Assembly: GCA_017416185.1 (NCBI GenBank)
Contig: JAFQDF010000012.1
Span: 32,965 to 96,964 of the forward strand
Direction: 5' to 3'
Length of the DNA: 64,000 nucleotides
DNA from: Clostridia bacterium
Lineage (GTDB): Bacteria > Bacillota > Clostridia > Oscillospirales > CAG-272
Shown: positions 1 through 64,000 of the stretch, in pieces
How positions within the stretch are numbered: the stretch's first letter is position 1
Layout of the letters: every line of letters starts with the position of its first letter
Program-made: the position numbers and the translations under genes
Notes under the pieces: generated by a model
The model's database searches: none
The model's input: the letters and a program-made list of their open reading frames with translations, nothing else
What the model was told of the DNA's origin: nothing

Positions 1-92
1 AACAGACATATTTTCAGAAGTCTTATGCTGACAGCACAGTTGACAATTTTTTTGTTCTGTGTTACCCTATTGTCATAAGGGGGTGCATATTT

Positions 93-515
93 ATGAATAA
101 AGATACCTCAAAAATAGTAGAAGAGCTTAAGCTGTCCGATGATTTCAATACCTTCTATAAGGAAAATTTCGATTATATGGCAACTAAACCTCTCTCGGTA
201 TTGCTGGATGATCTAATGAAAAAAAAGGACCTGAAAAAAGTTCAGGTCATTAAAAATTCGGAAATGGCAGAAACCTATGCATATCAGATATTTTCGGGAT
301 TACGGGTTCCGGAAAGAAACAAGCTGTTATGTATTGCCGTAGGTATGGGCTTAAACATAGATGAGGTCCAATCTCTGCTTAAGGCTGCGGGATATTCTGT
401 ACTTTATGTGAAAAAGCCCTTTGACAGTATTATCCTTTACGGTATTTGCAAAAAATTAAGCGTGGTTGAGATCAACGATATCTTATATGACTACGGCTTT
501 GAAACAATAGGATAA
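93..515 (+). CDS. Small helix-turn-helix (XRE-like) domain protein
   Basis: 140-aa ORF. Its central segment (SEMAETYAYQIFSGLRVPERNKLLCIAVGMGL) resembles Firmicute HTH modules. Only 4 nt separate it from the next gene. Confidence 0.5.
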   Translation: MNKDTSKIVEELKLSDDFNTFYKENFDYMATKPLSVLLDDLMKKKDLKKVQVIKNSEMAETYAYQIFSGLRVPERNKLLCIAVGMGLNIDEVQSLLKAAGYSVLYVKKPFDSIILYGICKKLSVVEINDILYDYGFETIG

Positions 516-519
516 CAGA

Positions 520-1251
520 ATGAAAAAATGTCCTTTTTGCAATGCAGTTCTCACAGATGAAGCTAATTTCTGTTTATACTGTATGACCTCTCTTGACAGA
601 AAGCAGAAAACAACTGTCATAGAAATCAAGAAAAGAAAAGCTTTACCGATAATTTTGATCTTTACGGTTATATTGCTTATCTCGGTCTTTTCATTTATTA
701 TCATAACAGATGATAATAAAGAGAATACAGATACCCCGAAACAGACTTCAAGCGAAAAAGAAGATAGCCGCAATGACAGGGCGGTTTATCCCGAGGTCTC
801 ATATATTTACAGAGCTGCAGTTATCGGCGACGACTATTCCTCAGCCTATCTTCCCGACGAAAATGATATAATAATTACCGGAGTCGAAACAGCCGATATA
901 ACGGGTATATATTATATTCCGGATCATATCGACGGCAAAAGAGTTTTAGGAATAGATCCTTTGGCTTTTTCGGATGAAAGCATACGGGATTCGGTTATAA
1001 AGGTGATCCTTGCCGACGGAATAAAAAATATCCGTGAAAATGCCTTCGCATCCTGTATTAATATGAGCGATATATATTTTATGGGAGAGTCGATACATAT
1101 TACCGCAGATGCTTTTTCTCGAGAGCGCAATGGGATTTTAAAAATACACTGCTCCGAAAGCTGTGACGACAGAAATTTCAGACTCTATAAAAATTCGGCA
1201 CAGATGTATGATGCGGTGTATGAATATTGGGACGGCGGTGTTGTAAGCTGA
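520..1251 (+). CDS. Membrane-anchored zinc-ribbon / BspA-type leucine-rich-repeat protein
   Basis: N-terminal CPFC..x..CLYC zinc ribbon, then KKRK and one hydrophobic helix (ALPIILIFTVILLISVFSFIII). The C-terminal part has the BspA-like LRR pattern (I..I...AF..C..L..I). Confidence 0.7.
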   Translation: MKKCPFCNAVLTDEANFCLYCMTSLDRKQKTTVIEIKKRKALPIILIFTVILLISVFSFIIITDDNKENTDTPKQTSSEKEDSRNDRAVYPEVSYIYRAAVIGDDYSSAYLPDENDIIITGVETADITGIYYIPDHIDGKRVLGIDPLAFSDESIRDSVIKVILADGIKNIRENAFASCINMSDIYFMGESIHITADAFSRERNGILKIHCSESCDDRNFRLYKNSAQMYDAVYEYWDGGVVS

Positions 1252-1952
1252 TGACAAGGAATGAATATATCAAGAATATACGAAAGCTATATTCTCTGTC
1301 AAAGCTTCTGTCCGACAAAAACGACTGTACCGTATTGCTTTTGAAGCATAAAACTCTTGATAAAAAATTAGTTCTTCGAAGCTTCGGCGAAAAGATAGCT
1401 GCATACGATGAGCTTTTAAGTGTAAATTGTGAAAATCTTCCTCTGATATACGATTCTATCACTCTTGATGACGGACAGATAGTTCTTGAGGAATATATCG
1501 AAGGTCTTACGGTCGATGAGATCATGCAAAGCGGAAGATACCGCTTCAAGGGAGCTGTAAGGGTCATCGGTGCTGTATGTAACGCTCTTTGTGTTTTGCA
1601 CGGTTCTGACATAGTCCACCGTGATATAAAGCCGCAAAACATTATCGTTGATAAAAACGGACGAGTGGTGCTGTTAGATCTGAATGCTTCAAGAAGGATC
1701 AGCGACGCCTCCAAGGATACAGTTATAATGGGAACGGTAGGATATGCTTCTCCCGAACAGCTGGGAGTAACGCAAAGCGACAAAAGAACCGACATTTATG
1801 CCCTCGGAGTTTTAATGAATGTTATGCTTACAGGCGAGCATCCCTCGGTAAAAATAGCAAAAGGAAGATCGGGCAGGATCGTCCGAAAATGCACAAGCAT
1901 AAATCCGAAAGACAGATATCAGTCGGTCAAAGAATTACTAAATGCTCTTTAA
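1251..1952 (+). CDS. Ser/Thr protein kinase-like protein with atypical ATP-site motifs
   Basis: HRDIKPQN catalytic loop and GTVGYASPE activation segment. ATG at 1251 overlaps the upstream stop (TGATG). I did not use the ORF-track start at 1227. Confidence 0.75.
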   Translation: MTRNEYIKNIRKLYSLSKLLSDKNDCTVLLLKHKTLDKKLVLRSFGEKIAAYDELLSVNCENLPLIYDSITLDDGQIVLEEYIEGLTVDEIMQSGRYRFKGAVRVIGAVCNALCVLHGSDIVHRDIKPQNIIVDKNGRVVLLDLNASRRISDASKDTVIMGTVGYASPEQLGVTQSDKRTDIYALGVLMNVMLTGEHPSVKIAKGRSGRIVRKCTSINPKDRYQSVKELLNAL

Positions 1953-1961
1953 TATAAAAGA

Positions 1962-1994
1962 TCTGTCACAGTAAAATGTGACAGACCTTTTTTG
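1962..1994. terminator. Bidirectional rho-independent terminator between the kinase gene and nif3
   Basis: TCTGTCACA-gtaaaa-TGTGACAGA followed by CCTTTTTTG. Confidence 0.6.
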
Positions 1995-1996
1995 TT

Positions 1997-2776
1997 TTAT
2001 GTATATTGAAATACCTCTCCCGATTCAAAGTATTTTACCGTAAGATCGGGACATTTTTCCTTTAATACCCCTGCGATATATTTCATACCGTCGCGCTCGG
2101 AGGGGATATGACCCATTGCTATTATTGCTTTTTTGAAACCAAGCTGTGCGGCATCTCTTGCATATTCGCAATCAGCCCATTCGCAGACCTCACCGATAAG
2201 CATTATTTCGCTTTTATCATTACGTAATTCCCTTCCCACTCCTCCCGGGGAACCGAATTTTCCCGAAAGGACTTTACAGGGAGTGTCGATACTTCCTGCT
2301 ATACGCAGGTGCTTTATATTAAGCTTTTCTTCCATATGAGCGGCAAGCTCTCGGGGAGTGATCTCATTCTTCAGATGATAACGTACAAGACCGTCGGCTT
2401 CGTATTCGTATTCACCGTCGAGTCCGATTGCCTCAAACATTCCTACCGATATCATATCCGGACGGGCAATATGGGGATGATCGTGATATCTGTACACGGT
2501 CATATCCGTAGACTCAAGAAGCTCTCTCTTTTTTATCTCAACGGGATCATCGGAATGCTTGTCCATATGATTATAATATAAGGGCTCGTGGACAACAAGA
2601 AGATCCGCACCCCAATCCTGTGCCTGCTTTATTACCTCTACCGTAGGAAACATCGTAACTGCCGCTTTTTTTACCTCTTTGTCAGCTTGCCCGCACTTAA
2701 GGGTATCACAGGTGTTCTCAAATCCAGACATATCCGCCATAGAAAAGAGGATATTCATTATTTCATATGCTTTCAT
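1997..2776 (-). CDS. Nif3-like dinuclear metal centre protein (DUF34 family)
   Basis: HEPLYY, HDHPH and MGH motifs at Nif3-like spacing. ATG at 2776 is preceded by GGAGAAAACT. The ORF-track start at 2788 is a TTG. Confidence 0.75.
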   Translation of the reverse strand: MKAYEIMNILFSMADMSGFENTCDTLKCGQADKEVKKAAVTMFPTVEVIKQAQDWGADLLVVHEPLYYNHMDKHSDDPVEIKKRELLESTDMTVYRYHDHPHIARPDMISVGMFEAIGLDGEYEYEADGLVRYHLKNEITPRELAAHMEEKLNIKHLRIAGSIDTPCKVLSGKFGSPGGVGRELRNDKSEIMLIGEVCEWADCEYARDAAQLGFKKAIIAMGHIPSERDGMKYIAGVLKEKCPDLTVKYFESGEVFQYT

Positions 2777-2852
2777 AGTTTTCTCCAAGTGTTAATATAC
2801 CATATAGATTATATCATATAATCAAAACATTTTCAATCCTAATAAAAATGAA

Positions 2853-2873
2853 AGAAACCGCAATGCGGTTTCT
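2853..2873 (-). terminator. Terminator downstream of the ABC exporter pair
   Basis: AGAAACCGC-att-GCGGTTTCT followed on the minus strand by TTCATTTTTATT. Confidence 0.5.
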
Positions 2874-4682
2874 TCACTGTTTATATTTCTCCGCCTGGAG
2901 ATTGAACATATAGGCATATTTACCGCCCAGCTTCATCAGCTCGTCGTGACTTCCCTGTTCAACTATCCTGCCGTCCTCGAACATATAGATACGGTCTGCC
3001 ATTCTTGTGGTGGATAAGCGGTGAGATATAAATATCACCGTTTTATCCTTAGAATTTTCCTTGATGGAATGATTGAGCTCATATTCTGATATGGGATCGA
3101 GAGCAGATGATGGCTCGTCCATTATAATAAGATCACAGTCGCGGGCAAAGGCTCGGGCTATAGCTATCTTCTGGGCTTCGCCGCCCGAGAGGTTAACACC
3201 CTCTTCGTCAAATTCTCTTGTAAGATTGCTATGTATGCCGTTTGGCAGTTCCGATAACTTATCGTCAAAGGTAGCACGATGCAGGGCATCAAGTACACTC
3301 TGTTCCTTATCGGGAGTATATTCACCGCCGAGAACGTTTTCTGCCACGGTTGCTGCAAATACCTTATAATCCTGGAATATGGTGCCAAAATTATTACGGT
3401 ATTCATCCAGTTTATAGTCTTTTATATTTCTACCGTTATATTCTATATGCCCCTTTGAGGGATCATACAAGCGCATAAGCAGCTTGATAAGCGTAGTCTT
3501 GCCTGCACCGTTGTAACCGACAATAGCTATTTTTTCGCCTCGCTTGATTTCAAGATCAACACACTTAAGAGTATTTTCTTCATTGCTTTCATAAGCAAAG
3601 TCAAGTCCCAAGACCTTAAGTGATTTGAATTTCGGAAGTTCTCTTTTGCCCGATGTGATCTTATTTTCATACTCTAAGAAGGTACGGTATTTCTCGATAT
3701 ACATAGAGCTTTCCACAAAGCCGGAAAATGCATCAATAAACTGTCTCATATTCCAGTACAGATTCCATACAGAATTAGTAACGGCAGCATAATCACCTAT
3801 AGATATCTTATTACTCATTACCTTCCATACAAGCAGAAGTGTAATGCCCATATCCTGTATCGAATCAACGGATGTCCATTGACCGATATGTATAGCAACC
3901 CAACGCTTGGCGAATTTCCTGATTACACACGCTTCATCATCTACTGCAAGCTCATATTCGTCAAGAACCTTCTTAGCTACACGGCTGGTACGTATCTCCT
4001 TGGCATAATCGGCAAGATAGAAAACTCTGACAGAATATTCCTTACGGCGTTTGACGGGGTTGATATCTGTTTCCTGCTTAACGCCAAGCTTGGTTCCTAA
4101 CATTTTGAATACAAGGCTCAAAGTTACACAGATAGCAATTATCAATACGACTAATGGATCTATGGTAGCAACTATACCGATGATGCCTGCCATAGAGATG
4201 ATAAGGTATGCTATACTGCACAGCCTCTCTACCACCTGTGCAGCCTCGTTGTCCGAGGTGTTCATGGACCAGACAAAGGAATTATAAAATTCGGGATCGT
4301 CATAGCAGGATATATCCATCGACTGCGCCTTGCGGTACAGCTCGCTGTGCAGCTTGAACCTAAGTGTTTCCCTCAGCTTTGGGAACACAACATAACTAAG
4401 ATAATAATCAATTACTGCAAGTACAAGCCCTGCTATAAGATAGGGGATAATAAGGGATAAAATATGACCCATAGTCACTCCTTCGGTCTCAAAGAGATCA
4501 AAAAGCCGCTTGGTAAAATAAACACCGTATACATTGAACAGAGCGTTTGTGACATTCTGAAGCATTATCAATATCGCATAAGCAGGAGTACAACGCATTA
4601 CTGCACGCAAAATATACAGATTGTTTGATACGGTTCGACGTATCTTCTTGAAAATCGGGGTCTTTTCCTTTTTATTCTTCAT
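2874..4682 (-). CDS. ABC transporter permease/ATP-binding protein (exporter half-transporter)
   Basis: N-terminal 6-TM region. Walker A GYNGAGKTT, signature LSGGEAQK, Walker B LIIMDEPSSALD. Start taken at MKNKKEK (4682), overlapping the upstream gene by 11 nt. Confidence 0.9.
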   Translation of the reverse strand: MKNKKEKTPIFKKIRRTVSNNLYILRAVMRCTPAYAILIMLQNVTNALFNVYGVYFTKRLFDLFETEGVTMGHILSLIIPYLIAGLVLAVIDYYLSYVVFPKLRETLRFKLHSELYRKAQSMDISCYDDPEFYNSFVWSMNTSDNEAAQVVERLCSIAYLIISMAGIIGIVATIDPLVVLIIAICVTLSLVFKMLGTKLGVKQETDINPVKRRKEYSVRVFYLADYAKEIRTSRVAKKVLDEYELAVDDEACVIRKFAKRWVAIHIGQWTSVDSIQDMGITLLLVWKVMSNKISIGDYAAVTNSVWNLYWNMRQFIDAFSGFVESSMYIEKYRTFLEYENKITSGKRELPKFKSLKVLGLDFAYESNEENTLKCVDLEIKRGEKIAIVGYNGAGKTTLIKLLMRLYDPSKGHIEYNGRNIKDYKLDEYRNNFGTIFQDYKVFAATVAENVLGGEYTPDKEQSVLDALHRATFDDKLSELPNGIHSNLTREFDEEGVNLSGGEAQKIAIARAFARDCDLIIMDEPSSALDPISEYELNHSIKENSKDKTVIFISHRLSTTRMADRIYMFEDGRIVEQGSHDELMKLGGKYAYMFNLQAEKYKQ

Positions 4683-6513
4683 CCTCTTTCCCCTCCTTTT
4701 CAATATAACTTTCCGCCTGTTTTGCGAACATCTCAGCGTATTTACCGCCCCTTGCGATAAGCTCGAAGTGAGATCCGTATTCAATTATCTCGCCCTTCTC
4801 CATCATAAGCACTTTATCCGCAAGAGTCGCAGAGGAAAGGCGGTGAGAGATAAATACAGCACTTCTGCCCTCGCACATTTTCAGCAGATTTTCATACATC
4901 TCATACTCTGCTATGGGATCAAGGGCAGAGGATGGCTCATCAAGAATAACTATGGGAGCGTTACGTGCAAAGACTCGGGCAACGCATATCTTCTGATATT
5001 CGCCGCCTGAAAGCACGGTGCCGTCCTCAGAGTATTCTCGGGTCAGTATGGTATCAATACCCTCGGGTAATTCCATAATGCGCTCATATACACCTGCTGC
5101 CTTCAAGGCTTCGATAACGGTATCATCATCTCTGTCATAACCTAAAAGAACGTTATTTCTTACCGACATAGCAAATATCCTGTAATCCTGGAATACTACC
5201 CCATACAGATCACGGTATGATTCGAGCTCTAAATTTTTGATATCGGCACCGTTACAGAATATTTTGCCCTCGGTGGTATCATAGAGACGCATCATCAGTT
5301 TCACAAGAGTAGATTTTCCTGCGCCGTTGGCTCCCACAAGAGCGATCTTTTCACCTTTATTTAAAGTGAAGCTGATATTTTTAAGAACATCCTGATCGGT
5401 ATTATCATATCGGAAGCTTACATTATCAAACTTTATTTCCGGATCACCTGTCGGCTTTTCGGCATTTTCGGCAGTAGTGACCTTAGGCTCATATGCAAGG
5501 AATTCTCTCATATTGTCTAAGAACAAAGAATTTTCGCGCATTTTTATATATGTATCACTTACCCAGCTTATACAGCCGGATACTGTGGTGATAGAACCGC
5601 TGATAACTATACAGTCGCCGATAGATATACTACCTTTGACTATAAGACAATACGCTGCATATATGATAGCCGTAAAATATATCAGACAGTAATCGATAAG
5701 ATACTCGGAAAAGAAATAATATGCTCCACGCTTAAAGCCGTCTTTTGATATCAAGGAGTGCATCCTTTTGAGTGCTTCCGATAGTTTACGTACCATTACC
5801 GTGCCGATAGAGCTCATATGAGTTTCCTTGGCATAATCTGCAAGATAGAACACGCGATTTACATAATCCTTGCTTCTGCCTATCTCCCTTGAATCCGCTT
5901 CATATTTGAAGTTCATCTTATTGGCGCACTTGCCGAATATAAGATTGGTAACAAGAGGAGCAAAGGACAGCAGTATTAAAACAGGTTCTATAGCTACTAT
6001 TATCGCCGCATTGGTGATTATATGTACCATTCCGTCAAGAAACCAGCTTATGAGATACATAGCAAAATCATCCACCTTGCCCATTGCCTCGGGTATGGTC
6101 ATGGTGAATTTCTCATAAAACTTGGTATCGTCATAGCAGGACAGATCCACGTTTGCCACCATCTCAAACAGCATATGATTCAGTTTCTTTGCTACCTTTA
6201 GTTTAAGTATGGGGGTCATTATTCTATTGAAGGCAGCACAAAATATATTAAAAACGATATAACTGCCGTATATACCGCACAATACAGCCGCAACCTTATT
6301 AAAAGCAATATCATTCTGCAGGGCGTTGAAGATATATCGGGTCAGCCATGTTCCCGTGAGGAAGGAAAATAACGCACCGATGACTGTAGACAATATATGA
6401 TATATCAGCCTAAGCGGTGAACATTTCCAGACTATACCCAAGGCAAAGAACATATTCTGCCATGTTCTTTTAAAGGTCATCTGGTCCCTTTCGTCTTTTT
6501 TCTTTCTTTTCAT
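4672..6513 (-). CDS. ABC transporter permease/ATP-binding protein (partner half-transporter)
   Basis: Walker A GANGAGKST, signature LSGGEYQK, Walker B IVILDEPSSALD. Translationally coupled to the downstream paralogue. Confidence 0.9.
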   Translation of the reverse strand: MKRKKKDERDQMTFKRTWQNMFFALGIVWKCSPLRLIYHILSTVIGALFSFLTGTWLTRYIFNALQNDIAFNKVAAVLCGIYGSYIVFNIFCAAFNRIMTPILKLKVAKKLNHMLFEMVANVDLSCYDDTKFYEKFTMTIPEAMGKVDDFAMYLISWFLDGMVHIITNAAIIVAIEPVLILLSFAPLVTNLIFGKCANKMNFKYEADSREIGRSKDYVNRVFYLADYAKETHMSSIGTVMVRKLSEALKRMHSLISKDGFKRGAYYFFSEYLIDYCLIYFTAIIYAAYCLIVKGSISIGDCIVISGSITTVSGCISWVSDTYIKMRENSLFLDNMREFLAYEPKVTTAENAEKPTGDPEIKFDNVSFRYDNTDQDVLKNISFTLNKGEKIALVGANGAGKSTLVKLMMRLYDTTEGKIFCNGADIKNLELESYRDLYGVVFQDYRIFAMSVRNNVLLGYDRDDDTVIEALKAAGVYERIMELPEGIDTILTREYSEDGTVLSGGEYQKICVARVFARNAPIVILDEPSSALDPIAEYEMYENLLKMCEGRSAVFISHRLSSATLADKVLMMEKGEIIEYGSHFELIARGGKYAEMFAKQAESYIEKEGKEDEE

Positions 6514-6540
6514 CTTTTCTCCTCAAAATATAACATAATA

Positions 6541-6640
6541 AGCACATCCTTAACGGATGTGCTCGATCGTTTTTAAGAATACATCAAAAGCTATGCTCCC
6601 AAAGAGACGATAAGACATCCGTTAAAATCAAAAACTTCAT
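6541..6640 (-). promoter_or_regulatory. Candidate leader-peptide attenuator of the ABC operon
   Basis: An 18-codon ORF (6640..6584, MKFLILTDVLSSLWEHSF) lies behind AAAGGAGG. An 11-nt segment inside it (TTAACGGATGT) is perfectly complementary to the 5' arm and loop of a downstream hairpin (6541-6563) that is followed by a U-rich stretch. Confidence 0.3.
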
Positions 6641-6802
6641 TTTATTCGCCTCCTTTCACATAATTATCGACTAAATATCACATTAAAGCCGTTATTTTTA
6701 TCAGTATAACATATATTTTCTAATATTGCAATAGAAATAACACATTTTATCCAATATTTTTTATCACTCCATCGGTTAAAATATAATAAAGGCGGTGAAA
6801 GC

Positions 6803-7117
6803 ATGAACGAAAAAGATTTTGCATTGCGTGTTGCACAGTTAAGAGACAAAAAGGGGGTCTCTGCCCGTGACATGAGCTTGTCTATGGGACAGAACCCCGG
6901 ATATATAAATAATATCGAATCGGGTAAATCTCTCCCATCTATGACGGGCTTCTTCTATATATGTGAATATCTTGGTATAACTCCTGAAGAATTTTTTGAA
7001 TCTTCAACGGCAGATCCCACAAGACTGAATAATATAATAGATGACCTTAAACTGTTAAGCGATACCCAGCTCGATATCATCGCTGCATTGGTCAAGGATT
7101 TGGCTAAGAATAAATAA
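6803..7117 (+). CDS. XRE-family helix-turn-helix transcriptional regulator
   Basis: N-terminal Cro/C1-type HTH (LRVAQLRDKKGVSARDMSLSMGQNPGYINNIESGKSLPS). Divergent from the ABC operon. Confidence 0.85.
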   Translation: MNEKDFALRVAQLRDKKGVSARDMSLSMGQNPGYINNIESGKSLPSMTGFFYICEYLGITPEEFFESSTADPTRLNNIIDDLKLLSDTQLDIIAALVKDLAKNK

Positions 7118-7184
7118 GCGGTAAGTTCACAGTAAACTATTTCTATGAATGTCCGATGTTAAGAAATTTCCTATGTATTAAAAT

Positions 7185-7214
7185 AAAGGCTTTTGTCCTC
7201 GGACAAAAGCCTTT
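7185..7214. terminator. Bidirectional terminator between the XRE gene and cysK
   Basis: AAAGGCTTTTGTCC-tc-GGACAAAAGCCTTT flanked by A- and T-runs. Confidence 0.7.
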
Positions 7215-7216
7215 AT

Positions 7217-8149
7217 TTATTCATTTTCGAATAAAGGTGTGCTGAAATATCTTTCTGCTGTATCGGGAAGTACGGTTACGACAGTCTTTCCCGGGCCCAG
7301 CTTCTTTGCAAGCTTTATTGCAGCCGCTACGTTTGTACCGCTTGAAATACCGCACATAATACCCTCGAGGCGGGCAAGATCCTTTGCAGTCTTTAATGCC
7401 TCCTCGTCGGTAACTATGTATATTTCATCATATATATCACAGTTGAGGTTATCGGGGATAAGACCGTCACCTATACCCATCTGGATATGAGTACCTATTG
7501 TACCGCCTGCAAGGATTGCCGCATTCTCAGGCTCTACCGCCCATATCTCGATATCAGGATTAAGTGCTTTCAGGGTCTCACCAATACCACTTATGGTACC
7601 GCCTGTACCTATACCCGAGCAGAAGCCGTGGATAGGCCCTGCAACCTGCTCAAGCAGCTCAAGACCCGTATGATGCTTATGCACCATAGGGTTAGCGGGA
7701 TTGGTAAACTGTTGGGGAACGAAAACCTTTGGGTCCTCTTTTTCCATACGAAGTGCCGTATTGAGGCATTCTTCTATACAAGCACCGATATCTCCCGCAT
7801 CGTGGATAAGGATAACCTCTGCTCCGTAGTGACGTACCAGCTTTCTTCTCTCCTCACTTACCGAGTCGGGCATAATAATTATAGTCTTGAAGCCCATTAC
7901 CGCACCTACGAGGGCAAGACCGATACCCTGGTTTCCGCTGGTAGGCTCAACTATAATTGTATCCTTATTTATAACACCGCGGTCAAGTGCGTCAAGGATC
8001 ATATTGTAAGCCGTTCTTGTTTTTATAGATCCGCCTACGTTAAGACCCTCGTATTTTACCAGTATTTCGGCAGAATCCGGTTCTGCCATATGGTTAAGCC
8101 TGATGACGGGGGTATGACCCAACGCCTCCAGAACGTTATTGTATATCAT
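7217..8149 (-). CDS. cysK: Cysteine synthase / O-acetylserine sulfhydrylase family PLP enzyme
   Basis: PLP-lysine motif GGSIKTR, TSGNQGIGLA, and glycine loop GIGTGGT. 310 aa. Confidence 0.8.
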   Translation of the reverse strand: MIYNNVLEALGHTPVIRLNHMAEPDSAEILVKYEGLNVGGSIKTRTAYNMILDALDRGVINKDTIIVEPTSGNQGIGLALVGAVMGFKTIIIMPDSVSEERRKLVRHYGAEVILIHDAGDIGACIEECLNTALRMEKEDPKVFVPQQFTNPANPMVHKHHTGLELLEQVAGPIHGFCSGIGTGGTISGIGETLKALNPDIEIWAVEPENAAILAGGTIGTHIQMGIGDGLIPDNLNCDIYDEIYIVTDEEALKTAKDLARLEGIMCGISSGTNVAAAIKLAKKLGPGKTVVTVLPDTAERYFSTPLFENE

Positions 8150-8150
8150 A

Positions 8151-9203
8151 TTACTCCTCGAAGGCTACGACCTGACCGAGCTCGTCAGACTTAAATGCAG
8201 CCTCCATTACCTTCATTACTCTCATTACCTCATCGGATTTAACGATAAGCTCAGCCTTGCCGTCGATAACGTCACAGAAGTTACGGTAGAAATCGTAAAC
8301 GTCTGCCGTGGGTCTCTCTATCTCGTACTCGTCAACGGTGATAGAATCACGGGGTGCCATAGTCTTGGTAAGACCTGCACCTGTCTGTACGGGAATCACG
8401 TCACTTTCGTGCCAATGCTTGCAGACTGTAACCTTTGCCTTCTCACGCCAGTCGGTGATAAGAGTAGTACCCTTGTCACCCTGCATATACATTCTGGGAA
8501 GTGCGATAAAGTTAAAGGTTCCTGTTTCGATATATGCCTGTGCGCCATCCTCAAAATAGATATAGAGCTTGTAACCGTCATCTACCTCAAAGTTGGTGGT
8601 GTGGATAAATTTGCAGTATACACCGGTGATCTTCTGCTTAAAGAGCTGAAGCGCCTGGTCGATAAGATGAACACCCCAGTCAAGCAGCATTCCGCCGCCG
8701 TGCTCCTTCTCGCCTCTCCAGTCACTGGGGATACCTCTGGAGCCGTGGATACGGGATTCGTAGTTAAATATCTTGCCTATTTCACCCGAATTATAAATCT
8801 GCTTCATAGCAAGAAAGTCTACGTCCCAACGTCTGTTCTGGTGAACGGAGAAAACGCAGTTGTTCTTCTCAGCGCACTCAACCATCTTAGCATATTCCTC
8901 ACTTGACATAGCAACGGGCTTTTCGCAGATAACGTGCTTGCCTGCCTCAAGTGCTCTGGTAACTCTCTCAAAATGTCTGTCATTGGGAATAGCAACGGTG
9001 ATTATATCTACTCTGTCGTCAGACAAAACGTCCTCATAGGTATCATATGCAAATATACCCCTTGAACGTGCAAGCTCAGATTTTGCAGGATCGATATCAT
9101 ATATACCGAGCAGGTTTACCACGCCCTTTTCAATTGCCTTTGCTGCGTGATAACCGCCGCCCATTCCGCCGTAGCCTACGACAACCAAGTTTTTCTTTTC
9201 CAT
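8151..9203 (-). CDS. Gfo/Idh/MocA family oxidoreductase
   Basis: N-terminal Rossmann VVGYGGMGG and the EKP motif (ICEKPVA). 350 aa. 1-nt gap to cysK. Confidence 0.8.
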   Translation of the reverse strand: MEKKNLVVVGYGGMGGGYHAAKAIEKGVVNLLGIYDIDPAKSELARSRGIFAYDTYEDVLSDDRVDIITVAIPNDRHFERVTRALEAGKHVICEKPVAMSSEEYAKMVECAEKNNCVFSVHQNRRWDVDFLAMKQIYNSGEIGKIFNYESRIHGSRGIPSDWRGEKEHGGGMLLDWGVHLIDQALQLFKQKITGVYCKFIHTTNFEVDDGYKLYIYFEDGAQAYIETGTFNFIALPRMYMQGDKGTTLITDWREKAKVTVCKHWHESDVIPVQTGAGLTKTMAPRDSITVDEYEIERPTADVYDFYRNFCDVIDGKAELIVKSDEVMRVMKVMEAAFKSDELGQVVAFEE

Positions 9204-9384
9204 AACAAATAACCTTTCGTGAAAAACGATTTTACAGTTGAAATTATTATATCATATAGAAAATTAAAGTCAACCATTATACGAAAATATCCTCCTTAAA
9301 TTAAAGTTTTTCTTCACCGTCGGGTGACGATGTTGATTTACAGTTAAAGAATATGCGGTTTTACCGTACAGGGATTACCCCTGC

Positions 9385-9418
9385 AAAGAAAGAACCCATC
9401 GGCTTTGCCGATGGGTTC
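9385..9418 (-). terminator. Terminator of the repeat-protein gene
   Basis: GAACCCATCGG-caaag-CCGATGGGTTC followed on the minus strand by TTTCTTTG. Confidence 0.65.
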
Positions 9419-9438
9419 AAGATAATTATATGCTGTTA

Positions 9439-12400
9439 TTAGCCAACTACTACGGTGTAATAAGCGTAGTCGTTTTCAACAGTCTGGAGTACGAATGTGT
9501 ATGTACCGGAAGCAAGCTCACCTGTCCATACGCCGTCAACAGTCTGTGCGGGCTTGATGTTTACACAGTCAGGAGCTCTCTTGATCTGACCGGAGGTCTC
9601 ATACTCGCCCTTAGCGTAACGGAGTACGTAGAAATCGGTAAGACCAGCGATGGAAACTGTGTTGCCGTCAACAGCTATCTCAGTCTTTAAGCCGAGATCG
9701 CAGTTTACAACTTCGCGTACAACAGTACCGTCGTTAAGTCTGATGTATACTGTGTAGATACCGTCTACTGCAGGTCTGTAGGTCCACTTGCCGTCTACGA
9801 TCTTTGCAGATGTGGAGTAGAGGTGGTAAACCATGTTAGCCTTAACATCTCTGTACTCGGAAACATCGCCGGAAGCAATGAAGATATCCTTAACGAGATC
9901 GGAATCGATCGCGTTAACAGTGATAACGTTCTTTCTTACAGAAGCTGCAACAGAAGTTACAACGTACTTGATAACAGTGTTATCGGAGAATCTAACGAGG
10001 ATTGTGTACTTACCTGTAGTACCAACATCGTAGGAGAATACGCCGTTTTCGTCGATTCTGTTAGAACCAGCCTTTGCACGGAAGATGTAGTCAGCCTTAA
10101 CCTCTGCATAAGAGGTCTTTTCACCAGCGGAGATCCAAGCATCAACGAAGTTTTCGCCGATAAGACCTGTGATGGTGATTACTGTACCCTTAGCGGATAC
10201 GGTTACGTCATATTCGGGAACTACGGGCTCTTCAAGAGCGGGAATCTCGCGGGTCTCAGTCGCGCCGCAGAGAGTACATGTTCTGGTCTCTTCGCCTGCA
10301 ACGCCTATCTGAGGCTCAACGGTTACAACCCAATCGCCCCACTCGTGAGTGCACTCAACGGGAGGCTCAACGGGAGGAACGTAGTTGGGATCTTCTTCCC
10401 AGAGAGCTACGAGTACGCAGTCCTCGGAGATCGCATAGTAGCCGGTCTCATAGTCGCCTACTGTGAATGTGAAGTTGTACTTCTCGAGGTACCAACCGGT
10501 GAGGAGGTAGCCTTCAAGAGTAGCGGTGGGATAACCGGGAAGGATATCCTTGTAGTTATCGCCTGTGTCGATACCGTAAACGGTTTCGAAGCCTTCGTCC
10601 ATAACACCGCCGTCGGGATCAAATGTCATTGTCCAAGCCTTGGTGGGAACGGGAGGTTCGGGATCAACGGGAGCTTCTTCCCAGAGAGCTACAAAGTAGC
10701 TGTCTTCTGCTACTGCATAGTAGCCGCCGCCGGTAACGTCACCGTCTGTAAGGGTGAAGTTGTACTTTTCAAGATACCAACCAACGAGAACGTAGCCCTC
10801 GAGAGTTGCCTGAGGAATGGTTTCGCCAAAGATGTCAGCGTAGAAGTCGCCAACGTTTACACCGTACTCGGTTGCCCAGCCTTCAGCCATAACGCCGCCG
10901 TCGGGATCGAAGTACATTGTGAAGTCCTTTTCAGCAGGAACATCGGGAACGATAGGAGCCTCTTCCCAGAGTGCAACCATGTAAGCATCCTCTGCAAGTG
11001 CATAGTAGCCGGTCTCATAGTCGCCCTGTGTGAAGGTGTAGTTCCAAGCCTCGAGGTACCAACCAACGAGGTTCCAGCCTTCCATAGTAGCGGTGGGGTA
11101 ACCGGGCATAATGTCCTTATACTCGTCGCCGGTGTTGAAGTAGTAGTGATACTCAAAGCCTTCGTCAAGAATACCGCCGTCGGGATCGAATGTAAGAACC
11201 CAAGACTTATCATCGGGCTTTACAGGATCGGGAATGGGCTGAGGTTCGGGCTTATCGGGAACGGGAGGAGCTACGGGAGCCTCTTCCCAAAGTGCTACAA
11301 AGTAGCTGTCTTCTGCTACTGCATAGTAGCCGCCGCCGGTAACGTCACCGTCTGTAAGGGTGAAGTTATACTTCTCAAGGTACCAACCAACGAGAACGTA
11401 GCCCTCGAGAGTTGCCTGAGGAATGGTTTCACCAAAGATGTCAGCGTAGAAGTCGCCAACGTTTACACCGTACTCGGTAGGACCAACCATCTCACCACCG
11501 TCGGGATCGAAGTACATTGTGAAGTCCTTGCCGGAAGGATCGGGAGTAGGTTCGTCGGGAACTACGGGAGCTTCTTCCCAGAGAGCTACGAGAGTGCAGT
11601 CCTCGGAAAGTGCATAGTAGCCGGTCTCATAGTCACCTGTTGTGAAGGTGAAGTTATAAGCCTCGAGGTACCAGCCTGCGATAACGAAGCCTTCAAGAGT
11701 AGCGGTAGGATAACCGGGCATAATATCAACATAAGCATCACCGGTATTGAAGTAATACTTAGTCTTGAAGCCTTCATCCATAACACCGCCGTCAGGATCA
11801 AGAGTCATAGTCCAGCTCTTGTCAGCGGGCTTAACGTCTTCATCATCGGGAGTAGGATCGGGATCAACGGGAGGAGCTACGGGAGCTTCTTCCCAGAGAG
11901 CTACGAAGTAGCTGTCTTCTGCTACTGCATAGTAACCGCCGCCGGTAACGTCACCGTCGGTAAGTGTGAAGTTATACTTCTCAAGGTACCAGCCTACGAG
12001 AACGTAACCCTCAAGAGTAGCCTGAGGAATAGTGTCGCCAAAGATATCCTTGTAGAAGTCACCCATGTTGATGCCGTACTCGGTAGGACCAACCATCTCA
12101 CCGCCGTCGGGATCGAAGTACATTGTCCAATCCTTAACAACGGGTTCAGGATCGGGTGTAGGATCGGGATCGGGTGTGGGGTCAACTACGGGAGCTTCTT
12201 CCCACATTGCTACGAATGTGATGTCCTCGGCAACTGCAAAGTATGCAGATTCAGACATGTCGAGAACGTAGTTGTACTTCTCGTTGTACCAACCAACAAG
12301 GTTGTAGCCTTCGAGAGTAGCCTGAGGCATTTCGCCAATTACATCAACATAGAAATCGCCTGTGTTGATCTGATAGGTGGTGGGACCAACCATCTCACCG

Positions 12401-12516
12401 CCATCGGGGTCGAATGTTATTGTCCATGCGCCTGCAGCAGAGTTCATGAACGCCATAGAGGGAACGATCATCATAACTACGAGAACGATAGCCAATAATC
12501 TCTTTGTGAGTTTCAT
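9439..12516 (-). CDS. Secreted repeat protein: eight Listeria-Bacteroides (InlB B / Flg_new-type) repeats, one Cys/His bead and three C-terminal ~85-aa repeats
   Basis: Signal peptide MKLTKRLLAIVLVVMMIVPSMAFMNSAAG behind AAGGAGG. Recurring DPDGG...LEGY.LVGWY...LWEE units with Pro-rich linkers. Start moved from 12567 to 12516. Confidence 0.85.
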   Translation of the reverse strand: MKLTKRLLAIVLVVMMIVPSMAFMNSAAGAWTITFDPDGGEMVGPTTYQINTGDFYVDVIGEMPQATLEGYNLVGWYNEKYNYVLDMSESAYFAVAEDITFVAMWEEAPVVDPTPDPDPTPDPEPVVKDWTMYFDPDGGEMVGPTEYGINMGDFYKDIFGDTIPQATLEGYVLVGWYLEKYNFTLTDGDVTGGGYYAVAEDSYFVALWEEAPVAPPVDPDPTPDDEDVKPADKSWTMTLDPDGGVMDEGFKTKYYFNTGDAYVDIMPGYPTATLEGFVIAGWYLEAYNFTFTTGDYETGYYALSEDCTLVALWEEAPVVPDEPTPDPSGKDFTMYFDPDGGEMVGPTEYGVNVGDFYADIFGETIPQATLEGYVLVGWYLEKYNFTLTDGDVTGGGYYAVAEDSYFVALWEEAPVAPPVPDKPEPQPIPDPVKPDDKSWVLTFDPDGGILDEGFEYHYYFNTGDEYKDIMPGYPTATMEGWNLVGWYLEAWNYTFTQGDYETGYYALAEDAYMVALWEEAPIVPDVPAEKDFTMYFDPDGGVMAEGWATEYGVNVGDFYADIFGETIPQATLEGYVLVGWYLEKYNFTLTDGDVTGGGYYAVAEDSYFVALWEEAPVDPEPPVPTKAWTMTFDPDGGVMDEGFETVYGIDTGDNYKDILPGYPTATLEGYLLTGWYLEKYNFTFTVGDYETGYYAISEDCVLVALWEEDPNYVPPVEPPVECTHEWGDWVVTVEPQIGVAGEETRTCTLCGATETREIPALEEPVVPEYDVTVSAKGTVITITGLIGENFVDAWISAGEKTSYAEVKADYIFRAKAGSNRIDENGVFSYDVGTTGKYTILVRFSDNTVIKYVVTSVAASVRKNVITVNAIDSDLVKDIFIASGDVSEYRDVKANMVYHLYSTSAKIVDGKWTYRPAVDGIYTVYIRLNDGTVVREVVNCDLGLKTEIAVDGNTVSIAGLTDFYVLRYAKGEYETSGQIKRAPDCVNIKPAQTVDGVWTGELASGTYTFVLQTVENDYAYYTVVVG
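10689..12080. repeat. Intragenic direct repeats with a period of about 608 bp
   Basis: A ~183-nt block at 10689-10871 recurs at 11297-11479 with about 4 mismatches, and more divergently near 11900-12080. Confidence 0.8.
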
Positions 12517-12712
12517 TAGGTTTTCCTCCTTATAAAATTTTGAACTCATACAATTCGTATTATACATTATAGTTTATTCATTTGTCAATCATCTTCTGTT
12601 AATTATTCGGCAATAATTTATTTTTGTTTAGTTTATATATTTTTTTGTTCACATTTTGGGTAAATTGACAATAAACAGAATGTTAAATAAATATGTATGT
12701 ATATTATTTATA

Positions 12713-12742
12713 TTGACAAAAAGCATTAAATTGTGATATACT
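12713..12742 (+). promoter_or_regulatory. Sigma-A type promoter of the pyr operon
   Basis: TTGACA (12713-12718), 18-nt spacer ending in TGa, then TATACT (12737-12742). Confidence 0.55.
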
Positions 12743-12748
12743 AACTAA

Positions 12749-12867
12749 GGTCTTTAAGAGCGGTACAGAGATGCCGACAAGATGTAATAGAATAACAGGG
12801 TTTTTGCTGTGCAAGAGCCGGCTTTGTTGTATAGTTATATCTTGTCGCAGGACAAGATATTTTTTTG
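12749..12867 (+). promoter_or_regulatory. pyr leader transcription attenuator with a PyrR-binding-like hairpin
   Basis: GGUCUUUAAGAG-CGGUA-CAGAGA-UGCCG-ACAAGAU resembles a PyrR anti-antiterminator. GACAAGAT occurs twice (12776 and 12851), and both copies compete for ATCTTGTC (12839). The terminator ATATCTTGTC-gcag-GACAAGATAT plus T7 ends at 12867. Confidence 0.55.
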
Positions 12868-12901
12868 TTAAGGTCAGTAAAGTCAAAAAGGAGGATTACC
12901 T

Positions 12902-14149
12902 ATGCAGATCAAGTTAAAAAAAGCAAAATGTCTGATAGACGGTAATATTTCTTCCCGTGATATATATATTAATGAAGGAAAAGCTTCTTTTGTCCCTATG
13001 GACGAAGAGGTTCTTTGTGAATTTGATAATTGTATTTTTACTCCCGGTTTCTTGGATGTTCACGTACATCTGAGAGAGCCGGGTTTTTCTATGAAAGAAA
13101 GGGTCGCCACGGGAACACAGGCTGCAGCGAGGGGTGGATATACCGACGTATGCAGTATGCCGAACCTGAATCCCGTACCCGACACGCCCGAAACCCTTGG
13201 GCAGCAGCTTGATATAATAAACAAGGATGCTTTGATAGGAGTTCACCCCTACGGCTCCATTACTATGATGGAAGCGGGAGAGCAGTTAGCCGACCTTGAG
13301 GGTATGGCGGATAAGGTCTGCGGCTTTTCGGATGACGGAAGAGGAGTTCAGTCTGACGAAATGATGAGGGCGGCAATGCTGAAGGCAAAATCACTCGGCA
13401 AGATAATAGCAGCCCATTGCGAGGACAATTCCCTTCTCTTCGGAGGTTACATAAATTCCTGTGCTTACCAAAGAGCATACGGACACAAAGGCATTTCAAA
13501 CGAAAGCGAATGGAAGCAGATAGAACGCGATCTTAAATTGGTGGAAGAAACAGGCTGCGATTACCACGTATGTCACATTTCAACCAAGGAAAGCGTTGAT
13601 TTAATAAGGAAAGCAAAAGCGAAAGGCTTGCCCGTTACCTGTGAAACAGGACCGCATTACCTCGTACTGTGTGACGAGGATCTGTGTGAGGATGCAAGAT
13701 TCAAGATGAATCCTCCCTTACGAAGCCGCGAGGATATGATGGCACTCAGACAAGGTATCATCGACGGTACTATAGATATGATAGCTACCGACCATGCACC
13801 TCACACCCTTGAAGAAAAATCACAGGGACTTGCAAAAAGTCCGATGGGAATAACGGGTATAGAAACGGCGTTCCCCATAATGTATACAGAGCTTGTCAAA
13901 ACAGGCATAATAAGTATAGAAAAGCTGCTGGAGCTTATGATAACAAAGCCCAGAGAAAGATTCGGTATTCCGCCGAGTCCGGACAGCTTTACGGTACTGA
14001 GTACCGACCGAAAATACGTAATAGATCCAAACGACTTTCTCTCGATGGGTAAGAGTACACCCTTTGCAGGTAAGGAGGTCTACGGTGAATGTTTAATGAC
14101 AGTATATAACAGGAGGATAGTATGGCAATCAAATATGACAGAAAGATAG
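12902..14149 (+). CDS. pyrC: Dihydroorotase
   Basis: DVHVHLREPG metal-binding motif, 415 aa, first gene after the attenuator. Confidence 0.9.
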   Translation: MQIKLKKAKCLIDGNISSRDIYINEGKASFVPMDEEVLCEFDNCIFTPGFLDVHVHLREPGFSMKERVATGTQAAARGGYTDVCSMPNLNPVPDTPETLGQQLDIINKDALIGVHPYGSITMMEAGEQLADLEGMADKVCGFSDDGRGVQSDEMMRAAMLKAKSLGKIIAAHCEDNSLLFGGYINSCAYQRAYGHKGISNESEWKQIERDLKLVEETGCDYHVCHISTKESVDLIRKAKAKGLPVTCETGPHYLVLCDEDLCEDARFKMNPPLRSREDMMALRQGIIDGTIDMIATDHAPHTLEEKSQGLAKSPMGITGIETAFPIMYTELVKTGIISIEKLLELMITKPRERFGIPPSPDSFTVLSTDRKYVIDPNDFLSMGKSTPFAGKEVYGECLMTVYNRRIVWQSNMTER

Positions 14150-15222
14150 TGACCGAGGACGGTCAGGAATATTATGGCTTCGGCTTCGGCTCTACCAAGG
14201 TAGAGGCAATGTGCGAGCTTCTTATGAATACCGCAATGGTAGGTTACCAGGAGGTTATTTCCGACCCCGGTTATACAGACGATATGGTGCTTATGACCTA
14301 TCCCCTTATCGGTAACTACGGTATAGCCGAGGAGGATTTTGAGACCAAGGTCCCCACAATAGGAGGTCTTATCGTACGCGAGTACAACGACTCGCCCAGT
14401 AACTTCAGATACACCAAGACCCTCTCCGAGATCCTTGAGGAAAATGACATTCCTGCAATCGAAGGCGTTGATACCCGTATGCTGACCCGTAAGATAAGAG
14501 ACAACGGAAGCTGCAAGGTTTATATCTGCGACGCAGACAAGCCTAAGGAAGAGGCGCTTGAGTATATGAGAACTCACGAGCTTCCCACCGATGCGGTAGC
14601 CCGTGTAAGCTGTAAAAAGAGATGGTACAGCCGTACCTTCAAGCCCAAGTACAACGTGGTAGTGGTTGACTGCGGTACAAAGTTAAGCGTTATCAAGGAG
14701 CTTAACGCAAGAGGATGTAACGTGACAGTTGTTCCCTACAATACCGAAGCAAGAATAATCGAGGGAATGAATCCCGACGGTATCCTTATATCCGACGGCC
14801 CCGGAAATCCTGCAGACGTTCCCGTGGTTATCGACCTTATCAAGGAATTGAAGGGCAAATATCCTATGTTCGGCATCTCCCTCGGCTTTGAGCTTATATG
14901 TATGGCATACGGTGCCCTCTGCTACAAGATGAAGTTCGGTCACGGAGGAGGCAGCCACCCGGTCCGCAACCTGACAAACAACCGTGTTGACGTTGTGAAT
15001 CAGATCCACTCCTACACTATCGACCCCGAAAGCATTAAGGGTACAAGCCTTACGGTCACACATAAGAACGTTATCGAAGGCACTATCGCAGGTGTAGAAA
15101 ATAAGGAAGATAAGATGTTTGCAGTTCAGTTTGAGGTAGACAATACCGTAAGACCAAAGGATTGCGAAAATCTCTACGATATGTTTGTTAATATGATGAA
15201 GGAGGCGAAGGAAAATGCCTAA
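14122..15222 (+). CDS. carA: Carbamoyl-phosphate synthase small (glutaminase) subunit
   Basis: N-terminal CPSase small-chain fold and a class I amidotransferase C-terminal half (GISLGFE). RBS AGGAGG. Confidence 0.9.
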
Positions 15223-18200
15223 GAGAACGGATATAAAAAAGATACTGGTAATCGGTTCAGGTCCTATAGTTATCGGACAGGCAGCCGAGTTTGACTATGC
15301 AGGCACACAGGCTTGTCTTGCGCTGAAGGAAGAAGGCTATGAGGTAATCCTCTGCAACTCCAATCCCGCCACCATTATGACAGACACCACCATCGCCGAC
15401 AAGGTGTATATGGAGCCTCTGACCCTTGAATATATCGCAAAGATATTGAGATACGAAAGACCCGACGCTATCATTCCCGGCTTAGGCGGTCAGACAGGTC
15501 TTAACCTTGCTATGCAGCTTGCACGTAAGGGTATTCTTGACGAGTGCCGCGTTCAGCTGCTTGGTACCAAGTGCGAGTCTATCGAGCGTGCCGAGGACCG
15601 TGAGCTCTTTAAGCAGCTTTGTCTTGACCTTGGCGAGCCCGTACTTCCCTCTGACGTTGCCAATACCATCGAAGAGGGTAAGGTAATAGCCGAAAAGATA
15701 GGTTATCCCGTAGTTCTCCGTCCCGCATTTACTCTCGGCGGTACGGGAGGCGGCTTTGCAGACAACGAAGAAGAGCTTGTTTCCATTATGAAAAACGCTC
15801 TTGCCCTCTCTCCGGTTTCTCAGGTTCTCGTTGAAAAGTCCATCAAGGGCTACAAGGAAATAGAGTTCGAGGTTATGCGTGACTCCAACGACACCGCTAT
15901 AACCGTTTGTTCTATGGAAAATATCGACCCTGTCGGTATCCATACCGGTGACTCTATAGTTGTTGCTCCCTGCCAGACCCTGACCAGCAAGGAATATCAT
16001 ATTCTGCGCGACTCTGCACTTAAGCTGATCCGCGCACTTGAGATAGAAGGCGGCTGTAACGTACAGTTTGCCCTTGACCCTCAGTCCTTTGAATACTACC
16101 TCATCGAGGTAAACCCCCGTGTTTCCCGTTCCTCCGCTCTTGCATCCAAGGCAAGCGGATATCCTATCGCACGCATCACCGCAAAGGTTGCCGTAGGTCT
16201 TAACCTTGACGAGATAATGCTCTCCACCACTCCCGCAAGCTTTGAGCCTGCACTTGACTACGTTGTAGCCAAGGTTGCCCGCTTCCCCTTTGACAAGTTT
16301 GCAACAGCCTCCAACAAGCTCTCCACACAGATGAAGGCAACGGGTGAGGTAATGAGTATCGGACGTACCCTTGAAGAGTGTCTCTTAAAGGCAGTTCGCT
16401 CCCTTGAGATAGGCGTATGCCATCTCCATATGGCAAAATTCGATGAAATGACAACCGACGAGCTTCTTGACTATATCAAGGACGGTACCGACGACCGTAT
16501 ATTTGCTATCGCTCAGCTTATCCGTCTCGGCGTTGACTTAGGTGTTATCTGCGACAAAACTCAGATAGATATGCTCTTCCTTGACAAGTATAAGAACATC
16601 ATCGACTTTGAGCATTTACTCACCGCAAATCCCTTTGATTACGACACAATGTACGAGGCTAAGAGAATGGGCTTCTCGGATAAATTTATATCCAAGGTAT
16701 GGAACTGCCCTGAGCCTGACGTATACAAGTTCAGAAAAGACAATAACCTCTTCCCCGTATATAAGATGATAGACACCTGCGCAGGTGAGTACGACGGTTA
16801 CGTTTCCTATATGTACTCTACCTACGAGCAGGAAAATGAGTCTATAGTTACAGACAGAAAGAAGATCATAGTTTTAGGTTCCGGTCCTATCCGTATCGGA
16901 CAGGGTGTTGAGTTTGACTACTCCACCGTTCACGCGGTACAGACCATTAAGAACTCAGGCTATGAGGCTATAATCATAAACAACAATCCCGAAACCGTTT
17001 CTACAGACTATACAGTCAGCGACAAGCTCTACTTTGAGCCTCTGACAGTTGAAGACGTTATGAACGTTATCGAGCTTGAAAAGCCCCTCGGTGTTGTTGC
17101 ATCCCTTGGCGGTCAGACCGCTATCAACCTGGCTCAGCCTTTAATGAAGCACGGAGTTAAGCTCATCGGTACCGACTTTGAGGCTATTGAAAGAGCAGAA
17201 AACAGAGACTCCTTTGAAAAGATTCTTCACGAGCTTGATATCCCTCAGCCCAAGGGCCACGCGGTAACCGACCTTGAGGCAGGTGTGCGTGCAGCTGAAG
17301 AGATCGGCTACCCCGTGCTTGTTCGTCCCAGCTACGTGCTTGGCGGCCGTGCAATGCAGATCGTTGCAAACGAAGAGGCTCTGAGAACCTACCTCAACAC
17401 CGCAATCAAGCTTGACTCTGATAACCCCGTACTCGTTGACAAGTACATCTTCGGTAAGGAGCTTGAGGTTGACGCAGTATGTGACGGCAAGGACGTTTTC
17501 GTTCCCGGTATTATGGAACACGTTGAGCGTACAGGTATCCACTCCGGTGACTCTATCTCTGTATATCCTACCTTCTCTGTAAGCCAGAAGGTTAAGGATA
17601 CTATCCTTGATTATACAAAGAGACTCGGTCTTGGTATAGGCATCGTAGGTCTCTACAACATCCAGTTTATCGTTGATAAAAACGAGGATGTATATATCAT
17701 TGAGGTAAACCCCCGTTCCTCAAGAACAGTTCCCTTCCTCTCTAAGGCTACAGGCTGGTCTCTTGCAGACATCGGTACCAAGGTAATGCTTGGTGAGACC
17801 TTAAAGGATCAGGGCATCGAAGTAGTATATCCCGAAGAGAAGAAGAGATGGTACGTTAAGGTTCCTGCATTCTCCTTCTCAAAGATCAGAGGTCTTGACG
17901 CATACCTCTCTCCTGAAATGAAATCCACCGGTGAGGCTATCGGTTATGATGATAAGCTGACAAGAGCGCTTTATAAAGCACTCCAGTCCTCTGGTATGAA
18001 CGTAGTAAACTACGGTACAATATTCGTTTCCATTGCTGATTCGGACAAGGAAGAGGCGCTTCCTCTCATCCGCCGCTTCTACAATCTCGGCTTCAATATC
18101 GAGGCTACCGCGGGTACTGCAAACTTCCTAAAGGCTAACGGAATCCGTACTCACGTTATGAAGAAGATAAGCGAGGGCAGTGACGAGATACTTCGCTCTA

Positions 18201-18394
18201 TCCGTCAGGGTCACGTAAACTATGTTATCTCTTCCCGTGATATCAACCGCGATTCCCACAGCTCGGACGGCTTTGAGATCCGCCGCTGTGCAGCCGAAAA
18301 CAATGTAACTATGTTCACCGCACTTGATACGGTAAGAGTTCTCCTTGACGTACTTGAGGAAACAACTCTCTGTATCTCAACGATAGATTCTTAA
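15215..18394 (+). CDS. carB: Carbamoyl-phosphate synthase large subunit
   Basis: 1059 aa with duplicated ATP-grasp halves ([20 protein letters not shown] and [20 protein letters not shown]) and a C-terminal MGS-like domain. Confidence 0.95.
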
Positions 18395-18395
18395 T

Positions 18396-19133
18396 ATGAC
18401 AAAAGGTATTTATACGATTTTAGAAAACAGAGCTCTCACCCCGGACGTATATCTTATGCGTCTGGCGGGTGACACCTCGGCTCTTACAAATCCCGGACAG
18501 TTTATAAATATTGCCCTTGACGGCTTTTATCTTCGCAGACCTATCTCGGTATGTGATTATAACGACAGGGAGATAACCATTATCTACAAGGTAGTGGGTC
18601 GCGGAACGGAGAAGATGAAGTCTATGACCGAAGGTCAGACCCTTGACGTACTCTGCGGCCTGGGTAACGGCTTTGATACAGCAAAATGCGGCGATAAGCC
18701 TGTAGTCGTAGGCGGCGGCGTTGGTGTTCCGCCTATGTACGGACTTGCCAAGGCTCTTATAGCACAGGGTAAGGAAGTTACTGCTATACTCGGCTTCAAT
18801 ACCGCAAGTGAGTTATTCTATAAGGAAGAATTTGAAGCACTCGGTTGCAAGGTCATCGTTACAACAGTTGACGGCTCCGAAGGTACAAAGGGATTTGTTA
18901 CCAACGCTCTTCCGGAGATAGAATATACAGACTATTCTGCCTGCGGTCCCGAGCCTATGCTCAAGGCACTTTACAATGCTACAGACAAAAAAGGTCAGCT
19001 CTCCTTTGAGGAAAGAATGGGTTGCGGCTTTGGTGCCTGTATGGGCTGCAGCTGTAAGACCATATACGGCAATAAGCGTATCTGCAAGGAAGGACCCGTC
19101 CTTGTAAGCGATGAAATACTGTGGGAGAAATAG
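18396..19133 (+). CDS. pyrK: Dihydroorotate dehydrogenase B electron-transfer subunit
   Basis: FNR-like fold with a C-terminal 2Fe-2S motif, CGFGACMGCSC. Confidence 0.9.
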   Translation: MTKGIYTILENRALTPDVYLMRLAGDTSALTNPGQFINIALDGFYLRRPISVCDYNDREITIIYKVVGRGTEKMKSMTEGQTLDVLCGLGNGFDTAKCGDKPVVVGGGVGVPPMYGLAKALIAQGKEVTAILGFNTASELFYKEEFEALGCKVIVTTVDGSEGTKGFVTNALPEIEYTDYSACGPEPMLKALYNATDKKGQLSFEERMGCGFGACMGCSCKTIYGNKRICKEGPVLVSDEILWEK

Positions 19134-19142
19134 GAGGCTGCT

Positions 19143-20054
19143 ATGAAAGATCTGAAAGTAAATCTGTCAGGTTGGGAGCTTGACAACCCTATCATTCCCG
19201 CCAGCGGCACCTTCGGTTTCGGCTATGAGTTTGCCGAGTTATATGACATAAACATTCTCGGCTCATTCTCCTTTAAGGGAACCACAAAGGATCCCCGCTT
19301 CGGTAATCCTACCCCCAGAATTGCAGAATGTAATATGGGTATGATCAACTCGGTCGGTCTTCAGAATCCCGGTGTTGAAAAGGTCATCTCCGAAGAGCTT
19401 CCCAAAATGAGGAAGGTATTTAACAAAAAGGTTGTGGCAAACGTCAGCGGTTTTTCGGTTGACGAATATGTCTATACCTGCGAGAAGATCGACAAAGAGC
19501 CTGACGTAGGCATAATCGAGGTAAACATAAGCTGTCCCAACGTTCATAACGGCGGTATGGCTTTCGGTACCTCCTGCGAAAATGCGGCTGCGGTAACAAA
19601 GGCCGTTAAGGCTGTCACCACAAAGCCTGTATATATTAAATTAAGCCCCAACGTAACTGATATCGTTTCCATCGCAAAGGCTTGCGAGGAGGCGGGAGCA
19701 GACGGTATCTCTATGATAAATACTCTTCTCGGTATGAGAGTGGATCTTCGCACAAAGAAGCCTGTTGTGGCAAACAAGATGGGCGGTTTTTCCGGCTCTG
19801 CGATACTTCCCGTGGCACTTCGTATGGTATATCAGGTATACGAGGCTGTCAATATTCCGATCATCGGTATGGGCGGTGTAAGCTGTGCCGAGGACGTAAT
19901 CGAAATGATGCTCTGCGGAGCAACTGCGGTTCAGGTAGGTGCGGCAAACCTCGTTAACCCCTACGCTTGCCGTGATATTATCGAGGATCTTCCCCGTGTA
20001 ATGGAAAAATATAAAATAGAAAAATTATCAGATATAATAGGAGGCGCACACTGA
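19143..20054 (+). CDS. pyrD: Dihydroorotate dehydrogenase B catalytic subunit
   Basis: Class 1B DHODH motifs (IPASGTFG, NISCPN, GGV). 303 aa. Confidence 0.9.
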   Translation: MKDLKVNLSGWELDNPIIPASGTFGFGYEFAELYDINILGSFSFKGTTKDPRFGNPTPRIAECNMGMINSVGLQNPGVEKVISEELPKMRKVFNKKVVANVSGFSVDEYVYTCEKIDKEPDVGIIEVNISCPNVHNGGMAFGTSCENAAAVTKAVKAVTTKPVYIKLSPNVTDIVSIAKACEEAGADGISMINTLLGMRVDLRTKKPVVANKMGGFSGSAILPVALRMVYQVYEAVNIPIIGMGGVSCAEDVIEMMLCGATAVQVGAANLVNPYACRDIIEDLPRVMEKYKIEKLSDIIGGAH

Positions 20055-20752
20055 TGGGACGCGACGTTATTATTGCCTGTGACTTTTCGTCAGAGGAAGC
20101 AACATTAAAGTTTCTTGACAACTTCAAGGAAGAAAAGCCCTATGTTAAGATAGGTATGGAGCTCTACTATGCGGCAGGTGCCGATATGGTAAGAAAATTA
20201 AAGGAAAGAGGTCACAAGATATTCCTCGATCTCAAGCTCCACGATATTCCCAACACAGTTAAAAAGTCTATGGCTGTTCTTTCCAGCCTTAACGTAGATA
20301 TGTGTAACCTCCACGCAAGCGGCACCATCGCTATGATGGAGGCGGCTCTTGAGGGTCTGACCAGACCCGACGGCACACGCCCTCTGCTTATCGCAGTTAC
20401 TCAGCTTACCTCCACAAGCCAGGAGAGAATGACAAACGATCTGCTTATTGACAAGCCTATCGACGAGGTAGTTATGCACTATGCTCACAACGCAAAGCTT
20501 GCAGGTCTTGACGGTGTTGTTTGCTCACCCCTTGAGGCTGGTAAGGTCAAGGAAAAGTGCGGCAAGGAATTTTTGACCGTTACTCCCGGTGTACGTTTTG
20601 CTGACGGTGACATCGGCGACCAGGTTCGTGTAACCACCCCTGCAAAAGCTAAAGAAATAGGCTCCGACTATATCGTTGTGGGCAGACCTATCACAGCAGC
20701 AGAGGACCCCGTTGCGGCATACAGAAGATGCGTTAAAGAATTTATAGACTAA
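20054..20752 (+). CDS. pyrF: Orotidine 5'-phosphate decarboxylase
   Basis: KIFLDLKLHDIPNT motif. 232 aa. Confidence 0.9.
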   Translation: MGRDVIIACDFSSEEATLKFLDNFKEEKPYVKIGMELYYAAGADMVRKLKERGHKIFLDLKLHDIPNTVKKSMAVLSSLNVDMCNLHASGTIAMMEAALEGLTRPDGTRPLLIAVTQLTSTSQERMTNDLLIDKPIDEVVMHYAHNAKLAGLDGVVCSPLEAGKVKEKCGKEFLTVTPGVRFADGDIGDQVRVTTPAKAKEIGSDYIVVGRPITAAEDPVAAYRRCVKEFID

Positions 20753-20759
20753 GGAGAAT

Positions 20760-21398
20760 ATGATTATGAACAAAGCAGTTGCAAAAGGATTACTTTCCAT
20801 AGGTGCAGTATTTCTTCGTCCGGACGAGCCCTTTACCTGGGCAAGCGGAATCAAGAGCCCTATTTATTGTGATAACAGATTAACACTTACAGCTCCCGAG
20901 GTAAGAACTCTTATAGAGTCCAGCCTTGCAGAAAAGGTTAAGGAATTATACCCCGAGTGCGAGGTTCTTATGGGTACGAGTACCGCAGGTATCGCTCACG
21001 CGGCTATCACCGCTCATATGCTTGATATGCCTATGGGTTACGTTCGTTCCGGTGCTAAGGATCACGGCAGACAAAATCAGATCGAGGGTAAGCTTCTGCC
21101 CGGTCAGAAGGTAGTTGTTATCGAGGACCTTATCTCCACAGGCGGAAGCGTTCTTGAAGTAGTTGACGTGCTTCGTGAGGCAGGTGCTGAGGTACTTGGC
21201 GTTGTTTCTATCTTCACCTACGGTATGCAGAAGGGTCTTGACCGTATGGCTGCGGCAAACGTAGTAAACACCAGCCTTACCGACTTTGACACCGTATGCG
21301 AGGTTGCAGCTGAGATCGGCTATATCAAGCCTGAGGATATCGAAAGACTTAAGAAATTCAGAGCTAACCCCTCTGACGAAAGCTGGATAAACAAATGA
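20760..21398 (+). CDS. pyrE: Orotate phosphoribosyltransferase
   Basis: PRPP-binding loop [13 protein letters not shown]. 212 aa. Confidence 0.9.
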
Positions 21399-22312
21399 GA
21401 CATTTAATTGATATTTTAGATTTAAGCGTTGATGAAATAGACGCGCTTCTTGACCGTGCGGATGATATTATCGCTAATCCCGAAAAGTATCAGGAGGTTT
21501 GTAAGCACAAGAAGCTGGCTACCCTTTTCTTTGAGCCCTCTACCCGTACAAGACTCTCCTTTGAGTCTGCTATGCTCTCTTTGGGCGGCTCAGTTCTCGG
21601 CTTTTCCGAGGCAAAGAGTTCTTCTGCCTCCAAGGGTGAAAGCGTATCCGATACTATACAGGTTGTTTCCGCATATTCCGATATTATTGCTATGCGCCAT
21701 CCTAAAGAGGGTGCTCCTCTCGTTGCGTCCTTCCGAAGCGGTGTTCCGATAATCAACGCAGGTGACGGAGGTCACTTCCATCCCACACAGACTCTCACCG
21801 ACCTTCTTACCATCCGCCGTGAAAAGGGCAGACTTAACGATCTGACCGTAGGCTTCTGCGGTGACCTTAAGTTCGGAAGAACGGTACATTCGCTTATATC
21901 CGCCCTTTCAAGATACACGGGAATCAAGATCGTGCTTATCTCTCCCGATGAGCTTAAGCTTCCTACCTATATGAAGACAGACGTTCTTGACAAGAACAAT
22001 ATGTCCTACCGTGAGACCACAGATCTTGTTGAGGCTATGAAAGAGCTTGATATCCTCTATATGACCCGTGTTCAGCAGGAGCGTTTCTTCAACGAGGCTG
22101 ATTATATCCGTCTCAAGGACAGCTATATCCTTACCAAGGACAAGATGGAATCTGCTAAAGAGGATATGTGCATACTTCATCCTCTGCCCCGTGTAAACGA
22201 AATATCCACCGAGATAGACGACGATCCCCGTGCCTGCTACTTTAAGCAGGTAGCCTGCGGTAAATTTGTACGTATGGCACTTATTATGAAGCTGTTGGAG
22301 GTGGAAGTATGA
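21395..22312 (+). CDS. pyrB: Aspartate carbamoyltransferase catalytic subunit
   Basis: FFEPSTRTR and HPLPR motifs. 305 aa. Confidence 0.92.
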
Positions 22313-22725
22313 ATATAGATTCTATCAAGAACGGATACGTTATCGACCATATCAAGGCAGGTATGGCAATGGAGATATACCGTGTCTTAAAGCTGGGTAA
22401 GCTTGACTGCCCCGTTGCAATAATCAAGAACGCCGCAAGCGATAAGATGGGCAAGAAGGATATCATAAAGATAGATGCAATAATCGATCTTGACCTTAAG
22501 GCTCTCGGTTATATCGATCCGGATATTACAGTCAATTACATCAAGGACGGAGCTCTGGTGGAGAAAAAGCATCTTGAGCTTCCCGAACGCATAACCAATG
22601 TTATCAAATGCAAGAATCCCCGTTGCATCACCTCCTGTGAGCAGGAGCTTGACCACGTATTCAAGCTCACCGACCGTGAAAACAGGGTCTACCGTTGTAT
22701 TTACTGCGAATCAAAAGCTAAATAG
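22309..22725 (+). CDS. pyrI: Aspartate carbamoyltransferase regulatory subunit
   Basis: 138 aa with a C-terminal zinc domain (CKNPRC....YRCIYC). 4-nt overlap with pyrB. Confidence 0.88.
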
Positions 22726-22756
22726 TTTTTTGACCCAGTCAAAAAACATCCTTAAT

Positions 22757-22784
22757 TTTGCACTTTGCACTCTGCACTTTGCAC
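22757..22784 (+). repeat. Four tandem heptamers, TTTGCAC/TCTGCAC
   Basis: TTTGCAC TTTGCAC TCTGCAC TTTGCAC read directly, about 60 bp upstream of the pur promoter -35. Confidence 0.9.
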
Positions 22785-22843
22785 TTGTTCAGAATCTGCG
22801 ATTCGGAACATAAAAAGGACAGCCTTTGTTTACATTTGCGACA

Positions 22844-22872
22844 TTGATTTTAAGCTGACTTTGTGATAGAAT
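22844..22872 (+). promoter_or_regulatory. Promoter of the pur operon
   Basis: TTGATT (22844-22849), 17-nt spacer ending in TGa, then TAGAAT (22867-22872). Confidence 0.5.
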
Positions 22873-22887
22873 TACAAAGTAGTTAAA

Positions 22888-22966
22888 AGCGCCTTGTAAC
22901 TGACGGACACAAGTGGAATAAACCACAGGGAAACAAGGTGTATATTATGTCGACCGTCTGGGCAGT
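22888..22966 (+). promoter_or_regulatory. ZTP (pfl-motif) riboswitch aptamer
   Basis: CCUUGU-AACUGACGGACA-AGUGG..CCAC-AGGGAAAC-AAGG, a linker, then CGACCGUCUGGGCA. This matches the conserved ACUGGCG / GGGA / CCGCCUGGGCA cores with a compensated pseudoknot (GACGG with CCGUC). Confidence 0.8.
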
Positions 22967-22997
22967 CCTACTTTGATAGGACTGTCCATGTTTTTTT
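22961..22997 (+). terminator. Expression-platform terminator of the ZTP riboswitch
   Basis: GGCAGTCCTA-ctttga-TAGGACTGTCC then ATGTTTTTTT. The 5' arm overlaps the aptamer 3' pseudoknot strand, as expected for an ON switch. Confidence 0.75.
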
Positions 22998-23116
22998 GCA
23001 GAAAAACAAAGGACAGTCAAAATAAAAGAGAAGAGAGAAAAGAGAAGAGATAAGAGAAAAGGTAACTTTTCGCTTTGCGAAAAGTAGTTTTGATTATAAT
23101 TAAAGTGAGGATAGAT

Positions 23117-23605
23117 ATGAAAAAAATTGCGATCATTATGGGCAGCACAAGCGACCTGCCCGTTGTAGAAAAGGCAGTTGATACCTTAAAGGATTTCGGC
23201 GTGCCTTATGAAGTAAGAGTTATGAGTGCTCACCGTACTCCCGAGGCGGCAAGAGAGTTTGCGCTTAAGGCACGAGAGAACGGCTTTGGTGCTATGATAT
23301 GTGCCGCAGGCATGGCAGCTCACCTTGCAGGTGCCTTTGCGGCAAACACTACACTTCCCGTTATCGGTATTCCTGTAAAGGGCTCTACCTTTGACGGACT
23401 TGACGCCCTGCTTTCCACCGTTCAGATGCCCTCGGGTATGCCTGTTGCAACCGTTGCAATAAACGGCGCGGCAAACGCGGCTCTGCTTGCAATTCAGATG
23501 CTTGCAATAACCGACGAGGACCTTGCGGCAAAGCTTGACGCACAGCGCAAGGCTAATACAGAGAAGATCTATGCGGCTGACGAAGAAGTAAGAAATAAAT
23601 ACTAA
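23117..23605 (+). CDS. purE: 5-(carboxyamino)imidazole ribonucleotide mutase
   Basis: MGSTSDLP and SAHRTP motifs. Start moved to MKKIAIIMG (23117) behind GTGAGGA. Confidence 0.9.
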   Translation: MKKIAIIMGSTSDLPVVEKAVDTLKDFGVPYEVRVMSAHRTPEAAREFALKARENGFGAMICAAGMAAHLAGAFAANTTLPVIGIPVKGSTFDGLDALLSTVQMPSGMPVATVAINGAANAALLAIQMLAITDEDLAAKLDAQRKANTEKIYAADEEVRNKY

Positions 23606-23837
23606 TGAATTGACATCTCCGATGTCATGAATTGCGACACAGTCGCATAAATTGATGCTTCGCATCATGAATTGCACCTGTAGTGCATTAAGGTAGCTTT
23701 TCGGCAAGCCAAAAAGCAATTCAATTAAAATTGATTTTCGCTTCAGCGAAAATCTTCCTTAATGTGCATCAGCACAATTCATGGCAAAGCCAATTCATGT
23801 TGAAAACAATTCATGAAACCGTAGGTTTCAATTCATC
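23604..23837 (+). repeat. Hairpin-array element, copy A (purE-purM gap)
   Basis: Five left 9-mers of CATGAATTG type and five right 9-mers of CAATTCATG type, separated by short palindromes, with two longer central hairpins. 234 bp. Confidence 0.85.
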
Positions 23838-23885
23838 CTGAATTTTAAAAATAATATTTGATAAATAAATCGAAAGGCTAAAATT

Positions 23886-24926
23886 ATGGAAAAGAGTTTC
23901 AGCGAAAGCTATAAGGCATCCGGTGTTGACATTACAGCCGGCTATAAAGCAGTAGAATTAATGAAGAGTCATATCGCAAAGACTATGACCAGCGGTGTTG
24001 TAAGTGATATCGGCGGCTTCGGCGGTCTTTTTGAGCTTGACGTAAAGGGAATGGAGAGACCCGTTCTCGTATCCGGTACAGACGGTGTCGGTACCAAGCT
24101 AAAGCTTGCTTTCCTTATGGACAAGCACGATACGGTTGGTATCGACTGTGTTGCAATGTGTGTAAACGACGTTATCTGCGTCGGTGCAAAGCCCCTTTTC
24201 TTCCTTGACTATATCGCCTGCGGTAAGAACGTTCCCGAGAAGATAGCAAATATCGTTTCCGGTATTGCCGAGGGTTGTGTTCAGTCAGGAGCAGCACTTA
24301 TCGGCGGTGAGACCGCAGAGATGCCGGGATTTTATCCCATCGACGAGTATGACCTTGCAGGCTTTACAGTAGGTGTGGTTGACCGTTCTAAAATCGTAGA
24401 TAAGACTGCCGTTTGCGAGGGTGACGTTATCATCGCTCTTCCCTCCTCCGGTGTTCACTCCAACGGCTTCTCCCTTGTAAGAAAGGTATTTGACGTTGAA
24501 AAGAATGATATTAAGACACCCGTTGCAGAGCTTGGCGGTAAGTCTGTAGGTGAGACACTTCTCACTCCCACAAAAATATACGTTAAGCCTATGCTTGCTC
24601 TCTTTGATGAGGTCAAGGTAAAGGCAGTTTCCCATATCACGGGCGGCGGCTTCTATGAAAACATTCCGAGATCTCTTCCCAAGGGATTCGGTGCAAAGAT
24701 CGAAAAGTCTGCAGTTCGTATTCTCCCCATCTTTGATCTTCTCGCAAAGACAGGTAATATCCCCGAGAGAGATATGTTCAATACCTTCAATATGGGCGTT
24801 GGTATGAGCGTTGTTGTAGCTAAAGAAGATGCTGACAAGGTACTTGAGATCCTGCGTGCAAACGGTGAGGACGCTTACATCATCGGTGAGACCTACAAGG
24901 GCGAGGAGCCTGTGGTAATATGTTAA
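23886..24926 (+). CDS. purM: Phosphoribosylformylglycinamidine cyclo-ligase (AIR synthetase)
   Basis: 346 aa with AIR synthetase motifs ([22 protein letters not shown]). Confidence 0.92.
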
Positions 24927-25534
24927 AGCAGAGCTTTTTCGGCAGTCTTGCCGCAGGAGTTATGCTGACTATCGGTGCGGGAGTTTTCCTCTCCTGCGAC
25001 AACAAGGTAGTGGGCGCAGTTGCCTTTTCGGTGGCGCTTATGGTCATCTGTATGCTGGGTATGTACCTATATACAGGTAAGATCGGTATGCTTGCCGAGG
25101 ACTACAGCCCGGTAAATTTAGGCTGTGTTACGGTAGGTCTTATCGGAAACTACATAACAGCGACCTTAGGCGGTCTGGTTTTGGGTCTTGTTAAGCCTGC
25201 TCTTTATGAAAAGGCTGTAACGATGTGTGAAGCTAAATTAGAGCAGAAATGGTATATCGCAATTATCCTCGGTATCTTCTGCGGAATACTGATGTACACC
25301 GCAGTCAAGGGCTATGCCAACACCAAGCAGCCTATCATTTTAGTATTCTGTGTTGCGGTGTTTATCCTTTCCGGATATGAGCACTCTATCGCGGATATGG
25401 CGTACTTCGGTGTTGCAAGGATGTTCGGACTTAAAACAGTATGCTTTATCCTGCTTGTAGTCCTTGGTAACACTATCGGCGGTATGCTGATACCTCTCCT
25501 TATGAAAGGTGCAAAGAAAAATGAGAAAAACTAA
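24920..25534 (+). CDS. Short formate/nitrite transporter (FNT) family membrane protein
   Basis: 204 aa, multi-[15 protein letters not shown] (compare FNT GFEHSVANM) and C-terminal LGNTIGGML (compare NxxGNxxGG). Confidence 0.65.
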
Positions 25535-26120
25535 AATTGCGGTTCTTGTATCCGGCGGAGGAACAAATCTTCAAGCCTTGATCGATGCACAGAACTCCGG
25601 AATAATAAAAAGCGGTAACATCGAGCTTGTTATCTCAAACAAGGAGGGTGCATATGCCCTTACCCGTGCCGCAAATGCAAATATAAAAACAGAGGTCATA
25701 AAAAAGACTACACAAGAGGAATTTGAAGCGAAGATAATCGCTCTTTTAGAGGAGAATGAAATTCAGCTTATCGTCCTTGCAGGCTTTATGTGTATTCTGA
25801 GTGAGAATTTCACTTCAAAATATCCCAAGCGCATAATCAACGTTCACCCCTCGCTTATTCCGTCATTCTGTGGAGCGGGCTTCTATGGACTAAAAGTTCA
25901 CGAAGCGGCACTTGGCTACGGAGTTAAGGTAACGGGAGCTACCGTTCATTTTGTAAACGAGATCCCCGACGGCGGTGAGATAATTATGCAGAAGGCAGTA
26001 TATATCGAAGAAGGAGACACCCCCGAAATACTGCAGAAGCGTGTAATGGAACAGGCGGAGTGGAAGATTCTCCCCGAAGCAGTTGAACGAGTAAGTAAAA
26101 AAATATCGGAGGAACAGTAA
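25521..26120 (+). CDS. purN: Phosphoribosylglycinamide formyltransferase
   Basis: IAVLVSGGGTNLQA, NVHPSLIP and VHFV.E..D.G motifs. The start could be 25509 or 25521. Confidence 0.9.
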   Translation: MRKTKIAVLVSGGGTNLQALIDAQNSGIIKSGNIELVISNKEGAYALTRAANANIKTEVIKKTTQEEFEAKIIALLEENEIQLIVLAGFMCILSENFTSKYPKRIINVHPSLIPSFCGAGFYGLKVHEAALGYGVKVTGATVHFVNEIPDGGEIIMQKAVYIEEGDTPEILQKRVMEQAEWKILPEAVERVSKKISEEQ

Positions 26121-26121
26121 A

Positions 26122-26838
26122 ATGGCATTATTTGATCTTAAGAAATTATTATCCGAAAACACCTATCCCGGCAGAGGTATCGTAGTGGGAAAATCTGCGG
26201 ACGGAAAAAGTGCGATGATCGCATATTTCATTATGGGCAGAAGTGAAAACAGCCGTAACAGAATATTCGAGCGCTTTGAGGGCGGTATGAGAACAAAGGC
26301 TTTTGACGAGTCCAAGCTCTCCGACCCCAGCCTTATAATCTACAATCCCTACCTTAGTGCCAACGACGGCAAAACTGATATCATCACCAACGGTGATCAG
26401 ACAAACACCATCTATGATTTTGTAAACGAGGGTAAGACATTCGCAGAGGCTCTGCGTACCCGTGAGTTTGAGCCTGACTGCCCCAACTATACCCCCAGAA
26501 TTTCCGGAATCCTCGACTATGCCGATTCTGACTTTACATATAAGCTCTCTATTCTCAAGAGTGCAAACGGCCGTCCCGAGGTTTGTCAGCGTTTCTTCTA
26601 TGAATACGCTCCCGAAGCAGGTATAGGCCACTTTATCCACACCTACAAGTGTGACGGCAATCCCATTCCCTCCTTCTACGGCGAGCCCGAGGAGGTAGAG
26701 GTACCCAACACCGCAAAGGAGCTTGCTGATCTTTGCTGGGAGAACTTAAACGAGGACAATAAGGTTTCTCTCTTTGTCCGTCAGATTCCCCTTGACGGCA
26801 GTGAACCTATCGAAATTATCATAAACAAAAATGTTTAA
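26122..26838 (+). CDS. IMP cyclohydrolase, PurO-like stand-alone type
   Basis: 238 aa. N-terminus YPGRGIVVGKSADGKSAMIAYFIMGRSENSRNR is typical of the archaeal-type IMP cyclohydrolase family. It sits directly before the AICAR formyltransferase gene. Confidence 0.75.
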   Translation: MALFDLKKLLSENTYPGRGIVVGKSADGKSAMIAYFIMGRSENSRNRIFERFEGGMRTKAFDESKLSDPSLIIYNPYLSANDGKTDIITNGDQTNTIYDFVNEGKTFAEALRTREFEPDCPNYTPRISGILDYADSDFTYKLSILKSANGRPEVCQRFFYEYAPEAGIGHFIHTYKCDGNPIPSFYGEPEEVEVPNTAKELADLCWENLNEDNKVSLFVRQIPLDGSEPIEIIINKNV

Positions 26839-26851
26839 AGGAGTAACTGAA

Positions 26852-28036
26852 ATGAAAGAATTTGAACTTAAATACGGTTGTAACCCCAATCAGAAGCCTG
26901 CAAAGATATTTATGCACGACGGCACAGAGCTTCCCATCAAGATCCTCTGCGGACGTCCCGGCTTTATCAACTTCCTTGACGCATTCAACTCCTGGCAGCT
27001 TGTAAAGGAGCTTAAAGAAGCTCTCGGTATGCCTGCAGTTACCTCCTTTAAGCACGTTTCCCCCACCTCTGCGGCTGTCGGTACTCCCCTTTCCGACAAG
27101 CTCAAGAAGGCTTGCTTCGTTGACGATATCGAAGGTCTGGATGATTCTCCTCTCGCTTGTGCTTACGCAAGAGCAAGAGGTACAGACCGTATGTGCTCCT
27201 TCGGTGACTGGGTAGCACTTTCCGACGTTTGTGACGTTACCACAGCTACAATGATAAAGAGAGAGGTATCCGACGGCGTTATCGCTCCCGGCTATGAGCC
27301 CGAGGCACTTGAAATTCTCAAATCCAAGAGAAACGGTAACTACAATATCGTTGAGATCGATCCCAATTACGTTCCCGCCGAGATCGAGCATAAGCAGGTT
27401 TACGGCATCACCTTTGAGCAGGGCAGAAATAACTTCAAGATCGACAATGAGCTTCTCTCCAATATTGTTACCGCAAACAAGGAGCTTCCCGATTCCGCAA
27501 AGCGTGACCTTATCATCTCTCTTATCACTCTTAAGTACACCCAGTCCAATTCCGTATGCTTTGCAGTAGACGGACAGGCTATCGGTGTAGGTGCAGGTCA
27601 GCAGTCCAGAGTTCACTGTACACGTCTTGCAGGCTCTAAGGCTGACACCTGGTTCCTTCGTCAGTATGACAAGGTGCTTAACCTCCCCTTCAAGGCAGAT
27701 ATCAAGCGTCCCGACCGTGACAACGTTATCGACGGTTATATCAACCGTAACGAGGAGGACGTTTGCGCAGACGGTAACTGGCAGAAGTACTTTACCGAGC
27801 AGCCCGAGCCTCTGACCGATGCCGAGATCAGAGCATATCTTGACACCATTGACGGCGTAGCTCTCGGCTCTGATGCATTCTTCCCCTTCAGCGACAATAT
27901 CGAGCGCGCAAAGAAGTCCGGTGTTAAGTACATCGCAGAGCCCGGCGGATCTATCCGTGACGATATCGTTATCGAGTGCTGCGACAAGTACGGTATGGCA
28001 ATGGCATTTACCGGAATGCGTTTATTCCATCATTAA
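26852..28036 (+). CDS. purH: AICAR formyltransferase (PurH transformylase domain only)
   Basis: 394 aa. LKYGCNPNQ and the C-terminal AEPGGSIRD...MRLFHH are characteristic of the AICARFT domain. There is no MGS-like cyclohydrolase domain. ATG 26852 lies behind AAAGGAG. Confidence 0.85.
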   Translation: MKEFELKYGCNPNQKPAKIFMHDGTELPIKILCGRPGFINFLDAFNSWQLVKELKEALGMPAVTSFKHVSPTSAAVGTPLSDKLKKACFVDDIEGLDDSPLACAYARARGTDRMCSFGDWVALSDVCDVTTATMIKREVSDGVIAPGYEPEALEILKSKRNGNYNIVEIDPNYVPAEIEHKQVYGITFEQGRNNFKIDNELLSNIVTANKELPDSAKRDLIISLITLKYTQSNSVCFAVDGQAIGVGAGQQSRVHCTRLAGSKADTWFLRQYDKVLNLPFKADIKRPDRDNVIDGYINRNEEDVCADGNWQKYFTEQPEPLTDAEIRAYLDTIDGVALGSDAFFPFSDNIERAKKSGVKYIAEPGGSIRDDIVIECCDKYGMAMAFTGMRLFHH

Positions 28037-28046
28037 AACCTTCGGG

Positions 28047-28280
28047 CATGAATTGAAGCCTATGGCTTCATGAATTGGTTTCACCATAAATTGATGCTTT
28101 GCATCATGAATTGCACCTATGGTGCATTAAGGAAGCTTTTCGGCTCACCGAAAAGCAATTCAATTAAAATGATTTTTGCCAAAGCAAAAATCTTCCTTAA
28201 TGTATCCGAAGGATACAATTCATGACCGTAGGTCAATTCATGTCACTGACAATTCATGACATCGAAGATGTCAATTCATC
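28047..28280 (+). repeat. Hairpin-array element, copy B (purH-purD gap)
   Basis: Same 234-bp architecture and the same 9-mers as copy A. The side hairpins differ in sequence but remain palindromic. Confidence 0.85.
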
Positions 28281-28303
28281 ACAACAAAACAAAGAGGTAT
28301 AAT

Positions 28304-29572
28304 ATGAACATTATTGTAGTTGGCGGCGGCGGCCGCGAGCATGCGATCATAAAGAAATTAAAAGAAAATAAAGATATAGAAAAAATATATGCTCTCCCCG
28401 GTAACGCAGGTATGGCACATGATGCCGAGCTTGTGGCTATCGGAGCAAAGGACATAGACAATATAGTTAAATTCGCCACAGACAATAAGATCGACTTTGC
28501 CATTGTAGCACCCGACGATCCTCTGGTGCTCGGCTGTGTTGATGCTCTTGAAGCAGTAGGTATTCCCTGCTTTGGTCCCAACAAGGCGGCGGCTATAATC
28601 GAGGGCTCAAAGGTGTTCTCAAAGAACCTTATGAAGAAATACGGCATTCCCACCGCAGCTTACGAGGTATTTACAGATGCACAGGCGGCTCTTGAATACG
28701 TAAAGACCTGTCCCATTCCTACAGTTATCAAGGCTGATGGGCTTGCTCTGGGTAAGGGAGTTGTTATCGCAATGACCCGTGAGGAGGCAGTTGACGCAGT
28801 TAAGGCTGCGATGGAGGATAAGGTATTCGGCGACAGCGGAAGCTCTATCGTAATCGAGGAGTTCCTTGAAGGTCCCGAGGTATCTGTACTTTCCTTCGTT
28901 GACGGCAAGACCGTTGTTCCTATGGTTTCCTCTATGGACCACAAGAGAGCTCTTGATGGTGACCGGGGTCTTAATACAGGCGGTATGGGTACTATCGCTC
29001 CCAATCCCTACTATACAGATGCAGTAGCTAAAGAGTGTATGGAAAAGATCTTCCTTCCCACAGTTGACGCTATGGCAAAGGAAGGCAGAGCATTTAAGGG
29101 ATGTCTGTACTTCGGTCTTATGATCACCAAGGACGGTCCTAAGGTAATCGAGTATAACTGCCGCTTCGGTGACCCCGAAACACAGGTGGTTCTCCCCCTT
29201 CTTGACTGTGACCTTCTCTCTGTAATGAAGGCTTGCCGTGAGGGTACTCTTACCTGTGATATGATAAGGATAAAGGATGCATCCGCTTGCTGTGTTGTTA
29301 TGGCAAGTAAGGGTTATCCCGGCAAGTACGACACAGGCTTTGAGATCACACTTCCCGCACCCGAGGCCGACCGTGAGGTTTACGTGGCAGGCGCCAAGTT
29401 TGCTGACGGTAAGGTAGTTACAGGCGGCGGACGAGTGCTGGGTGTAGTTGCTATCGGCGACACACTTGAAGCTGCCGTCAAGGAAGCTTACAAATATTCC
29501 GACAAGGTACATTTTGAAAACGCATATCGCAGAAGCGATATAGGTAAACGTGCACTCGATGCATTAAAATAA
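28304..29572 (+). CDS. purD: Phosphoribosylamine-glycine ligase
   Basis: MNIIVVGGGGREHAI N-terminus and an ATP-grasp core. Start moved to 28304 behind AAGAGG. The ORF-track extension would run through the repeat element. Confidence 0.92.
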   Translation: MNIIVVGGGGREHAIIKKLKENKDIEKIYALPGNAGMAHDAELVAIGAKDIDNIVKFATDNKIDFAIVAPDDPLVLGCVDALEAVGIPCFGPNKAAAIIEGSKVFSKNLMKKYGIPTAAYEVFTDAQAALEYVKTCPIPTVIKADGLALGKGVVIAMTREEAVDAVKAAMEDKVFGDSGSSIVIEEFLEGPEVSVLSFVDGKTVVPMVSSMDHKRALDGDRGLNTGGMGTIAPNPYYTDAVAKECMEKIFLPTVDAMAKEGRAFKGCLYFGLMITKDGPKVIEYNCRFGDPETQVVLPLLDCDLLSVMKACREGTLTCDMIRIKDASACCVVMASKGYPGKYDTGFEITLPAPEADREVYVAGAKFADGKVVTGGGRVLGVVAIGDTLEAAVKEAYKYSDKVHFENAYRRSDIGKRALDALK

Positions 29573-29581
29573 GGTGACATT

Positions 29582-32500
29582 ATGGTATTCAGAATTTACG
29601 TAGAAAAGAAAACAGGTCTTGACAACGAGGCAAGAGCCCTTCTCTCGGATGCAAAATCTCTGCTGGGTATCGAAGGACTTGCAAAGGTCAGACTTTTTAA
29701 CAGATATGACTGTGAGGGTATCGAAAAACAGCTTTTTGATTACTCTGTAAACACAGTATTTTCCGAGCCTCAGCTTGACGATACATACGCAGAGCTTCCC
29801 GCAGCAGACGGTGTGGTGTTTGCCACCGAGTATCTGCCCGGTCAGTATGACCAGCGTGCAGATTCTGCCGCACAGTGTATCCAGATCATCTCTCAGGGTG
29901 AAAGACCCCTTATCCGTACCGCAAGAGTTTATATCCTTGAGGGTACACTCTCCGATGAGGACGTAGCAAAGATCAAGAAGTACGTTATCAACCCCGTTGA
30001 GGCCCGTGAGGCTACCCTTGAGCTTCCCGAAACTCTCAAGGTAAACTATGACATCCCCACCGAGGTTGCCACGGTTGACGGCTTTATCGATATGTGCGAC
30101 AAGTCTCTTTCTGAGCTTATGGCTACTCTCGGTCTTGCAATGGACTTAGACGACATCCGTTTCTGCCGTGACTATTTCAGAACCGAGGGCCGTAACCCCA
30201 CTATCACCGAGATCAGAATGATCGATACATACTGGTCTGACCACTGCAGACACACCACGTTTTTGACCGAAATTGACAACGTGACCTTTGAGGACAAGCT
30301 CCTTGAGGAAGCATACAACGATTATATCAATACCCGTAAAGAGCTTGGCAGAACTAAGCCCGTATGTCTTATGGATATCGCTACCCTTGCGGTAAGATAC
30401 CTTAAGAAGGAAGGCAAGCTCGACAAGCTTGACGAATCCGAGGAGATCAATGCTTGTACAGTCAAAATTGATGTAGAGCATGACGGCAAGACTGAAAAGT
30501 GGCTGCTTCTCTTCAAGAACGAAACACACAACCATCCTACCGAGATCGAGCCCTTCGGCGGTGCCGCTACCTGTATCGGCGGTGCTATCCGTGACCCCCT
30601 GTCAGGTCGTAGCTACGTTTACGCGGCTATGCGTGTAACAGGTGCGGCAGACCCCACCAAGCCCATCTCCGAGACTATGGAGGGCAAGCTTCCCCAGCGT
30701 AAGCTTGTAACCACAGCGGCTGCAGGCTACTCCTCCTACGGTAACCAGATCGGTCTTGCTACAGGTCAGGTTGACGAAATTTATCACGACGGATATGCTG
30801 CAAAGCGTATGGAGATCGGTGCGGTCATCGCAGCTGCTCCCGCTGAAAACGTTCGCCGTGAGAGACCCGAGGACGGCGATATCGTAATACTCCTCGGCGG
30901 CAGAACAGGCCGTGACGGCTGCGGCGGTGCTACAGGCTCCTCAAAATCCCACAATCTTCAGTCTCTTGAATCCTGCGGAGCAGAGGTTCAGAAGGGTAAC
31001 GCACCCGAGGAAAGAAAGCTCCAGAGACTCTTCAGAAACAAAGAGGCTTCTCAGCTTATCAAGCGTTGTAACGACTTCGGTGCAGGCGGTGTATCCGTTG
31101 CTATCGGAGAATTAGCCGACGGTCTTGTAATTGATCTCAATGCTGTTCCCAAGAAGTACGACGGTCTTGACGGTACAGAGCTTGCTATCTCCGAGTCTCA
31201 GGAAAGAATGGCAGTTGTCGTTGAGGCAAAGGACGTTGAGCGCTTCTGTGAGCTTGCAGACAAGGAAAATCTTGAAGCAACAGTTGTTGCAAAGGTGCAG
31301 GCTGATCCCAGACTTGTAATGCATTGGAACGGCAAGGCTATCGTTGACCTCAGCCGTGAATTCCTTAACAGTAACGGTGCTCCCAAGCACATTAATATCG
31401 CTCCCGCAAAGCCCGAGTGCTATGCAAAAAAGGTTGAAGGCAGCTTTACCGATAACTACAAGGCTGTTGCATCCGACCTTAACACCTGTTCTAAGCGCGG
31501 TCTTTCCGAGCGCTTTGACTCCACCATCGGTGCAGGTACAGTTCTTATGCCCTTCGGCGGTAAGTATCAGCTTACCCCCATCCAGGCTATGGTAAACAAG
31601 ATCTCCACCGAAACAGGTGATACCTCAACTGTATCTCTTATGTCTTGGGGCTACAACCCCTTTATTACCGAAAAATCCCCCTACCACGGTGCTTACCTTG
31701 CGGTAGTTGAGTCTGTTTGTAAGCTTATCGCAACAGGTGCTTCCTTTGAGGATGTATATCTGACCTTCCAGGAATACTTTGAAAAGCCCGGTACCGACGC
31801 AAAGCGTTGGGGTAAACCTCTTGCAGCACTGCTGGGTGCATTTAAGGCACAGAAGAACCTCGGCATCGGCTCTATCGGCGGTAAGGACTCTATGTCCGGA
31901 AGCTTTGAAAAGCTTGATGTTCCTCCCACCCTTGTTTCTTTCGCTGTTACTACAGACGATATAAAGAATATTATCTCTCCCGAGTTTAAGGCAGCGTGTC
32001 ACCGTGTGGCTATCCTTCGTACCGAGTATGACGAAAACCACCTCCCCAAGACCGAGTGCCTCATCGCTAACTTTAATAAGGTTGCTGAGCTTGTTCGCCG
32101 GGGCAAGGTTGCAGCTGCTTATACTCCCACTCTCGGCGGTATCGCTGAGGCAGTATACAAGATGGCTATCGGTAACGGTATCGGCTTTAAGTATGACGAC
32201 GCTATGACTGTTGAGGACATCTTCGGCTACAACTACGGCGCATTCATTCTTGAAATGACAGACGACACCGATATCGGTGAGACCCTCGGCTACACCGTAG
32301 AGGATGGTTCTATCTCCCTCGGTGACGAAAAGGTTTGCCTGTGCGGTCTTAACAAGCTCTACGAGGGCAAGTTGGAGGACGTATATCATTGTAATATCGC
32401 ATTTAACGAAGAAAAGCCCGAAAACTACAGATTCAATGCAGAATCCTATCCTCAGGTAAGAACAAAGGTAACCAAGCCCAAGGTGCTTATCCCCGTATTC

Positions 32501-33274
32501 CCCGGTACAAACTGTGAGTTTGATACCGCAAAGGCGGCACAGCGTGCAGGTCTTGACACTGAGATCATCGTTATAAAGAACCTTACATCCCAGGGTATTG
32601 CCGACAGCGTTGATTACTTTGCAAAGCAGACCGCTAATGCTCAGATAATCGCTATCCCCGGAGGTTTCTCCGGCGGTGACGAGCCTGACGGAAGCGGTAA
32701 GTTCATTACCGCATTCTTCCGTAACAAGGCGGTAAAGGACGCAGTTCACGAAATGCTTAACTGCCGTGACGGTCTGATGCTTGGTATCTGTAACGGCTTC
32801 CAGGCTCTTATAAAATTAGGTCTCGTTCCCTACGGTGAGATCATCGACACAGATGAGAGCTGTCCCACACTTACCTTCAATACCATCGCACGTCACCAGT
32901 CAAAGCTTGTTCGTACAGCTATTGCATCCAACAAGTCTCCCTGGCTTATGGGTACAAAGGCAGGCGAGGTATATACAGTACCGATCTCCCACGGCGAGGG
33001 CCGATTCCTTGGCTCTGAGGAGCTTATAGCTAAGCTTGCAGCCAACGGTCAGATCGCAACCCAGTACTGTGACCTTGAGGGTAACGCAACATACGATATC
33101 GCATTTAACCCCAACAACTCCGCTCACGCAATCGAGGGTATAACCTCTCCCGACGGACGTGTCCTTGGTAAGATGGGTCACAGCGAGCGTATCGGCACAG
33201 GTCTCTACAAGAACGTTGAGGGTACTTATGAAATGAACCTCTTCAATTCCGCTTACAAATATTTTAATAACTAA
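29582..33274 (+). CDS. purL: Phosphoribosylformylglycinamidine synthase, single-chain large form
   Basis: 1230 aa. FGAM synthase core (WSDHCRHTTF, ETHNHPT) and a C-terminal glutaminase domain (GICNGFQ). Confidence 0.93.
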   Translation: MVFRIYVEKKTGLDNEARALLSDAKSLLGIEGLAKVRLFNRYDCEGIEKQLFDYSVNTVFSEPQLDDTYAELPAADGVVFATEYLPGQYDQRADSAAQCIQIISQGERPLIRTARVYILEGTLSDEDVAKIKKYVINPVEAREATLELPETLKVNYDIPTEVATVDGFIDMCDKSLSELMATLGLAMDLDDIRFCRDYFRTEGRNPTITEIRMIDTYWSDHCRHTTFLTEIDNVTFEDKLLEEAYNDYINTRKELGRTKPVCLMDIATLAVRYLKKEGKLDKLDESEEINACTVKIDVEHDGKTEKWLLLFKNETHNHPTEIEPFGGAATCIGGAIRDPLSGRSYVYAAMRVTGAADPTKPISETMEGKLPQRKLVTTAAAGYSSYGNQIGLATGQVDEIYHDGYAAKRMEIGAVIAAAPAENVRRERPEDGDIVILLGGRTGRDGCGGATGSSKSHNLQSLESCGAEVQKGNAPEERKLQRLFRNKEASQLIKRCNDFGAGGVSVAIGELADGLVIDLNAVPKKYDGLDGTELAISESQERMAVVVEAKDVERFCELADKENLEATVVAKVQADPRLVMHWNGKAIVDLSREFLNSNGAPKHINIAPAKPECYAKKVEGSFTDNYKAVASDLNTCSKRGLSERFDSTIGAGTVLMPFGGKYQLTPIQAMVNKISTETGDTSTVSLMSWGYNPFITEKSPYHGAYLAVVESVCKLIATGASFEDVYLTFQEYFEKPGTDAKRWGKPLAALLGAFKAQKNLGIGSIGGKDSMSGSFEKLDVPPTLVSFAVTTDDIKNIISPEFKAACHRVAILRTEYDENHLPKTECLIANFNKVAELVRRGKVAAAYTPTLGGIAEAVYKMAIGNGIGFKYDDAMTVEDIFGYNYGAFILEMTDDTDIGETLGYTVEDGSISLGDEKVCLCGLNKLYEGKLEDVYHCNIAFNEEKPENYRFNAESYPQVRTKVTKPKVLIPVFPGTNCEFDTAKAAQRAGLDTEIIVIKNLTSQGIADSVDYFAKQTANAQIIAIPGGFSGGDEPDGSGKFITAFFRNKAVKDAVHEMLNCRDGLMLGICNGFQALIKLGLVPYGEIIDTDESCPTLTFNTIARHQSKLVRTAIASNKSPWLMGTKAGEVYTVPISHGEGRFLGSEELIAKLAANGQIATQYCDLEGNATYDIAFNPNNSAHAIEGITSPDGRVLGKMGHSERIGTGLYKNVEGTYEMNLFNSAYKYFNN

Positions 33275-33295
33275 TATATAAGGAGAACAACGAAC

Positions 33296-34969
33296 ATGTA
33301 CAAGTCTGATATAGAAATTGCACAGTCCGTAGAAATGAAGCCTATTACCGAGATAGCAAAGGTAGCAGGCGTTGCTGATGAATATCTTGAGCAGTACGGT
33401 AAGTACAAGGCAAAGGTTGATCTTTCCCTCTTAAATGACGAAACCAAAAAGGACGGCAAGCTCATCCTTGTTACTGCAATCACTCCCACCCCTGCAGGTG
33501 AGGGTAAGACAACCACTACAATCGGTCTTGCTGACGGTCTTAAGCGTATAGGTAAGAACGTTCTTGTAGCTCTCCGCGAGCCCTCCCTCGGTCCCGTTTT
33601 CGGTGTCAAGGGCGGTGCGGCAGGCGGCGGCTGGGCACAGGTAGTTCCCATGGAGGACATCAACCTCCACTTTACAGGTGACTTCCACGCAATAGGTGCA
33701 GCCAACAACCTCCTTGCAGCTATGCTTGACAACCACATCTATCAGGGAAATGCTCTCAATATCGATCCCCGCCGCATCACCTGGAAGCGCTGCGTCGATA
33801 TGAACGACCGTCAGCTCCGCTTCGTTACCGATGGTCTGGGTGGACGTGTAAACGGTGTTCCCCGCGAGGACGGCTACGATATCACCGTTGCAAGTGAAAT
33901 TATGGCAGTTCTATGTCTGAGTAAATCTATATCCGACCTTAAAGAAAGACTCTCCAAGATCATAGTTGGTTATACCTATGACGAAAAGCCCGTGACCTGC
34001 GGTCAGCTTAATGCTCAGGGTGCAATGACTGCACTTCTTAAGGACGCTCTCAAACCTAACCTTGTTCAGACCCTTGAGGGTACTCCCGCATTTGTTCACG
34101 GCGGTCCCTTTGCCAACATCGCTCACGGCTGTAACTCTGTTACCGCTACCCGTATGGCGATGAAGCTCTCTGATTATACAGTAACAGAGGCTGGCTTCGG
34201 TGCTGATCTGGGTGCTGAAAAGTTCCTTGATATCAAGTGCCGCTTTGCAGGTCTTACACCTTCTGCTGTCGTTATCGTTGCAACGGTCCGTGCCCTTAAG
34301 ATGCACGGCGGTCTTGCAAAGACAGAGCTTAATAACGAAAACCTCGAAGCACTTGAAAAAGGTCTTCCTAACCTTCTTCGTCACGTTTCCAACATCAAGA
34401 ACGTATACAAGCTTCCCTCCGTGGTTGCGGTTAACCGCTTCCCCACCGATACCGATGCGGAAATCGACTTGGTTATCAAGAAGTGTAAGGAGCTTGGTGT
34501 TAACGTGGTTCTTTCCACCGTATGGGCAGAAGGCGGCAAGGGCGGTGAGGCTCTTGCAGAAGAGGTCGTTCGTCTTTGTGAAGAGGAAAAGGGTGACTTT
34601 ACCTTCAGCTATGAGGACGGAGATTCTCTTGAAGAAAAGATCGAAAAGGTAGTAAAGAAGGTATACGGCGGTGACGGTATCAATATACTGCCCGCAGCAA
34701 AGAAGCAGCTTGACAAGCTCACAGAGCTTGGATTTGGTTCCTGCCCCGTTTGTATCGCAAAGACACAGTATTCCTTCTCTGACGATATGACAAAGCTTGG
34801 TGCTCCCACCGACTTTAAGGTAACCGTAAAGAACGTTAAGATCAGCGCAGGAGCAGGCTTTGTGGTAGTTCTGACAGGTGACATTATGACAATGCCCGGA
34901 CTTCCCAAGGTTCCCGCAGCAGAAAAGATCGACGTTGACGAAAATGGAAAAATCAGCGGACTTTTCTAA
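33296..34969 (+). CDS. fhs: Formate-tetrahydrofolate ligase
   Basis: 557 aa with [15 protein letters not shown] and [18 protein letters not shown] motifs. Confidence 0.95.
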
Positions 34970-34991
34970 TTCATAATGCGTAATTAAATGA

Positions 34992-35029
34992 GGCTTTTCG
35001 CCCTAATAGGACGAAAAGCTTCTTTTTTC
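34992..35029 (+). terminator. Terminator of the pur-fhs operon
   Basis: GGCTTTTCG-ccctaatagga-CGAAAAGCT followed by TCTTTTTTCT. Confidence 0.7.
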
Positions 35030-35033
35030 TGTA

Positions 35034-35062
35034 TTGAAAAATCATATTTACTGTGATATAAT
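35034..35062 (+). promoter_or_regulatory. Promoter of the giant SLH protein gene
   Basis: TTGAAA (35034-35039), 17-nt spacer ending in TGa, then TATAAT (35057-35062). Confidence 0.5.
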
Positions 35063-35099
35063 GATATTGTTAATTTATGACAGAGAGGAAGCGAGACTG

Positions 35100-38000
35100 T
35101 TGAAAAAAATATTTAGCAGGACCCTTGCGGTTTTATTATCACTTATTATACTTTTACAGGCAGTACCGATAGTCGCAGATGACGGTATTGCAGAGCTTGA
35201 ATGTAGCTTTTCCGAGGGCGTACTTACCGTAAGCGGTAAGGGTACCATGCAAAATTGGAATTCCGAATATGACATCCCTTGGTATGATTATAAGGACAGC
35301 ATACTCAAGGTTGTCATCAATGATGGAATAACGTCTGTGGGCAACGGTGCATTTCAACATTGTTACTCTCTTACAGAGGTAACACTACCCGAAGGAATAA
35401 CGTCTGTGGGCAACAGTGCATTTCAACATTGTCACTCTCTTACAGAGGTAACACTACCCGAAGGAATTAAGGTCATAGGTGACCGCGCCTTCTGTTATTG
35501 TTATGCTCTTGAAAAGATCAACCTGCCTTCAAGCCTTAAAAAGCTGAATATTCATTGTTTTGCGGAATGTGATAGCTTAAAAGAAATTACTCTTCCCGAG
35601 GGATTAGAAGAAATAGGTCCCGGTGCTTTTTCAAGCGCAGAGCTTACAAGTATATACATCCCTGATTCGGTCACGGTTATCGGAAATGAGGCTTTCCGTG
35701 ACTGTAGAGAGCTTGGCTCGGTCAGAATAAGTGAGAATGTAACAACACTCGGAGAAAGTGTTTTTACCGGTTGCGCTTCACTTACCAATCTCTCAATACC
35801 CGACAAGGTCGAAAGTATCGGTAAGCAATGCTTCAGTGGTTGCAACAAATTGTCCGATGTTAATTTCGGCAAAGCTGTAACAGAGATCGGTCAAGGAGCG
35901 TTTTCCGGTTGTAACACCCTTACGGAGATCGTGCTTCCCGATACCGTCACCGTTATCGGCAATAGAGCCTTCCGTGATTGTGGCTCACTCAAGAATATCA
36001 AATTATCCGACAGCGTATCAGTGATAAGCGACAGTGCTTTTGAATACTGCATTAATCTGACAGATATAACCTTCGGTAACGGTATCAAGGAAATAGGAGA
36101 ATATGCTTTTGCATATACCGATTCTTTAAAGAACATCGACTTACCCGAAGGCTTCACCACGCTTGAAGGATACGCTTTTTCACGAAGCGGTATAGAAAGA
36201 ATATCTTTTCCCGATTCTGCTACGGATATTCAGCCATATGCATTATGTAGCTGCTTTAATCTTATTGAGATCTCGTTCCCAAATGGTATTACCGAAATAC
36301 CCGACGGTATGTTTAGTCATTGCTCATCCTTAACTACACTGACAATCCCGGACAGCGTCTCTGTTATCGGAGACTCTGCCTTTGAACATTGCAATGCTTT
36401 ATCAGAAATCGATTTTGGTTTGGGTGTTAAGGAAATCGGAGCGTCTGCTTTTGCTTATACCGATTCATTAAAGCATATCACCTTACCCGAGGGTTTTACC
36501 ACGATAAAAAGCGATGCTTTTTCGCGAAGTGGTATAGAATCGGTTATTTTGCCTGATACAGCAACCGATATCTATATGTACGCTTTCTCAGGTTGTTTCA
36601 ATCTAAAAGAAATTACATTATCCGAAAATATGACAGAAATCCCTGCGTGTATGTTTGTGGATTGCTCATCATTAACTACCCTGTCTATTCCCGTTAATGT
36701 AAAGGTGATCGGAGGTAATGCCTTTTATTTGTGTACCTCGCTTCAGTCCATAGAACTGCCGACAGGATTGGTTCAGATCGGCTCCGATGCTTTTTACGGA
36801 TGCAGTAATTTAGAAGCATTAACAGCCTATGAAAACGTAGAAAATATTGTTGGTGATTGGGTATTCCGTGATTGTCCGATGCTTACCGTATATACACTTC
36901 CGAATTCCTACGTATGGGAATACTGTTTATCCAACAACGTACCCGTGCAGCCTATTTTTGATTCATCCTCGGTGACCTTGACCGTTATGGATGAAGGAAA
37001 TACATTAACAGATGGCTATACGGTCAACTGGTACAACAAGGGCAGCGATACTATTATCGGACAGGGTAATACTCTTTATAATGTATCCGATGATGCCGAA
37101 TATGAATATGAAATTATATTAGATGAAGAATTATCCTATATATACAAACAGCCCGAAAGAACTATATTAGATCCGGACAAGCCCGAGTGTACCCTTGAAA
37201 AGCACAAGGATATCAGCTTGACAGGCTTTGTGAAAAGCACGGAAGGTATTGCTGTTAAGGGTGCCGTTATATCCTTTACACAGACCTATAACGGTAAATA
37301 TGTTTTGACAACAGATACCGTATCTGACAGCAGCGGCAGATATTCTATAGTTATAAAAGATCTGCCTGCCTCCGTTACCGTAAAGCAGGACGGTTATTAT
37401 GACCGCAACCTTACGCTTGATGGTATTACAGCGGAGTCAGCCGACTTTATTCTCTCACCTCTGCCCGACAGCAAAATTTCCTTTACCCTATCCAAGCGTA
37501 CTGCTGCGGCAAAGGACGAGAAGCCAACCGTAACACCCGTTACAAGTATTGAAGGATTAAACCTCGCAATTAAAAACGTCACACAAAATAAACACATAAC
37601 CGATTTCAGCTTCCAGTATCCCTACGTGATCGTAACCGATGCAGATCCCGGCGATATTCTTGAGATCACTCTGAACGCAAGTGATGACTCAATGCGTTCT
37701 GAGCCTGTAAGAGTAACTCTGGATGAAAACAAATGCGGGCATTTTGATGCAATACTGACCGAAAACGGCAGATTCAGAGTATCGGAAATCAAAGCAGATA
37801 CCGAAGCTTTAGCTATGGTATTTGACAGTAACGGCAGGTTTGTGTATTCGGAAAGTGCAAGCGGCTCTTATACAAGCAGACCGCTTAAGGACGGTTATTA
37901 TTCGGTAATATTTATAGAGAATACCCCTTTGCTGAAAAGCGTTGCCGATATAAACTCTTTGAGTGAATACGGACTTTCGGAGGGTGAGCATTATACACTT

Positions 38001-46845: not shown

Positions 46846-46888
46846 TTTATCTGCTGACCTTCAATTCTATTCAGAAAGGGTGTTTATA

Positions 46889-48196
46889 ATGGCACAGAAT
46901 TATTATCAAAAAGAAATTGAGACTATGTCCCGCGAGGATATGAAAAAGCTCCAGTCAGAAAAGCTGGTAAAACAGGTTAAGCACGTTTATGAAAACGTAC
47001 CTTATTACAAAAATCTTATGGATGAAAAGGGTGTTACACCCGATGACATCAAATCTATAGACGATCTGCACAAGCTCCCCTTCCTTACAAAGGCGGATCT
47101 AAGAGATGCATATCCCTACGGACTTCTTGCAAAGCCTCTCAGCGACTGTGTTCGTATCCAGTCTACCTCGGGTACTACAGGCCGCCGTGTAGTTGCATTC
47201 TATACGCAGAAGGATATCGACCTCTGGGAGGATTGCTGTGCCAGAGCCATCGTCGCGGCAGGCGGAACGAACGAGGACGTTTGTCAGGTTGCATACGGTT
47301 ACGGTCTTTTCACGGGAGGTCCCGGTCTTAACGGCGGTTCTCACAGAGTAGGCTGTCTGACGTTGCCTATGTCCTCGGGTAATACCGAGAGACAGATCCA
47401 ATTTATGACCGATCTTAATGCAACCATACTCTGCTGTACTCCTTCATACGCCGCATACATAGGTGAAACTCTTAAAGAACAGGGTTACAAGCCCGAGGAT
47501 ATTCCTCTGAAAGCGGGTATATTCGGTGCAGAGCCTTGGACCGAGGAAATGAGACGCGGCATTGAAGAAACATTAGGCATTAAGGCTTACGATATATACG
47601 GTCTTACCGAGACTAGCGGCCCCGGCGTATCCTTTGAATGCAGCGAGCAGACAGGTATGCACGTAAACGAGGACCATTTCTATGCAGAGATAATCGACCC
47701 CGATACCGGTGAGGTACTTCCCGAAGGCTCTAAGGGTGAGCTGGTATTTACCTCTCTTGATAAAGAGGCGTTCCCACTTCTCAGATACCGCACCCGTGAT
47801 ATATGTGTTCTTTCCCGTAAGCAGTGCTCCTGCGGACGTACCCTTGTTAAGATGGCTAAACCTATGGGCAGAACGGACGATATGCTTATCATCCGCGGAG
47901 TAAACGTATTCCCCAGCCAGATCGAGACCGTGCTTCTTAAGGAAGGCTATGAGCCTAACTATCAGATAATAGTTGACCGTGTAAACAACAACGATACCTT
48001 TGAGGTTAAGGTTGAAATGACGCCCGAGCAGTTCACCGATAAGGTAAGCGAGATCCTCGGTATGGAAAAATCTCTTGCAGGTGCTCTTAAGGTTATGCTG
48101 GGTATCAACCCCGCAGTCAAGCTGGTTGCTCCCAAGACCATCGCCCGCAGCGAAGGCAAGGCTGTACGTGTAATAGACAAGAGAAAACTTATATAG
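46889..48196 (+). CDS. paaK: Phenylacetate-CoA ligase family adenylate-forming enzyme
   Basis: STSGTTGRRV AMP-binding motif and PaaK-like N-terminus (YYQKEIETMSREDMKKLQSEKL). Start at 46889. The ORF-track start at 46784 lies inside the T-box leader. Confidence 0.85.
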   Translation: MAQNYYQKEIETMSREDMKKLQSEKLVKQVKHVYENVPYYKNLMDEKGVTPDDIKSIDDLHKLPFLTKADLRDAYPYGLLAKPLSDCVRIQSTSGTTGRRVVAFYTQKDIDLWEDCCARAIVAAGGTNEDVCQVAYGYGLFTGGPGLNGGSHRVGCLTLPMSSGNTERQIQFMTDLNATILCCTPSYAAYIGETLKEQGYKPEDIPLKAGIFGAEPWTEEMRRGIEETLGIKAYDIYGLTETSGPGVSFECSEQTGMHVNEDHFYAEIIDPDTGEVLPEGSKGELVFTSLDKEAFPLLRYRTRDICVLSRKQCSCGRTLVKMAKPMGRTDDMLIIRGVNVFPSQIETVLLKEGYEPNYQIIVDRVNNNDTFEVKVEMTPEQFTDKVSEILGMEKSLAGALKVMLGINPAVKLVAPKTIARSEGKAVRVIDKRKLI

Positions 48197-48217
48197 GATT
48201 AAGAAGGGAGAAAAGAA

Positions 48218-48649
48218 ATGGCAATCAAGCAGTTAACAGTATTTGTTGAAAACAGACAGGGTACTATGGTATCCATAACCGACACACTTTCAAAGCATAA
48301 TGTAAACCTGAGAGCATTATCTATTGCTGAGACCGAGGATTTCGGAATTCTCCGTCTTATAGTAAACGACGAGGAGACCGCAGAAAAGGTGCTTCGTGAG
48401 GAAGGCTATCTTATCAAGATAACCGATATAGTAGGTGTCAAGATAGGTGATGCTCCCGGTAAGCTCTCGGCAGCTCTTAAAGTCCTTGACGATAACAAGA
48501 TCAATATCGAATACCTCTACGCTTTTATGGCAAGAACCGAAAAGCACGCTTACGTTGTTCTCCGTGTTGAGGACAACGCAGCAGCAGAGTCCGCGCTTAC
48601 ACGTGCAGGCTTCCATCTTGTTACCGAGGCTGACGTAGCAAAGCTTTAA
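48218..48649 (+). CDS. ACT-domain protein
   Basis: 143 aa with two ACT-like halves (QLTVFVENRQGTMVSITDTLSKHNVNLRALS and IGDAPGKLSAALKVLDDNKINIEY). This is the typical partner gene of anaerobe paaK-like ligases. Confidence 0.75.
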   Translation: MAIKQLTVFVENRQGTMVSITDTLSKHNVNLRALSIAETEDFGILRLIVNDEETAEKVLREEGYLIKITDIVGVKIGDAPGKLSAALKVLDDNKINIEYLYAFMARTEKHAYVVLRVEDNAAAESALTRAGFHLVTEADVAKL

Positions 48650-48662
48650 AAGGAATAAAATT

Positions 48663-49691
48663 ATGCCGATGAATTTTCACCGCAAGCTCCCTATCCCTAA
48701 GGAGGTCAAGGAGGAGTTTGCACTTACAAAAGAAATGATAGACCAAAAGGCAAGGCGGGACGAGGAGATAAAAGCCGTTTTTGACGGAAGCTCTGATAAG
48801 TTTATACTTATCATAGGACCCTGCTCTGCCGACCACAGCGAGCCTGTGCTTGAATATATCTCAAGGCTGAAGCGTATAGAGGAACAGGTCAAGGATAAAA
48901 TAGTCATTATACCCCGTATATATACCAACAAGCCCAGAACCACAGGCAAAGGCTATAAGGGAATGCTCCATCAGCCCGACCCCGAGGCAAAGCCGGATAT
49001 GTACAAGGGGCTGGTTGCTATTCGTGAGCTTCATTTAGCGGCACTCCGCGACTACGGTTTTTCCTGTGCGGATGAAATGCTCTACCCCGAGAACTACCGA
49101 TATCTTTCGGATCTGCTTTCCTACGTGGCGATAGGAGCGCGTTCTGTTGAAAACCAGCAGCACCGACTTACCGCAAGCGGTATCGAAGCTCCCGTAGGTA
49201 TGAAGAATCCCACAGGCGGAGATATGACGGTTATGATGAACTCTATCGTTGCATCTCAGTCAAGCCACACATTCTTATACAGAGGTTGGGAGGTATCCAC
49301 CGACGGAAACCCCTACGCACATGCGATTTTAAGGGGATACGTGGACTTTTCCGGCAGAAGTGTGTCCAACTACCACTATGAGGACCTTCTGCACGTAGAG
49401 GAGCTGTATGAGGGTTCGGGGCTGGTTAATCCATCGGTTATAGTGGATACCAACCATAACAACTCCGGCAAGCAGTATCTTGAACAGATAAGAATAGCCA
49501 AGGACATCGTTCACAGCCGCAATCAGAATGACACTATCAAGCGATTGGTAAAAGGTCTGATGATCGAAAGCTACATCGAGGACGGTGCCTGTAAGGCAGA
49601 CGAGCATATCTTCGGTAAGTCTATCACCGACCCCTGTTTGGGTTGGGAAAAGACAGAGAGGCTTATACTGGATATAGCCGATAAATTGTAA
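48663..49691 (+). CDS. 3-deoxy-7-phosphoheptulonate (DAHP) synthase, class I-alpha type
   Basis: LIIGPCS and KPRTT motifs. 342 aa. Confidence 0.88.
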   Translation: MPMNFHRKLPIPKEVKEEFALTKEMIDQKARRDEEIKAVFDGSSDKFILIIGPCSADHSEPVLEYISRLKRIEEQVKDKIVIIPRIYTNKPRTTGKGYKGMLHQPDPEAKPDMYKGLVAIRELHLAALRDYGFSCADEMLYPENYRYLSDLLSYVAIGARSVENQQHRLTASGIEAPVGMKNPTGGDMTVMMNSIVASQSSHTFLYRGWEVSTDGNPYAHAILRGYVDFSGRSVSNYHYEDLLHVEELYEGSGLVNPSVIVDTNHNNSGKQYLEQIRIAKDIVHSRNQNDTIKRLVKGLMIESYIEDGACKADEHIFGKSITDPCLGWEKTERLILDIADKL

Positions 49692-49703
49692 TATGTGTAA
49701 ATA

Positions 49704-49746
49704 AAATCACCCAAGTGACAATGTTGCACTTGGGTGATTTTGTTTG
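49704..49746. terminator. Bidirectional terminator between the DAHP synthase and nhaC-like genes
   Basis: AAATCACCCAAGTG-acaatgttg-CACTTGGGTGATTT plus TGTTTG. Confidence 0.75.
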
Positions 49747-49755
49747 TACAATTGT

Positions 49756-51369
49756 TTACGCCTTCTTCTTTGATACAGCCTTGATAACAAAGAGTGTTGC
49801 TATCATAAGTACAGCTGCTATCGGAAGTGCAATATACCATACGGGAACGAAGCCTGCGATGATATATGCCACGAAGGATACCGCCGCTACGGTGATAGCA
49901 TAGGGCATCTGGGTAGATACGTGGTTGATATGGTCGCACTGTGCGCCTGCAGAGGACATAATGGTGGTATCGGATATAGGTGAGCAATGGTCACCGCAAA
50001 CCGCACCTGCAAGGCAAGCGGACATACAGATGATACCGAGAGGATTTTCCATCGGGAATATAGCAAGCACGATGGGAATAAGAATACCGAAGGTACCCCA
50101 GGACGTACCTGTAGCAAATGCGATAAGACAAGCTACGATAAAGATGATAGCAGGCAGGAAGTTCTGAAGTGCGCTTGCAGAAGCCAATGCTCCGCTGACA
50201 AAGGTGTCAGAATCAAGCAGACCTGTCATATTCTTAAGAGAGGTTGCCATAGTAAGGATAAGGATCGCAGGAACCATAGCGATAAAGCCCTTGGGGATAC
50301 ATTCCATAGCTTCCTTGAAGGTTACAAGGCGGCGGGCTACGAAATAGATGATAATAAGTATAAGTGCTATAAAGCCGCCCCAAGGTAAGCCAACGGTCGC
50401 ATCTGTGTTGGAGAACGCATCAACAAAGCCGAGGCTGGGATCATAATCGTCGGGATTGAATACCCACTCTGCACCCATACATCTACCAACGTAGAAGAGG
50501 GAGAACACGCAGATCGCGATAAGAAGAATGATGGGGATAACGAGGTCTGCTACCTTACCCTTGGAGGTTGCAGGCTCTTCATCATCAGCCTTAACGGTAC
50601 CTGAAGTGAAGAGGTCACCCTTGAGAGCGTTATCCTCGTGGAGCTTCATAGGACCGTAATCAAACTTCATAAGTGTAATACCGATGATAAATACGAATGT
50701 AAGTAATGAATAGAAGTTATAGGGGATAGCTCTGCAGAAAAGACCTATACCCTGTCCGTCGGGAGCATAGCCAGCTACTGCTGCCGCCCAGGAGGAGATA
50801 GGAGCTATCATACAGATAGGAGCAGCGGTCGCATCGATAAGGTATGCAAGCTTAGAACGGGAGATATTTGCCTTATCGGTTACGGGACGCATAACCGCAC
50901 CAACGGTCAGACAGTTGAAGTAGTCGTCGATGAAGATAAGCACACCGAAGAAGAAGGTTGCAAGAGAAGCACCTATCTTGGTCTTAACGTGCTTGGATGC
51001 CCAACGACCGAATGCCTGTGAGCCGCCTGCCTTGTTGAGCAGAGCAACGACGATACCGAGAAGCACAAGGAATATAAAGATACCTGCGCTGCCGGAAACC
51101 GCAGAGATAAAGCCGTCACTTGTAATAGATCCAACAGTCTTGATGGGATTGAAGCCTGTTGAAAGAAGACCGCCTACTACGATACCTATAAACAGGGAGG
51201 AATAAACCTCTTTAGTAATAAGCGCAAGACCGATAGCTATTACCGGTGGGAAGAGAGACCACAGTGTACCTACGGGGCTGGTTATGCTGCCTGTGAAAGC
51301 ACAGACTACACCAAAAGCCACGACAATGGCAACTATGAGAATCTTGGGAATGATTTTCTTTGCCGTCAT
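49756..51369 (-). CDS. nhaC: NhaC-family Na+/H+ antiporter-like transporter (candidate lysine-related transporter)
   Basis: About 537 aa and polytopic. Start at MTAKKIIPK (51369) behind GGAGG. Preceded by a lysine riboswitch. Confidence 0.8.
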   Translation of the reverse strand: MTAKKIIPKILIVAIVVAFGVVCAFTGSITSPVGTLWSLFPPVIAIGLALITKEVYSSLFIGIVVGGLLSTGFNPIKTVGSITSDGFISAVSGSAGIFIFLVLLGIVVALLNKAGGSQAFGRWASKHVKTKIGASLATFFFGVLIFIDDYFNCLTVGAVMRPVTDKANISRSKLAYLIDATAAPICMIAPISSWAAAVAGYAPDGQGIGLFCRAIPYNFYSLLTFVFIIGITLMKFDYGPMKLHEDNALKGDLFTSGTVKADDEEPATSKGKVADLVIPIILLIAICVFSLFYVGRCMGAEWVFNPDDYDPSLGFVDAFSNTDATVGLPWGGFIALILIIIYFVARRLVTFKEAMECIPKGFIAMVPAILILTMATSLKNMTGLLDSDTFVSGALASASALQNFLPAIIFIVACLIAFATGTSWGTFGILIPIVLAIFPMENPLGIICMSACLAGAVCGDHCSPISDTTIMSSAGAQCDHINHVSTQMPYAITVAAVSFVAYIIAGFVPVWYIALPIAAVLMIATLFVIKAVSKKKA

Positions 51370-51383
51370 ATTGACCTCCATAA

Positions 51384-51406
51384 TAAAAGCACTCCTATAG
51401 GAGTGC
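51384..51406 (-). terminator. Expression-platform terminator of the lysine riboswitch
   Basis: On the minus strand, GCACTCC-tata-GGAGTGC plus TTTT. GCACUCC can pair alternatively with the aptamer P1 3' strand GGAGCGC. Confidence 0.7.
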
Positions 51407-51424
51407 AAAATTTACCCAATAAAA

Positions 51425-51612
51425 GATAGCGCTCCACAAATGTGACAGTATACGGCGTATTATCACCGCATCCCAGGGGTGCCCAGGGCACCGACGACAA
51501 TCGCAGCTTGTTAAGCTCACGCTGTTTACATTCTGCCCGAATTGAAGCGATCCTGTTACATCCCTTCGGCCGCTGCCCCTTTTAATTGACACGCGGCACC
51601 TCTATCGTTGTA
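51425..51612 (-). promoter_or_regulatory. Lysine riboswitch (L-box) aptamer
   Basis: The minus strand reads GAUAGAGGUGCC...GGGGCAGCGGCCGAAGGG...ACUGUCAC...GUGGAGCGCUAUC. This matches the conserved L-box cores seen in B. subtilis lysC and T. maritima. Confidence 0.85.
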
Positions 51613-51613
51613 T

Positions 51614-51642
51614 AGAATAACATATATGAAACAATTTGTCAA
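51614..51642 (-). promoter_or_regulatory. Promoter of the riboswitch-nhaC unit
   Basis: On the minus strand, TTGACA, 17-nt spacer ending in TGt, then TATTCT. Confidence 0.5.
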
Positions 51643-51657
51643 TAATTGTTTCATAAT

Positions 51658-51684
51658 TAAAGGGACTTTTTCAAGTCCCTTTAA
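51658..51684 (-). terminator. Terminator of the 12-gene mdh...frd operon
   Basis: AAAGGGACTT-gaaa-AAGTCCCTTT followed on the minus strand by AATTATG. It lies directly after the transporter stop codon. Confidence 0.6.
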
Positions 51685-51685
51685 G

Positions 51686-52951
51686 TTAAAACAGTATTAT
51701 TAAGAACTGGGAGACCAGAACCACCGCGATAAGTGCGATAGGATAGGTTGCCGCATAAGCTGCCGCTACGTCCTCCGTGCCTGCAGTACCTATAAGAGTA
51801 CCCAGTGCAGGAGTAGAAGTCATACCGCCGGTAAGTGCGCCTAAGTTGTTGAGAAGACTCAGCTTGAGAACGTACTTAGCAAAGATAAAGCCGATTATCA
51901 AAGGAACGATAGTCATTATAGCTCCGTATACAAAGTACATAGGATCAAAGTTGGCAACGAACTCTGCACCGCCGGGGATACCGGCACCTACAAGGAAGAG
52001 TACCAAGCCTATTTCACGAAGCATCTTAAGTGTAGATTCCTCAGGCATAAGGCTGATTTTGCCGATTCTGCCGAAGTGACCGAATACGAGAGCTGCCAAC
52101 AGACAACCGCCTGTGCTTGTAAGAGAGAAGCATGTTCCGCTGAGACCCGCTGAGGTCATAGGAATCTTAACAGCACCTACCATAACACCAACAAGTGCTG
52201 CTATGGAAAAAGCCGCAAATCCGTAACCGTCGAGTTTAAAGGTACCCTTCTTCTTTTCTTTAACAACGCCACCGCTGACAGCAACGAGCTTCTGTCTTTC
52301 AACTTCCATATCAGCCTTCATAATCTTAGGCATAATCTGTACGAACAGAACAACACCGAGAACGCCGAATATATAAGCTATACCCTGACCTACCGATACG
52401 AGACTTACATATTCTTTTGCAACCGCTTCCTTTGCCGCCGAAAATGCAGGGGTAGATGTAAGTGCACCGGAGAGAAGTCCCGAGATCATAGCCGTGAAGC
52501 CCTCGGAAGTCTCAATGCTGCCACCGTATCCGAAAACGTGTCTACCGAGGAATATACATCCTACAGCCGCTAAACCGCCTGCAAGGATGATTATAAGACC
52601 GAGCAGTGCGTATGATTTGAAGTTTTTCTTCATATTACTGAAGAATTTTGGACCTGCGATGAAACCAACCGATGTAACGAAGAATATTAGTCCCAGCTTC
52701 TCAACAATGCTGAGTGCCTGATCGATGTACATAAGATTTTCTGCTTTACCTTCTACGATAAGTTGACTGGACAGCGGCTCAAAAAACAGAGCACCAAACA
52801 GAAGTGCTATAAAGAACACGCCCGCATCACCGAGAGATATGCCCTTAACGGTTATACGTCCGATAGCATAACCTGCAAACAGTACACCGAAGATACAGAA
52901 TATAAGAAATGTAGTACCTGTAACAGGCAGTACACCGCCAAATAAACTCAT
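51686..52951 (-). CDS. AAE (aspartate:alanine exchanger / YidE-YbjL / SucE-like) family transporter
   Basis: 421 aa and polytopic. The N-terminal pattern FGVLFAGYAIGRITVKGISLGDAGVFFIALLFG is typical of the duplicated Asp-Al_Ex domain. No TrkA-C insert. Confidence 0.6.
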   Translation of the reverse strand: MSLFGGVLPVTGTTFLIFCIFGVLFAGYAIGRITVKGISLGDAGVFFIALLFGALFFEPLSSQLIVEGKAENLMYIDQALSIVEKLGLIFFVTSVGFIAGPKFFSNMKKNFKSYALLGLIIILAGGLAAVGCIFLGRHVFGYGGSIETSEGFTAMISGLLSGALTSTPAFSAAKEAVAKEYVSLVSVGQGIAYIFGVLGVVLFVQIMPKIMKADMEVERQKLVAVSGGVVKEKKKGTFKLDGYGFAAFSIAALVGVMVGAVKIPMTSAGLSGTCFSLTSTGGCLLAALVFGHFGRIGKISLMPEESTLKMLREIGLVLFLVGAGIPGGAEFVANFDPMYFVYGAIMTIVPLIIGFIFAKYVLKLSLLNNLGALTGGMTSTPALGTLIGTAGTEDVAAAYAATYPIALIAVVLVSQFLIILF

Positions 52952-52968
52952 TTTTCTATAAATCTCCT

Positions 52969-54573
52969 TTATGCGTTGACTTTTCTTGTATAGTCGGGAA
53001 GAAGCTTGGGAGATACGGTGTCGGTTGTGATACCTGCATCCTTAAGTTCATTCTCAAATTTTGCAATATGATCAAGGGTAAGTGTACCTACCTCGGTATT
53101 CTTTGCAGCAGAGGCTGCGTTTATACCTGCGTTTCTGCCGAATACGATGATGTCGAGAAGTGAGTTACCCATAAGTCTGTTCTTACCGTGGATACCGCCG
53201 ACAGCCTCACCTGCAACAAAGAGGTTTGTAATATTGGTGGTCATACCGTTAACGTTTATATCAAGACCGCCGTTCTGGTAGTGGAGTGTGGGATAAACAA
53301 GGATAGGCTCTTTTCTTATATCTATACCGTACTTGCCGAACATACGCATCATAGCGGGAATACGTTTTTCTATTGTTCCCTCACCGCCGATCTTCTCGAT
53401 CATAGGAGTATCAAGCCATACGCCGAGGCCGTTGCCTGTTTCAACACCGTTTCCTCGCTCGGAGCATTCACGGATAATAGAAGCCGCGGTTACGTCACGG
53501 GTCTCAAGGGGATGCATAAACACTTCGCCGTTTACGTTAACGAGCTTTGCACCGAGGGAACGAACCTTCTCGGTAACAAGCGCGCCGAAGATCTGCTCGG
53601 GGAATGCAGTACCTGTAGGATGGTACTGAAGGGTCTCTGCATAGAGAAGCTTTGCGCCTGCTCTGTAGCCAAGCACAAGGCCGTCTGCAGTCGCACCGTA
53701 GTGGTTTGAGGTGGGGAAGCCCTGATAGTGCATACGGCCTGCGCCGCCTGTTGCGATAACAACGGTCTTTGCCTTTGCAACGTAGAGCTCCTTTGTTTCC
53801 ATATTCATAAGAACTGCACCGGCTGCATTACCCTTGTCGTCAAGGATAAGCTCGATTGCTGCGGTAAAGTCTACTACGGGGATCTGTCTGTTAAGAACCT
53901 CGTCGCGGAGGGTTCTCATAATTTCGGCACCGGAATAGTCCTTTGCCGCGTGCATACGCTTACGGGAGGTACCGCCGCCGTGGGTGGTAACCATAGTACC
54001 GTCCTCGGTTTTATCAAATTCAACACCAAGCTCGGAGAGCCACTGTATAGCCTCGGGAGCATCACAAACAAGCTTTGCAAGAAGCTCGCGCTTAGCGGCA
54101 AAGTGACCGCCGCCGAAGGCATCTACAAAGTGGATAGCGGGGGAATCGTTAGGCTTATCAGCCGCCTGAATACCGCCCTCTGCCATCATTGTGTTGGCAT
54201 CACCCATACGGAGCTTGGTAACTATCATTACCTTTGCTCCTGCCTCGTGGGCTTCGATCGCCGCAGAGGTTCCTGCACCGCCGCCGCCGATAACTAAAAC
54301 GTCAACGTCATAGTCGGGGGCATTAAGGTCAACAGAATCCGCAGTTATACGGCTGTGAGCCTGAAGGATCTCACCAAGCTCGGTAGGAACCTTGTCACCC
54401 TTGTTGGGACCAACGGTAAGGGTAACGAATTCATCAGCCTTGTAGTCGGGATGGAAGGTTGCAAGGAGGGTCTCCTTCTGCTCTGCTGTCATACGGACAG
54501 GCTCAAGAGCAATATTCTTTTCTCTTGCTTCTTCTACTAAAGCCAGAGATTTCTGAAAGCTTTCTGCGTACAT
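52969..54573 (-). CDS. Fumarate reductase / succinate dehydrogenase-type flavoprotein subunit (soluble)
   Basis: VLVIGGGGAGTSAAIEA FAD fold, QYHPTG, HYQNGG and GKNRLMGNSLLD motifs. It has a ~95-aa N-terminal extension. The catalytic-Arg region reads TEKVRSLGA instead of the canonical RGEGG. Confidence 0.7.
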   Translation of the reverse strand: MYAESFQKSLALVEEAREKNIALEPVRMTAEQKETLLATFHPDYKADEFVTLTVGPNKGDKVPTELGEILQAHSRITADSVDLNAPDYDVDVLVIGGGGAGTSAAIEAHEAGAKVMIVTKLRMGDANTMMAEGGIQAADKPNDSPAIHFVDAFGGGHFAAKRELLAKLVCDAPEAIQWLSELGVEFDKTEDGTMVTTHGGGTSRKRMHAAKDYSGAEIMRTLRDEVLNRQIPVVDFTAAIELILDDKGNAAGAVLMNMETKELYVAKAKTVVIATGGAGRMHYQGFPTSNHYGATADGLVLGYRAGAKLLYAETLQYHPTGTAFPEQIFGALVTEKVRSLGAKLVNVNGEVFMHPLETRDVTAASIIRECSERGNGVETGNGLGVWLDTPMIEKIGGEGTIEKRIPAMMRMFGKYGIDIRKEPILVYPTLHYQNGGLDINVNGMTTNITNLFVAGEAVGGIHGKNRLMGNSLLDIIVFGRNAGINAASAAKNTEVGTLTLDHIAKFENELKDAGITTDTVSPKLLPDYTRKVNA

Positions 54574-54586
54574 TATCCTTACCTCC

Positions 54587-55261
54587 TTACTTTTCTATCT
54601 CACGGGTGTTATAGAGTTCCTTGAGTTCTTCAACGGGCTTCTGCATAAGAGCCTCAATAAGATCGTTAAACTCGCCGTCTTTGATCTCTTTTACTCTGTC
54701 CTCGAGGTGGCCACAGCCGGGAGCAAGATACTTACCGTTGATACGGCGGGCAAGCATTGCAACCTGGGGATGAGAGATACCTGCGGGACAGCGGGAGGAG
54801 CAAACACCGCACATTACGCAGTCAAAGCTTTCCTCGGCACAAGCCTCAAAGTCGCCGCGCTGAGCGTATGCGATATACTGCATTACGTTAAGCTCCTGTG
54901 TACAAGCCTTGGTGCAGGCGTTACAGCCTACGCAAGCGTAGATCTCGGGGTAGAGCTGCATCATAACCGCCTCGGTGGGCTTGATCTTATTCATATCGTA
55001 AACTTCCTTAACAAGGGGGAAGAAAGGCAGAGTTGCGATATACATATCGTTTTCAACCTTGGTCTGGCAAGCAAGACAAGCTTTAAGCTCACGGTCTCCC
55101 TTGATACGGTAGATGGTAGCACAGGCACCGCAGAAGCCGTTACGGCAACCGCATCCGCGTACCAGCTGATAGCCCGCATATTCCATTGCGGTCATTATCG
55201 TCAGATTCTCCGGAACGCTGTACTTCTTTCCGAAGAGAAATATATTTACCATATTTTCCAT
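54587..55261 (-). CDS. SdhB/FrdB-like iron-sulfur subunit
   Basis: 2Fe-2S region CGCRNGFCGAC...C, CVGCNACTKAC and CVMCGVCSSRCP cluster motifs. 224 aa. Confidence 0.75.
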   Translation of the reverse strand: MENMVNIFLFGKKYSVPENLTIMTAMEYAGYQLVRGCGCRNGFCGACATIYRIKGDRELKACLACQTKVENDMYIATLPFFPLVKEVYDMNKIKPTEAVMMQLYPEIYACVGCNACTKACTQELNVMQYIAYAQRGDFEACAEESFDCVMCGVCSSRCPAGISHPQVAMLARRINGKYLAPGCGHLEDRVKEIKDGEFNDLIEALMQKPVEELKELYNTREIEK

Positions 55262-55272
55262 ATTATCACTCC

Positions 55273-56106
55273 TTAATATTCATCCGGCAGCTCGTCAAGC
55301 TCGTCGCAACGGAATACCGGACCGTCCTTGCAGACGTACTTTGAACCAACGTTACATCTTCCGCACTTACCTACACCGCACTTCATACGAAGCTCAAGAG
55401 TGGTATAGATCTGGGTCTTGTCAAAGCCCATAGAGCAGAGTCCCTCAAGGGTAAACTTGATCATTATGGGAGGACCGCAGAGAACTGCTGTCTTGTTGGT
55501 ATCAAAATTAAGCTCCTTAACGTAGTTGGGAACAAAGCCTACGTGACCGTTCCAGCCCTCCTGGGGATTATCTATGGTCAGGTGGACCTTAACGCCTGCG
55601 TCATTAGACCATTCCTCGATTATCTCCTTGTAGTCAAGGAGATCGTCCTTACTTCTTGAACCGTAAACGATATCGATATCGCCGTAACGGTCACGGTAAT
55701 GACGGCAGTAGTTGATTACAGAACGAAGAGGTGCAAGACCTACACCGCCTGCGATAAAGAGCATATTCTTGCCTGCAAACACATCGTCCACAGGGAAAGG
55801 ATTGCCGTAGGGACCGCGGATGGTGAGCTGCTGGCCTACCTCTGCCTGATGGAGCCACTCGGTAACACAGCCACACTTCTTAATGGAGAACTCCATATAC
55901 TCGGTGTTTGTAGGAGATGAGGTTATGGAGAACATAGCCTCGCCCACACCCGGGATAGAGAGCATTGCACACTGTCCGGGGCGATGGTCAAACGCCTTCT
56001 TGCCGTCAGGAGTGACAACACGGAAGGTCTTGATATCGGGGGTGTCTATACGAACATCGGTAATGACGCCCACCTTGGGTATAAGGGTATCTTCACGCAT
56101 ATTCAT
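55273..56106 (-). CDS. flxA: FAD/NAD(P)H-binding FNR-like oxidoreductase with C-terminal 2Fe-2S (FlxA / AsrB / sulfhydrogenase-gamma type)
   Basis: FNR fold (GGVGLAPLRS) and C-terminal CGVGKCGRCNVG...C. The start overlaps the upstream stop (TAATG). Confidence 0.75.
   Translation of the reverse strand: MNMREDTLIPKVGVITDVRIDTPDIKTFRVVTPDGKKAFDHRPGQCAMLSIPGVGEAMFSITSSPTNTEYMEFSIKKCGCVTEWLHQAEVGQQLTIRGPYGNPFPVDDVFAGKNMLFIAGGVGLAPLRSVINYCRHYRDRYGDIDIVYGSRSKDDLLDYKEIIEEWSNDAGVKVHLTIDNPQEGWNGHVGFVPNYVKELNFDTNKTAVLCGPPIMIKFTLEGLCSMGFDKTQIYTTLELRMKCGVGKCGRCNVGSKYVCKDGPVFRCDELDELPDEY

Positions 56107-64000: not shown

Follow-up and report, generated by a model that had tools for sequence, protein, structure and literature searches.

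Paired hairpin arrays in a clostridial pur operon and their kinship to repeats associated with PF05635 four-helix-bundle genes

The pur operon of a Clostridia bacterium is interrupted at two junctions by arrays of small hairpins. Are these arrays elements which serve the pur genes, or repeats of another origin inserted among them? The operon lies in a stretch of 64,000 nucleotides, all of which was analyzed, and which is referred to below as the window. The question was approached by looking at the anatomy of the arrays, their occurrence in related operons and in other genomes, and the genes found next to them.

Anatomy of the arrays and their occurrence in pur operons

Base-by-base reading of the window identified two arrays, denominated copies A and B, which measure 234 bp each and are built on one plan (Table 1). 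An earlier note on this DNA had reported a second copy of exactly equal length, and an anatomy of linkers, palindromes, centre and mirrored right half. Both descriptions are correct, and the latter holds for either copy. Left (F) arms share the scheme RATGAATTG, CATGAATTG, CATAAATTG, CATGAATTG, CATTAAGG, in which linkers are separated by four palindromes. Centres are made by two A/T-run hairpins placed around AATTCAATTAAAA. In each copy the right (R) arm is the mirror of the left arm, and similarly includes four palindromes; in copy B the corresponding loops are GAA, GTA, ACT and GAA. The copies are 85% identical. Centre and linkers are conserved, and outer hairpins differ by paired changes. 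Allowing one mismatch at most, 17 matches to the 9-mer linker were found in the 64 kb, and 16 of these fall inside the two copies. The total is close to that expected from shuffled sequences (mean 15.3), and therefore the signal resides in the clustering and order of the 9-mers, not in their count. Folding z-scores relative to shuffles are -6.8 and -9.1 for the two copies. The two hairpin arrays are genuine.

Table 1. Coordinates of the arrays and of neighbouring sequences in the window
Feature	Position	Strand	Composition or location
Copy A, whole	23604-23837	+	purE / purM gap
Copy A, left (F) arm	23604..23693	+	five linkers (AATGAATTG, CATGAATTG, CATAAATTG, CATGAATTG, CATTAAGG), four mini-hairpins
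Copy A, left-arm mini-hairpins	23613-23625, 23635-23645, 23655-23665, 23675-23685	+	palindromes ACATctccgATGT, CGACacaGTCG, ATGCttcGCAT, CACctgtaGTG
Copy A, centre	23696..23754	+	two A/T-run hairpins flanking spacer AATTCAATTAAAATT
Copy A, central hairpin 1	23696-23717	+	GCTTTTCGGCaaGCCAAAAAGC, A/T-run
Copy A, central hairpin 2	23733-23754	+	GATTTTCGCttcaGCGAAAATC, A/T-run
Copy A, right (R) arm	23757..23837	+	linkers CCTTAATG, 3x CAATTCATG, CAATTCATC; four mini-hairpins
Copy B, whole	28047-28280	+	purH / purD gap
Copy B, left (F) arm	28047..28132	+	linkers CATGAATTG, CATGAATTG, CATAAATTG, CATGAATTG, CATTAAGG; four mini-hairpins
Copy B, centre	28135..28192	+	hairpin GCTTTTCGGCtcaCCGAAAAGC, spacer AATTCAATTAAAAT, hairpin GATTTTTGCcaaaGCAAAAATC
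Copy B, right (R) arm	28195..28280	+	linkers CCTTAATG, 3x CAATTCATG, CAATTCATC
Hairpin and heptamers	22725..22790	+	pyrI to ZTP riboswitch; hairpin GTTTTTTGACccaGTCAAAAAAC, CCTTAAT, 4x tandem heptamer TTTGCAC
Heptamer-like run	about 23025-23060		purine-rich, ahead of hairpin ACTTTTCGCtttGCGAAAAGT
Single hairpin	23065..23085	+	ACTTTTCGCtttGCGAAAAGT, just before/into purE start region

Pfam matches identify purE (AIRC) before and purM (AIRS) after copy A, AICARFT/purH before and purD (GARS) after copy B, in agreement with the flanking genes named earlier. A ZMP/ZTP riboswitch and its terminator are located upstream of purE. Since a search of the + strand within copies A and B gave no terminator-like site, co-transcription of the arrays with the pur genes is plausible. 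Riboswitch, Pfam neighbours and lack of an internal terminator similarly make plausible the earlier statement that the element is transcribed in a riboswitch-controlled polycistron. No promoter-like signal was found bracketing the copies on the + strand, or in their centre.

Location in a polycistron controlled by the ZTP riboswitch and a very stable folding might denote a cis-acting RNA dedicated to the operon, which, as processing site, stability element or translational insulator, would set the purE, purM-purH and purD-purL ratios. The right arm of copy B stops about 24 nt ahead of the purD start, a spacing like that found between arrays and start codons at the four-helix-bundle genes described below, and intervening sequences with paired arms are substrates of RNase III (PMC4990558). 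Related operons tell against this role. Neither the window PurM nor P0002 gave a record in exact look-ups, and graded PurM homologues were therefore used to reach orthologous operons. Two of these (L138 and L139, PurM 98%) have a copy A with 97.9% identity, and carry copy B at its site in inverted orientation. The copy A site is empty in L132 (PurM 98%) and L140 (97%), where a gap of 14 bp is found, and also in L133 and L134 (both 94%) and L141 (93%); in close relatives without copy A the purE-purM gap spans 14-19 bp. The copy B site is occupied in L132 by a remnant (a hairpin of the central type, CCTTAAT and 4x TCCGCAT), in L140 by a copy with variant left-arm linkers, and in L134 by a full element, and contains no element in L133 and L141. 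L133 and L134 encode identical PurM proteins, yet differ at this site.

Aligned with the window copy B, its L138 counterpart shows 84% identity as reverse complement and 73% in direct orientation. Since the flanks are collinear, it results either from inversion in place or from re-insertion in the opposite orientation; nothing else changed. The same hairpins recur flipped between copies, those of one arm of a copy being found in the other arm of another. Between two strains copy B differs by 16% where copy A differs by 2%, and a simple vertical history is therefore inadequate. Neither target-site duplications nor clean insertion boundaries are visible on comparing filled and empty pur sites, and the element ends carry no direct repeats. 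A dedicated pur RNA is unlikely, given that copy A is missing at 97-98% PurM identity, that copy B comes and goes between strains with the same PurM and may be inverted, and that the same element is found beside unrelated genes, be these convergent, divergent or co-directional. Among the roles envisaged in the earlier note, those of pur-dedicated processing, stability or insulator element are disfavored by the same observations; the data agree with two others, the structured MITE-like selfish element and the protein-binding scaffold.

Spread of the family and structure of its hairpins

Further copies in relatives, which had been suggested as an object of search, were found in all gene contexts. 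Using three consecutive linkers as pattern, and one genome per species, at least 117 stretches were identified, mostly in Clostridia MAGs from gut or rumen. Oscillospiraceae, Acutalibacteraceae, Christensenellales and 'Eubacteriales' are represented among the matches listed. Arms, the units of the family, contain about four linkers each. Among the matches listed, arms are solo, or organized as FFFFRRRR doublets (the commonest form, 155-180 bp), as RRRRFFFF doublets, which are rare, or in long arrays, which expand through tandem duplication of two-unit blocks. All these elements are intergenic, are found in both orientations, and have neighbours that may be co-directional, convergent or divergent. 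Orientation of solo arms relative to flanking genes showed no clear bias. F arms seemed enriched against stop codons, but this is accounted for by the TGA present within each F linker. A scan of viral contigs gave 14 matches, with L118, L123 and L128, which feature unrelated plain tandem 9- or 14-mers, left out. A literature search with the 9-mer retrieved primers only. ARG-box, CRISPR, integron attC, type III antitoxin and REP readings were discarded on the ground of architecture.

Sequences located between linkers are predominantly self-complementary. Near-complete palindromes are 329 out of 398 unique inter-linker spacers, versus 58 in shuffles. In the 101 distinct spacers of 11 nt, 95.4% of cells are paired, versus 65.7% in shuffles. 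Covariation, another feature that the earlier note had proposed to look for, was found: the score of the 11-nt spacers is 0.699 versus 0.136, and was equalled in 0/500 shuffles. All four Watson-Crick pair types are present at three positions, and pairing falls to 21-41% when partner columns are shifted. The mini-hairpins are constrained, or generated that way. Two alternative folds had been put forward for the element. The string of local hairpins is strongly supported by palindromic spacers, covariation and folding of isolated arms, which as single strands are predicted to form hairpins exactly 5 nt apart. The rod of nested helices gains no support from within the elements, as none of the 28 variant linker positions found in 26 elements (doublets) is compensated in the mirror partner.

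Polarity of the hairpins follows the orientation of the linkers. GNA/GNNA loops (GAA, GCA, GTA, GCAA, GTAA and GTCA included) and G.T wobbles are found on the CAATTCATG strand. On this strand triloops of the G..A type are 91, versus 5 of the T..C type, and G.T wobbles are 37, versus 13 A.C mismatches (p = 9e-4); GNYA and GNRA loops occur at about equal frequency. The most frequent spacers on the same strand are GCGAAGC, GCGCAGC, CCGAAGG and GCGTAGC. Mini-hairpins of the type GCGNAGC / GCGNNAGC have the same sequences as these, and are extraordinarily stable as DNA, and far less as RNA; they withstand SSB binding and nucleases, and are found at primase recognition sites (PMC13037366). At phage and plasmid origins such hairpins sit singly, whereas the hairpins of the family form arrays with fixed 5-nt linkers. 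Because the loop preferences suit DNA mini-hairpins better, the folded species could be single-stranded DNA rather than mRNA, and it is towards single-stranded DNA that the sequences lean.

Association of the arrays with PF05635 genes

Clustering of the ORFs found near arrays singled out, as commonest neighbour, a protein of about 118 aa, encoded at 10 loci among the arrays listed. The gene either follows a doublet at a distance of 16-40 bp, or is located between F and R arms. The protein matches PF05635 (23S rRNA-intervening sequence protein; E = 5e-26), TIGR02436 (four helix bundle protein; E = 1e-29) and PDB 2RLD, an entry with five chains (E = 1.5e-35). The ORF of 23S rRNA intervening sequences (IVS) and the accessory protein Avd of diversity-generating retroelements (DGR) both belong to PF05635/TIGR02436, a family which forms pentamers. 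PF05635 is the sole recurrent partner of the arrays: the clustering of recurrent neighbours revealed neither a transposase nor a reverse transcriptase. PF05635 proteins are not known to have a biochemical activity able to move DNA.

The association was evaluated also in a metagenome sample seeded from the protein, and blind to arrays, which included 68 loci and 165 control windows. A linker/palindrome array was found within 350 nt upstream of the PF05635 gene at 54 of the 68 loci versus 1 of the 165 controls, several of the array-negative loci being missed merely through the exact-match rule. Close homologues carry CATGAATTG arrays, and arrays of the CATGAATTG type adjoin protein clusters 9 and 11. 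Distant clades have arrays of like architecture but other linkers (ATGAAATG, GTGAAATA/TATTTCAC, TACTTCAT, GATGATATC, ATATCATT, AGTTATAT, GTGAATAG). The linker type tracks the PF05635 protein cluster, and within each PF05635 locus both arms bear one shared unit, inverted. Arrays are hence tightly linked to PF05635 genes, clade by clade. No paper tying the PF05635 family to linker/hairpin arrays was found in the literature, and the partnership of gene and repeat is apparently unreported. The window contains no PF05635 gene, and 107 of the 117 array-seeded loci listed (about 90%) have none within 1.5 kb. The array had been considered as a dedicated 5' leader of the PF05635 gene, an idea which was dropped since a strong promoter match lies directly upstream of the array at 12 of 57 loci only.

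The relationship between gene-bearing and gene-less arrays is best appreciated at L164. The full element found there includes in the order an F arm, CATT, the hairpin AAGTTTTTCGCagaGCGAAAAAC, AATTTAATTAAAA, a ribosome-binding site and an ORF of 119 aa, followed by the hairpin AAGTTTTTCGCagaGCGAAAAAC again, AATG and an R arm. Copies A and B are collinear with the L164 element once the ORF is removed (identity 66-67%), and all have the order arm, CATT, hairpin, AATTyAATTAAAA, hairpin, AATG, arm. The ORF occupies the position of the centre of the window copies, between the two central hairpins, and the window spacer AATTCAATTAAAA corresponds to the L164 sequence immediately ahead of the ORF. By this collinearity, the window copies represent a full PF05635 element minus its gene.

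Arrays that precede the start codon of the gene encoding the protein, with upstream sequences on their other side, and repeats co-varying with the protein, might be taken as operators in duplex DNA. The 9-mers would be bound by the four-helix-bundle protein, or by another factor, and orphan copies would be additional sites of a regulon. In the family, linkers are 5 to 17 nt apart, and sites at such variable distances would be out of phase on a duplex. Covarying palindromic spacers, strand-asymmetric loops and G.T wobbles moreover matter only in single strands, and in diversity-generating retroelements the pentamer of the related Avd has a defined RNA element as its ligand. An operator array is thus quite unlikely.

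Known systems and the probable nature of the pur elements

Gut-1 RNA (RF01706) has 43 members from human-gut metagenomes, and has been classed as a covarying sRNA of function not known (Weinberg et al. 2010, PMC2864571). Its consensus includes four (G)UGAAAU linkers and three covarying hairpins with cUUCg/cGAAg loops (PMC2864571). The architecture of this single arm, conserved linkers parted by covarying short hairpins, is the same as that of the window arms. The window element differs in the linker, which is CAUGAAUUG, and in its form, a palindromic doublet whose centre holds two hairpins; Gut-1 has been described as a single arm, as an sRNA, and with no partner gene. Among 20 protein-seeded loci with (G/A)TGAAAT linkers, 17 have Gut-1 matches above gathering, which precede the PF05635 gene by 130-240 nt. 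Matches at loci with GTGAAAT linkers score 50-90 bits. Some of the (G/A)TGAAAT loci have a second Gut-1 match on the opposite strand, which is the other arm, and many are located directly downstream of tRNA clusters or 5S rRNA. The GUGAAAU-linker variant of one arm is the Gut-1 RNA. IVS, S23 or four-helix proteins are not mentioned in the accessible part of the original Gut-1 supplement. The window has no Gut-1 match at gathering (50 bits), and the interval 23550-23900 has none at E <= 10. The Rfam search suggested in the earlier note was run, and no model matches the element. The note had recognised no family; this holds for the window copies in Rfam, but the sister Gut-1 and the PF05635 parent had been missed.

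The listing of Gut-1 among covarying sRNAs could indicate that the pur arrays are free-standing small RNA genes, and the inversion in place of copy B between strains that they work as an invertible switch (inverton) for purD. The arrays lie inside an operon, and are bracketed by neither promoter-like nor terminator-like signals on the + strand. Gut-1 matches themselves precede PF05635 genes, those on the opposite strand being the other arm. Inversion would alter little, because the element is near-symmetric, and the centre has no promoter. Both possibilities are highly improbable.

A precedent is offered by the intervening sequences of 23S rRNA. The Coxiella IVS has an S23p ORF, an inverted-repeat stem and heptamer repeats before the start codon, is excised by RNase III, and has been proposed to be mobile, with the ORF serving mobility (PMC4990558). 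The IVSs of Leptospira and Coxiella and the parent of the pur elements both encode PF05635. They are also alike in having pairable inverted arms, short tandem repeats just upstream of the ORF and ORF-less forms, and in being inserted in transcribed regions; IVSs are regarded as selfish, possibly mobile. In contrast, IVSs sit in helix 25 or 45 of 23S rRNA, the window copies in pur mRNA (purE|purM, purH|purD), and the arms of Coxiella and Leptospira IVSs are plain 28-bp stems, those of the window arrays of linkers and mini-hairpins.

REP/BIME/REPIN, BOX, Correia and other MITEs are likewise small, structured, intergenic, multi-copy, co-transcribed and polymorphic among strains. The pur elements are short and ORF-free, have terminal inverted repeats and many copies, and differ in presence or absence between strains, all features of conventional non-autonomous transposons. 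Inverted doublets of hairpin repeats recall REPINs, and with the REPIN/RAYT system is also shared the presence of a cognate gene flanked by its own co-evolving repeats. The pur arrays could accordingly be DDE-family MITEs, or REP/REPIN elements moved by a RAYT-type tyrosine transposase. However, target-site duplications are missing. Recurrent neighbours include PF05635 only, and neither Y1 nor other transposases; the parent element encodes a four-helix-bundle protein only, not a HUH or DDE transposase. Stems vary and linkers are conserved, the opposite of REPs, and the GTAG/CGTC head is absent. Arm units, finally, follow the PF05635 clade. Mobilization by a conventional transposase is therefore very unlikely. 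The element ends that such a transposase would have to match are ATGAATTG...CAATTCAT.

Tandem heptamer repeats (STRR) of cyanobacteria, with small dispersed repeats embedded in them, were reportedly described by Mazel in 1990 and Elhai in 2008. They resemble the family in being short-unit tandem arrays, at times broken by tiny covarying hairpins, and differ because hosted by another phylum, and because mostly plain heptamers, with a hairpin not found between every unit. On plasmids, plain tandem heptamers form inverted arrays on both sides of genes annotated as 'four helix bundle protein'. Genes so bracketed have been identified in Nostoc, Aulosira, Gloeocapsa and Planktothrix, in whose plasmids the arrays directly bracket PF05635 genes, and in Bernardetia, Chondrinema, Treponema and Chlorohelix. 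In one example, 4x AATTCGT precede and 4x ACGAATT follow the ORF. Genes bracketed by heptamers are found within operons, at hsdS|hsdR, cas2|cas1, RND adaptor|permease, helicase|methylase and DISARM|BREX junctions.

On the whole, the window copies are probably MITE-like, gene-less members of a family of IVS-like PF05635 elements, and not a pur-specific regulator. The general kind is already known, as Gut-1-like structured repeats and IVS-like selfish elements; the linker variant of the window copies is undescribed. Members inserted in the pur operon would merely be transcribed as part of the pur mRNA, in which they would fold into a stable string of mini-hairpins with 5-nt single-stranded linkers, the arms possibly pairing. 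Insertion may be tolerated owing to the self-folding of the element, a property which it shares with rRNA intervening sequences. Linkers are candidate recognition sites of a four-helix-bundle pentamer that would be encoded elsewhere in the genome, and the element is probably a binding site of this protein. Should the element affect pur expression, for instance through RNase III-type processing or as a barrier to exonucleases, this would be a by-product and not its raison d'etre; we infer neutrality for pur expression and, as a possibility, RNase III processing.

A broader picture may be tentatively drawn, which we regard as possible though not as the likelier outcome. PF05635 genes and inverted short-unit arrays might constitute one widespread class of tiny, transposase-free mobile elements, in which the pentamer would bind the four to five single-stranded linkers exposed between mini-hairpins, as RNA or single-stranded DNA, and thereby favour copying of the element. 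rRNA IVSs, Gut-1, cyanobacterial heptamer arrays and the pur elements would be faces of this class. Taken alone, the pur-operon element is a harmless-looking repeat. Since the gene-repeat association is strong and clade-specific, the element ties together features that have long been without function, the 23S rRNA IVS ORF (S23p, an Avd relative) and Gut-1 RNA, and by extension the short tandem heptamer arrays of cyanobacteria and other phyla. Protein function becomes a direct question: is the array bound by the pentamer encoded with it, on which of the two strands, and in the form of RNA or of DNA? For annotators, structured inserts in operons, including defence and tRNA/rRNA operons, would be better read as insertions than as regulators.

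Two further hairpin-bearing sequences lie upstream of copy A (Table 1). The stretch between pyrI and the ZTP riboswitch, made by a hairpin, CCTTAAT and four tandem heptamers, is possibly a related half-module, the likeness being one of architecture alone. The same plan recurs in the purH-purD gap of L132, where hairpin and CCTTAAT are followed by 4x TCCGCAT. A hairpin of the element-centre type reaches the purE start region, and is preceded by a heptamer-like purine-rich run.

Modules in and around the pur operon

The short repeats and leaders found in the window, along with one gene of the pur operon, are listed in the table. The module in front of the ZTP riboswitch resembles in architecture the purH-purD gap of the relative L132, where a hairpin is similarly followed by CCTTAAT and by four tandem TCCGCAT heptamers. 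It may be a plain-heptamer half-element, belonging to a superfamily common with the arrays of the pur operon. The regularly spaced 7-mers GGCGGAA and GAGGATT, located elsewhere in the window, are probably coding repeats. The hairpin found ahead of purE is of a type shared with the centres of the elements in copies A (purE-purM gap) and B (purH-purD gap).

Features of the window
Feature	Positions	Strand	Location
Hairpin GTTTTTTGACccaGTCAAAAAAC, CCTTAAT, tandem heptamer TTTGCAC x4	22725-22790		pyrI-ZTP riboswitch gap
ZMP/ZTP riboswitch and intrinsic terminator	22886-22988		upstream of purE
Purine-rich heptamer-like run (AAGAGAA-type units), hairpin ACTTTTCGCtttGCGAAAAGT	23025-23085		riboswitch terminator-purE gap
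Formate/nitrite-transporter-family gene	24920-25534		pur operon, purM-purN gap
GAGGATT x3, regular spacing	39261-39321		
GGCGGAA x4, regular spacing	40290-40362		
T-box leader	46570-46817		
Lysine riboswitch	51419-51612	-	

Variation among relatives and array layouts

The formate/nitrite-transporter-family gene is present in the relatives L132 and L141 and absent from L133, L134, L138 and L140, and the gene content of the pur operon thus differs among close strains. In L138 and L139 (8567-8838) copy B is inverted in place relative to the window (28047-28280), with a divergence of 16%; in the same genomes copy A diverges from that of the window by only 2%. This combination suggests either long-lived orientation alleles or replacement via recombination.

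Arrays vary also in layout. Four solo left (F) arms, all in a single orientation, are interspersed with small unrelated ORFs in L053 (1-4000) in a cassette-like fashion, and the same spacers also host a second linker type, GTGAAGTT, with hairpins of its own. Other arrays have expanded by tandem duplication of two-unit blocks, reaching 13-15 units each (L158, 243-615; L172, 1141-1513; L157, 1141-2208); in these, the linkers CAAATCATG and CAATTCATG alternate.

Genomic settings of four-helix-bundle genes

Annotated plasmids (L222, L226, L230, L231, L232) have four-helix-bundle genes located among the members of defence operons: between hsdS and hsdR of a type I R-M system, DISARM drmD and BREX pglX, cas2 and cas1, helicase and methylase genes, or upstream of cas1. 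The match position in the Monoglobus record has no gene listed in the PLSDB gene table, which is incomplete. Arrays of the Gut-1 type (Rfam RF01706) accompanied by a PF05635 gene are found directly 3' of clustered tRNA genes or of 5S rRNA (L193, L203, L205, L211, L213, L215 and others), and therefore lie inside highly transcribed stable-RNA operons. This setting is reminiscent of that of intervening sequences, which lie in rRNA (in 23S rRNA for those that carry a PF05635-family ORF).

Follow-up and report, generated by a model that had tools for sequence, protein, structure and literature searches.

The window, that is, the whole 64-kb stretch of DNA analysed here, carries a purine (pur) operon with two related palindromic elements set between its genes. 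Copy A (23604–23837) lies between purE and purM, and copy B (28047–28280) between the AICARFT (purH-like) gene and purD. Common to both are the core and the exact 9-mer linkers (CATGAATTG in the left arm, CAATTCATG in the right); their small palindromic hairpins differ. Exact matches to the 9-mers number 12 in the 64 kb, all inside the two copies, against a chance expectation of about 0.5 calculated from 4^9; the core AATTCAATTAAAA is identical in the two copies and absent from the rest of the window. Each arm contains five sequence-conserved linkers, namely four 9-mers of the CATGAATTG type and a fifth, longer linker (CATTAAGGnAG on the left, which pairs with CTTCCTTAATG on the right), and the right arm mirrors the left. 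Short, perfectly palindromic hairpins from a family-wide vocabulary stand between the linkers. The arms are mirror arrays whose complementary termini are able to form a long stem-loop, and inverted repeats I1–I3 were detected. Coordinates are collected in Table 1.

Table 1. Features of the two palindromic elements and their immediate surroundings in the window
Feature	Position	Strand	Composition
Solitary hairpin	23065–23085	+	ACTTTTCGCtttGCGAAAAGT; between ZTP riboswitch terminator and purE
Copy A, left arm	23604–23696	+	linkers AATGAATTG, CATGAATTG, CATAAATTG, CATGAATTG, fifth CATTAAGGTAG
Copy A, left linkers	23604, 23626, 23646, 23666		left arm
Copy A, left-arm hairpins			in order ACATctccgATGT, CGACacaGTCG, ATGCttcGCAT, CACctgtaGTG
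Copy A, centre	23697–23754	+	CTTTTCGGCaaGCCAAAAAG (one C·A mismatch), CAATTCAATTAAAATT, GATTTTCGCttcaGCGAAAATC
Copy A, right arm	23754–23837	+	CTTCCTTAATG, TGCatcaGCA, CAATTCATG, GCaaaGC, CAATTCATG, TTGAAAA, CAATTCATG, AAACCgtaGGTTT, CAATTCATC
Copy A, mirrored linkers	23775, 23791, 23807, 23829		right arm
Copy A, downstream spacer	23838–23885	+	48 nt, A+T-rich; holds purM ribosome-binding site
Stretch before copy B	28037–28046	+	AACCTTCGGG; from AICARFT gene stop codon to first linker
Copy B, left arm	28047–28135	+	linkers CATGAATTG x3 (28047, 28069, 28105), CATAAATTG (28085)
Copy B, left-arm spacers			in order AAGCCtatGGCTT, GTTTCAC, ATGCtttGCAT, CACCtatGGTG
Copy B, fifth left linker	28125–28135	+	CATTAAGGAAG
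Copy B, enlarged centre	28136–28192	+	hairpin / A+T-rich core / hairpin
Copy B, first central hairpin	28136–28155	+	CTTTTCGGctcaCCGAAAAG
Copy B, A+T-rich core	28156–28170	+	CAATTCAATTAAAAT
Copy B, second central hairpin	28171–28192	+	GATTTTTGCcaaaGCAAAAATC
Copy B, right arm	28192–28280	+	CTTCCTTAATG (28192–28202; complement of fifth left linker), TATCCgaaGGATA, CAATTCATG (28216), ACCgtaGGT, CAATTCATG (28234), TCACTGA, CAATTCATG (28250), ACATCgaaGATGT, CAATTCATC (28272–28280)
Copy B, mirrored linkers	28216, 28234, 28250, 28272		right arm

The first linker of copy A overlaps the purE stop codon TAA. The spacer that follows this copy is found only in genomes bearing copy A, and it is 100% identical between the window and L126, one of two loci (L126/L127) that represent a related genome with 88% nucleotide identity. 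The short stretch before copy B is also kept in L126/L127; it contains CCttcGG, a frequent hairpin module of the family, and may be a fixed outer module. The solitary hairpin upstream of purE is similar to the hairpins at the element centres and may itself be a remnant module, for which L124 offers a comparison. As for individual proteins, P0001 had been considered a PurE–PurM fusion, which was rejected in favour of a PurM with an internal duplication, and exact-sequence look-up of the window PurM and of P0002 returned no record.

A preliminary description had reported that the two copies keep the linkers and the core and that their hairpins differ yet stay palindromic, and every item that it listed is present in the sequence. 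The double compensatory change between GATTTTCGC/GCGAAAATC and GATTTTTGC/GCAAAAATC is a true replacement of C-G by T-A, the C·A mismatch in GCTTTTCGGC/GCCAAAAAGC of copy A is real, and the pairing in copy B is perfect. Modules do recur at other slots, the first hairpin of A resembling the last of B, and the last of A resembling the sixth side hairpin of B (the eighth if the two central ones are counted). Two slots of copy B call for a correction: slot 2 (GTTTCAC) forms no hairpin alone, and slot 7 (TCACTGA) pairs with the help of flanking TG/CA but not by itself.

Four other identities were set aside. A CRISPR array was rejected, as the repeats are 9 nt long, the spacers are palindromes of 7–14 nt and the array is mirrored, and a terminator was rejected on anatomy, there being no U-tract on the plus strand. 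CATGAAT resembles an ARG-box (ArgR/AhrC), but on duplex DNA its half-sites are direct, not inverted, and are spaced unevenly. Linker-borne small ORFs (AUG AAU UGA) were dropped because the variable spacers break the frame.

A genome scan returned at least 117 stretches, gathered with a pattern that required three exact linkers, so that linker invariance among these loci is partly by construction. Covariance model R1 confirmed about 62 elements, including both window copies (87.4 bits for copy B and 87.2 bits for copy A). They come from uncultured gut and rumen Clostridia and also from viral contigs. The three loci with non-Clostridia titles that were read (L003, L009 and L024) proved to be plain tandem repeats. 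A metagenome scan for the enlarged centre (CATTAAGG...CAATTCAATTAAAA) gave three hits, each of them a coincidental match to coding sequence. Rfam 15, searched at gathering and permissive thresholds, gave nothing credible on copies A and B at E up to 10; above the gathering score it recognised only ZTP, T-box and lysine riboswitches in the window. No description of such elements was found in the literature, where the 9-mer led to microRNA and primer papers only. We are apparently dealing with a hitherto undescribed family of modular palindromic repeats, widely distributed among gut and rumen Clostridia.

The elements are all intergenic, and a genome may hold several of them: there are two in the 64 kb studied here, multiple scan loci come from the same MAGs, and in another MAG (L117) two enlarged-centre copies lie within an rnf operon. 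A Shine-Dalgarno sequence and start codon follow within 90 nt on the same strand in 18 of 41 elements, against 0 of 41 in the mirror direction, and canonical elements keep one orientation across species. The window subtype has an enlarged, nearly symmetric centre without the canonical long-range L1/centre helix, and its polarity is weakly defined (under R1, copy B scores about 87 versus 85 bits on its two strands).

On either strand, the fold energies of copies A and B are far better than those of shuffled sequences (z = -6.9 to -10.4). The checks proposed in the preliminary description, alignment with folding and collection of homologues, both came out in favour of conserved pairing in the hairpins. 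Among 25 canonical members, double (compensatory) changes occur in every hairpin helix, and paired cells make up 92.6%, compared with 84.8% in shuffles, none of which (0/500) reaches the observed value. The covariation score of the same members is 0.225, compared with 0.100 for shuffled sequences and at most 0.056 with partners slid. MAFFT/RNAalifold alignments made without fitting to the structure lead to the same conclusion for the hairpins. The long-range L1/centre helix covaries as well and is present in 39 of 49 canonical elements.

The linkers, which had been treated as passive, are the most constrained part of the element and are conserved as sequence. We looked for pairing covariation in linker–linker helices across the 25 canonical members and found none, and a T-to-A variant of linker R2 occurs in eight sequences without a compensating change. 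Pairing between linkers was therefore rejected as the cause of their conservation. The stems are nearly all perfect Watson–Crick palindromes: 155 of 290 unique segments are perfect, and just 2 contain a single G·U. A crude and noisy count of mispairs (121 G·U versus 78 A·C) had hinted at a strand signal, which was lost under the strict definition (2 versus 6 in the 290 unique segments). Because G·U pairs are almost absent, the wobble signature expected of an RNA-only constraint appears to be missing, and the pairing gives no positive evidence for RNA over DNA as the selected form. The stems, 111 distinct ones across the family, are drawn from a shared vocabulary, and template-switch correction of quasi-palindromes could produce double changes in one step.

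Comparison with relatives revealed considerable turnover. In L126/L127, the flanks of element B are the same as in the window but the element between them is turned round in place, and copy B matches the L126 copy at 84% in the inverted and 73% in the direct alignment; the stretch before copy B is not inverted there. The centre of copy B is present and inverted in L126/L127 and in L123, and copy B is reduced to a remnant in L124. Overall, the B site in relatives is empty, remnant or remodelled. L122, L123 and L124 have no element at the A site, and no target-site duplication is recognisable there, the flanks having diverged and the 48-nt spacer accompanying the element. Where present, element A and its spacer are 95–100% conserved, compared with 90–92% for flanking coding DNA. 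Whole modules have been duplicated (L114, L115 and L022), lost or replaced. Elements have been acquired and lost, inverted in place and altered one module at a time, and copy A is an additional copy, specific to one lineage, of a dispersed repeat.

These observations change how the two window copies should be read. Modular exchange of units, as the preliminary description proposed, is real, as seen both in the L126/L127 comparison and in the shared stem vocabulary. Its preference for a functional structure over simple duplication, on the other hand, posed a false choice. Selection on structure rather than on hairpin sequence survives in part: the hairpins covary across the family, but much of the slot swapping reflects rearrangement of the DNA instead of gradual compensatory drift. 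These changes are probably driven by recombination between inverted linkers or by template switching between them, which would account for an apparent swapping of hairpin slots in which pairing is kept.

In its canonical form the element is a 5′ leader, always of the same polarity, to a conserved gene for a four-helix-bundle protein (Pfam PF05635, S23p or '23S rRNA intervening-sequence protein'), which is homologous to pentameric Avd. A PF05635 gene accompanies 10 elements, being adjacent in nine loci and inside the element in L021. Conversely, when the search started from the protein, an CATGAATTG element was found in the 150-nt gap upstream of the gene in every looked-up contig, with 15–20 nt between the end of the canonical element and the start codon. 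PF05635 genes of other lineages and phages are flanked by inverted arrays of short repeats that are equivalent in form but built on different motifs (L027, L096, L128–L164). An exact 6-mer is present at least three times per strand in 17 of 21 PF05635 gene flanks, compared with 17 of 173 control windows; this statistic uses the best exact 6-mers, as 7-mers with one mismatch had too high a background. Apart from the four-helix-bundle gene, no gene was found inside the arrays or attached to them. In this clade it occupies a single conserved locus, after an m5U RNA methyltransferase gene, which suggests a stable gene of the host more than it does a mobile cassette. No PF05635 gene lies within the 64-kb window. 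We know of no catalytic activity for the four-helix-bundle protein, and to our knowledge no function of PF05635 (S23p/IVP) outside diversity-generating DGRs has come to light in 30 years. The protein alignment matches PDB 2RLD (5 chains). Both S23p and Avd form pentameric toroids, and RNA is bound by Avd (PMC4990558; bioRxiv 10.1101/2023.10.23.563531).

The closest known counterparts are the intervening sequences (IVSs) of 23S rRNA, which are sporadically distributed, palindrome-bordered elements regarded as selfish and cleaved by RNase III (PMC4990558). IVSs of Leptospira, Coxiella, Salmonella and Campylobacter likewise are bordered by palindromes and fold into a long stem-loop, and they occur either with a PF05635 four-helix-bundle ORF or as a short ORF-less form; the arrays described here are tied to the same protein family. 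The differences concern location and layout. An IVS sits in rRNA helices 9, 25 or 45, whereas our elements occupy intergenic regions of mRNA; no rRNA match was found in the 64-kb window, and A and B lie between pur protein genes. An IVS arm is one continuous 28-bp stem, whereas the arms here consist of short repeated linkers interleaved with branch hairpins. Finally, the IVS ORF is in the loop of the palindrome, and the canonical gene here is downstream of a complete one.

Other repeat families offer looser parallels. Neisseria Correia/NEMIS and enterobacterial ERIC sequences are miniature inverted-repeat elements transcribed within operons; their hairpins are processed, mRNA stability is altered, and their presence differs between strains. 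Like our elements, they are intergenic palindromes of 100–250 bp in many copies, often intercistronic and co-transcribed. However, they have defined terminal repeats and target duplications (TA for Correia), lack the linker/hairpin modularity and a four-helix-bundle gene, and show no sequence similarity to the elements here. The pneumococcal BOX element (boxA-boxB(n)-boxC) is likewise modular and intergenic, with a variable number of internal modules and a predicted stable RNA, but its modules are 45–59 nt long and sequence-conserved, linkers and variable palindromes do not alternate, and its host range differs at the phylum level. DGR Avd–RNA complexes involve the same protein family, a pentameric basic four-helix-bundle barrel binding a structured RNA element; a DGR, however, has a reverse transcriptase, a template and variable repeats, none of which are present here, and the Avd-binding RNA is not a repeat array. 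REP/BIME sequences, mobilised by RAYT transposases, are short extragenic palindromes in operon intergenic regions, clustered in mosaic arrays, both direct and inverted, and proposed to stabilise mRNA (PMC3733652). The conserved REP unit is a palindrome of 20–40 bp with a GTAG or CGTC tag, whereas in our elements conservation lies in the linkers and the palindromes are the variable part; no such tag was found on the CATGAATTG/CAATTCATG linkers and no RAYT gene was seen.

Taken together, the elements belong with IVS-type palindromes, placed in mRNA operons rather than in rRNA, because the canonical form leads a PF05635 gene and other PF05635 genes carry equivalent arrays. We hold with about even confidence that A and B are gene-less (orphan) IVS-like members of this modular Clostridia family, co-transcribed within the pur operon. 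The element would be transcribed together with the pur genes, and its small hairpins would fold out and bring the linkers side by side in a rod or multi-way junction. Such a structure could be recognised sequence-specifically, most plausibly by a cognate PF05635 pentamer bound to the linkers. By analogy with IVSs and Neisseria Correia repeats, it would also be a likely substrate for a double-strand RNase. RNase III may be the cleaving enzyme, although the arms make a poor classical substrate because branch hairpins interrupt them every 9 bp. The net effect might be intercistronic processing or stabilisation at purE|purM and AICARFT|purD, or the insertions might be selfish and merely tolerated. 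More tentatively, PF05635 proteins could in general be sequence-specific binders of five-fold short-repeat arrays, each subfamily co-evolving with its own 6–9-nt motif; the hairpin spacers would then only fold away, setting the motifs in register around the pentameric ring.

Some of the same observations could be read differently. The canonical element might be a trans-regulated operator, an autoregulatory leader of PF05635, with the orphans (purM, purD, rnf and others) forming a dispersed regulon rather than selfish DNA. Its fixed polarity, the short distance to the PF05635 start codon, the excess of ribosome-binding sites immediately downstream (18/41 versus 0/41 in the mirror), linkers kept as sequence, and an element A plus spacer conserved at least as well as flanking coding DNA would all suit an operator. 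We nevertheless consider it unlikely, as nothing obvious unites the genes that follow orphan elements (LysR, lipoproteins, an MscS-like channel, XRE, Rnf and Pur), close relatives are without elements at the same sites, and in-place inversion is tolerated.

Alternatively, the arms might be the terminal inverted repeats of a DNA-level mobile element (MITE) serving a putative transposase or recombinase, the hairpins being a by-product and PF05635 a neighbour or cargo. Such ends on dispersed copies, several per genome, presence that differs between related genomes, occurrence in viral contigs, module duplications, and perfect Watson–Crick stems, which imply that both strands are equally constrained, are what this idea would predict. 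Yet it seems improbable: a target-site duplication is not visible at the A site, no transposase adjoins any of the elements examined, and no autonomous transposase-encoding partner with the same ends was found. Moreover, the strong sense polarity and the covarying long-range helix (39/49) are hard to explain at the level of duplex DNA, and with linkers spaced anywhere between 16 and 23 bp apart, it would be ill suited to phased binding.

A structured non-coding RNA or single-stranded DNA, with hairpins maintained by selection through independent compensatory mutations and A and B as functional paralogues, would fit the covarying hairpins, the fold energies, the clear polarity of canonical elements and their long-range helix. 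Set against this are the near absence of G·U pairs, a stem vocabulary shared family-wide, the elements missing in relatives, the lack of an Rfam family match, and slot changes that inversion and module replacement account for; we regard it as rather improbable. Finally, a programmed invertible switch controlling purD or purM is suggested by the opposite orientations of B in the window and L126/L127 and by the inverted L123 centre, but is very unlikely: inversion restores the same linker order on the transcribed strand and so changes little, B has no promoter-like site inside, A is touched by only one 9-of-12 minus-strand promoter match (23628–23599) overlapping its first bases in a region whose total of such matches is ordinary relative to shuffles, the neighbours are pur genes with no adjacent recombinase gene, the two orientations come from genomes 88% identical and not from one population, and canonical elements hold a single orientation across species.

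Returning to the IVS-like reading of A and B, its implications extend beyond the pur operon. The elements make up a large unannotated repeat family in operons of gut and rumen Clostridia, and one that breaks assemblies: many PF05635 contigs are shorter than 1 kb, and in L177 a scaffold gap interrupts an incomplete second copy of the element immediately behind the gene. They also hold a caution, since a palindromic DNA repeat that inverts in place and shuffles its modules can mimic compensatory evolution between two copies. They are linked to the long-puzzling rRNA intervening sequences, and they provide a testable hypothesis for the PF05635 four-helix-bundle proteins, namely recognition of a five-fold short-repeat array. 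If it is true, arrays with or without the gene would constitute an unrecognised class of RNA (or DNA)–protein element spanning Clostridia, cyanobacteria-like lineages and phages, in which rRNA intervening sequences would be a special case and copies A and B orphan binding sites within an operon.

Copies A and B, the two look-alike palindromic elements on the strand of the pur operon, have the sequence and layout reported in the preliminary description. In both, the left arm carries four 9-mers (CATGAATTG, one of them CATAAATTG) with a short spacer after every one, and the fifth linker is CATTAAGGnAG. The centre consists of two hairpins with 9-bp stems on either side of CAATTCAATTAAAAT; the right arm has the complement CTTCCTTAATG, then four times a spacer and CAATTCATG. 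Every one of the 12 exact 9-mer copies in the 64 kb falls within A or B, and the core CAATTCAATTAAAAT is likewise confined to them. Whichever strand is folded, both copies are much more stable than their shuffled counterparts (z = -6.9 to -10.4). We found no promoter-like site inside copy B, and copy A is touched by a single minus-strand match that overlaps its first bases; a U-tract terminator is absent from the + strand of both. Positions of these and neighboring features are collected in the table. The solitary hairpin ACTTTTCGCtttGCGAAAAGT looks like the hairpins at the centre of the elements and like the remnant in L124; it may be what is left of a third element. The same operon has one gene for the IMP cyclohydrolase domain (PF07826) and another for the AICARFT domain.

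Features of the window and of comparison loci (L-numbers)
Sequence	Feature	Position	Strand	Score	Context
Window	ZTP (ZMP/pfl) riboswitch	22886-22970 (22886-22988 with terminator)		64 bits	heads the purE...purL operon containing both elements
Window	terminator-like hairpin and T-run	22959-22988			end of ZTP riboswitch region
Window	hairpin ACTTTTCGCtttGCGAAAAGT	23065-23085			just 5' of purE
Window	copy A	23604-23837	+		between purE (end 23605) and purM (start 23886)
Window	promoter-like match	23628-23599	-	9 of 12	overlaps first bases of copy A
Window	PF01226-matching ORF	24920-25534			between purM and purN
Window	copy B	28047-28280	+		between stop codon of AICAR formyltransferase gene (26831-28036) and purD (start 28305)
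Window	T-box leader	46570-46817	+	115 bits	
Window	lysine riboswitch	51419-51612	-	55 bits	
L040	canonical element	5512-5671			
L090	element with GAG module	6913-7086			
L100	element with GAG module	1503-1666			
L121	522-aa PurM	69-1637			
L124	PF01226-matching ORF	6577-7155			between purM and purN
L125	PF01226-matching ORF	6535-7149			between purM and purN
L177-L192	element	~1016-1190 (L177, 1016-1190)			
L177-L192	PF05635 gene	1201-1554			3' neighbor genes vary among lineages

The two copies belong to a family. An Rfam search returned no family matching A or B. When one genome from each prokaryotic species was scanned for three exact linkers in a row, at least 117 stretches were found; nearly all the matches listed come from uncultured Clostridia of the gut or rumen (Oscillospiraceae, Acutalibacteraceae, Christensenellales). 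Three non-Clostridia matches (L003, L009, L024) turned out on reading to be plain tandem repeats and were rejected. A covariance model trained on 14 elements matched about 62 distinct elements and both window copies, the latter at 87 bits, and family elements are also present in IMG/VR viral contigs. The canonical element is about 160 nt long. Its left arm reads AATGAATTG, hairpin 1, CATGAATTG, hairpin 2, CATGAATTG, hairpin 3, CATGAATTG, hairpin 4; its centre is CAT...GGCAATT; and its right arm reads CAATTCATG, hairpin 5, CAATTCATG, hairpin 6, CAATTCATG, hairpin 7, CAATTCAT(T/C/A). Canonical elements are clearly polar, scoring for example 165 bits on one strand and 85 bits on the other. Copies A and B represent a nearly symmetric subtype, shared with L117 and L123, in which the centre is enlarged to about 70 nt. 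Since one-directional arrays also occur (up to 11 modules in L094), the basic unit is a linker plus a palindrome.

Many elements (e.g. L090 and L100) have a right-arm module CAATTCATG-GAG(stem-loop)GAG-AAATCATG (GAGCGaaGCGAG, GAGGAGGCnnnnGCCGACGAG), whose GAG...GAG flanks lack canonical pairing and recall tandem sheared G·A pairs; the linker after this module is always the variant GAAATCATG. Several canonical elements (L080, L097, L114) are followed by a conserved tail, ...TATAAT-GATTTCATCaaaGATGAAATC-GTCGATATGAA, and a similar sequence lies 5' of a PF05635-like reading frame without a clean start in L137.

Linkers are conserved as sequence and hairpins as structure. In 25 canonical elements aligned by fitting to the model, every hairpin helix contains double changes, and both-sided changes affect 5/5, 4/4, 3/3 and 4/5 pairs of the four main ones. 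Paired cells amount to 92.6%, compared with 84.8% after shuffling, and 0 of 500 shuffles reached the observed value; covariation scores 0.225, where shuffled alignments give 0.100 and slid partners no more than 0.056. MAFFT/RNAalifold alignments agree (double changes in 17/47 and 22/78 pairs). In the same 25 elements, putative linker-linker helices show zero double changes, and a T-to-A change in the second right linker, carried by 8 sequences, is uncompensated; linkers are therefore conserved as sequence. Their invariance in the scan set is partly by construction, because the pattern required three exact linkers; linkers outside that requirement are conserved equally well, and the same linkers appear at loci reached from the PF05635 protein. 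According to RNAalifold, TG and CA of the flanking linkers lengthen each hairpin, so that the effective single-stranded linkers are TGAAT (left) and ATTCA (right).

In 39 of 49 canonical elements, the trinucleotide just 5' of the central CAATT is complementary to the one just after the first linker, and seven or more distinct covarying combinations are represented; the same test on control hairpins gave 2, 3 and 7. This supports a predicted long-range helix that closes the left arm of canonical elements and is lacking in the window subtype. The canonical centre (e.g. L040, L177) also duplicates the 3' half of hairpin 1, and the bases preceding CAATT covary with its 5' half, which suggests two mutually exclusive pairings and a possible conformational switch.

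The preliminary description had taken the hairpin differences between A and B as selection on structure, favoring a functional RNA or single-stranded DNA over simple duplication. That reading is supported in part. The compensatory C-G to T-A double change and the C·A mismatch in copy A are genuine, and hairpins are indeed kept as structure. However, stems are overwhelmingly palindromes with faultless Watson-Crick pairing (of 290 unique segments, 155 are perfect and 2 have a single G·U), and this near-absence of G·U leaves no wobble signature of an RNA-only constraint. Together with the one-step double changes, it fits mutational upkeep of DNA palindromes at least as well as compensatory selection at the RNA level. 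Such upkeep could proceed by template switching; alternatively, frequent inversion would make only Watson-Crick pairs orientation-proof. The 570 modules are drawn from 111 stems, among which a common vocabulary recurs (GC, CC/GG, ACC/GGT, AGCC/GGCT, AAATC, ACAAC, ATGC, CACC, AAGCC), into which the majority of window hairpins fall.

The elements undergo gain, loss, inversion and module turnover, as seen in syntenic contigs reached via PurM homologs. At 100% nucleotide identity to the window (L125), the elements at the A site (purE-purM) and the B site (AICARFT-purD) are both identical. At 88% (L126/L127), the A-site element keeps its orientation and is 95-97% identical (flanking coding DNA 90-92%, spacer 100%), and the B-site element is inverted between identical flanks, matching window B at 84% inverted versus 73% direct. 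Its reverse complement corresponds to window B slot by slot, with TATCCttcGGATA identical and two slots replaced. In L124 (~86%), the A site is empty, with a 14-nt gap, and the B site holds only a remnant, one central hairpin with TCTCCTTAAT. At 82%, both sites are empty in L122; L123 has an empty A site and a B-site element with an inverted centre and TATCCgaaGGATA in the last slot, unlike the window, where it occupies the first slot of the right arm. Module duplications occur in L114, L115 and L022. The exchange of modules proposed earlier is borne out. The likeness of hairpins in different slots of A and B is real; that of A's first to B's last equals the mirror relation expected of inversion between inverted linkers. 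As stems are palindromes, inversion preserves all hairpins, and the transcribed strand still shows its linkers in the same order. At these loci, the ~200-aa ORF matching PF01226 (formate/nitrite transporter family) is missing from L122, L123 and L126. The PurM of L121 contains an internal tandem duplication of ~530 nt, which may be an assembly artefact.

All family elements are intergenic. Of 41 elements, 18 have a ribosome-binding site and start codon within 90 nt downstream on their own strand, and 0 have them in the mirror direction; TATAAT and a 5' hairpin precede many canonical elements. Apart from PF05635, the downstream genes are mutually unrelated (LysR, lipoproteins, MscS-like channel, XRE), and in L117 elements precede RnfD and RnfB in one operon.

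The elements are genetically linked to PF05635. In ten of them, a gene for the protein MKENxLVDLSKQFAVDIVNLC... starts 15-20 nt past the element, and in L021 the element encloses it. The protein belongs to PF05635, "23S rRNA intervening-sequence protein" (E = 2e-25 to 5e-26), and its alignment matches PDB 2RLD (five chains). A search with this subfamily gave 6620 matches at E up to 1e-20, the best 120 being 84-99% identical. In all contigs looked up, the cognate gene sits after an m5U RNA methyltransferase gene (PF05958, RlmCD/TrmA-like), and the ~150-nt gap between them is filled by the CATGAATTG element in one orientation. L177 has a second, partial copy 3' of the PF05635 gene, running into a scaffold gap.

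Other PF05635 genes have arrays with motifs of their own. The design recurs as TTGATGATATACAA with hairpins in L027, as AATATCGAATT with hairpins on both gene flanks in L096, and beside phage-borne genes as GTGAAAT/ATTTCAC, GTGAAGC/CCTTCAC and ATGATAT/TATATCAT, also with hairpins; plain inverted 6-8-mer arrays (AGTTAGG/CCTAACT, TAATGAGT/ACTCATTA, TAATTCG/CGAATTA and others) abut further ones. Taking the best exact 6-mer per flank, counted on each strand, we found at least three copies per strand in 17 of 21 gene flanks versus 17 of 173 control windows, and at least four in 10 of 21 versus 3 of 173. The hairpin-type families that we read have, counted by eye, four good repeats and one degenerate inner repeat per arm. 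In two related phage genomes (L150, L152), the PF05635 gene occupies a shared intergenic site and the flanking heptamers differ, consistent with a motif that co-varies with the protein. Several PF05635 cassettes and orphan elements also lie directly after a tRNA gene and its terminator (L129, L130/L131, L132 and L134/L135, viral contigs; L093, L110). Our literature search for a description of the arrays found no paper; repeat arrays beside PF05635 genes might contribute to scores of the kind mentioned in a figure legend of Altae-Tran et al. (PMC10910872).

S23p has been described as a homopentameric toroid, and intervening sequences (IVSs) as selfish elements with inverted-repeat borders, excised by RNase III (PMC4990558). 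Avd, which binds a defined RNA element, forms a pentameric basic barrel "similar to S23 ribosomal proteins" (bioRxiv 10.1101/2023.10.23.563531). We propose that the element is co-transcribed and its hairpins fold out, that the pentameric PF05635 protein would read the linkers sequence-specifically, and that the folded RNA may, by analogy, be processed in the manner of IVSs and Correia repeats. Gene-less copies such as A and B would be selfish insertions that are tolerated, or else sites where the PF05635 protein acts in trans. The two window copies open onto a widespread and apparently undescribed class of elements related to rRNA intervening sequences.
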